Below, in pieces: positions 1 to 64,000 of a DNA stretch of 64,000 bases. The notes under the pieces were generated by a model that saw nothing but the letters and a program-made list of their open reading frames with translations, was not told the origin of the DNA and did not search any database. Source of the stretch: Eledone cirrhosa. Lineage: Eukaryota. The position numbers and the translations under genes were made by a program. Position 1 is the stretch's first letter, and each line of letters starts with the position of its first letter. The stretch lies in assembly GCA_964016885.1 (NCBI GenBank), contig OZ024740.1:100068001-100132000 (forward strand), read 5' to 3'.

Positions 1-344
1 TGACTGGAAAGTACAAAGGCTTGTTAGATACAAAAGAAAATACATGAGATGATATGGAAATAGGAACAGGACAGCAATTATTCTTAAACCCTTTTGATAT
101 GAACATGGCCAAAACTCGATCTGGTTTTATGACCCCACAAATATTTTAAAGAGTTCCTATGTTAAAATTTTCCAATATGATCTTATATAAGAATCAGCTA
201 AGTTACCATCCTAGAAAGGAAACTAACAGAAGTACCTAGTGTTGCCTGTGTTAAATACAATAATGAAATGTCATTCAAAACTTTTTCAATAGTATATTAA
301 AAACTTCTAATATAGCTGTTACTTGTATGTAACATACCTTATAA

Positions 345-1320
345 TTACATTTTGATTTCATACTGTTTCTTTATTCCTTTCATATCTTGTCTGTACTTGG
401 GTTTTAAAATCACTGATGAAATACAGTTGTAAATATTCTGGTTCTTCTTCTGAAAGTGGCTGAAATGGTCCAATTCTATGGTACATTTTCTCTTGGATCT
501 TGAAAGTGGGCATAAAGCCACCTTTATAGATGTCATTTGCACCAAAAGATCTCATTTAGAATTCATTATTGTACTTCTTGATATTTTGAAGAAAGTCACT
601 TCATTCAGTAATTCTACCAGTCAGCATTCCCCTCAAAAGTTATGGTAGTTCAGGTAACTTAATCTTTCTATTCAAACAGCACAATCTAGTTGACTCATCA
701 TTCCATTTTTTAGCACTACAATTTGGAAAAATGTTGTTCTCTGAGGAAATTTGAATTAAAGTTTCTGAGGCTTAGTGTTCATGTGGATTGTAACTAAAAG
801 CAGCAAAATCCTACTTGGCAACCTTTTTGAATTTTTAAATCGTAAATCTTCCGTTTTACTCTCTGTTCACATAGCCTTTGAATGGTTTCAGGTTCAGTTT
901 CTTCATGCTGCCTTTGAGCTGCTCTATTCCTCTCCATTTGCTGTCTTAATGATTTTCGTACATCTGATTCCTATTGACGAATAGGTGCTTTCATTGCCCT
1001 ATATTTAGCAAGCCTTTTTGGTCTTTATTCCTGATTTATCTTTTTTATTCTGTGCACTTCTTATTCTTTGTTGTTAAAGCCTTGGTGGTTTTTGTGCATT
1101 TGATTCATCTTCACTATTTTGTGTTGTAGTTTCACACATTTAATTCCTCTTGACAAACAGTTGCTTTACTTTTCTCATCACCAGCAAGCCTTTTATATTT
1201 TTCTTCTTCTGATTCATTTTGCCTATATTTCTCTGTTGTTTTTCATTGTTTTTGGAGTCTTTTGTGTCACTGCTCTTCACTTTCATTCTCCCTCTGAAGC
1301 TGCTTTATGATACCTTCTTC
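345..1320 (-). mobile_element. Decayed Helitron Rep/helicase N-terminal fragment
   Basis: The minus strand reads CSAKKWNDESTRLCC..KIKLP..FLQNIKKYNN..MRSFGAN..GGFMPTFKIQEKMYHRIG..P...EEPEYLQLYF. This matches the Helitron N-terminal pattern (C..C...W..E...CC..G; MTSFGA; FMPTFKIQGQVYHRIGSL; P.FLQIYF). Stops and frameshifts are present, and the upstream boundary is approximate. Confidence 0.8.
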
Positions 1321-3059
1321 AAAATGAGGGTTTGTTATTCAGTGGCAATTTTTGCTTGCAGATTCCAATGTAATTATTATTTATCTAAAAGAGTTTTTAT
1401 TTTTCTGTTAATGAGGGATCTAGATCAAGTTAAATCTCATTGAATGAAGACTCAATGCATTAATTTTCAGTAAGTTCTAGGAAACAGCAGCCAAAAACTA
1501 ATGGAAATGTTTATGCTAAAAGATATGTGTTGCAAATATTATTTTTAGAAGTGTTTCCCTAAACCGAATAAAGAACCCACAATTTAATGAGATGTTGATA
1601 CACACACATCTACATGTGAAGCTTATACGAAAATGTGGCATAAATACACACAGAAAAGATATGAAGAAGATAGTGGTAAGAAATTTCAGGAGAGCTGGAT
1701 AGCAGAAGGTATTCAGAGAAGAAACCTCCCTCAAGCAAGTCTTTTGGCCCTTAGCTTCTTATTCTTTAAAGGAGTTCTGTCACATCCAAGTCATATCTCC
1801 TGGGAACACTTCTGCTTGTATTTCCTTGGTACTTTGGTAAGGAAAGGTTTGAAGTACATCCCAGGAGTAGGAAATCAACAATAAAGAAAGATTTATGTTT
1901 CAGGTACAAATAAAGAAGTATACGCTAATTTTTTAACTTAAATTTATTTTGTATTGGATTTTTCTATAGAAAAGGATTGTGCCTATGGTTTTTTGTCACC
2001 CCAGCATCTCTCAAGATTGATAAGATGCCTTAACAAGCTCACTTACATATATAGGTGCTAGAATGTCTATGTGGTTGAGTTTGCTTCACAATTGTATTGT
2101 TTTATATTCTATTCCATCAGAAGATAGAACGCAAGTTTGGGCGTTTTTATCTAGAAGCCTTATCATCAGCAATGTAGACGGCTTTACTAGTGGCTTGTGG
2201 AACATGTATATGCATGTGTGTTTGTGGTGATATCAGAAGAAAACTAAATTTACTCTTTAGTATAGCTATCAAAGATATAATGTAACAAATCAAGCATTTA
2301 ATGGCTATTTTCACTGGTGAAGCAAAGGTTAGACTTGCATGCTCCATGATAGGTTTCACACTCATAGACGGGGTCCTTTTTTGAAGAAGCCACATAACCT
2401 TCTTAGTGCTAAACGTTTTAGATACCTCCTATGGCAAAACAGTGATACTGTTTACCTATTCTAAACCATATACACACAGTAAAACACCAAACATTTTATA
2501 TTTTCATTGATATAAAATATACAATCAAGTAAAGAATTTAGTTATTTATTCATTTAGTCTCAAATTGACAAGATCGATAATACATTTCAATAATATTTTA
2601 AGCTATAATTCAACCTTTTAGATGCAACTTAACAAAAAATAAATACATGAAAAAATAGAAATATTTATAAAAAAAACAATCCATTAAAATATTGAAGTGG
2701 GGGGAGAATGTTTCACTCTTGTTGACATTTATTTTACAACTCTTCATTAACACCAGGCATTTTATGATAAATTTTAAGATCCAAGAATTAAAAGTTCAAC
2801 ACATCAAAGCAGAATTTTTCTTGTTCTGACTTCAATACTGATGACAGATTGTCAAATTTCATAGACTTCTAAAAAAAAATCTCTGATGAATAAAAAAATT
2901 TGAATTATTAATTCACTTGCCATTTTGGTGGAAGAAAAAGTAGAATGGATTTTTCTTGAACATATATTAATGAAGGTAAGATTATCATATATTGTAAATA
3001 GTGAGAGCTGAAGTGTTAATGATTAGAAGATATTTGAACAAAATACTTATATTCCTGAG

Positions 3060-3545
3060 CCACATTGCAGCAATGACACAGCACCCAAACCTGATGGGAG
3101 GGTCAGTTCTTGAAAAAACCTCTTGATAGTTGAATTAACATTGCCTTGAAATGGCAATTTTTAGTGGGTTAATGAAAGAAATATGCAGATGATAGTGTAC
3201 ATTACTTTGATTGAAGGGAGATATCGTGGATTTGCTGTTAGATCCCCTATGTGATATCTGGCTGGTATTAGACTTAGAAAGTAGTGATTCAAGAATTGGA
3301 GAAGGAATCAGAAAATACTTCAGTGAAGATGTTTAGACTGGGGAAAAGCATTTGAGAGAAATCCCACTGAAATAATAAACCTTCAGCAAAGTGATACTTC
3401 ATTTCTAAAGGGTTGGAGTGGTTACAATAGCATCCAGATTGTTGTAGTCATTGTAAGAATTATGAAAATAAACTTTCTGCTATAGCATCGGCCTTAAACA
3501 AACTGGACAAACTTTGGTTAGCATCACTGGTGTTTGGCGCAACTT
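3060..3545 (+). mobile_element. Very old LINE (RTE-like) RT remnant
   Basis: TATGCAGATGAT (YADD) near 3182 and a downstream ASALNKLDKLW-like stretch near 3485-3517; otherwise heavily degraded. Confidence 0.3.
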
Positions 3546-3832
3546 AAAGGAACCATGTTGTCGGAGGGTGTTGAAATCATTGCGATCTCCAATCAACAAC
3601 TCCCACAATGCAAACACTATGTAATATATACATACTATCTACTATATCATAGGCCACAAAACACCACAACTATATAGAATTTTAGATAATAAATAATTTA
3701 GTGATACCATCTGTGGGAAAATTAATAGTTATACTAGTGTTAACAAATTAATGACCACTACATTAATGTAGTGGTCATTAAAATCCTACTTAGAAATAAT
3801 TATTTAATGAAGAAGAAAGCAATACTATTTAA

Positions 3833-4042
3833 CCCTTTAGCATTTACATTACTCTATATGTACTATTGTATTTTCGTGTTAAAGGCTTTATCTCACATAA
3901 TGATCTCATATATTATCAAATCTATGAGATTTTGATGTTATTTATTTTGATAACATCAGTACAAGTGGTGAGTTACAGCCTGTTTGAACAGAAAGAGGTG
4001 ACAGAATTCTGGCTGGATACAATCAGTTTAAATGCTAAAGGG
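3833..4042. mobile_element. piggyBac-type MITE (TTAA target site duplication)
   Basis: TTAA|CCCTTTAGCATTTA ... TAAATGCTAAAGGG|TTAA: perfect 14-bp TIRs with CCC/GGG termini and flanking TTAA. Confidence 0.85.
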
Positions 4043-4858
4043 TTAATGACTAATAATATTTTAATTATTCAGATGAGGGAGAGAGGTAACTATATTTCAG
4101 AGTTATTATGACCTCGTCAACAAAGTATAGACTTTACTGTTTTTGTTAAATTAGTATTAGAAGAATTAGTTCAGATTGGACAGACCTTTGATCAAATATA
4201 CTTTAGCCATGAACTTGTCATCTTTGTTCACGATATAATGTAACTAGAGCTACATTATTCTGAGTATACACATCACTATCCCTTTATAAGATACTAGGAA
4301 AAGATTTGAGGCAAATTTGACTGTTAATTTTAACAGTTTATGTAAATAAGTTTTTTCTAGGATTGGCTCACCTAAAGTTTAGTCTTATTCTTCAGTATCC
4401 ATTACAAATCCATTTCATGAGGGTGATATAAACATTACCAGTTAAATATTGTCTTCAAGGCAATTACCACTTTCAAAACTATTACCATTACTACTGTCAT
4501 CACTATCATCATCTCCACTAACATCATCATTACTACTGAATTCAGATCCATCACAATAGAGTGAAAGACAAAGATGACTAGACAGCAGAGAGATAAAACA
4601 AATGCTACAAACATTTAATCATATGCCCTAATAACTCTACCAACTTGTTACCTCTCTAGTTTAACACACCATACTATCAATACAACTACCCTCAAAGTTT
4701 GTGTTGGTGTAACTATCTTGTAATGTTTTCTTTGTTTCCTTTTAAATATGGTGATTATTGATTAACCACCAAGAGAGCCATTATGCCAGATCTCAACATA
4801 ATAGATATAACAGCCAAAATCTTCATCAAATCATACCAACCATCTTGAAAAAAAAAAG

Positions 4859-4995
4859 GAATTGGCAGATGTATTAGAGCATAGTTAAAAATACCATGTG
4901 ATATTCAGGCTTTCTGTGCTCTGAGTTCAAATACTAGTAAGCTCAACTTTGTCTTTCATCCATTTAGGGTCAATAAAATAAAGTACAATCTAGAG
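4859..4995 (+). mobile_element. Degenerate Nin/Deu-core SINE interrupted by a hAT MITE
   Basis: B-box GAGTTCAAAT and core CTTTGTCTTTCATCCATTTAGGGTCAATAAAATAAAGTAC, homologous to the other SINE copies. Confidence 0.65.
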
Positions 4996-5285
4996 CAGTC
5001 ATGGGCAACCTGCGACCCATGAAGCTTTCTGAATGGTTTGCCTAAGTCACCTAAGTGAAATCTTTCTGATTTTTTTACCCCAACTTTTCAGTCATAATTT
5101 ATCTTTCTCTCATTTTTACGATTGAGGAAAACGTGTACAAATTCTGAAGAAACTAATCAAAACCACCTGAGTTACCGCCCTTCCTTTTTTAATGTGGGCA
5201 CGAATGTAAATTAGCACTCACGGCCTGCCTGATGATGAGCCATATCTCATGCAGCCTGCTTCTCAAAAAAGGTTGCCCATGCCTG
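4996..5285. mobile_element. hAT (Charlie-type) MITE
   Basis: TIRs CAGTCATGGGCAACCT / AGGTTGCCCATGCCTG. The 8-bp TSD ATCTAGAG / CTCTAGAG fits the NTCTAGAN preference of Charlie hATs. Confidence 0.85.
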
Positions 5286-7196
5286 CTCTAGAGCAATGGT
5301 ATTTAAACTAACCTTTTGTGATCTGAGATCTTGAATAAAGAACTTAATCTATCACTCAGTTTAACACAAATACCTGGTACTTGGGGCATTTCACAGTATC
5401 TACCATGTTGTGAGCATTTGAGTAAGGTTTCCTTTCTTCCTTTTCTCCCACCTGTCTTAGAGGTGCTGAAACATAAAGAGTCATGGGTTCTGCCATTTCC
5501 TGTATGACTTATAAATATATCACATCTGACATGTTATCAATATAATCATCCCTTACCCTTATTTTGCACACTAAGAATAAAATTTGTAATATTCATGAAA
5601 AGACCTATGTTTCAAAACATGAAGGTACAAAAGCCCTTCAATGGAATCAGCTGACAGAGGCTCCAAAGATTTGATCTGGCCTTTGATAGTAAGAAAACTA
5701 AGTTTGGCATCTGATTCTAAGTAGAAGTATGCACATTGCTGAATTTGTGAGACAGGTTGAAATGAATCAGTTTTACATGACTCTCAGTATAAGAGGTCAG
5801 ATTGTGTGGAAAACCTACAACAACAATTGAGATATAGCTTTGAAATACAACTTTAAACTGAGAGAATGAAATTATAAGATGGGCTACAGATAAACTGAAG
5901 GAATTTGTTCTATAATCATCACAAACCTTTCCATTATCTGCATTATTAAATGGCTGTGATGATGATCTTGATCTTGATGCTAAGTATAAGGATGATAATG
6001 CTGATACAACTAATTTGAGGATATTAATGATACTGCATTGATAAAATGATAATCATCTGTATTGACTTATATTCTTTTATATTCTGAGATCAAATCCCAA
6101 CTGAGGATATTAATGTAATAAGAAATAATGTATATCAGGGTCATAAATGGAATGACTTTAATCATTAGTCTGTTCAATTAGGGAGGACCTAGTTCTGAGG
6201 GACATCAGAAACTATTGGGAATGAGAAAATGCTAATAGATGTAACACAGATTAATTCTTTCGTTAACATATTTCTGAGGAAAGATACTGCCTAAGATTTT
6301 CAAATAATTTGGAGGAGTTTTTATTAAGCTGAAGATACTTACATAAAATTATGATGGAGCATTTGTAGGTAAATATACACACTCAAACCCTTAACATCAT
6401 CTAATGATTTAGCAGAAAATATCTAAAAACAGGTTTGTTAATTCAAGTGTTTATATTGTCTTTGCTAGTTATCGAATCTATGAAAACATTTGCAGGATAC
6501 TAAAGTAAAAGTTTAATTTTTAATGTAATGCAGTTTTAGTGTTGTTTTTGCTATTCAAGGTCTTGCAAATGTTGTTGGGATTGCGTATTAAGAGTTTAGC
6601 CAAACTGTTTTGTATCATAGAACCAAAAACAATTTCAAGAAGTTTGGTATTAAAACAGTTAAAGATACACTTGAAAAACATATAAATAAAAATAGTGCAA
6701 ATGATAAGTGTGGAGGCATGACTGTAATCAAGAAATTTGCTACAGAGCTCTTTGTTCTCTGCTTCAATTCCACTAGAAAGCACTTAGGGTATATGTTAAC
6801 TATAACCTTGGATCAACCAAAGTTTTATGAATAAAAGCTTGTTGATTGAAACTGTATTGAGAGGTAGACATAACTTGTTATCTAGTTTAACACCAGCTTT
6901 ACATACCTTTAATGCTGTCGTCAGCATTGCAAGCTGTCTGGCCAGTTCTCTGGTATGAAGAAAACTTTCTCCCATCCTTAGGCTAGAATCAGAGATTCAA
7001 GAAAAGGTTCTGGATGCTGTTTTTATTCATTTAAAAAAGACAATATTTTTTAAAGATTACACCTCATAGAAAAATAAACAAAATATTTCAGATCAAATTT
7101 TAAACTAATTCTCATTAACATTAACGGATTTTATACCAAACCACTGGTTCTATTAAATAAAACTGTTCAGTTTAAAAAAATTCTATTCATCTAAAA

Positions 7197-7545
7197 CAGA
7201 GGTTCTCAACGGGGGGGGGGGGGGGGGGGGGCATATGACCCCACCCCACCGCGGGGCGTTTTGAAGCTCCAGGGGGTGGGGGCGTTTTGCAGCAAGGGGG
7301 CGTTAGATAACTTTGAGGGGCGCTGGAAGCCCTTTAGTTTGGTAAGTTTTATAAGTCATATTCGTACGTCTCTTCATTTGAATGAAGAAAATAAATCAAA
7401 GAAGCTTGTCAACGAATTCCCTAGGGAGATAAAAGAAAAACAAAACAAATCAGAGAAAATGAACATAAGAACGTCAACTTTGACAACAGTTACAAGAACA
7501 ACTTCAACAGAAATGACAACAAAAAGAAGCAATGGTGATGAACAT
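7197..7545 (+). mobile_element. Possible left end of a hAT DNA transposon
   Basis: Starts CAGAGGTTCTCAAC after ATCTAAAA and is followed by G-rich GGGGGCG subterminal repeats. No clean right TIR was found. Confidence 0.4.
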
Positions 7546-7572
7546 ACACACACATGCATACATACATACATA

Positions 7573-8160
7573 CATGGTGGCTGCCAACTCGTTTTCGAGT
7601 ACGGCCACTACTTTATATCCATGTAGGAGAACCCCTACAGATGCGCTGAACGAGTGTGACTTTTTAGTCCAGCCAGCGACTTGAAAACTCTGGTACAAAC
7701 ACTACACTTGTGACAATTATTGAAACAGTGCTGGGCCCATGGTACCATGTGACGACAAGTGCAGAGAGATCTCCAGATATAAAGCAATGCCTGTGCCGTG
7801 AAGCTTTTATAGTGAGCAAAGGCACTGCACAAAGCCAGTCCCACTCTCTTAACCAAGATGATATTTACCAAAAAGAAGAACAAGTCAACATCATTGGATA
7901 CCATCAGGGTTGCAGGTGTTATATCAGAGTTTTCCTTCTCCTAGAATTCTTCCTTGACAAAGGCTAAGGGGTCATCTCTCCCGGTGATTTTGGATGGCCA
8001 TTGGCTCTTAAGAGCTCCTTTACCCTTTGACAGGTTTTGTTTTTAGTCCTGCAGGATGTCCAAAGTCACCCTCCTCACCAAGAAACCTTGGTGGGGTTGC
8101 CAGTTTAGTCGCCAACGACCCGACCATGAGACAGGTTGTACTGGGATATATGTTACCATG

Positions 8161-8162
<2 letters not shown>
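7573..8162 (-). mobile_element. Bipartite non-autonomous RTE derivative (5' UTR joined to 3' end) in a (CATA)n run
   Basis: The 5' part has the RTE-type UTR motif CTAGGAGAAGGAAAACTCTGATATAAAC. The 3' part encodes a terminal C2H2 finger (CSVCTRVFKSLAGLKSHTRSAH*) and a short hairpin UTR (ACTCGAAAACGAGT). The ORF middle is absent and both flanks are (CATA)n. Confidence 0.7.
8100..8162 (-). ncRNA. Decayed HDV-like ribozyme at the RTE 5' end
   Basis: P1 AACATGG/TCATGGT (6 of 7 pairs), P2 CCAGT/ACTGG, P3 ACA/TGT, GG, P4 TCG/CGA, J4/2 CTAA. L3 is shortened to ACC. Confidence 0.5.
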
Positions 8163-8225
<63 letters not shown>

Positions 8226-8478
8226 TACACACTCAGGCCTGCATTAGTGTTTGATGATTTTGAGAACCTGGTCAGCTTTCAACCAGCGCTGTGGTATTTA
8301 ATCTCCCTAGGTAATAAAATCTGGAGACAGAATTTTCTCCGTACCCCCCCCCCCCATAAGAAAACATAAATAATCATGTCAACATCCTTACACACTTAAA
8401 TATAAACGTATGCACGTATATATACAAATGCATAGCTATACACATAGGTATATATATATGTATGTATGTATGTAGATT

Positions 8479-8514
<36 letters not shown>

Positions 8515-8722
8515 TATGTATGCGTACATACATATATGTATACAGACGTACAGTAGTATGTATATATATACATACATGCACATATATATATATATATATG
8601 TACGTATCGATTCACCGAACATTTATTATAATGCTCGGTTTGTCTGTAAACAAACATCCCGAATTAAGCTGTTCAGTGTTTAGCAACCATCGTTGCCCTT
8701 TTGTTCAACACTGACAAAGGAA

Positions 8723-8763
8723 CGATGTACTAGTTTCAAGCTTATTAGCTATCGTCAGTACCG
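8723..8763 (-). ncRNA. Minimal type I hammerhead ribozyme (copy with a stem I mismatch)
   Basis: CGGTA-CTGACGA-T-AGCT(AATA)AGCT-T-GAAA-CTAG-TA-CATCG on the minus strand. Confidence 0.7.
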
Positions 8764-9480
8764 TATACCTTCCTGTCAGATGATTGAACGTCTGAAAATA
8801 TATACTTTCCTTATGCATATTAACGGCTGAGCAGCCTAATTTGTATATCGAGTGAGTTAATCGGCCGGGTGCACCGAAAACGATAAATGGAGAAAATGAA
8901 ACGAAATTTCATTTCTCACTCTTAGTACGGCTGTTACCTAAATATAAGTATGAATACGTGCATACATATATGTATAGAGACGTACAGTAGTATGTATATA
9001 TATACATACATACACACATATATATATATATGTACGTATGGATTCACCGAACATTTATTACAATGCTCGGTTTGTTTGTAAACAAACATCCCAGTACATC
9101 GTTCCTTTGTCAGTGTTGAACAAAGGGGCAACGATGGTTGCTAAACTCTGTACGGCTTAATTTGGGATGTTTGTTTACAGATAAACCGATCATTATAATA
9201 AATGTTCGGTGAATCCATACGTACATATATATATATGTGCATGCATGTATATATATACATACTACTGTACGTCTGTATACATATATGTATGTACGTATGC
9301 ATACTTATATTTGAGTAACAGCCGTACTAAATGTGGGAAATGAAATTACGTTTCATTTTTTCCATTTATCGTTTTCGGTTCACCCGGCCGATTAACCCAC
9401 TCGATATGCAAATTGGGCTACTCAGCCGTTAATATGCATAAGGTAAGTATATATGTTCAACAATCTGGCAGGAAGGTATA

Positions 9481-9521
9481 CGTTGCTGACGATAGCTAAT
9501 AAGCTTGAAACTAGTACAGCG
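9481..9521 (+). ncRNA. Minimal type I hammerhead ribozyme
   Basis: CGTTG-CTGACGA-T-AGCT(AATA)AGCT-T-GAAA-CTAG-TA^CAGCG. Palindromic loop III, GUA cleavage triplet (after 9516), stem I CGTTG/CAGCG. Confidence 0.8.
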
Positions 9522-9902
9522 CTCCTTTGTCAGAGTTGAACAAACGAGCAACGATGGTTGCTGGACACTACGGCTTAATACGAAATGTTTGTTTACAAAC
9601 ACACCGAGCATTATAATAAATGTTCGGTGAATCCATACGTACATATATATATATGTGTGCATGTATGTATATATATATACACACTACTGTACGTCTGTAT
9701 ACATATATGTAAGTACGTGTACATACTTATATTTAAGTAACAGCCGTACTAAGAATGGGAAATGAAATTTCGTTTCATTTTTTCCGTTTATCGTTTTCGG
9801 TGCACCCGCCCGATTAACCCACTCGATATGCAAATTGGGCTACTCAGCCGTTAATATGCATAAGGTAAGTATATACGTTCAACAATCTGGCAGGAAGGTA
9901 TA

Positions 9903-9943
9903 CGTTGCTGACGATAGCTAATAAGCTTGAAACTAGTACAGCG
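9903..9943 (+). ncRNA. Minimal type I hammerhead ribozyme
   Basis: Same core as 9481-9521, with cleavage after 9938. Stem I extends past a bulge through GGAA/TTCC and CTGGCA/TGTCAG. Confidence 0.8.
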
Positions 9944-10145
9944 TTCCTTTGTCAGTGTTGAACAAACGAGCAACGATGGTCGCTGGACACTACGGCTTAA
10001 TACGGGATGTTTGTTTACAAACACACCGAGCATTATAATAAATGTTCGGTGAATCCATACGTATATATATATATGTGTGAATGTATGTATATATATATAC
10101 ATACTACTGTACGTCTGTATACATATATGTAAGTACGTGTACATA

Positions 10146-10220
<75 letters not shown>

Positions 10221-10275
10221 CGCTTTCTGAATTTGTTTAGCAAGATTCTTTATCTGAAAACGTGTGTTGAAAACG

Positions 10276-10371
10276 ATATTGTTATACTTTGGGAGAGTCA
10301 TGTTGCCAATAAGAAACACACGCACCAGTGCGTGTGTTTGTTATTGGCAATATGACCCTCCCAAATTATGG

Positions 10372-10377
<6 letters not shown>
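10276..10377. repeat. ~100-bp imperfect palindrome between (TA)n runs
   Basis: ATATTG..TTTGGGAGAGTCATGTTGCCAATAAGAAACACACGCAC-CA-GTGCGTGTGTTTGTTATTGGCAATATGACCCTCCCAAA..CAATAT. Confidence 0.85.
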
Positions 10378-10411
<34 letters not shown>

Positions 10412-10415
<4 letters not shown>

Positions 10416-11438
10416 ATAATAATAAATTTGAAAACTAAAATCCAAAGAGGGCTCGATAAGGATAAATATATATCAAATATATAAGAACCGTAGAGCAAAT
10501 ATTTATTAAAATAACAGATTAAATTTTAAGCAAAGAAACGCTGCTTTCACCCTTAACGGGATCTTCTGAAACCCAAAAAGTCAATCTGTGAACGCAGAAG
10601 TGAATATGTCAAAAAACGTTGCAACCAGAGGAAGACAGGAAGACGATACTTTGGTTCGTCGAAACGTTCCCTGGCAAAAAACGGGAATAAACGAAGATAA
10701 TAAGTTACTATTTGGACCGTGAAAAACAATTACACGCAAAGACAAAACCACGTTTATGGTATACAAGAAGTCGTAGACTAATATTCTATTAGGTAGTTCA
10801 TTTCAACGAGACGTTCTCTGGAAATGAACGTAAAAAAACGAAGATAATACGTCATATGTGGAGCGCGAGAAAAATTGCACGCAAAGACAAAACCACGTAA
10901 ATGTTATGGATACGTGTATGTATTTATTTAATTTCAATTACCTCTGTATTTTATTTACTTTATTCTTAACTCTGAAGCCGTGAATCAGTCGGTTTCCTAG
11001 TTAGAATTTGAGTCTATGACTTCAGTTTTACGATTTACGTGGTTTTGTCTTTGCGTGCAATTGTTCTCCACGCTCCACATTTGACGCTCCACATTTGACG
11101 TATATCTTCGTTTTTCCGGTTCATTGCCAGAGAATGTCTCCATGAACCACCTAATAGAATATTAGTCTACGACTTTTTTTATACCATAAACGTGGTTTTG
11201 TCTTTGCGTGTAATTGTTTCTCACCGCTACAAATAATGACGTATTATCTTCGTTTTTTCCCGTTTTTTGCCAGGGAACGTTTCCACGAACCAAAGTATCG
11301 TCTTCCTGTCTTCCACTGGTTGCAACGTTTTTTTGAAATATTTACTTCTCCGTTCACAGATTGACTTTTTTAGTTTCAGAAGATCCCGCTAAGGGTAAAA
11401 GCAGCGATTCTTTGCTTAAACTTTAATCTGTTATTTTG

Positions 11439-11443
<5 letters not shown>
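10412..11443. mobile_element. Head-to-head inverted insertion (~400-bp arms) in (TA)n, Penelope-like pLTR candidate
   Basis: Arms ~10499-10902 and ~11033-11443 are reverse complements and contain an internal ~145-bp duplication. A degenerate hammerhead-like motif (CAGAAGA-T-CCC..GGG-T-GAAA) lies near the outer ends. Confidence 0.65.
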
Positions 11444-11526
<83 letters not shown>

Positions 11527-11665
11527 TAAGAAACACAGTAAATCGTGTGTCCAATATTACGAGGGTTGAAAAACCACAATTGTTTGAAATATTTAACCAT
11601 GAAGCAGACAGAATGATAAAATAAATTTAAATTATATTATACAAACCGCCTCAATAACAATTATA

Positions 11666-11746
11666 TCTCTCGGACAGATTAGGGATAATCTGTTTCGCCC
11701 AGAGTGTGTTTGCAACAGATAATCCACGGGCATCATCAGCGAGAGA
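11666..11746 (-). ncRNA. Type I hammerhead ribozyme
   Basis: Exact reverse complement of 11917-11997. Confidence 0.9.
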
Positions 11747-11916
11747 ATCTGATTAAATGCGACAAACACCTAGTACTAACGTTCACACAGAAAAATGAAT
11801 TCATCACCTCGTGTGCCGTAAGTCAAAAGTGGTGTGAGTGTATTGGTTAGAAACAACAGTCCAACACACGCAACTTAGTAAGCTCACCTACTTGAGGATA
11901 CCGATTTTAATCAGAT

Positions 11917-11997
11917 TCTCTCGCTGATGATGCCCGTGGATTATCTGTTGCAAACACACTCTGGGCGAAACAGATTATCCCTAATCTGTCCGAGAGA
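11917..11997 (+). ncRNA. Type I hammerhead ribozyme
   Basis: Stem I TCTCTCG/CGAGAGA, CTGATGA, extra T, stem II GCCC/GGGC with an extended arm, GAAA, stem III CAGATTA/TAATCTG (loop TCCC), GUC cleavage after 11990. Confidence 0.92.
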
Positions 11998-12252
11998 TAT
12001 AATTATTATTGAGGCGGTTTGTATAATATAATTTTAATTTATTTTATCATTCTGTCTGCTTCATGGTTAAATATTTCAAACAATTGTGGTTTTTCAACCC
12101 TCGTAATATTGGACACACGATTTACTGTGCTTCTTACTACATATATATTATTATAATGCTCAGTATTTATACTTAGAGCTTATTGATTACATGGTTTCAG
12201 TATGAGTTATTAACTCTAACTTTCATTTATATATATATATATATATATATAT

Positions 12253-13040
12253 GTTTTAATCCAGCTCCACCGGCTCACGCTGGGAAGCGAAGCCTGCAGC
12301 ATTCAAGCCATGCTTAATGACCTCGTTGAGGGCAGCATGGTGTGGAATGCGGCCGGCACTGTGGCCACAGGAAATCGGGTGGAGGCTGAAACAGTCCACG
12401 GTGGAAGTGCAGCGACATTGGTGTGGCTGGCAGATCCGGAGGCTGAGCCTCAGGAAAACGCCGATGCGCAGGCTATGGTTGTCTGGCTGCGTGCCAGTGG
12501 AGAAGGATCGCAGGTCATGGAGCCAGGCACCACTGGAGGCTGCACCAAAACAAGCAAGGTGGTGCTGCTGGTCGAGCTGGCGCGTGAGCCTGTCCGAGGC
12601 CAGGCTGCACTGGATGGCATCCCAAGTGCGTTGGGGGTCTTGACGTCAACAGGAGGAGGAGAGACGTCTACTGGGCTAAGTCCCAGCCGGTCCCACGTCT
12701 AACAGGCGGCCTCATGTTCTCTGAACACAGAGAGTTCTGTTGTGTTTTGAAAAATCCTGCTGACGAGGACGTGGCACGAAAGATACGCCGGCAAAGCTAG
12801 TGAGATCGGGGACCGGAGGCCAAGGCCGCCATACCTGACAGGTAAAGTGGCCTGTTGCTACCCTATGTCGTCAAACTTGACGTTGCATATCTCTTTGTCT
12901 GCTGCTCGGATACAAGTATCAAGGTCAGCGAGGAGAGATGTCTGGGTGTAGCACGGAGCGCTGCGGAGTGTATAGAGGAGCTTCGGAATGGCAAAGCAGT
13001 TCCTCAGCAGAAAGAGAGAAGCTTAATAATGGAAAAGTTA
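12253..13040 (-). mobile_element. CRE-clade non-LTR retrotransposon fragment (post-RT region and zinc knuckle)
   Basis: The minus strand reads FLLRNCFAIPKLLYTLRSAPC, QATLPVRYGGLGLRS..LALPAY, SGAWLH, then LRIGVFLRLSLRICQPHQCRCTSTVDCFSLHPISCGHSAGRIPHHAALNEVIKHGL..EP. It is truncated at a TA run just before the RLE PD motif. Confidence 0.85.
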
Positions 13041-13599
13041 ATTTGAAAGTGTTTTTCATTAGAAATATTTTAACGAATGGGTTAAGGACTAAATGTTTCA
13101 AAATATAAATATAATTCATATGATATCCATGACCAGACAAGAAAAAAGTACTTAATCATTTCATGAAGCATTTCCATCACCATAGTTAATATACATATTA
13201 AAAAATAGATAAAAGTATTTCTTAAGTGAAGTAACCATTGGAGATATAGATATACAATTCCCTAGCTTTGATCAGATGAAGGCATCTTAGTTCAGAACTA
13301 ATGATAAACAAATAAATACTTTGTAAAGCCATAAATACAAGTTGTTCAAAAGAGTTTTTCTTCTAATAGGATCAATTAGAATATGTTCAATAAGATAGGC
13401 CAAAGATTTTTTTTATTAATCAAGAAAAAATCTATGAAGAAACATTCTCTTCATTTCGTTGGAACTTAATGAGTCGTGTTTGATACATTGATAAGCTATA
13501 TATGAGTTAATCATGTAACGAAATTGTATTATATTCATTTAAGTGGAACTAAAAGAGTTCATTCAAGTATTGACGAAGTATATGTTCCTTTGTAAGCAT

Positions 13600-15000
<1,401 letters not shown>

Positions 15001-15239
15001 TCATTTGTAAATATTTACATAGCTGGTAGATAGTCTAAGACACTCTTGAATGTAAGTAGTGTCAGTTACAGGTATAGACACGTTATGAATCATTGACTCA
15101 CTAGACTTATATTTATACACACACACACACACATATATGTATACCTGCATGCGTGCATATATTTATGCATGAATGATTGTACATATAACCATAAAAGTGA
15201 AATATTCATTCATGTTAAGATATGTGTTTGTTCTTATCA

Positions 15240-15660
15240 TCTTCAACCTCATCATCATAATCATTTAACATCTGCTTTTCCATGCTTGCATAAATTGGAT
15301 GGGACTTTTTCAACATGTCATCTATTCACTTATTGCAGTCTTTTGTTACTTCCGGTGAGCTTCAGCAATTTGAGATTATGTCTCTCAACCTTTACACATG
15401 TCTTCCCTGGTCTCTCTCTGTTGCAGCTTCCAATTTCTTGGCACTGTTTCACCAAAAGGTCATCTTTCATATGCATCACATGTGCATACCATCACATCCT
15501 GCACACTACATCTCATTCTTCTCATACCTAGCTTTTCTCTCAGTTCATCAATGCTTTGTATGTATATGAACATTGAACATCCATTATCTTCATTCACTTC
15601 CTATGTCTCACTACCATGCAACTTCATGCATAACACCAGGGATGATACAGATGTCTTTTC
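15240..15660 (-). mobile_element. Degenerate RTE 3' fragment with a (GAT)n-type tail
   Basis: Tail GCATGGAAAAGCAGATGTTAAATGATTATGATG on minus, preceded by a decayed GRPGKTC-like RTE C-terminus. Confidence 0.45.
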
Positions 15661-16119
15661 CTTCCAGTCTAGATATTTGGGGATATGGCTATAGATTGAC
15701 TGATGTATGGGAAGTGCATTTGAGAACTAGACAGGAAATCTGTAATGAAGCTATTGTAAGAACCAAAGCAAAAGACAAAACAAAAATAACAAAATATCAG
15801 AATCAAGGATATGAAAATAATGAATGAATTTAGAACAGTCACTAGGTCATTTTAGTATTTGATCTATCCCTGACTTGAGTTGAAATGTAACCATAATCTG
15901 CTAGGAATGCCAACTGGTAAACAGTATCATCAATAGAAATATTGTTCTTTTTAGGGAGGTCAAAGGAAAGCGAACTTCATAAACATTCAGACATAACTAC
16001 AATCATTACTTTTACATATATGTTACAAGAAGGAGTATGGAATACATATATTTGTGGCAGTTCACAAGCATATCAAGGCATAGAATTATACTTTCTACGA
16101 TAACAACCAATATAATAAT

Positions 16120-16292
16120 TGTTTCTACTTTTGGCACAAGGCCAGCAATTATCCCAGTGCATTAGTGGTACTTTATCTTATAGACCTTGTAAGGATAAAA
16201 GGCAAAGTTAACCTCGGCGGGATTTGAACTCAGACCGTAACGGGCTGTAACCCTATGCTGAAAAGCATTGCAACTGATACTGCCAATCCACC
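16120..16292 (-). mobile_element. tRNA-headed Nin/Deu-core SINE
   Basis: A-box, B-box, core and tail all present; 14-bp TSD ACCAATATAATAAT (16106-16119 and 16290-16303). Confidence 0.85.
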
Positions 16293-18566
16293 AATATAAT
16301 AATGATCTTTAGGAGTTTCATATATTTTTCAAAGGGAATATTTTAACTGGTATTCATTTTATCTATCTCAGACTAATGAAAGACAAATTTGGCTATAACA
16401 TAATGGGAACTCTGGCTATATAGCGTCATTTAAATAAATACTGATACACTAATCATCTTCATCTTTGTTCTACTGTAATCCTCCTTCAGCCATTGTAGGT
16501 TTTATAATCAATTGTGGCTCTGTATTTGAGTGATTTGTCCTAGCCATCAGAAAATACCCTACGCACTAATAATTATACCAAACTAATGCCATGGATATTA
16601 GTACTTTATTGTAAATGACCTTCAAGGGATAAAGACAAAAATAACCTTCAGATTTGAAGCAAAGCACAGAGTGACAGAACAATTAATTTGAGATACTCTA
16701 CCTAACTATTTAATCACTGCTAATTTGTCAAAAATGTGACATGTTCAATAAAGATTGTTAACATTGAAACAGAGATGTGGGGAGGGCACATATCTAGTGA
16801 GTGTGTATAGTTTATTATATCAACCCTTTATTGTATTTCTGGTACTTTATTTTATCAACCACTGGAAGGTGAAACATAAATAATATTGACACTAAGTAAT
16901 AAATTTTAGCTGCTTTACACTTATTTTGACTAACAGGCATATTTAAGAACTTCAGAAATGGAAAATAAAAACGGATTTCACCAGTGAAAAGCTCACCAAT
17001 AAATAAATAGATTCAATGTGCTACAAATTGAAGCTAAGAACACAAATTTAATCTCTCAACTGAACCATTCCCTTTGTATTTTTATGATATTCGTGACGTA
17101 AACTTTCTATTTCAAAACTTGTATATAAACTCTAATAACAGAAAAATCTTATAAGTGTAATGACACGAGAGATAATTTGATTTTTTTCCTCCTTTCAGGA
17201 ACTCTTTTGTTTATTCATTCCTAAAGAATAATAGAAAATTCAGGGGAAAAATACCTTACTACCATCTTAAATTTAAAATTCAACTTTAAACTCTATAAAA
17301 ATACATTGATATGGAATAGAATACAAAACAAATTTTTTTCAATAGAGAAGGAAAACAAATACCTATCTGGTCATTATTAACCCTTATTAGTCTGCTGATA
17401 AAATATAAATAGTTGTATAGTGTCTGCCGGGGCTGCAGGGCAGCCAGCACATGGAGCCTCTGTTTATTTATAATAGTGAGAGATGGGAAGAGCAAGAGAG
17501 ATAGAGGCAGTGACTGTACCAGCATTGCTGAAGTATTTTGTAGAGTTGAAGGTGAACTCTCGTCACTAATTCTGTCACATTGTAATAAGATTTAAATAGA
17601 TTTAGAAGAATTATAGATTTTAAAAAATCAGCAACATTATGTTATAAATAAAACTAATATAAAATTGTAATACTAAATAATACTGAGAGTTGTTGTGATG
17701 AAATATGTACATTTTTCTTGCGTGTGTAGATATGTGTCTGCACATATATATATATAAACCAAATGAGAGATTATTGTGTTGCATTGGAATATGTGATAAA
17801 TCTAACATAATAAAATGAGGGAAAATGGGACCATCCCTAAACAAACAAGGATGGTACAGAAATGGCCAAAAAATTTGGGAATGTGACAAATCATTAGAAA
17901 ATACTAATCTTCAGTTGACTCCTCTAACCTTTTGCACTAGATAAATAGTTGTGAAACCATAGCTCAAAATCCTACCATATCGATACTTCCAAATCAGGTA
18001 GGTGTCTTCATACCACATCCCTTTTAATATAATGAAAATTGTTGTGTACAGTGCTCAGGTGCACTACAACTCATCAAATGTACATGTATAGTACATAGAA
18101 TTATGTACATATGTCAGGAAAGTGAAAAGTGTAGGAAAATGAACAGTGTAGGATATATACATAAATACATGAATGTGTGTGCATGGAGGGGAAATATCAG
18201 GTGTAGTGTTGGTGAATTTCGGGAAGCATGGAAGCTTTGAAAGTTGAGGGTGTCCTGACAGCTAACAATAAATGATGCCTATCTATTATTATAATAGTAT
18301 TTATTTTAAATTTCTATGTTTGTCTAATGTAGTTGTCTGTCCATGCAACATCCACACTTATTATTCTGTCCCTCATGTTGGTCATCTTTTCAGGATTATC
18401 TCTTTCTAATTTCTTGAATTTTTCATATTCCCCAGTTGTTTTACATCTGTTTCTTTACTGTCCTGTTTCTTCATGCTTTGTCCAATTTACCACTCATTTT
18501 ATTTTATTGTCTTCTTCTTCTATATAAGAAACCATTATCATTATTATTATTATTATTAATATTATT

Positions 18567-20564
18567 GGAGTCTCAGTTATTAATGATATTTAAATGGAAA
18601 GTTTGTTCAAGTGATTATCAAGCCACTACCTGCAACCTCAGATATTCAGGACATATCGGAGGGTTCTTACTGTTCCCAGCAAGCATGTCTTTTGAAGTGT
18701 TCCAAAAGAGGGGGCTGGACTAATGTTCTTTAACCATCCTTGAAAACTCTTTGAGATAGTACCTAGTGCTCCTATGACAATCGGGATGACCTTGATCTCA
18801 TGGCAGTCTCAAATCCTTTTTAACTCCCTCTTTAAATCTTGGTATCAGTTAATATTCTCTGTCTCCTTTCCTTGCACTCCTGTGTCAAAGGGGCAGACTA
18901 CATCTACAATCAGGCACAATCTTTTTCCTTGTACAAAACCACCAGGTCAGGCCTATTGTGTTCTAATTTCTTGTCTGTCTGTATCCTGATATCCCACAGC
19001 ACTTCACCTGATCGTTTTCTATCACCGACTCTGGCTTATACTCATACCACTTCTCAGAATGTGGTAAATTGTTTAGTTTGCATAGATGCCAGTGAATCAC
19101 CTTTCCTATTATATCATGCCTCCAGCCTTTGTAGTGAGTCTGGGCTAGGTGTTTATACTCGGATACAATGTGAGCCACAGTCTCCTCTCTCTCCACAGAT
19201 CCTACACAGTGAGCTAGCCTCCCCCTTATCAATATAGTGTTTCACCCACTCTGTTCTGAGTGCAGCCATCAGCATGCCTTCTGTTGCATTTTTAAGGTCT
19301 CTTCTTTTTAACCTGCTCCATGCCTGTGGATCTCTGAATTCCGTTTTCTTAAAAAAGGTGCTATGAAAGGATTTTTCATGAAGGTTGCTCTTCCACTTTG
19401 TTGTTATCTCCTCCTTGGACATCCCCTTGTCTTCTACTTCAGTACAACTTTGAGCATTGGCTCCCTACTCTCAGACACATATTTGTGCAGACTGCTTTCC
19501 TCCATTTGAATACAGTCCTCTATGCTGATAAGACATCTTCCACCTTCAGATCTCTTTAAGTAGAGTCTATAAAAATCACTCTTTTTGTGGAACATGCTGT
19601 AGGTAGTTATTAGCTTCCTAGTCTTTCTATCCTTTCTTTTTGTTCAGTAACATTCCATTACAGAATTGATGCAATGTACCTAATAATAGACACAGCTCGG
19701 GAATTTACTGTACTTATGACATTCCTACTATTTAGATGTGATTTTGGTATATTCCTTACTCTCCTTATGTATTCAGATCTCATCAATTCCTTCATTTTAT
19801 TGTTCTTGATGTCATCTGCCTCCAGAACACCCAAATATTTTTATCCCTTTCAGTGTCAATTTCCTTTATCATCACACCTATTGGTAACTGGATTCTGTTG
19901 CTTCTGTTCAATTCACCCCTCTTCATCACTAGGACTCCACACTTATTAACATCAAATTCCGTACATAAATCATTGCTGAAAATACGGACAGTATTAACAA
20001 GTACATCCAACTCATTCATACTTTTCCCAAAGAGTTTTAGATCGTCCATGAAGAGGACATGGCTGATGGTAAGCACTCCTCTTCTCAGCTTGTATCCTGC
20101 TTTCATTTTTTGCAATATGAGGGACAAGGGTATGAGTGTAAGGACAAACTACCTCCACCTGATGTTAGCATCTGTTTCCCAGGACTTCATATTTTTACTT
20201 AACAACTGTCTGATATTGTCTGCCACCTTGAAGATCTCTAGGCTTTTGGTTAATCAAGAATGAGAAAGCAAGTCAGTTGCCTTCTTGTAATCTATCTATC
20301 CCATGGACCAGTATGCCACCTCTTGCAATTCCTTATTACCATCTTATCAATAAGTAACTGGTCTTTTGTACCAGGGGACTTCTTTCAGCATCCTTTCTGT
20401 TTATTTGGCAATAAGCTGTTTATGTGGAGATGATAGTAGATTTCCTCAGACACAATGCTTGTTAACAGTTTCCACATTATGGACAGACATGTGATAGGCC
20501 TATAGTTGGTAACCTCATTACCCTTAATTCAGTCTTTAATTACCAGAAGTGTGGTACCTTTTGT
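18567..20564 (-). mobile_element. Dong/R4-clade LINE, family A, 5'-truncated and decayed
   Basis: RT SHVLFMDDLKLF, CRIC..H..C knuckle, RHD..GKVIHW and RLE region. The 3' end abuts (TAA)n. Close paralogue of 29666-32070. Confidence 0.9.
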
Positions 20565-20579
20565 TATTATTATTATTAT

Positions 20580-23113
20580 TCAATGGGCCTGGGTGGCAGA
20601 GGCGCGATGTGGCAACAAGCCACAATTCAGTTTTTATCTGACCAAAACGGGCGTGTGTTGCTCGAACCCGAGCAGATGTGTGAGGCTTTTCAGCAGCACT
20701 TTGCTGAACTGTTCGGGAGCAGCGGCGGGCCAGATCGTGGTATGGACTTCAGTGCATACCTTGACGGACTGCCTCAGCTCTCGACGACTGCAGCACAGTG
20801 TTGCAAAAAGTCAATAACAGCCGGTGAAATACGGGAAGCGATGGCTAACTGCACAAATCGCCAGGTTTGGATGGTCTGGCCTACGAGCTTTATGCATTTA
20901 TGCCAGACTAGTTCGGTGACCTCTTGGCAAACTTCTACTGCAACTGGCAGCAGAATAGGAGCATTCCCAATTTTGTGAGCCAGGGAGTGGTGGCGCTGCT
21001 GAGAAAAGACCCAAACAAGGGGGATGTTATCGATAACTTCAGGCCCATAACCCTGCTAAATGCAGAGTTCAAGATTTTGGCCAAGGTGTTAGCAATGAGG
21101 TTGTCACTTGTCGTCGGGTGTCTGGTGGGAGAGGTGCAGACATGTGCCATTCCGGACAGATCCATACACGACAACCTCCACCTCATGCGATACATCGTAG
21201 AGAGGGTGGTTAAGGAACCTAGCATGGGTGGGGCCCTGATCAATTTGGATCAATCCAAAGCATTCGATAGGGTCGACCATTGGTACCTGGCGGTGGTCCT
21301 CGAGGCAGCCGGTTTGGGGCCGTTTTCAGGGGTTGGATCACTGCGATGTACAGCCACATCTGCTCAGTTGTGAGGGTAAACGGTCACCTGTCGCAGCTGT
21401 TCAGCATCATGCGCTCGGTCCACAAGGGTTGTCCCCTCCTGTCCCTCTTGTACGTATTGGTTCTCGAGCCGTTACTGCATGAATTGGGGGCGATGAAGGG
21501 TGTCCCACGCGAACTAGGATGCAGGATATCCGAGTCCGCTTACGCCGACGACATCACCGTGGTGGTGTTGAGCACCAGACATGTCCAGATGCTTGGCACC
21601 GCTCTCAAAGAATACGAATCGGTGACAGGAGCAAAGATAAACCAGGAAAAGTCGGTGGGCTGCAGCTCAGCACCTGGAGAGGCAAGTCCATGCTGTCCGA
21701 CAGCATCATGGGGCATTGGACGGACAGACCGGTTAAATTGCTTGGGGTCTGGGGTGGACCGGACCTCCAGATGGAGAAAAACTGGAGCGAGGTGACAAGC
21801 AGGGTGGCCTCCCTCACCCAGAAATGGGCCGAGAGGAAACTGTCCCTGAAAGGACGGGCGGAGGTGGCGTATGTGTACATCACATGCATCATCTGCTACC
21901 GCCTCACCTACCTCCCTTTCCCCGGCCCAACTCTCACCAAAATGGAGTGTCTCCGCTTCCGCTTTTTGTAGAAGGGATGCGCTCTCATGGTCAGACGATA
22001 CATCTGCTGCCAACACCCGTTGCGTGAGGACTGGGCATGCCATGGCTGATGATGCGCAAACATGCGCTGAGGCTGCAACATCTCTGGTGCTTCCTTGAGG
22101 ATGAACAGGTGTGGTCACCGTTCGCCAGGCATGTTTTCCCACAGCTCGTCTCCTTGACGGACGTGCAGTCCTGGATCAGGAAAAGACCGAGGGATAGCGC
22201 TTGGAAACTGGAATGTCTCCAGGCACTCACCACCCTCTGCCAGCTGAGCACCAGTATCGGTGAAACATCCACCTCGGCATTCTATAGAGGACTAGTGGAG
22301 GGGAAGAGCGACGACATTCTCGGAGGGATCCTGGGCGTCGAAGAAGATCAGCTGTTTGTTCTCTTCCGGAGAACTTTCAGCCCAGGGCCTATGGATAACT
22401 TCCAAAAATCCCTGGCCTGGTATTGCTACTAGGGAGCGTTGCTGGTTTGAGATAAGATCTTCAGGCACGGAAGTACCGTCAGCCGAGTTGCTGTCGCGTG
22501 TAGGACTGATCCGGTTATCGACTGAGACCATTGTGCAGATGGTCTCGTCGTCTTTTTTCGAGGAGGAAGGGCAGGCAGTTTCATCTGCCTGGTGGCCATG
22601 GCAAAAGAGATTGTTTGGTGGACAAAGTTGAAAGGGTTAAAGACAGACACTTTCCTCTTCGGCGAATCCCTAATTAACTTTTTCAAGTTTCACTTGAAGA
22701 GGAAATCAGGGTGGAGAGGCAAGTGCTGCCTTCTAACAAGTTTATTGAAAGGTGGGTGAATGTAGCGAGAATGGTCCGAGTGAATGAGACCACTCTGAAT
22801 ATACGTCTGTAGTTTGAGAAATGGAAAAATTGAGAGAGGGCATTCGCCCTGGTGGTCAGGGTCGCCGTCTTTTGTGTGGTTTTCGCCACGAGTAACCCTC
22901 GGAGATTTCCCCCTATTGGGGAATGTTTAATTGTTTCAATTTTCATTTTTATTGTTTACATATATATATATTTCTATGTCTTTTTCATTTTCTTTTCTTA
23001 TATAAATAATAAAAATCTTTACACGCACAAAACTCACATCATACCGCCCTGTACCGTCCTGTGTCGTCTGTAATGTTTTTCTTGATGTCAGCCCTTGTGG
23101 CCAATAAAGAAAT
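20580..23113 (+). mobile_element. Tx1-type (L1 clade) LINE, 5'-truncated ORF2 pseudogene plus 3' UTR
   Basis: NFRPITLLNAEFKILAK, LDQSKAFDRVDH, AYADD, RKLSLKGRA. The C-terminal knuckle is deleted near 22490. Flanked by (TTA)n on both sides. Confidence 0.92.
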
Positions 23114-23165
23114 CATTATTATTATTATTATTATCATCATTATTATTACTATTATTATTATTATT

Positions 23166-23350
23166 GGTGATTTGGCAGTATCGATAGAGCGTCAGACACC
23201 ATGTTTTGCAACATAGTTATGGTCATTTACATTCTGAGTTCAAATCCTGCCAAGGTTAACTTTGCTTTTCATTCTTACTAGGTCGATAAAATAAAGCACC
23301 AGTAATGCACTGGGTAATTGCTGGCCTTGTGCCAAAAGTAGAAACAATTA
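23166..23350 (+). mobile_element. Nin/Deu-core SINE inserted in the (TTA)n tail of Tx1
   Basis: A-box TGGCAGTATCG, B-box GAGTTCAAATC, core, and tail GGCCTTGTGCCAAAAGTAGAAACAATTATT. Confidence 0.88.
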
Positions 23351-24165
23351 TTATTATTATATCATCATCATCATCAACATTTGTTTTACATCCATTTTTC
23401 CATGCTAGCATGAGTTAGATGAGTTGTTTGGTTGTGGGTATTGCTAAGTCAGGTGATCATGTCTTTCTCATACAGAACTGATTTTGGCTTGGTTTCTACA
23501 GTTGGATGCTCTTCCTAATGACAACCTCCTTTACAATGAGTATTGGGTGCTTTTGGTCATGACGCCTATACAACCACATTACAGTGTGAGGTGGTGTGGG
23601 GTGGTGTGGTGCATACAGTATGTATGCTTCAGCTTCAGCCTGTGACTGTGGGAAGTCAAATCTTCTATATTACTGCATAATGCCAGAAATCTCAGTCTTG
23701 TGTCATCACCTTTGAAAGGTGCAATTGAGCAACGTCAGCTTTTATCACCTCATCCCAAATCATATGTATATATATGTGTGTGTGTGTGATGGGTTTGATT
23801 CCTGGACATGGTTGTGTATTGTGCTTTTGAGCAAAACACTATATTTTATGTTGCTCCAATATACAAAAACGATGGTAATGATGATAATGATGATGATGGT
23901 GGTGGTGTCATCACCTTTATCAGCATTATTGAATTGTTACAGAAAGCTCATATATATTCGAACTGCTCACAGAATATATGGAAAAACATTTTTTAAATAA
24001 TCAATATTTAACATCTAATATTTGATAATATGATCGAATTTGGTTATATTTAATGCAACAATTATAAAATTATTCATTCTGTTGGATAAAAGAAAAAATA
24101 ATCTTTAAATATATTTCAGTGCATTTTTATCTTCACTTTTTAACTATATATATATATATATATAT

Positions 24166-24350
24166 ATAGGAAAAAGTATGACCCCGACGGCAGAGCTCAA
24201 GCCGTTTCGACGGAGTCCAGAAATAGCTGTCGAAACGGTTTGAGCTCTGCCGTCGGGGTCATACTTTTTCCTATTTCCCACTCTACTACCATAAGTATTG
24301 AGTACTCTGGTGCGTTACGGTCCATCTGGTTCCTTACCACAATTCCTTTG

Positions 24351-24352
<2 letters not shown>
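24166..24352. mobile_element. Small head-to-head inverted insertion in (TA)n carrying the 3' half of a hammerhead
   Basis: 46-bp arms 24166-24211 and 24229-24274 (one mismatch). Each arm reads GTC-GAAA-CGG(..GAGCTC..)CCG-TC-GGGGTC. Confidence 0.7.
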
Positions 24353-24390
<38 letters not shown>

Positions 24391-24492
24391 TTATAGTTGG
24401 GGATAGTCATTTTGCCAACTGAACACACACACTATATAACTTTATATTTATTCTTCCGTCAAATGTCTTTCATCAAATCAAGATTCTTGCTG

Positions 24493-24531
<39 letters not shown>

Positions 24532-25029
24532 ATATTTACCTTGTGTGATTCCACTTAATTAATTTCCATTTATACTATCATTTTTAGACTGCAATATATT
24601 TTTCGAACAGGCCCCTCTATCTAAGGCATGAATGCATCCCTTGTTAACCTGCGTGAAGGACAACTTTGTATGGTTCTTTTTTGTTTTCCTCATCATATTG
24701 CAGTTTCAGTTACAGTGGCCTTATCCTCACCAGTCACTAATCTAGTACTTTGTCAAACTCACAAAGACTAGGCTTTTACTTGCCTCACATAGCTACATCA
24801 TTGGGTTGTGAGAGTTTTCTGTGGAGCTACATTTATCACCCATTGCTCCCTTCCCTCTAGCAGTTTGCTGCTGTTGGTCCTGCGTTGATTATTTATCTGG
24901 CAGTTGCACACTTATATCACAACTAACTATCATACCTGATGGCCATATATCTATTTGACATCTGCAACCCGTTCCCTAGCAGAACAGTTCTGTGAAGAAA
25001 AATATATTGTGGCCTCCATTTCATGCTGC

Positions 25030-25199
25030 AAAAACTGGTGATGGAGCTGCGACCTGTCTATGAGCTTGGCTGATCTTGCTTGTGGATCCAGTCTGATCAG
25101 TTGGAGATGGTTGCTTCTGACAGGACCTGCTGGAAGGAGTGTTTGAGGATTGCCCTCCAACGACCCGCTCAGGAATAAGTGGGCAAAGGAGAAGAAGAC
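25030..25199 (+). mobile_element. RTE (Expander-like) 3' end
   Basis: IQSDQLEMVASDRTCWKECLRIALQRPAQE* followed by a short UTR and a (GAA)n tail. Confidence 0.65.
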
Positions 25200-25574
25200 T
25201 ATCGTTTTAAAATTAAAATATTTTATAGTTAACTTAACCCTTCTCTAAAGTCTTAATTGGAGAAGTATTGTTGATATACCTCGAAATATTTATTTGTATT
25301 TTTAATTTGTGAGCATTACACATAGAGATATAGTCTTTGAGTTTTCAAAAAATTTTTGCTTGTCTCAATAAAAATCCAGCAGTTATAAACATTACGCAAC
25401 ACTGTCATATATAAAAATTGGTAATGCTGTTATACTGTTCAGTCCATTGCTTACTGACTGATAAAAGCAATGTGTGATATATATATAATTTTTTACATAT
25501 ATTGCCATACGAAATTATGGATCTGTGTCCATAGGATATATAGTACAAGCATGGTTATTTTAATACATATACCC

Positions 25575-25630
<56 letters not shown>

Positions 25631-25733
25631 GTATATATATGTATATATATATATACATATATATATATATGTATGTTTATATATATATGTATATATATAT
25701 GTATATGTATATATATATATGTATATATATATG

Positions 25734-25815
<82 letters not shown>
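25575..25815. repeat. (TA)n compound microsatellite
   Basis: Direct observation. Confidence 0.95.
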
Positions 25816-25818
<3 letters not shown>

Positions 25819-28019
25819 TACAAGTTCAGAATTTCAATATGAATTACAATTCACAGGTAGAAATTGTCGTGTTTTGGGAGTATTGAATCTGAATAAGACA
25901 CAATAGATCAAAATGAAAATGCATCAGTTCTTTAGAGTGCTTTTCTCTCTGTGGTTTATAAGCCCAAAATTGCTTAAGAACATGGCTAGAAATATATCCA
26001 TATGTAGAATAATGTAATTTATGTGCTGTCTTGTGTGCTATATAATATTTTCCTCTCCTCTGGCCTTCCATGACTAACATACTTTGTTGTTGCATCTTTT
26101 TTCTTGATTTTCTCTAAAAAAAATAATCCCCTTTTCTTTGCTATAACAAAAAAATATATTGATATATTTATTTATTTCATAATGCAATTTTACACACATT
26201 TTTCAGGTTTTACCAGTAAATTAAGATTCATAATCCTAAAACCAATTCAATTTCAGAAATGATATATATATCTGTATTTTAAAGGGGCTTAAATATCATT
26301 TTATATTTTAGATACATAAAAACTTACTTTGAAACTTTCCTAAAACAAATAAAGAAAGAAAGCAAAGAATTAGTAGAAGTGGTATTCTTATTTTTATTGT
26401 CTTTGTCTCACTTTATTTCAGTTCTTGTCAGTCACTTAAATAAGAAAAATTTGGTATCTTGTACTATCCTTCGATTCTAAATAGGCATACATTGACAATA
26501 TACTATGATATATTACTATTTGGAAATGTTGGAAATTATATTGTCTAGTGCCTTTCAAAAGACCATTAACTCATGCTGTGGCATTTTTGGAAATGTTTGT
26601 AAAATCATTCTTCCCAATTCAGCGTGATTCCTAGATGGAATCCCTACAGTGTGACATATAATAAAGAAAACTGATATGAAGCATTACATTTTAATTGAGA
26701 AATTGTTACCTGCAGTTGAACAGTTAATGTAATAAACGTAATGTACACACTGACAGCATTGTACACTCCTTACTACACAGATAAGCATTGGAAGACAAAT
26801 CTTTATGTGTAGTTAAAGAGTAATAAACTAACATTTACATGCTTATAAACATTAGTAGACTAACTTTTGCATGTAGAAGCATACAGTTATTCTAAATGTC
26901 TACATGCATTTAAACAATCAAAGAAAGACAAACAGTAGAAGACTAAACCATTAGAAATATATTAACAGGAATAATGACTCCATAGCATGTAGCTTGAAAC
27001 ACATCATACAACCTGAGTGAATAAATGGTAAGGTTTTTAATTATTAATTTTCTATTATGTTTCCAAACTCAGTGGCACAACAAAATCTGTTAATGTCCGA
27101 GGTCAAAGATATTTAGTCTCCTCACCTTAATTATCAGGCATGATAAGCCGATGGAAATTTTGTACCCCTGCAGGTAACTGCGACCCCATCTTACACACCT
27201 CTTTTTTGGCCTCTGTCTAAAATAATTGATATTTATTTACATTTATTGAAGATGTGTAATTCCTTCTGACTCATTGAGGGGCATTCTGTTGGTTTTGTTT
27301 TTACTAAAATTTTAGATACCAACCTGCCTAAAATGCACCCTGTTATATGAATATAAAACTGCACATTTTAAAGTGGCCGTACATTAAGACCTACCATCAT
27401 AATTATAATTAAGACATTTTAAAGTAATATTCAAAATATCATCTTATTAAATTCATTTTAGTAAATAGTTTTAAAATGTTTATTATTTTCAAATTTAAAT
27501 TAAATACATTTCCAGTGTATTTCATTAGATATATGGTAACAAAATGGTTACAATATATAAAAAACAGTGGATCTCAATCTTATTTTATCACAGAACACTT
27601 ATATGATGTTCCAAAAGTCACTGAACCCATATCTATATTTAAAGAATAATCACTACAACTCTAATTTTAATAAGTCATTAAATGAAACAAAATTTATTTT
27701 AGTTAGAAATCTTTTCCACATGAAAAAATATAATAAATTCTTATCATGAAGGAACATAAGCTAGTGGGTAAGGCATTGGTTTCATGATTGTATCATGGGT
27801 TCCATACCTGGCCTGGTTAGTGTGTTGTGTCTTTGAGAAAGGCCTTTCTGTCATTTGAAAATGAGTACCACATGTAGCAAACGTTAACCTTGTGAGGACT
27901 TGAATCACAACAAACTGCGAGTCTTGTTTTCTCAGATGCTTCATAACACATACATTTCTGGCTTTCACCCAACTCGTATGAGCATATAAAATATGGATAT
28001 AAAATCCATGATAATAATG

Positions 28020-28850
28020 GTTATTGTTATTAACATTATCATATTCTTCCTCAGGATTGATCTTAATTTCTGGTTTAGTCAAGATAGCAGACTAAATCCA
28101 ATGGTTTTAGGTATCATAACAATGTTTCCTTCTTTTCAGTTTGTATCTAATACCTTTTGTATTATCCTAACTGTTCCAAGAAAACAGGATTTCTGTAACA
28201 TTTCCAGGGTGAGATTCAGGTTTAGTTTTTATCAGTCCATTAAAGTTCTTTGTGATTGTCCCTAAGACATCAACCATCACTGATATCACATCCACCCTTT
28301 TCATCTTCCACAATCTTGAAATTTCATATTTCAGGGGATCATAATTTGGGCATTTTTCTTCTTTTATGTCTATGCGAGTATCAGATGGTCAAGTTGGGTC
28401 TATCAACTGACATGTTTTGTTTTCTTTTTGATACAGTGATATCTAGTCTGTTATGATTTAGTAGATTATCGGTTTGTATGGGACAATCCCATAAGATCTT
28501 GTGGTCTTCTGACTAATATTTTCTCTGGTTGGTGCATGTATCATTTGTCTGCCTTGTCAAATCCCCACTTCTCACACTGTTTCCAGTGGATTACTTTGGC
28601 CACATTATCATGCCTCATCTTATTATATTCACTTTGAGTAAGTTTTGGACACTCTGACAATGTGTGCCACTGTTTCAACTTCACCACTACACAATAGACA
28701 CAGAGGAGATATGTCTCCACCATTCACTGCTTTTCTGATGCTATTTGTGCAAATTGCCTGTTCTTCTGCTGCAAATATTGTGCTCTCTGTTTCGTTTTTC
28801 AAATACTCCTGCTTTAGCCAATCCTACGACTTCATTCTTCTCACAGGACA
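28020..28850 (-). mobile_element. Dong/R4 3' fragment (older family)
   Basis: HTLSECPKLTQSEYNKMRHDNVAKVIHWKQCEKWG, followed by a decayed RLE region. Confidence 0.75.
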
Positions 28851-29351
28851 GGGAAAAATACACAATCTTGATATAGGGCAAATTACAAAATCAAATGTAG
28901 ATTGCTTTTCTCTCTGCTACTACTGGAACAAAAGGATGACATAGCCATCTAGAAAACACATGACGTTATGAGGCTGTTCATTTGTAAACGAATCGAATAT
29001 TAATAATATTATTAATATTATTAATATTATTATAATATTATTATAATTCACTCACGAAAGAATTTACATATCCACTATGTTAAAGCGAAAACAAATTTTG
29101 TTTGCAAAAAATATTATTATTATTGTTATTATATGTGTTTTTCCTCTTCCTTCATTTTTGTTTCCATTCCTTGCTGATTGTCTTCCAGAGACCTAGGGCA
29201 GAAGAACTCACTGCATGCATTGGTAAGCTACAAAAAATAAACACATCAGATTGTTCATGTCATGAATTTTACACAGTTACAAATAAATCATTTATGTTAT
29301 ACATGTGCACATCATGTTTACAATCATATTTACAACAGAATGATTATTATT

Positions 29352-29593
29352 ATTTGCATTTATCTTGCTTTATGTTTATACGAGTTATCACCAAGTCACA
29401 ACCAGTGACCTCAAGAGACAACAAGGTCCGCCATGTTCAAGAAAGAACATACATATTTACACATGCATCCTTAGTGTTTAGACTTGTGATGTACTTATAT
29501 TGACAGGATCTTCCTTAGTATATGGGCAGTTCCCATTAGTACAATCTTTTGTATTTCTCCTATACACGGGTTTCCTGGGATTTGCGATAAGTA
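29352..29593 (-). mobile_element. Dong/R4 family B 3' stub
   Basis: Near-identical to 32098-32340; flanked by TTA runs. Confidence 0.85.
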
Positions 29594-29665
<72 letters not shown>

Positions 29666-29666
<1 letters not shown>

Positions 29667-32070
29667 TTTGAGTCTCAGTCATTGATGTTATTTAACTGGA
29701 AAGTTTGTTGAAATGAATATCAAGCCGCTACCTGCAGCCTCAGATATTCTGGACATATTCGGAGGGTTCTTGCTGTTCCCAGCAAGCATGCTTTTGAAGT
29801 GTTCCAAAAAGCGGGGCTGGACTAATTTTCTTTAACCATCCTTGGAAACTCTTTGAGATAGTACCTAGTGCGCCTATGACAATCGGGACCACTTTGACTT
29901 CATGGCAGTTCCAAATCCTTTTTACCTCCCACTTTAAGTCCTGGTATCGGTTAATTTTCTCCCTCTCCTTTTCTTGCACTCTCGTGTCAAATGGGCAGGC
30001 TACATCTACAATCAGGCATTATCTTTTTCCGTTGTCCAAAACCACCAGGTGAGGCCTATTGTGTTCCAGTTTCTTGTCCGTCTGTATCCTAAAATCCCAT
30101 AGCACCTTCACCTGATCGTTTTCTATCACCGACTCTGGCTTATGCTCATACCACTTCTCAGAATGTGGTAAATTGTTTACTTTGCATAGATGTCAGTGGA
30201 TCACCCTGCCTATCACATCATGTCTCCAGCCTTTATAGTGAGTCAGGGCTAGGTGTTTACATCCGGATACAATGTGAGCCACAGTCTCCTCTCTCTCTCT
30301 GCACAGATCCTACACAGTGAGCTAGACTCCTCCTTGTAAATATGGTGTTTCACCCACTTCGTTCTGAGGGCCTGCTCTTGCGCAGCCATTAGCATTCCTT
30401 CTGTAGCCTTTTTAAGGTTTCCTCTTTTTAACCAGTTCGATGTCTGTGGATCTCTAAATTCAGTTTTCTTAAAGAAGGTACTATGAAAGGATTTTTCATG
30501 AAGGTTGCTCTTCCTCCTTGTTGTTATTTCCTCCTTGGGCATACCCTGGTCTATTGTCCTCTCCTTCAGTACAATTTTGAGCATTGACTCCCTACTGTCA
30601 GCCACATATTTGTGCAGGTTGTTTTTCTCCATCTGAACACAGTCCTCTATGCTGATAAAACCTCTTCCACCTTCAGGTCTCTTTAAGTAGAGTCTATCGA
30701 CATCACTCCTCTTGTGGAACATGTTGTAGATAGTTAATAGCTTCCTAGTATTCCTATCCATTTCTTTTTGTTCAGCAACATTCCATTTCAGAATTCCCGC
30801 ACTGTACCTAATAATAGACACAGCTCGGGAATTCACTGCACTTATGACATTCCTACTATTTAGATGTGATTTTAATACGCTCCTTACTCTTCTAATGTAC
30901 TCAGATTTTATAAATTCCTTCATTTTTTTGTTCTTGATGTCATCTGCCTCCAGAACACCTAAATACTTGTATCCTTCTTCAGTGACAATTTCCTTTATTA
31001 TCTTACCTGTTGGTACCTGGATTCCATTGCTTCTGCTCAATTTACCCCTCTTCATCACTAGGACTCCACACTTATTAATACCAAATTCCATATATATATC
31101 ATTGCTGAAAATATGGACAGTGTCAACAAGTACATCCAACTCCTTCTCACTTTTCCGAAAGAGTTTAAGATCGTCCATGAACAGGAGGTGGTTGAAGGTA
31201 AGCTCTCTTTTTCCCAACTTGTGTCCTGCTCTCACTTTTCCCAATATAACAGTCAGAGGTATCAGGGCAAGGACAACCAGCAGAGGGGACAAACTATCTC
31301 CCTGGAAGATACCTCTGTCAATCTTCACGCCTCCCAAGGATTCTCCACCCGATGTTAACTCTGTTTTCCAGGACTTCATACTTTTGCTCAACAACTGTCT
31401 GATGTTATCTGCCACCTTGAAGATCTCTAGGCTTTTGGTTATCCAAGAATGAGGTACCATGTCGAATGCCTTTTTGTAATCTATCCATCCCATGGCAAGA
31501 TCAGTGTGTCTCCTCTTGCAATTCCTCATTACCATCTTATCAATAAGTAACTGGTCTTTTGTACCATGGGACTTCTTTCGGCATCCTTTCTGTTCGTCCA
31601 GTAACAAGTTGTTTATGTGGAGGTGATAGCAGATTTCCTCAGACACAATGCTTGTTAACAGTTTCCACATTACGGACAGACATGTGATAGGTCTATAGTT
31701 GGTAACATCATTACCCTTGATTCAGACTTTCATTACCAGAACTGTGGTACCTTTTGTCAACCACTCTGGTACCTCACCCGACATCAAGCTGTCATTGAAC
31801 ATGGTTGTCAGTTTTGGGGGGAGGGATGTTATATTTTTAATCCAATACCCCTGCACACCATCTGGGCCTGGTGATTTCCAGTTGGTTAGTTTTTTGGCCT
31901 GCCCTTTAAGAGTTTCAACTGTGATACTCAAATCAGGTTCTTGGTGTGCTTGTTCACTAATCTCTTTTTGTACTGTCTCAACCCACACTGCCTGACTATT
32001 ATGTTCAACATCCTGCTCCCATATTCCACTCCAGAATGTCTTAGTCTGTTCTGCCTCAGGGATCAAGTCG
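29666..32070 (-). mobile_element. Dong/R4-clade LINE, family A, 5'-truncated (473-aa RT ORF segment at 30249-31670)
   Basis: KSPGPDG, WIDYKKAFDMVPH, GIFQGDSLSP, FMDDLKLF, YKYLG, CRIC knuckle, and RLE K..RYQDL. The 3' end abuts a long (TAA)n. Confidence 0.93.
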
Positions 32071-32097
32071 TTTTATTATTATTATTATTATTATTAC

Positions 32098-35000
32098 AGT
32101 TGCATTTATCTTGCTTTATGTTCATACGAGTTATTACCAAGTCACAACCTGTGACCTCAAGAGACAACAAGGTCCGCCATGTTCAAGAAAGAACATACAT
32201 ACTCACACATGCATCTTTAGTGTTTAGACTTGTGATGTACTTATATTGACAGAATCTTCCTTAGTATATGGGCAGTTCCCATTAGTACTATCTTTTGTAT
32301 TTCTCCTATACGCGGGTTTCCTGGGATTTGCGATAAGTAATCATTAGACCCCTTAGGTATCATTCCTAGAGCGCCTACAACCACTGGTACTGTTTTAGTT
32401 CTCAATTTCTACATTTTTCCAATTTCTATCTCCAGGTCCTTATACTTGCTCAATTTTTCAAATGTTTTTATAGATACATTCTTGTGTATTGGAACGGACA
32501 TATCAATTAGCAGGCATACCCTCTTTTTAAAGTCCTTCAATATTATATCAGGTCTATTTGCATCTATTTTTCGGTCTGTTTGGATGCTAAAGTTCCAGAA
32601 GATTGAGATATGATCTTTTTCAAGTATGGGAGGTGGTTGATGCTCCCACCAATTCTTTTGATGGGGCAGGTCAAAATGCTTACACATTATCCAATGTATG
32701 TATTGTGCAGCTCTGTCATGCCTGTTTAGGTATTCGGTTGGAGCTATAGGACTGCACATTGAAATTATATGGTCAATGGTCTCTGGTTGTTTTTTGCATA
32801 CACGGCATAATGGGCTGCATCCATTTTTTATTATGTTAGCTTGGTAATTTTTTGTTGGCAGACACTGATCTTGTGCTGATATAATCAGTCCTTCAGTCCA
32901 GAGGATGCCAACCACTGATGGGTTAAAGTTTTGTCAACATCAGGATTGTTAGCTCGCTCTGGGTATTTTCCATACAGAGGCTTTTCTTGCCATTTCTTAG
33001 CCAGTTTCTGTAGCAGTTCTTTCTTTGCAGTTAATTTTACCTGCTTTGCTTTTTCTGTGTTTTCCATTTCAGCAGTAAATGGGACTTCTGAAATTTGTAG
33101 TCCATTACTGTATCTTTGTGCATCTTTTATAATGGAATATGATCTTTTGATGCTTTCGTGTTTCAAAACGAGTTTGATCATCCAATCATGTGATTCCCTT
33201 AGATATGTAGATAATCCAATTGTTGCAGTTTTCAACGCAATGTCTAACTGGATTAACCCACATCCTCCTTCTTTCCTAGGGCGATATATATTCTATCTAT
33301 ATCTGCCTTAGGGTGATGTATTCTGTGCATGGTTAAGAATTTTCGAATTTTTGTATCGAGCCTACGGATCTCTGTGCTTGACCAGTTGATGACATTGTAA
33401 CTGTAGGTTACTACTGGTATGGCAAGCGTATTTATGGCATCGATCCTATTCCTTGAATTCAATTCCGTTCTTAAGATTGCTCTTACTCTGCGGTAACATT
33501 CCTTCCTTATCCTTTCCCTCATTGTCGAGTGCTTGATTCCGTCTCCTTCACAAACACCTAGATATTTGTAAGTTTTTTTCTTGATCAAGTTCTCTTATCA
33601 CGTTCCCCTGATCAAGATTAATGTCTGAACTCTTCAGCAGCTTTCCTCTGGTGAACGTTGCTTTGGCGCATTTATCTAGTCCAAACTCTATTTTAATGTC
33701 ATCACTGAACTGCTCCACAGTGGATAATAGCCCTTGCAATTGTTCATCATTTTTTGCAAATAGTTTCAGGTCATCCATGTAGAACAAGTGATTAATGGTT
33801 TTGTCATAGACTTTATAACTTTATATCCATGTTTTGTTTCATTGAGCATTTTACTTAATGGTATAAGTGCGATGCAGAATAAAAGCGGTGATAAAGAGTC
33901 ACCCTGAAAAATTCCACAATTAATATTAACTTCTCCAGCTTCCAGTGATTTTGTTTCACTATTCAAAAGGAGTGTCATTTTCCATGTCTTCATACTGAAT
34001 GTGAATGACAAAAATCTCCTGACAACGGGGGATATTTTGAAAATCTCTAAACATTTTTCAATCCAACTGTGTGGCAAACTATCGAATGCTTTTTTATAAT
34101 CTATCCAAGCAATTGATAGATTTGTGTGTCTATTATGACAATCTTCCAGTATCATTTTGTTAACCAAAAGCTGATCCTTACAGCCATATGAGCCTCATTT
34201 ACACCCTTTCTGCTCAATGGGAAATAGGTCATTTCTTATCAGGTGGTCATATGTATATTGCAGTTAGGACTGATGTTAAAATTTTATACATTGTGGTCAA
34301 GCAAGTTACCGGTCTGTAATTTTTGGGATTGTTTGTTTCATCATTCTTCGGAAGCAGGAATGTAATGCCGTTAACTAGCCATGATGGTATCTTTTCTGGC
34401 TCCTTAACTATTTCATTGTAAAGTTGGGCTAACAGCTCATGAGACTCTGTGAAGGCATTTATCCAAAAATTTTGTATTTTGTCTTTTCCTGGGGATTTCC
34501 ATTTGCTGGTTTTTCTTAGAGCCAAGCGCAACTGTTCAACTGTTATATTTCCCATATTTGTTCTTCAGGGTGTGCTGTATCTTTCATTTGTCTGTCTATC
34601 CATGGGGCATGTATGTTATGAACTTTTTCTTCGGCCCAGATCTTTTCCCAGAATTCTTGCACTTCCTCCTTGGGTGGTATTGATTTAGCAGTTATTGTTG
34701 ACTTACCAATTTTTCTGTAGAAGTTTCTTTGGTTGTTTTTGAACATATTATTGTCCTTATAGAATTTAGATCGTTTTTCAAAGCGCCTTATACGAGCAGC
34801 TTTGGCCAACACTTTTTGCTTGATTATTTCTATCAGCATGTCTATGTCACTTGTTGATTTTATACTGTACTTTTTTTTCAATTTTCTAAGTTTAGTTTGT
34901 TTAACATGTTCACCTACTTTATAGTTTGTTAAAATTTCTATGTCAGATCAGAGAAGGTTTATTTGGCGATTGATGTTCTCTTGCCAAGTAGATTTCTTGT

Positions 35001-36040
35001 GGGAATTCCTTTGTTTTTTCATCTTCACTCCACATAAGTGAGTGGTGACTTTAGCCGATGCATAATAGAGATGATTTAAATCAGTAATGTTTAGTTTGTT
35101 TGTGATGATAATGTTTTTGAGAATTATGTAAGTCTTGTGTATTATCTTTTGGTTCTGTTTGGAGTTCTGGATCTTAGGGAGGGTGTCTCGTTGCCCCATG
35201 TCAGAATCTTTCATTTTCATCCATTCGATCATAATTTCATCCTTCAAGTTGGCAAGTTCATTCTCATTCATTTCTTTATCATTTACGATCTCATTATTTT
35301 CATTTTGAGTTTCATCTTGAGCATGCACTCCCTCCACTTTTTCAATCCTTTCTTTAATTTGTTCTGTTGCCAGTGATTCCGCCTCAACCCTGGGATTCGA
35401 AGTGTTACAATTTACCTCGTTTTCACTGACACATGTTTCATTTTCCCTTCGCTGACTTTGTGCTAATAGCTTGATCTGATCAATTTCTATATAAGTTAGT
35501 AACTTTTTTTTTACAATATTTCTTCATATATTGGCTAGTTTGTTACTGTCAATATAGCCTCTTTTTCCAGTTGATATATGTCTGTTCTGTATTCGATGTA
35601 TTTGATGGGTAGTACATGGCAGTGTAGAAAGCCTCAAGGACTTCTTTATTATCTTCCCTTGACCATTTTTCTCTCTTTTTCTTTGGATTTCTTGGTGGTG
35701 AGCATGGAGGGCCAACAGTAGGAGTATTCCGGTTATGGGAGGTCTCCAGCTCCGAAGTGATGGGAAGGTTTGAACCATTAGCTGATTTTTCGACCCCAGT
35801 CTGGTTCCTCTCTGAGGGACGTGGGTCTTTTTTACCCGGGTGACGGCCGATCTGGTATGAGATTTTATCATTAGACATTTACTTTATTTTGTCGCGTTTT
35901 ATCCTTATCCGCCAAGGGGTAATCATTTCGTGTTACCACTTCTAGAACGAGTGTCAACCAAGACTAGAGGGGTCGTTCTCCCCTAGAGACACGGCTATTC
36001 CCCGCCGTCCGCCATCCCGGTATTTCTTGGTCACGGGGTT
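32098..36040 (-). mobile_element. Near full-length Dong/R4-clade LINE, family B; frameshifted single ORF ~35878-32241
   Basis: N-terminal KWSREDNKEV motif, RT (QGDSLSP, FYMDD), CRVC..H..C, and RLE RPDIILKD..LLID..VP..K.SKYKDL. Structured 5' leader present. Confidence 0.93.
35941..36032 (-). ncRNA. Candidate HDV-like ribozyme in the Dong 5' leader (no P4)
   Basis: P1 GACCAA/TTGGTT with a G.U first pair, P2 AGAAC/GTTCT, P3 GAC/GTC, L3 CCCTCTA, single-pair P1.1. J4/2 is atypical (CACTC). Confidence 0.45.
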
Positions 36041-36146
36041 TTCTTTTTTGTTGTTTTTTAAATTGTTATTATCATGATTGGTTCCTTAATGTGAGCATTG
36101 CGTGGCTTAAGAATGAAATTATTAATAATTGTCTCCACTCCAGGCA

Positions 36147-36206
<60 letters not shown>

Positions 36207-36207
<1 letters not shown>

Positions 36208-39200
36208 GGCGTTTTGAAATGTCTGACAGGTACCGATTGGATTTCCCGAATATGCCAATGTGGACTTGGAAAAACCGCATCGGGTCATCCAGATCATATC
36301 TAGATAGAGTATTTTGTAGGGAAATAGATGGCTCTAGCATAGGCTGTCGACAATTCAAGATAGTCAGCTACACGGACCACAAATTTCTGATCTGTGTGGT
36401 TGATTTAGATAGGCTTCATAGACAAGGATTCGGCTACTGGAAGCTAAACGCGTCATTACCAGCGCGCAAGGCCTACAGAGACCGGATTAGCGAAATAGTT
36501 AAGCGGGCGTTGACGGGGCTCATCGTCAACAAGAAGTGGTGGTTTGCTATGAAAAGAGCGATAGAACAGAGTCCATTAGGTTTAGTAAGGCTTTAGCAAT
36601 AGAGAAAAATAGAGCAGAGGGAGTACTAATTAGAAAATTAGACGAGGCGCTTAGCAAAGGCATAGCGACCGACGCACTTGCGGCGAAATTGGCCCTTGAC
36701 TAATTTTTCAATGCAAAGCACGATGGCTGCGTTGTCAGAGCTAGGTTGCGTGCTCTCAAACAGGAGGGAACGAAAGCCGTTCAATGGGCCCGAGTGGCGG
36801 AGGCGCGTCGTGGCCACAAAGCCACGATCCGGTCTTTGGTGGACCACGACGGGCGCATGCTACTCGATCCCGGGCAAGTGTGTGAAGCTTTTCAGCGACA
36901 CTTCGCTCAGCTGTTCGGGGGCGGCAGCGGCGGGCTGGATTGAGGGATAGACTTTAGTGTCTACCTCGACGGACTGCCGCTATCTCGACCACTGAGGCAG
37001 AGTGATGCGAAAAGCCGATAACAGCAGCTGAAGTACGGGAGGCAATGACTGGCTGCACAAGGGCTAAATCGCCTGGTTTGGATGATCTGCTCTATGGACT
37101 TTACGTACAGATACCAGACTTGTTCGGAGGCCTCTTGGCACACGTCTACTGCAACTGGCAACAGAACGGGAGAATTCCTAGCTCTGTGAGCCGAGAAGCG
37201 GTGGCGCTGCTGAGAAAGGATCCGAACAAGAGGGATAACATAGATAAGTTCAGGCCCATAACTCTGCTAGACACAGAGTTCAAGATTTTGGACAAGGTGA
37301 TAGCAAAGAGGTTGGTGCTTGTCCTTGGTGGTCTGGTGGGAGAGGCGCAGACATGCGCCATTCCGGACAGATCCATCCCCGACAACCTCCACCTCATGCC
37401 ATACATCGTGGAGAGGGTAGCTAGGGAACCTGGCACGGGTGGGTCCTTGATCAATTTAGATCAGTCGAAAGCTTTAGATAGGGTCGACGATCGTTATCTG
37501 GCGGCAGTCTTGAGGGCGGCTGGCTTTGGGCCCGTCTTCATGGGGCTGGATTACTTCACTGCCATGCACAGCGACATCTGCTCTGTGGTGAGAGTTAACC
37601 GTCACCTTTCGGAACCGTTCAACATCATGCGCTCGGTCCGCCAAGGATGTCCCCTCTCGTCCCTCTTGTACGTATTGACTCTCGAGCCATTACTGCACAA
37701 ACTGGAGACGTTGAGGTGAGTCCAGCGCGAATTAGGATGCGGAAGATCCGTGTCAGCATATGCGGACGATGTCACCGTAGTGGTGTCGAACGCCAAACAC
37801 ATCGAGGCGATCGGAACTACACTAAGAGAATACGAAGCGGTGACAGGAGCAGTCGGTGGGCAGGTGACAGGAAATGTCGATGGGCCTGCAGCTCGGCACC
37901 TGGAGAGGCAGGTTCATGCCATCCAAGAGCGTCTTCGGGCGCTGGACGGACGGGCCGGTTACATTGCTAGGGGTCTGGTTCGCTCCGGACCTCCAGACGG
38001 ACAAAAACTGGGACGAAGTGACGAGCATGGTGGCTTCTCTCACCCAGAAAGAGGCGGAGAGGAAGCTATCCCTGAAAGGTCGAGCGGAGGTGGCTAACGC
38101 GTACATCGCATCCGTCATCTACTACCGCCTCTCCATCGTGCCTTGACCTAAGCTTCGCCGGACTACGCTGGAGCGTTTGCTCTTTCGCTTTTTGTGGAAG
38201 GGACGCGCTCCGATGGTCAGGCGGTCCATATGCTGTCAACACCCGCTACGTGGAGGGCTGGGCATGCCGTGGCTGATGATGCGCAGACACGCGCTCAGGC
38301 TACGACATATCCACCTCTTCCTCGACGGTGATCAGGTGTGGTCGCCGTTTGCTAGACACGTCTTTCCTCAGCTCGTCTCCTTGACGGAGCTGCAGTCCTG
38401 GGTCAAGCGAAGACCGAGAGGGAGCGCTTGGAGACTGGAATGTCTTCAGGCGCTCACAGCCCTCGACCAATCGGGCAATGTGATCGGTGGAAACTCCACC
38501 TAGGCGTTCTATAGAGGATTAGTGGAGGGGAAGAGCGACGACGTACTTGGGGAAACTCTAGGCGTCGAGGAAAATCAACTAGCCAATCTCTTCGGAAGAA
38601 GTTTCGGGCCGGGGCCTATGGACAACTTCCAGAAATCCCTGGCCTGGCAGTGCTACCGGGGAGCTTTGCCAGTTCGGGATAAACTCTACAGGCATGGAGG
38701 GGTCGTCAGCTGGGCATGTCCAAGATGCGCGCAGAGTGACGAAACCGTCCTGCATGCACTCGTCCAGTGTCCGAGCATTACTGACTTGTGGGTTTATGTC
38801 GAACACCTGCTGTCGCGTATAGAACGAATCCGACTATCAGCTGAGTCCATCGTGAGGATTGCCCCGCCCTCATCCTTTAGCCAGGAAGGGCAGGCATTTT
38901 TTATCTGTCTGGTGGCCATGGCGAAAGAGATAGTATGGTGGACGCGCCTGAAAGGGCTGAAGACGAGCACTTACTTCTTCGGTGATGCCCTGATTAACTT
39001 TTTCCAATTTCATTTGAAAAGGAAAATTAGGGTAGAGAAGGAAGTGCTCTCTTCCCAGCTTTTTGTTGAAAGATGGGTGAGAGAGGCAAGAATGGCCCGA
39101 GTGAATGAACCTACTCTGAGTATATACCTGTAAATTGAAGGTGGAAAACTGGGAGAGGACACTAGCCTTGTTGGTCAGGGTTTAATGGGCTTTCTCCACG

Positions 39201-39372
39201 ATGGTCCTCGGAAGATTCCCCCCCATTGGGGAATTTTTCATTGTTCTTTTTATTACATCCTCTGTTTTTTGTTTTTTTTACACGCAGAAATGCCCATTTG
39301 TACCGTCCTTTATTGTCCTGTACTGTCCTTAATGTCTACTTTGTGTAAACCCTTGTAGTTAATAAAGAAAGC
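36207..39372 (+). mobile_element. Tx1-type LINE, 5'-truncated within the APE domain
   Basis: SYLDRVF, TDH, GYWKLN, KSPGLD, QGCPLS, AYADD and CPRC..ETVLHALVQC. Preceded by (TTA)n at 36147-36206 and followed by (TTA)n. Confidence 0.93.
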
Positions 39373-39602
39373 ATTATTATTATTATTATTATTTTTTTTT
39401 TATTATTTCTATTGTTATCTCACAGAGCCTCTGAACATATGTTTATGTAACTTGGAACCCTCCTTGAAAACGACAGCATTAGAAAACTACATTGGAATGA
39501 TTTTCATTTGCCATTGTTAACTCCACAAAATGATTCTAACTAAAGTTTGCAAACTTGAAAATTATTCATTTATTAATATGTAATTCAGTTGTAAATAAAT
39601 TA

Positions 39603-39673
<71 letters not shown>
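39603..39673. repeat. (GA)n microsatellite
   Basis: Direct observation. Confidence 0.95.
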
Positions 39674-39676
<3 letters not shown>

Positions 39677-40169
39677 AGACAGATGTGTAGATATACATAT
39701 ATTATCTTCAACGATTAACATCTATTTTCCCAGGTAAAATAAGTTGAATAAGTCTCCACAAACCAAGTCATTTCTAAATTGGAGTGACTAACCTTTCAAA
39801 TGGGCTCAAGGCACATATAATTTACGTACAATTAATACACGTCACAAAGTGTATTTAGTGTGTTTTATTATGACACTAGTACTAGAGAGGTTATTATGAC
39901 TTTGTTTGTTATGACTTGACTTTGGCAAATTTTCTGAGTGGATGTACTTTTGATCACCAACCACTTTACAGGGTGTTCTGGGTGCATTTTTCATGACACC
40001 AGCATTTAAGAGAAAGATAGTTATTGACTCAAATGGAGAGCGCTCACTACACTATGATAACTTCTTTGTTTTTTTAACAGGCTGAATGAATTGGAGTGCA
40101 TAACCCAAAGAAACTTAAGTACATGTATATGTCACTGTTGTAACTAATTATATATATATTATATATATA

Positions 40170-40661
40170 TGTAGCAAAATCTGTCCACGCCTTGAACCTT
40201 GGGTGACACTTAAATATCAAAGTCTAGATCACCACCCGTTCGGTGCGGACAGGTTCATACAAGGGCGATCCCTCAAGGTGGGAGACAGAAAGCGACAGGT
40301 ATATAAAGCCTACATTTTCCCACCTTACATACAGAGAGATCGGAGCATTACGCTAGCAACAAAATATGTAAAGATCACCGCTATCTACAAGCCACAGTAG
40401 TCTATAGTCAAATACAGACCATTACTCTATCTCTCCTGGTTGCAGACTACACCAGCCTCCCTCATGAACCAACAACAAAATAACATTGTCAACCTTCGCA
40501 ACTCGTGGTAACTTGTTTATTGTTCTTTTTGACTGAAGTGAAGTAAACATTTATATATAAAGTAAATCAGCTATTCTTGTTATTTCATCTAACAACCATG
40601 TTAATCCATCTAACAATTTCTTACCAATACCCTTCGTTCAATTGGTGACCCCGACATGATT
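40170..40661 (+). mobile_element. Gypsy-type 5' LTR (40170-40640) with tRNA-Trp primer binding site (40643-40661)
   Basis: TG...CA boundaries and a TATATAAA box. TGGTGACCCCGACATGATT matches the complement of the tRNA-Trp 3' end (TGGTGACCCCGACGTGATT) at 18/19. No 3' LTR or intact gag seen. Confidence 0.8.
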
Positions 40662-41996
40662 AAAAAAAATACGAAGGTGTATTTAAAAAAAAACAAAAAA
40701 CATCATGCAACCTTTTTTCAACATGGCCAACATCAACAACTTTCTCAGCAATATATAATTACCAAGCTTCTCATCTATATGGCACGATATGATAAAACTT
40801 CACTTTTTCAAATTATTCACCAAACTTCCATTCTACGTAATATTTACAGTGACTCCTCTTTTATGTTTCGATTCATTACCAAACACTTTACCACGTGCTT
40901 CGTAATCTCCAACAACAACAACAGACAATACTACTAGCTTCCTACCAAGAAAACGATCACATAAAGAAGAGAAAACTGAACCTTTTGTAAAGAACAATTA
41001 TATAAATATTTAAAAAAATGTTATTACAGGTTATATATGAACGTTCATTTTTATTTTTTTATTTTTTTTTACTGTATTATATGCTTGTATGAACATACAC
41101 GTTTTGCATCAAACACACATCATTTTCTTTGTCACACACCAACATGTTTTTGTCTATGGTATATTCTGGATTCGGTTGGGTTTCTGCGAGATCACTTTTC
41201 AACGGGTCGAGGTTCGGCAACAGCTATTAAACACATGAGAAACAACCCACGAGTACTACTAGCCTGGACTCACTCAGGCACACAACTCAAAATTGCACAC
41301 ACTCATGTCATAGCATAAACCTCGACTCACCGGAAAAGCATCTTACATATGATAATACATCGAGAGAAATAGTCCTCTGTGTTGTCATATCATAATCTGA
41401 CACCGCAACCCCGAACGTTCAGCCATTCATCCATACACAACAGTTCGAAATATATGATCACAACTTTGTATATTTACAGTTTCTTCTAAATGTTACACAC
41501 ACACATGCATACAGAGTTATACAATATTTTTTTCTCTCTCCAAATTTCTCTACACTCGCATTTTTTGTGTTTTGGGGACACGCTTCTGGAATCAGATTTC
41601 GCTAGCCCTACCCTCCGTTAAATATATACATATATAAATAAATGACTAAATGAACTTGGATGTAATAAAATATTATGATAAAATACCACAAGAATTAAAT
41701 ATAATCTACATACAAACATTTACAACAGATCAATCTCATTTATACCAACTAAGTTTGGTTTGAGCAGAATAACAACCTGAAAATAATGAAACATTTATAC
41801 AAACATTATAAAAAATAGATTTCTCATTCAAATCCTCAGTGTACGTTATGAGAATTTCTCATAGAAATGTTGACTACAGTGTTCACATACAAATGATATT
41901 GGTAGTAAATTAACCTAATTTTAAGACATTTAATTAAATTATGTTACAATCTATTGTCTTTTCAATATAGAAAGAATGTTTTCTGATTTTCCAGAA

Positions 41997-42180
41997 AATA
42001 ATTGTTTCTACGTTAGGCACAAGGCCAGCAATTACCCAGTGCATTACTGGTACTTTATTTTATCGACCCCGTAAGGATGAAAGGCAAAGTCAACCTCGGC
42101 GGGATTTGAACTCAGATCGTAAAGGGACGTAACTATGCTGGAAAGCATGGCGTCCGACCCTCTACCGATACTGCCAATCC
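41997..42180 (-). mobile_element. Nin/Deu-core SINE
   Basis: Near-consensus copy of the family. Confidence 0.9.
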
Positions 42181-44323
42181 TCATGTTATCACATTTGTGA
42201 CACAGTGTTCAGGTGTACCACAGCTACTGATTGGTGATGCTTAGTGATAAAAGTCTAATGCACGCTATTTAGATAGTAGTTTCTTCCTTGTTGGTGGATA
42301 TAGGTTTAATATGAGATGTTTCTTTTGTATAAGACCATCACTTTTCTTCCTCTTTCTCACTCTCTCTGCATCTTTTTCTCACTTCTTACATATACACCCA
42401 CACATACATACATACAGATATATAGATATGTAGATTGATAGATATATATTACACTATGGTATCATTTAGGTAAATTTGTTTCTCTAAAACAAATGATCAG
42501 AGAGTCAAATCAAATGATGATGACTTCTCTAATGACAGAGTCACAATATGTGCACCCAATACACTCTGTATTGGTGGTTGGTGAAATAAAAGGCACTCCA
42601 TTCCAAAAGTGAAGAGAGAACTCTTAATTTTGGCAAGGGTGTATTTTGAGAACATTTTGGTGTTGGTGAATGCCATGAAAATGTACCTTATAGACATTGT
42701 TATGTGGTTGGTGATAGGAATAGTATCCAAGCATAGGTTTAGGAAAACCTTTCAGCTGCATCAAAGACATGACAACTTCCCTAGTGCTGGTGATTTAGAT
42801 GATAAACATACCCAATACATGCAGTAAAATGGTTAGTGATCAATGGGCATTCAGCAAAAGAAAACCTCACAAACTCTTCAGCTATGCCAAAGATGTGACA
42901 GCTTTCCTAGTGCTGGCACCACAATTAAAATCACTTAGTAGAGCACCAGACCATATGTCTGACCCCTGGAGGTCTGAAGCTCTGCGTGAATACTGTAAAT
43001 GGATGTTAAACAATGATGATGATGATGATGAAGACGACGACAATGACGACAATGATGACACACACACAAACATAAATGTTTAGAAATAAAATGAATGTTT
43101 CTGATCTCCCTGTTCTATTAGAAATACATAATAAACAGTGTTGTATTATCACCTACAAAACTTTAATGACATTCTCTGTTGTCTCACCCACATAATGTTG
43201 AGAAACTTTAATGAAGTAATACAAATAATTCAAACAATAGAATAAATGTTATTGAATGACATTACCTTATGAGTGTTTGAGTGCTGTAGGACATGTCTGT
43301 ATTAATATTGGGATTCTAAAGAGCAGTCAATGGCAGAATCTGCAGAGTGCAGGGAAAACAGCCAGTGTTTGGTTATATACATAATCGACTAAGCCTTCTC
43401 TAGAAATATGTTTCCTTGTAGCAATGTTAGAAATCATTATCACTATTATTATTGGTAAATCATTATCACTATCATTATTGTTATTGTTATAATAATAATA
43501 ATTGTTGTTGTTGTTGTTGTTGTTGTTATTATCATTATTATTATTATTATTTAGAAAACTCTGATGAAAAAATAACTGTGTTCACATTTGACTGCTATAA
43601 ATATTAGCTTAGAAAATCATGTAAAATACCTCTGCTGATGGGAAAAATTGACCAACCGCTACTAAGGGGCTCTACCAGTTTGTGACAAGCTCTAAGAGCA
43701 TGGAAGTGCCAGATACAACAAAATGTTAGAAATACCAGATTGAAAACTGGTGCAGCTTAACTTTCTTTTGATGAAGGCAAATGAAACTAATCTAAGCCTT
43801 AGTTGACAATTCATCTAGTCACAATAAAATATTATTTCAAAAGATTGGAAAGCCAAACAATGCATATAAAAATTAAACATAGTATTTTATTCATAAATTT
43901 TTCTGTTTAAAAGTCTCTCATCAATGAATATAAGATCTGTCTTGTTTTTCCACACCAGGAAATATTTAGCATTGGTCAGTGGTCAAAGTTTGAAAATGCA
44001 TAATCTTTATTTGATGTCATCCCAAGGAGAGGAAAAGAAAATATATCCTAACTTCTATAAACTATTCCTTTGTCTACTGACAGATTTTAGGTTGATTTTA
44101 ACTGAAGCTTATGCTTTTCCAAACTTCAACAGTTAACCAATGCTAAAATATTTTGAGCATAAAAAAATAAGACAGATTTCATATTCACTGATGAGAGTGT
44201 TTTAGACTGAAAAATGTATGAATAAAATACATTTAATTTTTATATTCATTGTTTGGCTTTCCAATGATTAGAAATTATCATATTGACATAGTGCTTTCCC
44301 AAAATTCCTCAAAACTCTAGTTT

Positions 44324-44475
44324 GGAAGGATTGGTAGAGTGTCAGACACCATGTTTTGCAGCAAGGAGTTATGGCCCTTTATGTTCTGAGTTCAAAACCT
44401 GCCAAGGTTATCTTTGCCTTTTATCCTTAAAATAAAGTACCAGTAATGCACTGGAGTAATTGTTAGCCTTGTACC
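44324..44475 (+). mobile_element. Nin/Deu-core SINE fused directly to Tx1
   Basis: The SINE ends at GCCTTGTACC and Tx1 ORF1 sequence follows immediately. Confidence 0.8.
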
Positions 44476-47400
44476 GGGAAAGCTCTCCCACTCCCACTAC
44501 CCCCCCCCCCCCCATTATACACATAGACAAAACAATAAACCCACACACAGACACAGAGACACTCACAGCCACAGACCCTTTGTCTTCCAGCAGCGAAGAT
44601 GAAGGAAAACCCAAAACTGCAAAAAAACAGAAAACTCACAAAAAAAAACCCCAACAAAACACAAAAGCATACACAACAAAAAATACAGACACCACTAGCG
44701 CAAACACTTCCCCAATAACATCATCACCAACAGCAACATCGACACCACCTCCACAATCCCCGAAACGCAAACAACCTAAACAAACACAAGTACAAATCAA
44801 CACACAAATACCTGAAATTGCAGACACCACACCTACAACAAACACAGACATACCCGAAACAACATCACCAAAACCATCACCACCACAGTCACCAAAACGA
44901 AAACAAATAAAACCACACCAACAAAATGTTGAAAACTTCGTGCTTGTCAGAAGGGCCAACGATAAACTGATGGCCCTCTTAGCACAAAGCGAGGACATTC
45001 AAACAGAGGGGGAGATTTTTAAAATGAGCACATTTTGCGTGCCAGAAGATTTGCTTCTGGTCCGAATGTCACTCATTTCCTTTAAAGAAATTCGAGAGAG
45101 TTTTCCTCAAGATGTGGGAACCCCGAATGTGAAACCCACATCAAGACTTTTAAAGGGGTTCCCAAAAGAAAACCCACCAACCATGGAGGTCGAACAACCC
45201 AACCTTCACAAGACCCCGGGAGGTAAGTAAACCTTGCCTCTCTCTCTTAGCTTACCAATATGGCCATATTAAGAGTAGGAAGTTTAAACGTTCGCGGCCT
45301 GGGGTCACCCTGGAAGCAGGATCGCCTGCTCAACGACCTCAGGTCGCTGGAAAGGGATGTGATTGCCGTCAGCGAGACCAGAATTTCCAACACACGCGCA
45401 CTAGCCCCCATTTTCGATGACTCTGAGATCTTCGCATCTGTTAGTAGACCGGTAATGGGGGTGGCAGTGCTGTTTAGGAAAGGACTGGATCTCAAGGTAA
45501 GGTCGATCTTCCGGGATCCGGATGGTAAGTTGGTGGTCTTGGAGTTGAGCAGTAGCGAAGGTTGTGCCTTTAGACTGCTGGCCATCTACGCCCCTACAGA
45601 GGCCGGACGACCGGACCTCTTTAGGTGCCTGGAGACCTTTCTGGGTATGTGTCGCCCTTTACTGTTAGTGGGGGACTGGAATGGCATCTTAGACGCACGC
45701 TGGGATTATGTAGGAGTAGCCGATAGGAGCGGGGGGTGCAAAAGCCTCAAGCACCTACTCAGCCAGTTCCAACTGTCTGACAGGTATCGACTAGATTTCC
45801 CCAATGTGCCAATGTGGACATGGACCAACCAAATGGGGGTCATCTAGATCGTATATAGACAGGATCTTCATTAGGAAAATAGATAGAAATAGTGTGGGCT
45901 GCCCACTTTTTAAAATGGTCGCCTACTCAGATCACAAATTTGTGATCTGTACGGTCGACCTAGATAAAACGCGTAGGTTAGGACCGGGTTACTGGAAGCT
46001 GAACATGTCATTTCCGGCACGTAAGGCTTACAGAGACCGAGTCAACAATTTAGTTAAGCAAAAGTTGACAGGGGGGATCATCAACAACAGATGGTGGGGG
46101 GCTCTCAAAAGAGATTAGAGTACTTCGATAGTGTTCAGCAAAGAACTAGCGTTAGAGAAAAATAGAAAGGAGGGGGAGCTGGTAGATAAGTTAGACGAGG
46201 CTATTTGTAGTGGCATTGCAAATGACGTGCTAGCGGCGAGAATGGCATTAGACCATTTCTTCAATGCCAAACACGAAGGTTGCATTGTCAGAGCTAAGGC
46301 GCGTGCGCTGAGAAACGAGGGAATCAAAGCTGTTCGATGAGCCCGCATGGCGGAGGCGCAGCGTGGTAATAAAACCACAATTCGGTCTTTGGCGGACCGA
46401 GACGGACACGAGATAAGTGATTCCAAGTGGATGTGTGAGGCCTTTCGCCAGCACTTTGCTCGGTTGTTCGGGGAGAGTGGCAAGTCAGAGAGAGTAGCGC
46501 ATTTCAGTCCCTACCTTGACGGCTTGCCGCGCATCTCGATGGTCGACGCTGAGCGCTGCGAAAGGCCAATTACTTCAGCCGAAATTCAGGATGCCCTTGT
46601 CGGCTGCATGAGGCGCAAGTCACCCGGTTTGGATGGCCTGCCCTACGAGCTTTACGTAAATATGCCAGACTTGTTCTCCGAACTCCTCGAAGCACTCTAC
46701 TGCAACTGGCAGCAGAATGGGAGTATTCCCAGTTATGTGATCAGGGGAGTGGTGACGCTGATAAGGAAAGACGAGAACCAGAGGGATACATTAGTCAACT
46801 TCAGGCCCATAACTCTGCTCAACACAGAGTTTAAGATTTTGGCCAAGGTGTTAGCAAAGAGATTGGCGCTTGTCGTCGAGGATTTGGTTGGGGGGGCGCA
46901 AACTTGTGCAATCCCAGCCAGTTCCATACACATCAATCTACACCTCATGCGATACATCATAGAGAGGGTTGAGTGTAAACCTGGCTTCGGTGGGGCAATG
47001 ATCAATTTAGATCAATCGAAAGCATTCGATTGGGTCGACCATCGGTATCTGGAGTTTGTCCTCAAAGCAGCTGGCTTCGGCCCTGTCTTTAGAAGTTGGA
47101 TCGCTGCAATGCACAGCAGCACACGCTCAGTGGTCAAGGTTAATGGCCACCTCTCGGAACCATTTTGGCTCTCCCGATCGGTCCGTCAAGGGTGCCCTCT
47201 CACTTCCCTTCCCTTCTGTATGTATTGACTCTCGAGCCTTTACTGCGGAAGCTGGAGCTGTTGCAGGGCATCCCGCTCGAACCGGGACGTGGAAAGGCGG
47301 TGTTGGCTTATGCGTACGACATCACCGTGATGGTGTCGAACACCTCAGAAATCGAGGTGGTCGGCACCTTATTGAAGGAATATGAAAGGTTGACAGGAGC

Positions 47401-48946
47401 CAAACTTAACCCAGAAAAGTTGGTGGGCTTGCAGCTCGGAACCTGGAGAGGCAAGCCCATGCCGTCCAACAGCGTCGTGGGGCGCTGGACGGACGGACCG
47501 GTAAAGTTGCTCGGGGTTTGGTTCGGACCGGACCTCCAGATGGAAAAGAATTAAGATGAGGTAACGAGCAGAGTAGCCAGTCTAACCCAAAAATGGGTTG
47601 GGAGGGAGCTATCACTGAAAGGTCGCGTGGAGGTGGCGAATGCGTACATCACGTCCATCATCTACTACTGCCTGACCGTCGTGCCTTGTCCCCATCCACG
47701 CCTCATCAAGTTGGAACGGCTCCTCTTCAAATTCTTGTGGAGGGGACAAGTTCCGTTGGTGAGGCGGTCCATCTGCTGCCAGCACGCTCTACGCAGAGGG
47801 CTGGGTATGCCGTGGCTAATGATGCACATACATGCGTTGAAGCTGCGACATCTCCAGATATTCTGCCTCAACGGTGAACAGGTGTGGTCGCCGTTTATCA
47901 GACGGGCCTTTCCGCAGCTCATTTCTTTGACTGAGCTGCAGTCCTGGGTCAAGAAGAGACTGAGATTGGGTGACTGGCACCTGGAATGTTGCCAGGCACT
48001 CACTGCCCTCTACCAAGCGGGCAATGCGATCAGTGGAACTTCCACTCTCGAGTTCTATAGAGGATTAGTGGTGGGCAAGTGCGATGATGCACTCGGAGAA
48101 GCTTTGGGCCTCCACAAAGTCGAACTGACCAGTCTGTACCGGAGGACTGTTGAGCCGGGGACGATGGACAATTTCCAGAAATCCCTCGCTTGGCAGTGCT
48201 ACCGGGGAGAATTGTCGGTTCGAAATAAACTCTACAGACACGGAAGTGCTGTCAGACGGACCTGCCCAAGATGCGCACAGAACGACGAAACCGTTCTGCA
48301 CGCACTTGTCCAATGTCCGTGCATTACTGACTTGTGGAGTTATGTCGAACAGCTACTCTCGTATGTGGAACGAATCCGGCTATCGGCCGAGTCCATAGTG
48401 AAGATCGATCCACCGCCTTCGAAGAGCAGGAAATTTTCCTCTGTCTGGTGGCAGTTCCAAAAGAGGTTGTATGGTGGACCAGGTTAAATGGACTGAAGAC
48501 AGACACTTTTCTCTTCGGCCAATCCCTCATCAACTTCTTCAAGTTTCACCTGGAAAGGAAGGTGAGGGTGGAGAGAGAAGTGCTGCCCCCCAGTACATTT
48601 GCTAAAAGGTGGGTGAATGTGGCGAGAATGGCTCGTGTGAATGGGCCTACTCTGACAATGCGCCTATAGGCTAACTAACTTGAGGAGAGGGGTGCTCTCC
48701 CTGGGTGCCCTAGAAGCGCAGGGTGGTTCAGGATTGGTGGGGTACCCGAGTCACCCCAGGGTCGTCCACCCCCTATCAGGGAATTTATTTTGTTATATTT
48801 ATGCATAGTTTATTTTATATTTTTATATTTTCATTGTTAAATTAGTCTTGCCATTGTGCACTTTTACTCGACCTTATTGTAAACTCCCACTGTCCCTGTC
48901 TTTGTATTGTCCCCTACATGTCGGCCCTTGTGGCTAATAAATGAAA
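44476..48946 (+). mobile_element. Tx1-type LINE: ORF1 C-terminal part (to 45230) and complete but frameshifted ORF2 (45260-48669; APE, RT, zinc knuckle)
   Basis: APE motifs GSLNVRGL, AVSET, AIYAP, GDWN, IDRIF, SDH; RT motifs KSPGLDGLP, LDQSKAFD, QGCPL; knuckle CPRC..H..C; 3' UTR ending GCCCTTGTGGCTAATAAATGAAA. Confidence 0.95.
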
Positions 48947-49149
48947 TAATAATAATTATTATTGTTATCTAGGGTGGCGAATTGGCAGCATAGAGTTATG
49001 GCCCTTTATGATCTGAGTTCAAAACCTGCCAAGGTTAACTTTGCCTTTCATCCTTAAGAGGTCGATAAAATAAAGTACCAGTAATGCACTGGCGTAATTG
49101 CTGACCTTGTGCCAAAAGTAGAAACATTATTATTTTATATTGTTATCTT

Positions 49150-49300
49150 CCTTTTTTTTTTTAATAATGTTAAAATTTCTTTACATGCAAAACCCACAAA
49201 CCAACAAACACACAGACATACACAGAATCTATGTTTTCGTCCTGTGTTGTCATAATGTTTTTCTTGATGTAAACCCTTTGTGGTTCATAAAGAAATCATT
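49150..49300 (+). mobile_element. Tx1 3' UTR stub
   Basis: Homologous to about 22990-23113; ends AAACCCTTTGTGGTTCATAAAGAAATCATTATT. Confidence 0.75.
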
Positions 49301-49844
49301 ATTATTATTATCATTATTGTCACAACTCTTTTAGAGCATGGAGTTACGGCCCTTTACAATTTGAGTTCAAATCCCACCGAGGTTAGCTTTGACTTTCATC
49401 CTAACAGGGTTAATAAAATAAAGCACCAGTAAGTACTGGTTTCGATTTAAACGACTTTCCCCTCCTATTCAAATTGCTGACTTTGTGCCTAAAGTAGAAA
49501 CAATTATTGTCATTATATTTTCCTTTGATTTTGCTGTATGTGCAATGACTACCAAGTCTCAACCTGATACTTTGGGCAGGCAGCTTTTCTTTTTTGTTCC
49601 ATCCTCACATTCACTTCACAAGTCACATCACAAAAGTTGTTAGGTAAATAAGTTTAAATGAAAAGAGAAAATATAAAAAGATAGGTGTAGGAGGAGATAA
49701 AGAGAAGCATCAAGGAGTTCAAAATATATGAATTAATCTTATGTTAAAGATATTTGAATGATATTAAATATTAATTAATTTTGCTCTAAAAATTAAGCAG
49801 AAAAGATTGTGTTGACATATAATTACAAAGACACAAATTTAAGA

Positions 49845-50125
49845 AGTATGTTAGAATTATCTTTTGGATTTCATAAATGTTAGGTTTACCAGCTATGTGT
49901 TCTAGAAACTTTTGAACACCTTTCTTTATGACACCTAGAGCTTCTATTACTACAGGAATAATTTGTGTTTTAAGGTTCCACATTCTGTTTATCTCATATT
50001 TTAAATCTTTATATTTAGCAATTTCTCATAATCCTTTGCTGACACATTTCTATCAGTCAGTTCAGTCAAATCAATGAGTAAGCAAGTATTGCTTTTTAAA
50101 TCTTTAATAATAATATCAAGGTTGT
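49845..50125 (-). mobile_element. Dong/R4 RLE fragment
   Basis: LDIIIKDLKSNTCLLIDL..NVSAKDYEKL and MWNLKTQIIPVVIEALGVIKKG, next to (TAA)n. Confidence 0.8.
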
Positions 50126-50127
50126 TT

Positions 50128-50180
<53 letters not shown>

Positions 50181-50869
50181 AGGGTGGTGGATTGGCAATA
50201 TCAGTAGAGGGTCAGACGCCATGCTTTACAGCAAGAGTTACGGCCCTTTATGGTCTGAGTTCAAGTCCCGCCGAGGTTAACTTTGCCTCTCATCCTTATG
50301 GGGTCGATAAAATAAAGTACGATTTAATCAACTTTCCCCTCCCCCCAAATTACTGGCCTTGTGCCTATATAAGAAACCATTATTATTACTATTATTATTA
50401 TTATTATTATTATTATATAAGGGCGGTGGATTGGCAGTATAAGTAGAAGGTCGGATGTCATGCGTTCAAATACCGCCAAAGTTAATTTTGTCTTTCATGC
50501 TTACTGTGTCGATAAAATAAGTACCAGTAATGATTTAATGCTGATTTAATTGACTTTGCCCTCCCCAAAAATTGATGGCCTTGTGCCTATAGTAGAAATC
50601 ATTATCATTATTATTATTGGAGAGTCGGACGCCATGCTTTGCAGCATAGAGTTACGTCCCTTTGCAGTTTGAGTTCAAATCCTGCCGAGGTTATCTTTGC
50701 CTTTCATCCTTACGGGACTGACAAAATAAACTACCTGTAATACACTGGGATAATTGCTGGCCTTGTGCCAACAATAGAAACAATTATTATTGATGTTTTG
50801 TTGTTGTTGTTGTAGTTATTAGTTTTATTTTCATTGCAATCTCTCTGTGTATTACAAAGTTGATTTTGG

Positions 50870-51125
50870 AAATGTTGCTTCAATGGTATGGGCAATGCCT
50901 AGTTGTGCTAGATTCTATAAGTTGTTTATATTTATAAGTCTTGAGATTTTGGTCATGTATTTGTCAGCATGTAAATTCCTTTTATCATTCAAAGAGCACC
51001 TTTTATTATGGAGATTGTTTCCGTATTCATCATCCACATTCAGGTTATTTTCTATCTCCATATCTTTATATTTGGATAATTTCTGCATTTCTTTGATAGA
51101 TATATTGTCGTTGTGTGGAGAGTGA
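50870..51125 (-). mobile_element. Dong/R4 RLE fragment (older)
   Basis: DNISIKEMQKLSKYKDMEIE. Confidence 0.6.
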
Positions 51126-51149
51126 TACAATGAATAGCAGGAATGGAGA

Positions 51150-51705
51150 GGAGGATAGTTATCAAGCAGTTTTGCTAATGTCAATGTCCTTTTTCAATGA
51201 ACTCATCCAGCTACCTAGATATAGAAAATCATCAACTCAATTTAGTATTCAAACATCCAGTGTGACAAGATTTCCATCTTCTTGCTTCAGTGACATATAC
51301 TCTGTCTGGGTAACATTTATATGTAGACCAATTTTCCTGACAGAGAATTCGACTTTATGAAGAAGGTTTTGAGCTTGATCAATGGTATGGATAGAAGAGC
51401 TGTGTCATCTGCAAAATCTGTATCATATATAACAGTTGGTGGGTTTCACTTACTTTTTTATTTTGTCAATGTAAAGCCGAGATCTTGTTCATTAATAATG
51501 GCTTCCCTTATGGCATAGTCCAGAGCAATTATGAAACGATATCGTGCCAATGTGTCACCTTGAAGGACATCCGCTAAGATTTAAAAAACTTGGTATCACC
51601 ATCAGGAGAGAAAACATGAGCTTCCGTGTTCATGTAGAATTTATAGCAGAAACTATGATATCAGATATGACATGCAACTAGGATTTGCATAAGCAATTCC
51701 ATGTT
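51150..51705 (-). mobile_element. RTE-X/RTE RT fragment
   Basis: VFSPDGDTKFF, VLQGDTLA..FIIALDYAIR, DTDFADDTALLS, VDDFLYLGSW. Confidence 0.8.
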
Positions 51706-52278
51706 ACTGTTCTATAAAGGACTAGAGGTGGGCATGTGTTGCAACATTCTCAGGGAAACTCTAGGCTTTGGCCTGAGGGAAATAACTAGACTGTTCTAGA
51801 GAATTTTCAGTCCAGGGACTTTAAATCATTTCCAAAGTGTCCGTGCTTGGCAGTATTGCCAGGGTCAATGAAGATTAAGACAACATTTCTGGAGAACTTT
51901 CAGTCCAGGGACTTTAAATCATTTCCAAAATGTCCTTGCTTGGCAGTATTGCCAGGGTCAATGAAGGTTAAGACAAAATTTACAAGTACAGAAGTGTTGT
52001 CAGATTGACTTGTCCCAGATGTGTGCAAAGCAATGAAACCATTCTACTCACATTTGTCCAGTGTCCATGTATTGCTAATTTGTGGAGTTTTACTAAGCAG
52101 CTGTTGTCACATGTAGAACAGATTTGGTTGCCTAACTCCATCATGAAGATCACCCCAAAAATTTGTTTTGGTTTGGAATGGCAGGCACATTTCTTCTGTT
52201 TGATGACTACGCAAAAAATGGTTGTGAAGTGGACAAGACTGAAAGGAATAAAAACAGATACACACCTCTTCAGTTAAA
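51706..52278 (+). mobile_element. Old Tx1 C-terminal fragment with an internal ~93-bp tandem duplication
   Basis: TCPRCVQSNETILLTFVQCPCIANLW and WTRLKGIKTDT; duplicated unit at 51794-51886 and 51887-51976. Confidence 0.8.
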
Positions 52279-54055
52279 CTCATATGATTGGGATGATGGT
52301 GATGGCAGGGATGTATATGTAAGTGATTAAAATGAAGATAAAGATGAAAATGATGCCAATAAGATGGGTGGGTGATGATGATGGGGGATGGTGATGGGAA
52401 TGTTGGTGGTTGTAGTGCTGGCAGTAGTGGTGGCAGTAGGGATGATGATGAAGATGATAATTTTGAAATTTTATGATTGCATCTTGAATATTTGAAGATT
52501 TATAACAAAAGGGAATATAAAATGTTAACATTAGTGCTAGTGAATAGATTGCAAATGTATTCATAATTGCAGCTATATTTAATTCCATTTCAAACATTGC
52601 TAGAAATAGCTAAATCACTGCCATATCACACACTATCACGTTAAAAAACAGAAATAAACACTCAATAAGGTGGTTCAAGATATTCACATGTCTAAGAAGA
52701 TAGGATGGTCATGGCAGAAACATCTTTGTTTATGTATGAGCTCAATGAGGAATACATTATATCATTGGTCTGTTCCTACAAGACTGACCTAGTGTTAAAC
52801 AACATCATGGTCATTGATAATATATTTTTGATCATAGACCTACTCATGATGGTCCTGGCTAAAACTGAGACACCTTTGATCATACATTTACACAAGAGCT
52901 GGTCAAGTTCTAAAGATCAGTATTAATCATTGGTACACTCACTGAAGGTTGACCTGGGATTAAACAGCAACACTTGTTCTGATATATCAGCTTCATACAA
53001 CCATGAATGTAGAATTGTATGTCTTGCCAAATAAATGAATCACTGGTTTACTTGCTGAGGGCTGATCTGAGGTGAAACATCAACACTGGTTCTGATGATT
53101 TATTTTTATAAAACCATAACTATAGATAACACAATGTTATCTCTGATCGAGGCAGAGTGGGAAACTATACAGTTCAGTGTCTTGCCAAAGATATGAATCG
53201 TTGATACTTTCAATGATAGATGACCTTGGATAAAACAGCAACCTTGTGATGATGGCTAGAACACTTTTGATAATTGGTCTGTTCAATCAGGGTTCACAAG
53301 AAGTTAAACATCAATATTGATTCTGTCGAATTAGTTTAATAAAACCACAAATGTAGAGGAATGTGTTTTGCCAAAGAAATGAACTCAATCTGTGTAAAGC
53401 ACCTCAACACAACCAATCATATCAAAGTCGGTAGTTTAAGAAAGTTAACCACTCAGTCAGCCTATATATTCCATCAGTGTTCTATTAAATCAATTATTCT
53501 AAGATTCTTACACATATATAAACATTTATTCTTCTTTAGACTGGATATATTTTTCTGTTTTGCTTTTCTTTACAATACCATATGGAAGAGGAGAGGGTGA
53601 AGAAAAAGAAGAAGAAAAAACTTGTTTCATTGAAAAGTGTCAAGAGATAATCCACGGCTGTCACTGATTCAAAATAATGAATATAAATGAGCTGCATTAT
53701 ATATAGTACATGTTATACATTCATCGTATACATAAACACACGCAATCACAGCTACACACATTGCTGTTAAAAACTCTCTTCAGGTTAGATAATGCCACAT
53801 TTCTATGGCTTATGAAAGCTAACAAAATACAATTAGTACCCATTTACCATAAGAAACACATAGCTCAGTTGAATTTTCTTGTCTACTAGCTTTTAATGTA
53901 AACTGAAAGAATTAAATTTAGTCATACTTCTAAGATGCCATCAGTGCCAACTAAAGAACTAATAACACTGTGTCAAAATAAATTCTTGATGATAGAAACA
54001 CACAAAATTCTTTATGACTTTCAATGAAAATGGAGAGAACAAAACAGAGAGGGAA

Positions 54056-54113
<58 letters not shown>

Positions 54114-54418
54114 AGAAAGATGTAAGAAAGAAAGAAATGAAGTCAAACAAGAGCCAAAACATTGTTTTTACATTTAGTAATTGCATAAAACAGTAAAATA
54201 CTCTTTATTAATGTATGTGTAATATGGCAGTGAACAGGTGAATCTGTTTGAAGAACAGTTTGATATACGATGAGAATAAAACATTGCTATAATATCATTT
54301 ACAGTTATTGATCATTGTAAGGGAAAACCAAGTGAAATGAGTAGTCTAAGTTCGAAGTGATTACTATTTCTGTTATTGCTGTTGTGTAACTTTGTGTGCA
54401 ATGTTATTTTATCTGACC

Positions 54419-54496
54419 AATAGATTCAGAGAGATGGCTAATCTAATGCCTTCGCTGCCCTCGAGCATATGATTGCTTATCTCTCGGCAATCTATT
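54419..54496. ncRNA. Pre-miRNA-like hairpin (candidate)
   Basis: About 30-bp imperfect stem (AATAGATT/AATCTATT, GAGAGAT/ATCTCTC, AATC/GATT, ATGC/GCAT) with a ~15-nt loop, in sequence not repeated within the window. Confidence 0.35.
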
Positions 54497-56184
54497 TCTT
54501 AGACATAGTCTTATTTTTCTCACTTAACTCAACAACAAAGTTGACTGTATTTATTTCATTAACCCTTATTTGCATCAAGAAATAAAGTGTTAAGTTTAAA
54601 ACACACACACACACACACATCAACCTCATCATCATCATCATCATCATATTATGTCTGTTTTTCTATGCTCTCATGTCTTGCTAAGTTTGCCTCTACCACA
54701 ATATCTAGACATCCGTTCAGACCTTTTGCCATCATCACTTCTTTACATGCCCTTTTTGACTTTGCTCTTCCACATGTTCTTCTTTTGTAATCATGTGGCA
54801 CTTCTTTACCCATCTATCATCCTCAATATGCATCACATGTCCATACCAGATAATCTTCTTTCTTAAATACATAATATAATTCTTCTTTTCTCTGAGTTGT
54901 TTTGTGTTCTATATTTCATACAAACTAATATAACTTCTTTGTAGATCTTCTCCATCCAATTATGTTCTGCAACTATGGTTACACCACACAAATATACAAT
55001 TTGTCCATCATCAGAGCAAGAACCACTTTGCTGCCAGCAAAGGTAATAACTCCATAAACTGTTCCCATCACATGTTTACTCTGGTTACTATGCTTTCAAA
55101 ACACCCAACTCTATTATTAAATAGATCAGCTAGGTATCAGAAGCTATATGTATTTAAATAAAACTGTTATTGCTCCACAACACTCAGCAAACATCCTAAA
55201 TGAAATACCAATATTTATTCATGATTCCTGCCAAACGAACCTTACTCACCCTCCAAATTCGGTAAATCGAATACAGGCAACCTATCTTTCCAAACTCAGC
55301 TTATATATGTAACCGGACTGTAACAGCCACCAAATGGAGAAAACAGATGTTATCAAGCTGCAGCTGTCGTATTATGTAGTTATATATAATAAAGCCAAAG
55401 CTATTATTATCTGCAACGACTACAACCCCATTATGTAATAGGCAGTGCTCTACCTTTTCCCGATATCTCTCAACTTTAAACCCTCAAATTATCTATCAAG
55501 AGGACATGATGCTGCACATCGAGAAGTGTAGTATGTTTTGGGGGAGTTATTTTACAGTTATTCAATCAAAGCTGTCACTTCACTTTGTTGATACTTTCAA
55601 TATTTAGTATGTTCTTTATGGTTGTCCTCAGTAATGCACTAGGAGCTGGGAAACTGTGACTAGCAACAGATAGGAGCTTCTGCATTGACAAAGTTTTTCT
55701 GACTTATTTCTTCATCAAAACACACTACAACACACACACACACACACACACAGATACACACACACACACACAGTATGCATACAGATTGCTTTGCTTTCGA
55801 TGTCGTATATATTAGGCATATATATGCAAAGAAGGCATCTACAATTGTGTTTTACTAGAAATTAATTTTTAAAATACTTTTTTTCTTTACTTAAATGATA
55901 CTAATTTAGAATTTTCCAAGTTAATTATGCAGGAAATAATATATTTTGCCAATTAGTTGCTGGAAATTTCTCAATGGATAGCAATCCTGTCAGCTGAGAT
56001 TATGAAGCAGGTGGTATATTAGGATAGGATTAGGGTGGTAGTCTTCAGACAAAAGTTTTAATAATGCTCACACACACAACATTTATAAATAAATTTGAAA
56101 GCCATACAAGTGTTTGTAAGGTGGAATACTGCATGATAGCAAGAAATGGGCCTTGAATGTAGAAGATTTGCAAATATTAATAAT

Positions 56185-56491
56185 TGTTTCTACTTTAGGC
56201 ACAAGGCCAGTAATTACCCAGTACATTACTGGTACTTTATTTTATCGACCTCGTAAGGATGAAAGGCAAAGTCAACCTCGGCAGGATTTGAACTCAGATC
56301 GTAAAGGGACGTAACTATGCTGGAAAGCATGGCATCCGACCCTCTACCGATACTGCCAATCCACCGCCGTGATTAATTGCAAAGATTAATAATTGTTTCT
56401 ACTTTAGGCACAAGGCCAGCAATTACCCAGTGCATTACTGGTACTTTGTTTTATCGACCCCGTAAGGATGAAAGGCAAAGTCAACCTCGGC
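56185..56491 (-). mobile_element. Two tandem SINE copies (full 56185-56368, 5'-truncated 56394-56491)
   Basis: A 17-bp flanking duplication TTGCAAA(T/G)ATTAATAAT at 56168-56184 and 56377-56393. Confidence 0.88.
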
Positions 56492-56494
56492 AAT

Positions 56495-56780
56495 GAAGTG
56501 TGAAAGCAAGCATACTATTCTACTGAGTATGTAATGATAGTGTGTCTGAACAACAATGCACAAATAATATGAGAAACAATTTGGATACAAGAGGAATAGG
56601 ATATAGTGTGCACGAGAGATGATTGTGTTGGTATGAGCATGGGATTCTTATGGAAGATGTCAGGTAAGCATCCAATTGGATATGATCTGTGGTGAAGAGA
56701 AATCTGGAAAGATATGGGATGAAGTAAAATTAAACTAAAGATGTTGAATCTCATGAAAGAGATGACAAAAAGCACCATCC
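56495..56780 (+). mobile_element. Degenerate RTE C-terminal fragment
   Basis: GIGYSVHER..CWYEH and RSGKIWDEV..LNLMKEMT resemble the RTE RRLRWYGH / GRPRKTWDEV region. Confidence 0.5.
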
Positions 56781-57753
56781 ATTATTGGATACCTTTAATA
56801 AAGTTCATTTTGTCCCTATTGTACAGACTAGACCTTTGAACTGGGTTCAAGCGTATGAATCACACAACATATCATGGTTGTTACTCTTTATACTATAACT
56901 AACATCTAAATATTAAAAAAAGGTTAAAGATCATTAATATTTGTAGTCTCTTAGGTATTTCTAGAATGTGAAGCTCTGATTATAAATTTAATGAAATACC
57001 ATACATTATTTGATATTAAATCTAACAAGAATATCCAGATTTCTTGACTAAAGTGAAATTCCTTTCTTTTTTTTTTTTTAATCATCTGGATATAACAGGT
57101 TTTTGTCTGAAAATGTTTCCATGTTATAAAAAGCAATGCCAAAATTAAGGCAATAATGTTTATTTTCAAGTTTTTAACTCGTGAACTTTATATAGAAATC
57201 ATAGGAAAGTAGTGCTCTATTCAGTAAAGACTTAAACTTAAAATAATACATACTAAATAGAATCCCCACAAAACAAGGGCGAACCTATGAATAAATTAAA
57301 ATCTCTTTGTCCTTAAATTTGATCACAAAAACAAAAAAACAAAAACAGAGAGAAAAATTAAATACACAAATAATCAAACCATAAAAATGTTTTACAAAAT
57401 CGTTTGCTTTTAGCATCAGATATAAAAATTTTTTCAAAAAAAATTAATGAAATAAAATAGAATCTATTGTTAAAAACGTAATTGGTTGGAAAACTTTCCG
57501 GCATTTTTTCCTTCTTCCGTGTCTGTATGAGGGTGATTGAATAGGTTATAAGGAGAAATGAAATTGACTTTATATTAAATAATATCAAGACCATAATAAT
57601 ATTCTTCATATATATTACTGGAACATTGAACAAAACAAATAATGGTATAAAAATTAAAGAGACTCCATTATTAAATTTATTTATTTGAATCGTAATTTTT
57701 TCTTCAGCATATAGACATTTTATTATGTTAGTTTAGTATTATAAATATTGCTG

Positions 57754-57756
<3 letters not shown>

Positions 57757-57834
<78 letters not shown>

Positions 57835-57836
57835 CA

Positions 57837-57873
<37 letters not shown>

Positions 57874-58079
57874 ATAATATATATATATATATATGTATGT
57901 ATGTGTGTTTGTAGGGATATATGTATGTATGTATATGCTAGCCTGGAAAATGGACGTTAAATGGTGATGATGATGATGATGATAATATACATGTATATAA
58001 ATATATATATATATATATATACACATATATATATGCAGATATACATATATATATATACATACACACACACGCACACACC

Positions 58080-58137
<58 letters not shown>

Positions 58138-58190
58138 TATATATATACATAATTTTATATATATATGTGCATGTGTGTGTATGTGTGTGT
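57757..58190. repeat. Compound (TA)n/(CATA)n microsatellite
   Basis: Direct observation. Confidence 0.95.
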
Positions 58191-59496
58191 TTTAAAACAT
58201 TAAAAACACTTTAGCTAAATAAGAAAAAGTACATACACTTACATACACACATGCAAATGTGCACGCATTACTTTGCAAAGAAAAATCAAACATGAAATCT
58301 ACTATGAGAATAAAAATCAGTCAATAACTTAGCAAGATAGCTGAAAATAAAATTCATTACAAGTTAACCCATTTGGTGTTTAATAGAAATACTCTATCTT
58401 CTGAATGTAAGGAATGATTCATAATTGTTTCTACAGACTTAGATGAATTGATTTCCTCTGCTGGTTATTAATGTTCTACCTTCTCTATTTTATGGATACA
58501 ATGAATTTACTGTTTTTGTCTCTCACTGATTACAGTAGCGTAACGAACCCCTAATCAATACATTGATAACCTCTCAGTTTGACAGAATCATTTTATATTT
58601 TCAACATAACCAAAGTTCACACTAGCTTTACTCAAGTTGAGAATAGGGAAATTATAATGAGCAATGTCCTATACTGTGAGTAAACTGACCCCATTACTGA
58701 CAGAACAATCAAATCACATAATCATAAAACTTAGATTATTTGTTGCACATTCCAAATGTTACAATTGATCACTCCTTCTGAAAATCAGCTACCTTTATTT
58801 CAAAGCACGTCTTATCTGGCTTTTGTTAATTCATTTGTTCTCATTAAAAAGAACTACAAAATTTCTTTTATATGTAATTGCCTTGCAACACAGAAATTCT
58901 CTCGTCCTTGCAAGTGGTGAAATTTTCTGTTACTTTTACATACAGGTTATACATCTGCAAATAAATCACTCAACTAGAGCAGTGTTATTGGCTTTTAAAT
59001 CAATTTAGAAAACCCTTAGAAATTGTTACATTTCAAATCTATAGAATTGTGTATGTTATTTTTCCCTTTCTTTATTTTTTATGTTGGCATTCACTTAAAT
59101 GACAGAAATAAGCCTGTATATCAAATTACACAGAATGATGAAAATCAATTGCACTGTTAATTCAAATCTATGAATAATAAGGGTCCAATCAAAACTAAGG
59201 TATTTCCATATATATATGCATGCATGGACATATATAATTCATCGATAACAGAAATATGTGGCCGATATACAAACTACCAGAATGAATATTCTATTTGACT
59301 AAATCACAATTTTCCAAGGTTTTGTTTTCAAATCCAGTTATTGATTTTACCTTAATATTCAAAATATTTCAACAAGAACACAACCAACATATATGACAGA
59401 ATATATTAAATATAAAGAGTATTATGCAAATGACCGATTTAGTGGAAGTAGTTCTTTGACATGTATTTTAAAAGTTATATTATATATGTATGTGTG

Positions 59497-59712
59497 AGGG
59501 TGGTGGATTGGCAGTATTGGTAGAGCATCAGACACCATGTTTTCCAGCATAGAGTTTTGGCTCTTTATGTTTGAGTTTAAATCCTGCCAAGGTTAGCTTT
59601 GCCTTTCATTCTTATGGGGTCGATAAAATAAAGCACCAGTAATGCACTGTGGCTGATTTAATTGACTTGCTCATCCCCCTAAATTGCTGGCCTTGTGCCT
59701 ATAGTAGCAATC
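59497..59712 (+). mobile_element. Nin/Deu-core SINE (long-tail variant)
   Basis: Head, core, GATTTAATTGACT..CCCC insert, and GGCCTTGTGCC tail. Confidence 0.85.
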
Positions 59713-60486
59713 TTATGTGTTGTGTGTGTATGATTGTGTATGGGGGTGCATAGGTGCAGGCATTCTGATTGGTTTAGGAGTTTAATTCTTAATCAGTTGG
59801 GTCTGCGTTTAGTTCCACTGTGCAACATTTTGAGCAAGTGTCTTCTACTATATGCTTCAGATTGACCAATGCCGAGTGAGGGAAATTTGGTAGATGAAAA
59901 CTGCAAAAGGCCATTGTGTGTCTAATCCATTCCTTTGTTACTTTAGTAACCAAATGGTTATTTAATTGTCAAAGCTCATTCATCGCAGACTTTGTGTTTT
60001 TACTGGCGTCATGACACTCCCAAAGTATAACAATATCTATTTCAACACACAATTTCAGATCAAGAATTTTGGAAAACAAATACAAAAGAGAAGTAAATAT
60101 GTGTTTGAGTGTAGGTACCAGTGAGTGTGTTTGTTTGTGTGTGTGTATGTGTGTGTCATGTCAGGTTGCTTTTAAGCAATATTGATAATGTGTAACGTTT
60201 TACACTCTAGTTGGTTTTTGGCAACTAAACCAACAATGCCTCCAAGCCTGCTAGGTAAGGACATTGAATTTTGGAGATGCTGTAGGATAAAAAACAAATC
60301 CATCAAAAGCAATGTTATTCATGAGAGTCACCAACCATTCATTAGTGTATATATGTACTTTTGTAGATATATGTGTATTTACATGTTTATGAAAATACAC
60401 ATTAGAGGATTCTCTTATTTGAAGCCTACAGTGCTTTTGTTCTAAGCTATATTTTGATTTTTTTGCAGGGGGTTGGGCTAGCTTAA

Positions 60487-60706
60487 CCCTTTAGGATTTA
60501 AACTGGCCATATCTAGCCAGAATTCTCTTCCCTTTTTCCGTTCAAACTGGCTGTAACCAGCTCCTCATACTTATATTAAGGTATTGTTCTAAAAATAATA
60601 ATTTCAAAATCTCGTAGATTCGATAATATGAGATAATTATGTGAGATATAAAGTGTTTACTATGAAAATATAATAACAAATATAGATTAATGTAAATGCT
60701 AAAGCA
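60487..60706. mobile_element. piggyBac-type MITE, same family as 3833-4042, opposite orientation
   Basis: TTAA|CCCTTTAGGATTTAAACTG..CCAGAATTC ... TAAATGCTAAAGCA|TTAA. Confidence 0.7.
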
Positions 60707-61237
60707 TTAATGTCTTTAAGAAATAGATTTCATGTCACACAATCATTTATCACTATAAAAATAGGTGTCTAAGCACTTTTTGCACCCATATTTTGTAAGG
60801 TGGTAGGAGATATGAAGGGCAATCCACTGTAGAAACCCAGCCAAAAACTGTTAGAAAGGCCTCTCAAGTTGTGTCAAGAGCATAACCACTTCTCTAGTTT
60901 TGGTGATCTACATGAAAAACGCACCCAGTATACTCTCTAAAGTAGTTGGTAATAGGGCAGGCATTCAGTCATAGAAAAGGTGCCAAGCAGTGTCAAAGAC
61001 ATGACAATCTCCTTATCACTGGTACCATGACCAAATGCACTCAGTAGAGCACAATAATGCATGTAAGCAAGATGCAGACTCACAGATTATCTGAGATATC
61101 TGTAACTCTGCTTAATATTGACTTGGTTTGTTGAGAACACACCCAACCCTTGCTAACAGAGAAAGTTGACATTAAACAATGATGATAAATGAGGATGACC
61201 ACACATTTTCCAAGTCTTGGAATCACATAGAGATAAT

Positions 61238-61425
61238 TGTTTCTACTTTTGGCACAAGGCCAGCAATTATCCCAGTGCATTACTGGTACTTTATTTTATC
61301 GACCCCGTAAGGATGAAAGGCAAAGTTAACCTCGGCGTGATTTGAACTCAGATCATAAAGGGAGGTAACTCTATGCTTCAAAGCATGGCGTCCGACCCTT
61401 ACCGATACTGCCAATCCACCGCCCT
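61238..61425 (-). mobile_element. Young full-length Nin/Deu-core SINE
   Basis: Perfect 17-bp TSD AATCACATAGAGATAAT (61221-61237 and 61427-61443). Confidence 0.93.
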
Positions 61426-62019
61426 AAATCACATAGAGATAATGAGCCTTTTGTTGTGGTAATTTGCATAAAATATATGCCTGAAACAAGCAAATACTAA
61501 AGTGATGTTAGTGCATAATAAATGGTGTATATCAAGACATTGTCTTGAAATTTAATAATATGGAATCACTGCATCTTTAAAGAGAAGGAGGAAGGGATGC
61601 AAAAGGTGGTTATATTTGAGAGTGAGTCAACAGCTATTACATGTACAGGGTGACTCACATACAACTTTTGTGCACGTTTTGTGTCACTTTATATTCATTT
61701 TCTAACCAATGTAGCGTATTTGTGGACATATTGTTTTTCTATGTTTACTCTTGGGCTCCTTAACTTCATTTTTTGTTATAAACTAGAGTGTACTCTATTT
61801 GTTCCCTTATAAGCTGTCCTGTCTAGAGCATTACTATAAGCTATCTTTTATAGTTATCGACTAGTGTTGCAGTTATTTTCTGTGTGTGGGATTCCTACAT
61901 TTTCAAAATTCAAATCAACCAGCACTGCAACATTTCAAAACGTATATATATATATATCACTACAGCCCATCACCACACACACACATTCCTAGCAACTGCT
62001 GTCCTGCCTCCCTCTCCTC

Positions 62020-62545
62020 CTGTGAAGTCATTCAACCATAGAGGGTTTGCCAAACAAATGGTTGGGAGGACCCTTCAGTCTTGTCAAGGACATGAGAGCC
62101 TCCCTAGTTTTGATCTACATGATAGACACTCCCAGTGCATGCTGTAAAGTAGTTGGTGATATGAAGGGCATTCAGTCATAGAAAGCTTGCCAGGCAAAGG
62201 GTCGAAAAGAAACATCAGTCATGTCAAGGACATGACAATCTCCCTAGCGTTGGTGATTTACACGATAAACACACACAGTATATGCTGTAAAGAGGTTGGT
62301 GACAGAAAGGGCATCCAACCAGAGAATTCTTGCCAAATAAAGAGTTTGGAGGACTCTCAATTGTGTCAAAGGTATGAAACCTCTCCCGAGCACTTGGTAG
62401 AACATGAGACCATACATAAGCAAGACACAGATCCTTGGCCTGTCTGGGAGATCAGTGGCTATGGTTCAATACTGACTTGGTCTGTACGGATACATACAAC
62501 TTTCGCTGGGATAGCAGACATTAAAACAATGATGACGATAATGAT
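62020..62545 (+). repeat. Degenerate, internally repeated RTE-related SINE-like element with a (GAT)n tail; related pieces at ~60780-61190
   Basis: Repeated GTTGGTGA(T/C)A(T)GAAGGGCAT(T/C)CA motifs and the tail GACATTAAAACAATGATGACG. Confidence 0.45.
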
Positions 62546-62650
62546 GATATATATATGTCTGTGTGCGTAAGCGTGTATGTGTGTGTATGTATATATATAA
62601 GGTTTTCAAAATTATTGAAGTGGTGGTATATATATATATATATATATTTT

Positions 62651-62820
62651 TTTTCTTTAGCCCGTTTTGGCAGCCTCAACAATGCAGATGGGTAATTCTC
62701 CGGGTAATGAGATCCGGTGGTGAAGAAAGAGAAGTAAGTCTCTCTCTTCACCACTGGATCTTGTTACCCGGAGAATTACCCATCTGCATTGTTGAGGCTT
62801 CCAAAACGATCTAAAGAAAA
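62651..62820. repeat. ~170-bp imperfect palindrome (foldback) between TA runs
   Basis: Arms ~62651-62727 and ~62745-62820, for example GCCTCAACAATGCAGATGGGTAATTCTCCGGGTAA / TTACCCGGAGAATTACCCATCTGCATTGTTGAGGC. Confidence 0.88.
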
Positions 62821-63145
62821 TATATCTTATTATTCCACAATGCTTGAAGCAAACGTTAATCCTCTCTTATATATATATATATATATATATACACATACAT
62901 ACATATTCCTGTTCCTCACACACATGCAAATGTATGTGTAAGCTGACATGCACACATTTCTCCCCACCTGTTATTGAACATTTTCAATGTTTTACCTTCC
63001 AGAACCATAAACATCCAAATCACATAGAAGAGTTTGGACAGAACATCTAATGAAATAATATATATAAAATTAATGTATATTTCATACTGTTAACTATACA
63101 AAGGAATGAATAATTGAGTAGCAATAGCGCAACACTGCTTGAAAT

Positions 63146-63505
<360 letters not shown>

Positions 63506-64000
63506 AAATAAATATATCCTTGACTACATTTTTTTTTTTTTCCTGCTCTGATGCTGTCTTTTGCAACAACACATGTGTCACATCTCGCAGAATTTGATAA
63601 ATTTATTTTTATAACCTCATTCGAGGAATTTATATGGCAAGAATTTTATAAATATTTGAATAACTTAATTTCAGAATTAATATTCTGACCATGAAAATTT
63701 CATGGAATTTTAAAATCCAGCTGTTTAATTTGTTTTTATGATATGACTCTAAGCATGTGTATATATGTGCATGTACCTGTATGTGTCTGTGTTTATGTGT
63801 GTATATATGTGTATTGATATTTGTTGATGTGTGTTGATGTGCACTCTCTGTGTATACACCCATCTGTTAGTTTTCCTTTCAAGTTTTAAATCTTTGAATC
63901 CATATGCAGCAATAATTATTTTATACCATAGACAAATGTGATTTGTATTGGAGGCATGTTAGGGTAACTACTCTGCTCATGAAAGAGAAAATATTCTTCC

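What the first reader, a model, noticed from the sequence alone, without database searches (positions are those of the whole stretch)
11522..12141. Two intact full type I hammerheads in a young inverted pair
Seen: perfect stems I (7 bp) and III (7 bp), the CUGAUGA/GAAA core and a GUC triplet, on opposite strands in near-identical arms. Stem II is unusually long and carries a TGTT/AACA subhairpin. Inference: a transcript from either strand contains one sense ribozyme and its antisense copy. It could therefore self-cleave or form ~236 bp of dsRNA, a possible ADAR or Dicer substrate.
Basis: partly seen in the sequence, partly recalled or inferred. Interest (0 to 1): 0.75.

Follow-up and report, generated by a model that had tools for sequence, protein, structure and literature searches.

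The report
Self-locking hammerhead retrozyme, Penelope-style insertion
The two hammerhead motifs are back-to-back pieces of one copy of a common, non-coding jumping repeat, likely pasted in by a Penelope-type enzyme, and the ribozyme is predicted to be held off by pairing with its own upstream sequence and, in any read-through RNA, by the mirror-image arm.

Summary
Both hammerheads are real (arms 233/236 identical), but they are not a two-ribozyme device. The locus (11522-12231, about 90 nt longer than reported) is one insertion of a ~470-nt non-coding repeat family with 544 exact-core copies in this 3-Gb genome. Of 105 loci, 67 are back-to-back pairs. Arm ends fall at two fixed sites and pair one short with one tailed end (41 of 49; tail+tail 0): the Penelope-like footprint. 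A full-length Penelope-like element here has the same two-site geometry and a similar GCTC..GAGC hairpin; an inverted pair of its terminal repeat lies next door. Stem II is 4 bp, not long. Its 27-nt loop pairs with the 5' leader, a duplex kept across seven subfamilies and two divergent families and predicted to silence the core in circular monomers. The right arm has lost most of that leader. Read-through RNA is predicted to form the hairpin rather than cleave (124 kcal/mol). No RNA run was available and cleavage is untested. The scan noted paired ends and a hairpin lock before, on other DNA. Verdict: a variant of animal non-LTR retrozymes.

The parts
11522..11904 (-). Left arm: nearly whole monomer (unit positions 3-385), ending at end site a (no tail)
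   Evidence: BLAST to a natural 474-nt monomer, 95.6%
11906..12231 (+). Right arm: 5'-truncated copy (unit positions 149-474), ending at end site b (with tail)
   Evidence: 95.1% to the monomer; the same downstream sequence runs into the next unit in tandem loci
11917..11997 (+). Type I hammerhead: stem I 7 bp, CUGAUGA, extra U (11931), stem II 4 bp (11932-35/11963-66), 27-nt loop II, GAAA, stem III 8 bp, GUC; predicted cut 11990/11991
   Evidence: sequence
11666..11746 (-). Identical type I hammerhead in native context; predicted cut after 11673
11762..11769 (-). Distal leader strand that pairs with 11713-11706 in loop II (the predicted lock); absent from the right arm
   Evidence: duplex -18.7 kcal/mol, z=-3.6 for the left leader against -5.8, z=+0.9 for the right; fold
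11751..11755 (-). Proximal leader strand (UAAUC) that pairs with GAUUA at 11724-11720; candidate stem I/loop II pseudoknot
11908..11912 (+). Proximal leader strand kept in the right arm; pairs with 11939-11943
11943..11949 (+). Loop II segment that can also pair with the 5' strand of stem III (misfold of the isolated motif; not conserved)
12142..12231 (+). Tail of about 90 nt between end sites a and b, present on one arm only; holds a GCTC..GAGC hairpin at 12158-12179
11882..11904 (-). Diverged copy of the hairpin that follows site b (start of the monomer), at the inversion junction
   Evidence: sequence compared with other copies
11443..11521 (.). (TA)n(TG)n target tract, shared with the neighbouring inverted terminal-repeat pair of a Penelope-like element
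12232..12253 (.). (TA)n target tract on the right; no target-site duplication can be told

Best explanation
This locus is one back-to-back insertion of a ~470-nt non-coding hammerhead repeat (a retrozyme), likely written into a TA tract by a Penelope-like reverse transcriptase priming at two start sites, and its ribozyme is predicted to be held off by pairing between loop II and its own 5' leader. Shown: unit, copy number, tandem and inverted layouts, paired ends, (TA)n targets, leader-loop complementarity. Inferred: tandem source loci give multimers that are cut into monomers and circularised; the enzyme nicks both strands and primes once at site a and once at site b, each followed by a GCUC..GAGC hairpin; the 5' ends of the two copies are joined. 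The short proximal helix likely braces the active fold as a pseudoknot, while the full duplex would keep circles uncut until a protein or refolding opens it. This copy is likely a dead end; host read-through would give a long hairpin as a by-product.
For: Unit of 473-478 nt repeated in tandem at 7 loci; no element ORF seen in the loci screened. 544 exact cores, control 0; 906 against 41 with a looser pattern that also catches other families. 67 divergent, 36 single-strand, 2 convergent of 105 loci; of 49 with both ends at a or b, 41 a+b, 8 a+a, 0 b+b, p=4e-7. Inverted 5'-truncated copy, one-sided tail and (TA)n bias are described for Penelope-like elements (PMC8557442; PMC3846280); two RT start sites explain the tail in vitro (PMC11167929). 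The extra base after A9 is a PLE-hammerhead trait (PMC4209133). N7, the extra bases and loop III vary between subfamilies, while the common stem changes keep pairing by G-U. Leader-loop duplex z -3.6 to -5.5 in 7 of 7 subfamily representatives and -4.3 and -4.0 in two divergent families, each best with its own loop. In circular folds the distal helix forms in 12 of 13 evaluable monomers and stems I and II are at most 0.15 in 13 of 13. A full-length element (terminal repeat, ORF, terminal repeat; one homologue carries GIY-YIG PF01541) has two end sites about 88 nt apart and a similar hairpin after site b.
Against: Cleavage and transcription are not shown. No compensatory pair among 50 close copies; double changes appear only against the divergent families. 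Four of 13 native leaders (E3, D1-D3) were not significant over 32 nt. I chose the representatives, the shuffles were mononucleotide, and ViennaRNA cannot score pseudoknots, so lock and brace are not separated. 5' starts are not enriched near the cut site (4 of 130, p=0.72); 3 loci start exactly there against 0 and 1 at two control positions, which is only suggestive. The candidate partner shares no alignable terminal repeat with the unit, has no Pfam or PDB match itself, and my motif rule found the hairpin at only one of its two sites. Arms were closer to each other than to any other locus in only 11 of 30 inverted comparisons, so a single template is not shown. Loci were picked by BLAST rank or by core patterns.
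Confidence: 0.75

Rival explanations
1. Same element, but the leader-loop II pairing is purely activating: a long pseudoknot that docks stems I and II. The left ribozyme would then be the faster one and the right arm crippled.
For: About 40% of hammerheads use a stem I/II pseudoknot (PMC3088659). The proximal helix starts next to both stems in all 14 representatives. Families E1 and E2 have only 2-3 bp of stem II and may need the brace.
Against: After the distal helix only about 5 nt of loop II remain in this subfamily to span a helix of up to ~19 bp (my geometric inference). The distal leader lowers the predicted hammerhead share from 7e-2 to 1.5e-4 in a nested model.
Confidence: 0.3
2. The locus is a selected sense/antisense switch or dsRNA source in a host transcript.
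For: 99% identical arms 148 nt apart would form a strong hairpin in any read-through RNA.
Against: The layout is the family's default product, recent, and set among other inserts in TA tracts; the window's long ORFs with Pfam hits are all retroelement domains (6 of 20 scanned); no A-to-G excess in family copies.
Confidence: 0.05
3. Loop II is a second substrate strand, so that one core serves a type I and a non-circular (CSG) fold.
For: AUCUGU-U pairs with the stem III 5' strand in hammerhead register, and the next 8 nt pair with an upstream strand; type CSG exists (PMC10085705).
Against: 22 nt separate that upstream strand from CUGAUGA; subfamily L144-L148 changes the segment without compensation (decoy -3.6 against -12.8 kcal/mol); loop III, part of the pairing, varies freely.
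Confidence: 0.04
4. The ribozyme is a passenger: copies spread from uncut multimeric RNA and cleavage is not needed.
For: Hammerhead mutants do not impair insertion by the anole element in vitro, and no reads ended at its cut site (PMC11167929); no clear pile-up of 5' ends here.
Against: Core and stems are kept across subfamilies only 67-80% identical while free positions vary.
Confidence: 0.12

Closest known systems
Metazoan non-LTR retrozymes (Cervera and de la Pena 2020, PMC7229834: parts 2-3 of 6, Discussion and passages read; Li et al. bioRxiv 10.64898/2026.07.22.740005: part 1 of 5 and passages)
   Same: Non-coding A+T-rich unit with one type I hammerhead, tandem copies, co-occurring Penelope-like elements.
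   Different: Unit ~470 nt, slightly above the 150-450 nt reported; mostly short inverted insertions rather than long arrays; 8-bp stem III; 27-nt loop II. That paper predicts the ribozyme free to fold in most metazoan circles (some mussel ones excepted); here it is predicted to be self-blocked.
Penelope-like elements with C-terminal GIY-YIG endonuclease (PMC8557442 and PMC3846280: passages; PMC11167929: parts 1-2 of 4; PMC4209133: passages)
   Same: Inverted 5'-truncated copy, head-to-head arms, optional tail on one end, (TA)n targets, extra base between A9 and G10.1.
   Different: No ORF; tail ~80-90 nt rather than 30-40; full monomeric stem III instead of a minimal palindromic one.
Hammerheads with a stem I/stem II pseudoknot (Perreault et al. 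2011, PMC3088659: passages)
   Same: Base pairing between loop II and the strand beside stem I.
   Different: The pairing here extends to about 15-19 bp, longer than the 4-6 bp examples in the passages read, and may switch the ribozyme off.
Viroid, satellite and plant LTR-retrozyme hammerheads blocked by alternative folds (stated in the PMC7229834 Discussion; the satRPV paper seen only as a reference title)
   Same: Core sequestered in the circular monomer.
   Different: Type I, animal and genomic; the blocking helix is built from loop II and the immediate leader.

Membership tests
Type I hammerhead ribozyme | CUGANGA, GAAA, NUH and three stems in C-G-S order with stem I open | tested here: met
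   one extra U after A9
Type I hammerhead ribozyme | Covariation in the stems | tested here: inconclusive
   0 double changes in 50 close copies; G-U-preserving subfamily changes, and a double change at stem I pair 5 in 3 of 37 rows
Type I hammerhead ribozyme | Match to an Rfam hammerhead model | tested here: not met
   the long loop II is a likely cause (inference)
Type I hammerhead ribozyme | Self-cleavage | not testable with these tools
   3 loci begin exactly at the cut site against 0 and 1 in controls: suggestive only
Non-LTR retrozyme | Short non-coding unit with one type I hammerhead, present in tandem | tested here: met
   473-478-nt period at 7 loci; 15 cut-to-cut monomers of 424-556 nt; this locus itself has no tandem pair
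Non-LTR retrozyme | Expressed as linear and circular monomers | not testable with these tools
   no RNA run listed
Penelope-like insertion | Inverted 5'-truncated copy in head-to-head layout | tested here: met
   67 of 105 loci divergent, 2 convergent
Penelope-like insertion | Optional tail on one end only | tested here: met
   41 a+b, 8 a+a, 0 b+b of 49
Penelope-like insertion | Microsatellite or AT-rich target | tested here: met
   flanks listed; window flanks
Penelope-like element (autonomous) | RT plus GIY-YIG ORF within the element | tested here: not met
   no ORF in the unit; it is non-autonomous
Penelope-like element (autonomous) | Unit derived from the terminal repeat of an identified parent | tested here: inconclusive
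   no alignable similarity to the candidate's loci; only the end-site motif is shared
Type CSG hammerhead | Block C uninterrupted and internal substrate strand conserved | tested here: not met
   22-nt gap; uncompensated change in L144-L148

The most novel reading that the evidence does not exclude
An animal retrozyme family whose hammerhead carries its own switch: loop II and the 5' leader form a short brace in the active fold and a long lock in the circle. The Penelope-like protein that recognises the GCUC..GAGC hairpins at the two start sites both opens the lock and primes both DNA strands. This locus is a natural experiment, with one locked and one unlocked copy of the same ribozyme.
Probability: 0.25. 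Interest if true: 0.72.

Novelty: new variant of a known kind. Interest (0 to 1): 0.42.

Why it matters
Two questions left open in the papers read become testable with one small RNA: how animal retrozyme circles avoid cutting themselves (PMC7229834 calls for an unknown blocking mechanism), and which enzyme and cis-signal mobilise them. The family offers a candidate lock, a candidate start signal and a candidate partner. The inverted pair itself is ordinary for Penelope-type insertions, and the scan has recorded the same footprint for several other families in this genome, which caps the surprise.

Tried and rejected
Rfam gave nothing. No RNA holder was listed; three runs of unknown kind from one sample hold many family variants as contigs and say nothing on expression. 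A 19-nt loop II pattern in metagenomes gave 13 hits, none with a hammerhead core. The CSG/decoy reading was rejected. Parent search by homology: the element beside L009 shares no alignable sequence with the unit in its 19 other loci; the L009 junction may be a template switch or an insertion. Splice sites like those of Drosophila Penelope: the GTGAG and the AG before stem I are not kept in all subfamilies; not pursued. A-to-G test: the first version counted single arms only (40 against 48) and would miss edits shared within a locus; redone per locus it gave 44 against 54, and 4 against 5 for shared changes. Discard: searches (structure string misregistered by one column; control matched older subfamilies), the 'Pa' tallies (register not fixed). 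The covariance model R1 was built but not used for any search. Literature searches: no paper on this family or on a leader-loop II lock in a retroelement hammerhead; subscription journals are missing, and I read no supplements, including the family lists of PMC8557442, PMC7229834 and the preprint.

Full report
Observation. The arms 11522-11757 (-) and 11906-12141 (+) match at 233 of 236 bases. Each holds a type I hammerhead: 7-bp stem I, CUGAUGA, one extra U, a 4-bp stem II, a 27-nt loop II, GAAA, an 8-bp stem III and GUC, with the cut at 11990/11991 on + and after 11673 on -. Rfam finds nothing.

The element. The window lies in a 3.0-Gb genome; an earlier scan note calls the animal an octopod, which I did not test. 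A DNA search gave 1357 candidates, 40 scored. A core pattern that leaves loop II free gave 544 exact matches against 0 for the control. The repeat is a unit of 473-478 nt that runs head to tail at 7 of the first 30 loci, and no element ORF was seen in the loci screened. On that unit the left arm covers positions 3-385 (11904-11522) and the right arm 149-474 (11906-12231). At least seven subfamilies, down to about 67% identity, were sampled.

Insertion footprint. Of 105 distinct loci, 67 are divergent pairs, 36 single-stranded and 2 convergent. Ends fall at two A+T-rich sites about 80-90 nt apart and abut (TA)n. Among the 49 divergent loci with both ends at these sites, 41 pair a short with a tailed end, 8 are short-short and none tail-tail (p=4e-7); the other 18 have an end elsewhere. 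Loci were chosen by BLAST rank or core pattern, so the fractions are not genome-wide estimates. Contig C1 alone has 11 divergent pairs with two intact cores among 92 hits (counted by hand). This is the Penelope-like layout: inverted truncated copy, tail at one end, microsatellite targets (PMC8557442, passages; PMC3846280, passages). For an anole element, the tail is the stretch between two internal RT start sites and both DNA strands are cut and extended (PMC11167929, parts 1-2). I infer one priming event at each site, on opposite strands. The window's arms share several minority alleles and differ at 3 positions (98.7% against 98.3% for the best other locus), so they came from the same or a very close template; only 11 of 30 inverted comparisons had arms closer to each other than to any other locus.

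Candidate partner. Both end sites are followed within about 10 nt by a GCTC..GAGC hairpin. The inverted element next door (about 10410-11445) is the terminal repeat of a full-length element: 18 of 20 loci of an ORF family carry it, and loci such as L197, L199 and L206 show repeat, ORF, repeat. The ORF has RT-like motifs and a C-terminal cysteine linker followed by a GIY-YIG-like stretch, read by eye. It has no Pfam or PDB match, but 567 homologues; most of the 120 listed are about 700 aa and one is annotated PF01541. 'Neptune-like' is my label, from the linker described in PMC8557442 and from recall. Its repeat ends at two sites about 88 nt apart, and the sequence after its second site resembles the one after our site b; 389 copies read through that site. 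My motif rule scored the hairpin at only that one site of the partner, and there is no wider similarity. It is a candidate supplier of the enzyme, not a demonstrated parent.

The ribozyme. Among 50 close copies there is no compensatory pair. Across 37 representatives N7, the 0-3 extra bases and loop III vary, the common stem changes keep pairing by G-U, and three divergent elements show a double change in stem I. The extra base is described as typical of Penelope-type hammerheads (PMC4209133, passages). The middle of loop II is conserved, and its complement lies in the 30 nt upstream of stem I: a 5-bp proximal and an 8-bp distal helix. The duplex beats shuffled leaders in 7 of 7 subfamily representatives (z -3.6 to -5.5) and in two families of different sequence (z -4.3, -4.0), each best with its own loop; four other native leaders show only the short proximal helix. 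In circular folds of 15 natural monomers, 2 lacked an intact core; of the other 13, 12 form the distal helix and none gives stems I or II above 0.15. The Discussion of PMC7229834 predicts a freely folding ribozyme in most animal retrozyme circles and asks what blocks it. The right arm here starts after the distal strand (z=+0.9): predicted hammerhead share 7e-2 against 1.5e-4 for the left. These folds ignore pseudoknots, and pairing of this kind activates many hammerheads (PMC3088659, passages), so lock and brace remain rival readings; I favour a short brace plus a long lock because too few loop bases are left to span the full helix.

In read-through RNA the antisense arm comes first on either strand and the hammerhead is 124 kcal/mol less stable than the hairpin, so dsRNA, not cleavage, is expected. 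Whether the locus is transcribed is unknown: no RNA run was listed, and the window's recognisable ORFs are retroelement domains. Family copies show no A-to-G excess. The isolated 81-mer is predicted to misfold through a loop II/stem III pairing that is not conserved. Genomic traces of cleavage are weak: 4 of 130 starts lie within 6 nt of the cut (p=0.72), and 3 loci start exactly there, one as a palindrome centred on the cut, against 0 and 1 at two control positions.

Earlier scan notes. Paired ends and a Penelope helper were noted for several other families of this genome. A note on a 'hairpin-locked' hammerhead concerns a locus that aligns to this unit at 67% over 92 nt, so the lock idea was reached before on a diverged copy; I found it before seeing that note. 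These notes are not independent support.

Verdict. A real pair of hammerheads in an ordinary Penelope-style insertion of a retrozyme family. What lifts it above routine is the conserved leader-loop II duplex, the natural locked/unlocked pair at this locus, and a shared end-site hairpin that names a candidate partner. Interest 0.42; new variant of a known kind.

Noticed in passing
window 8505-10160: A second hammerhead repeat family (~420-nt unit, minimal hammerhead with palindromic stem III at 8758 -, 9486 +, 9908 +), also as divergent plus tandem arms in TA tracts.
   Followed up: partly
window 10410-11445: Inverted pair of the terminal repeat of a full-length Penelope-like element, tail on one arm only; no canonical hammerhead core seen in it.
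   Followed up: yes
L009 1411-2755 (-): The 3' part of that Penelope-like ORF and its UTR is joined directly to 1.8 units of the retrozyme with no TA tract at the joint: possible template switch.
   Followed up: partly
L004, L008, L083-L102: Loop III reads GGGA in the youngest subfamily and TCCC in the window's subfamily: exact reverse complements, as if the hairpin loop had flipped.
   Followed up: no
L144-L154: Older subfamilies carry three bases between A9 and stem II, more than the one or two said to be known in PMC10085705.
   Followed up: no
L187 1477-1533: Both arms begin at the predicted cut site and overlap as a palindrome centred on it.
   Followed up: partly
G000:C1:42757803-42759269: Four tandem units, 472 nt apart, share the same stem II change, as rolling-circle copying or recent duplication would give.
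   Followed up: no
L136-L140: Another long-loop hammerhead family with a C-A mismatch at the base of stem II and a proximal leader-loop helix of different sequence.
   Followed up: partly
L151, L152, L020 ~850-960: Fold-back copies in which the core is enclosed in a near-perfect hairpin.
   Followed up: no
window 30249-31721, 37006-39133, 44460-48487: Fragments of non-LTR retrotransposons (RVT_1, zf-RVT, endonuclease).
   Followed up: no
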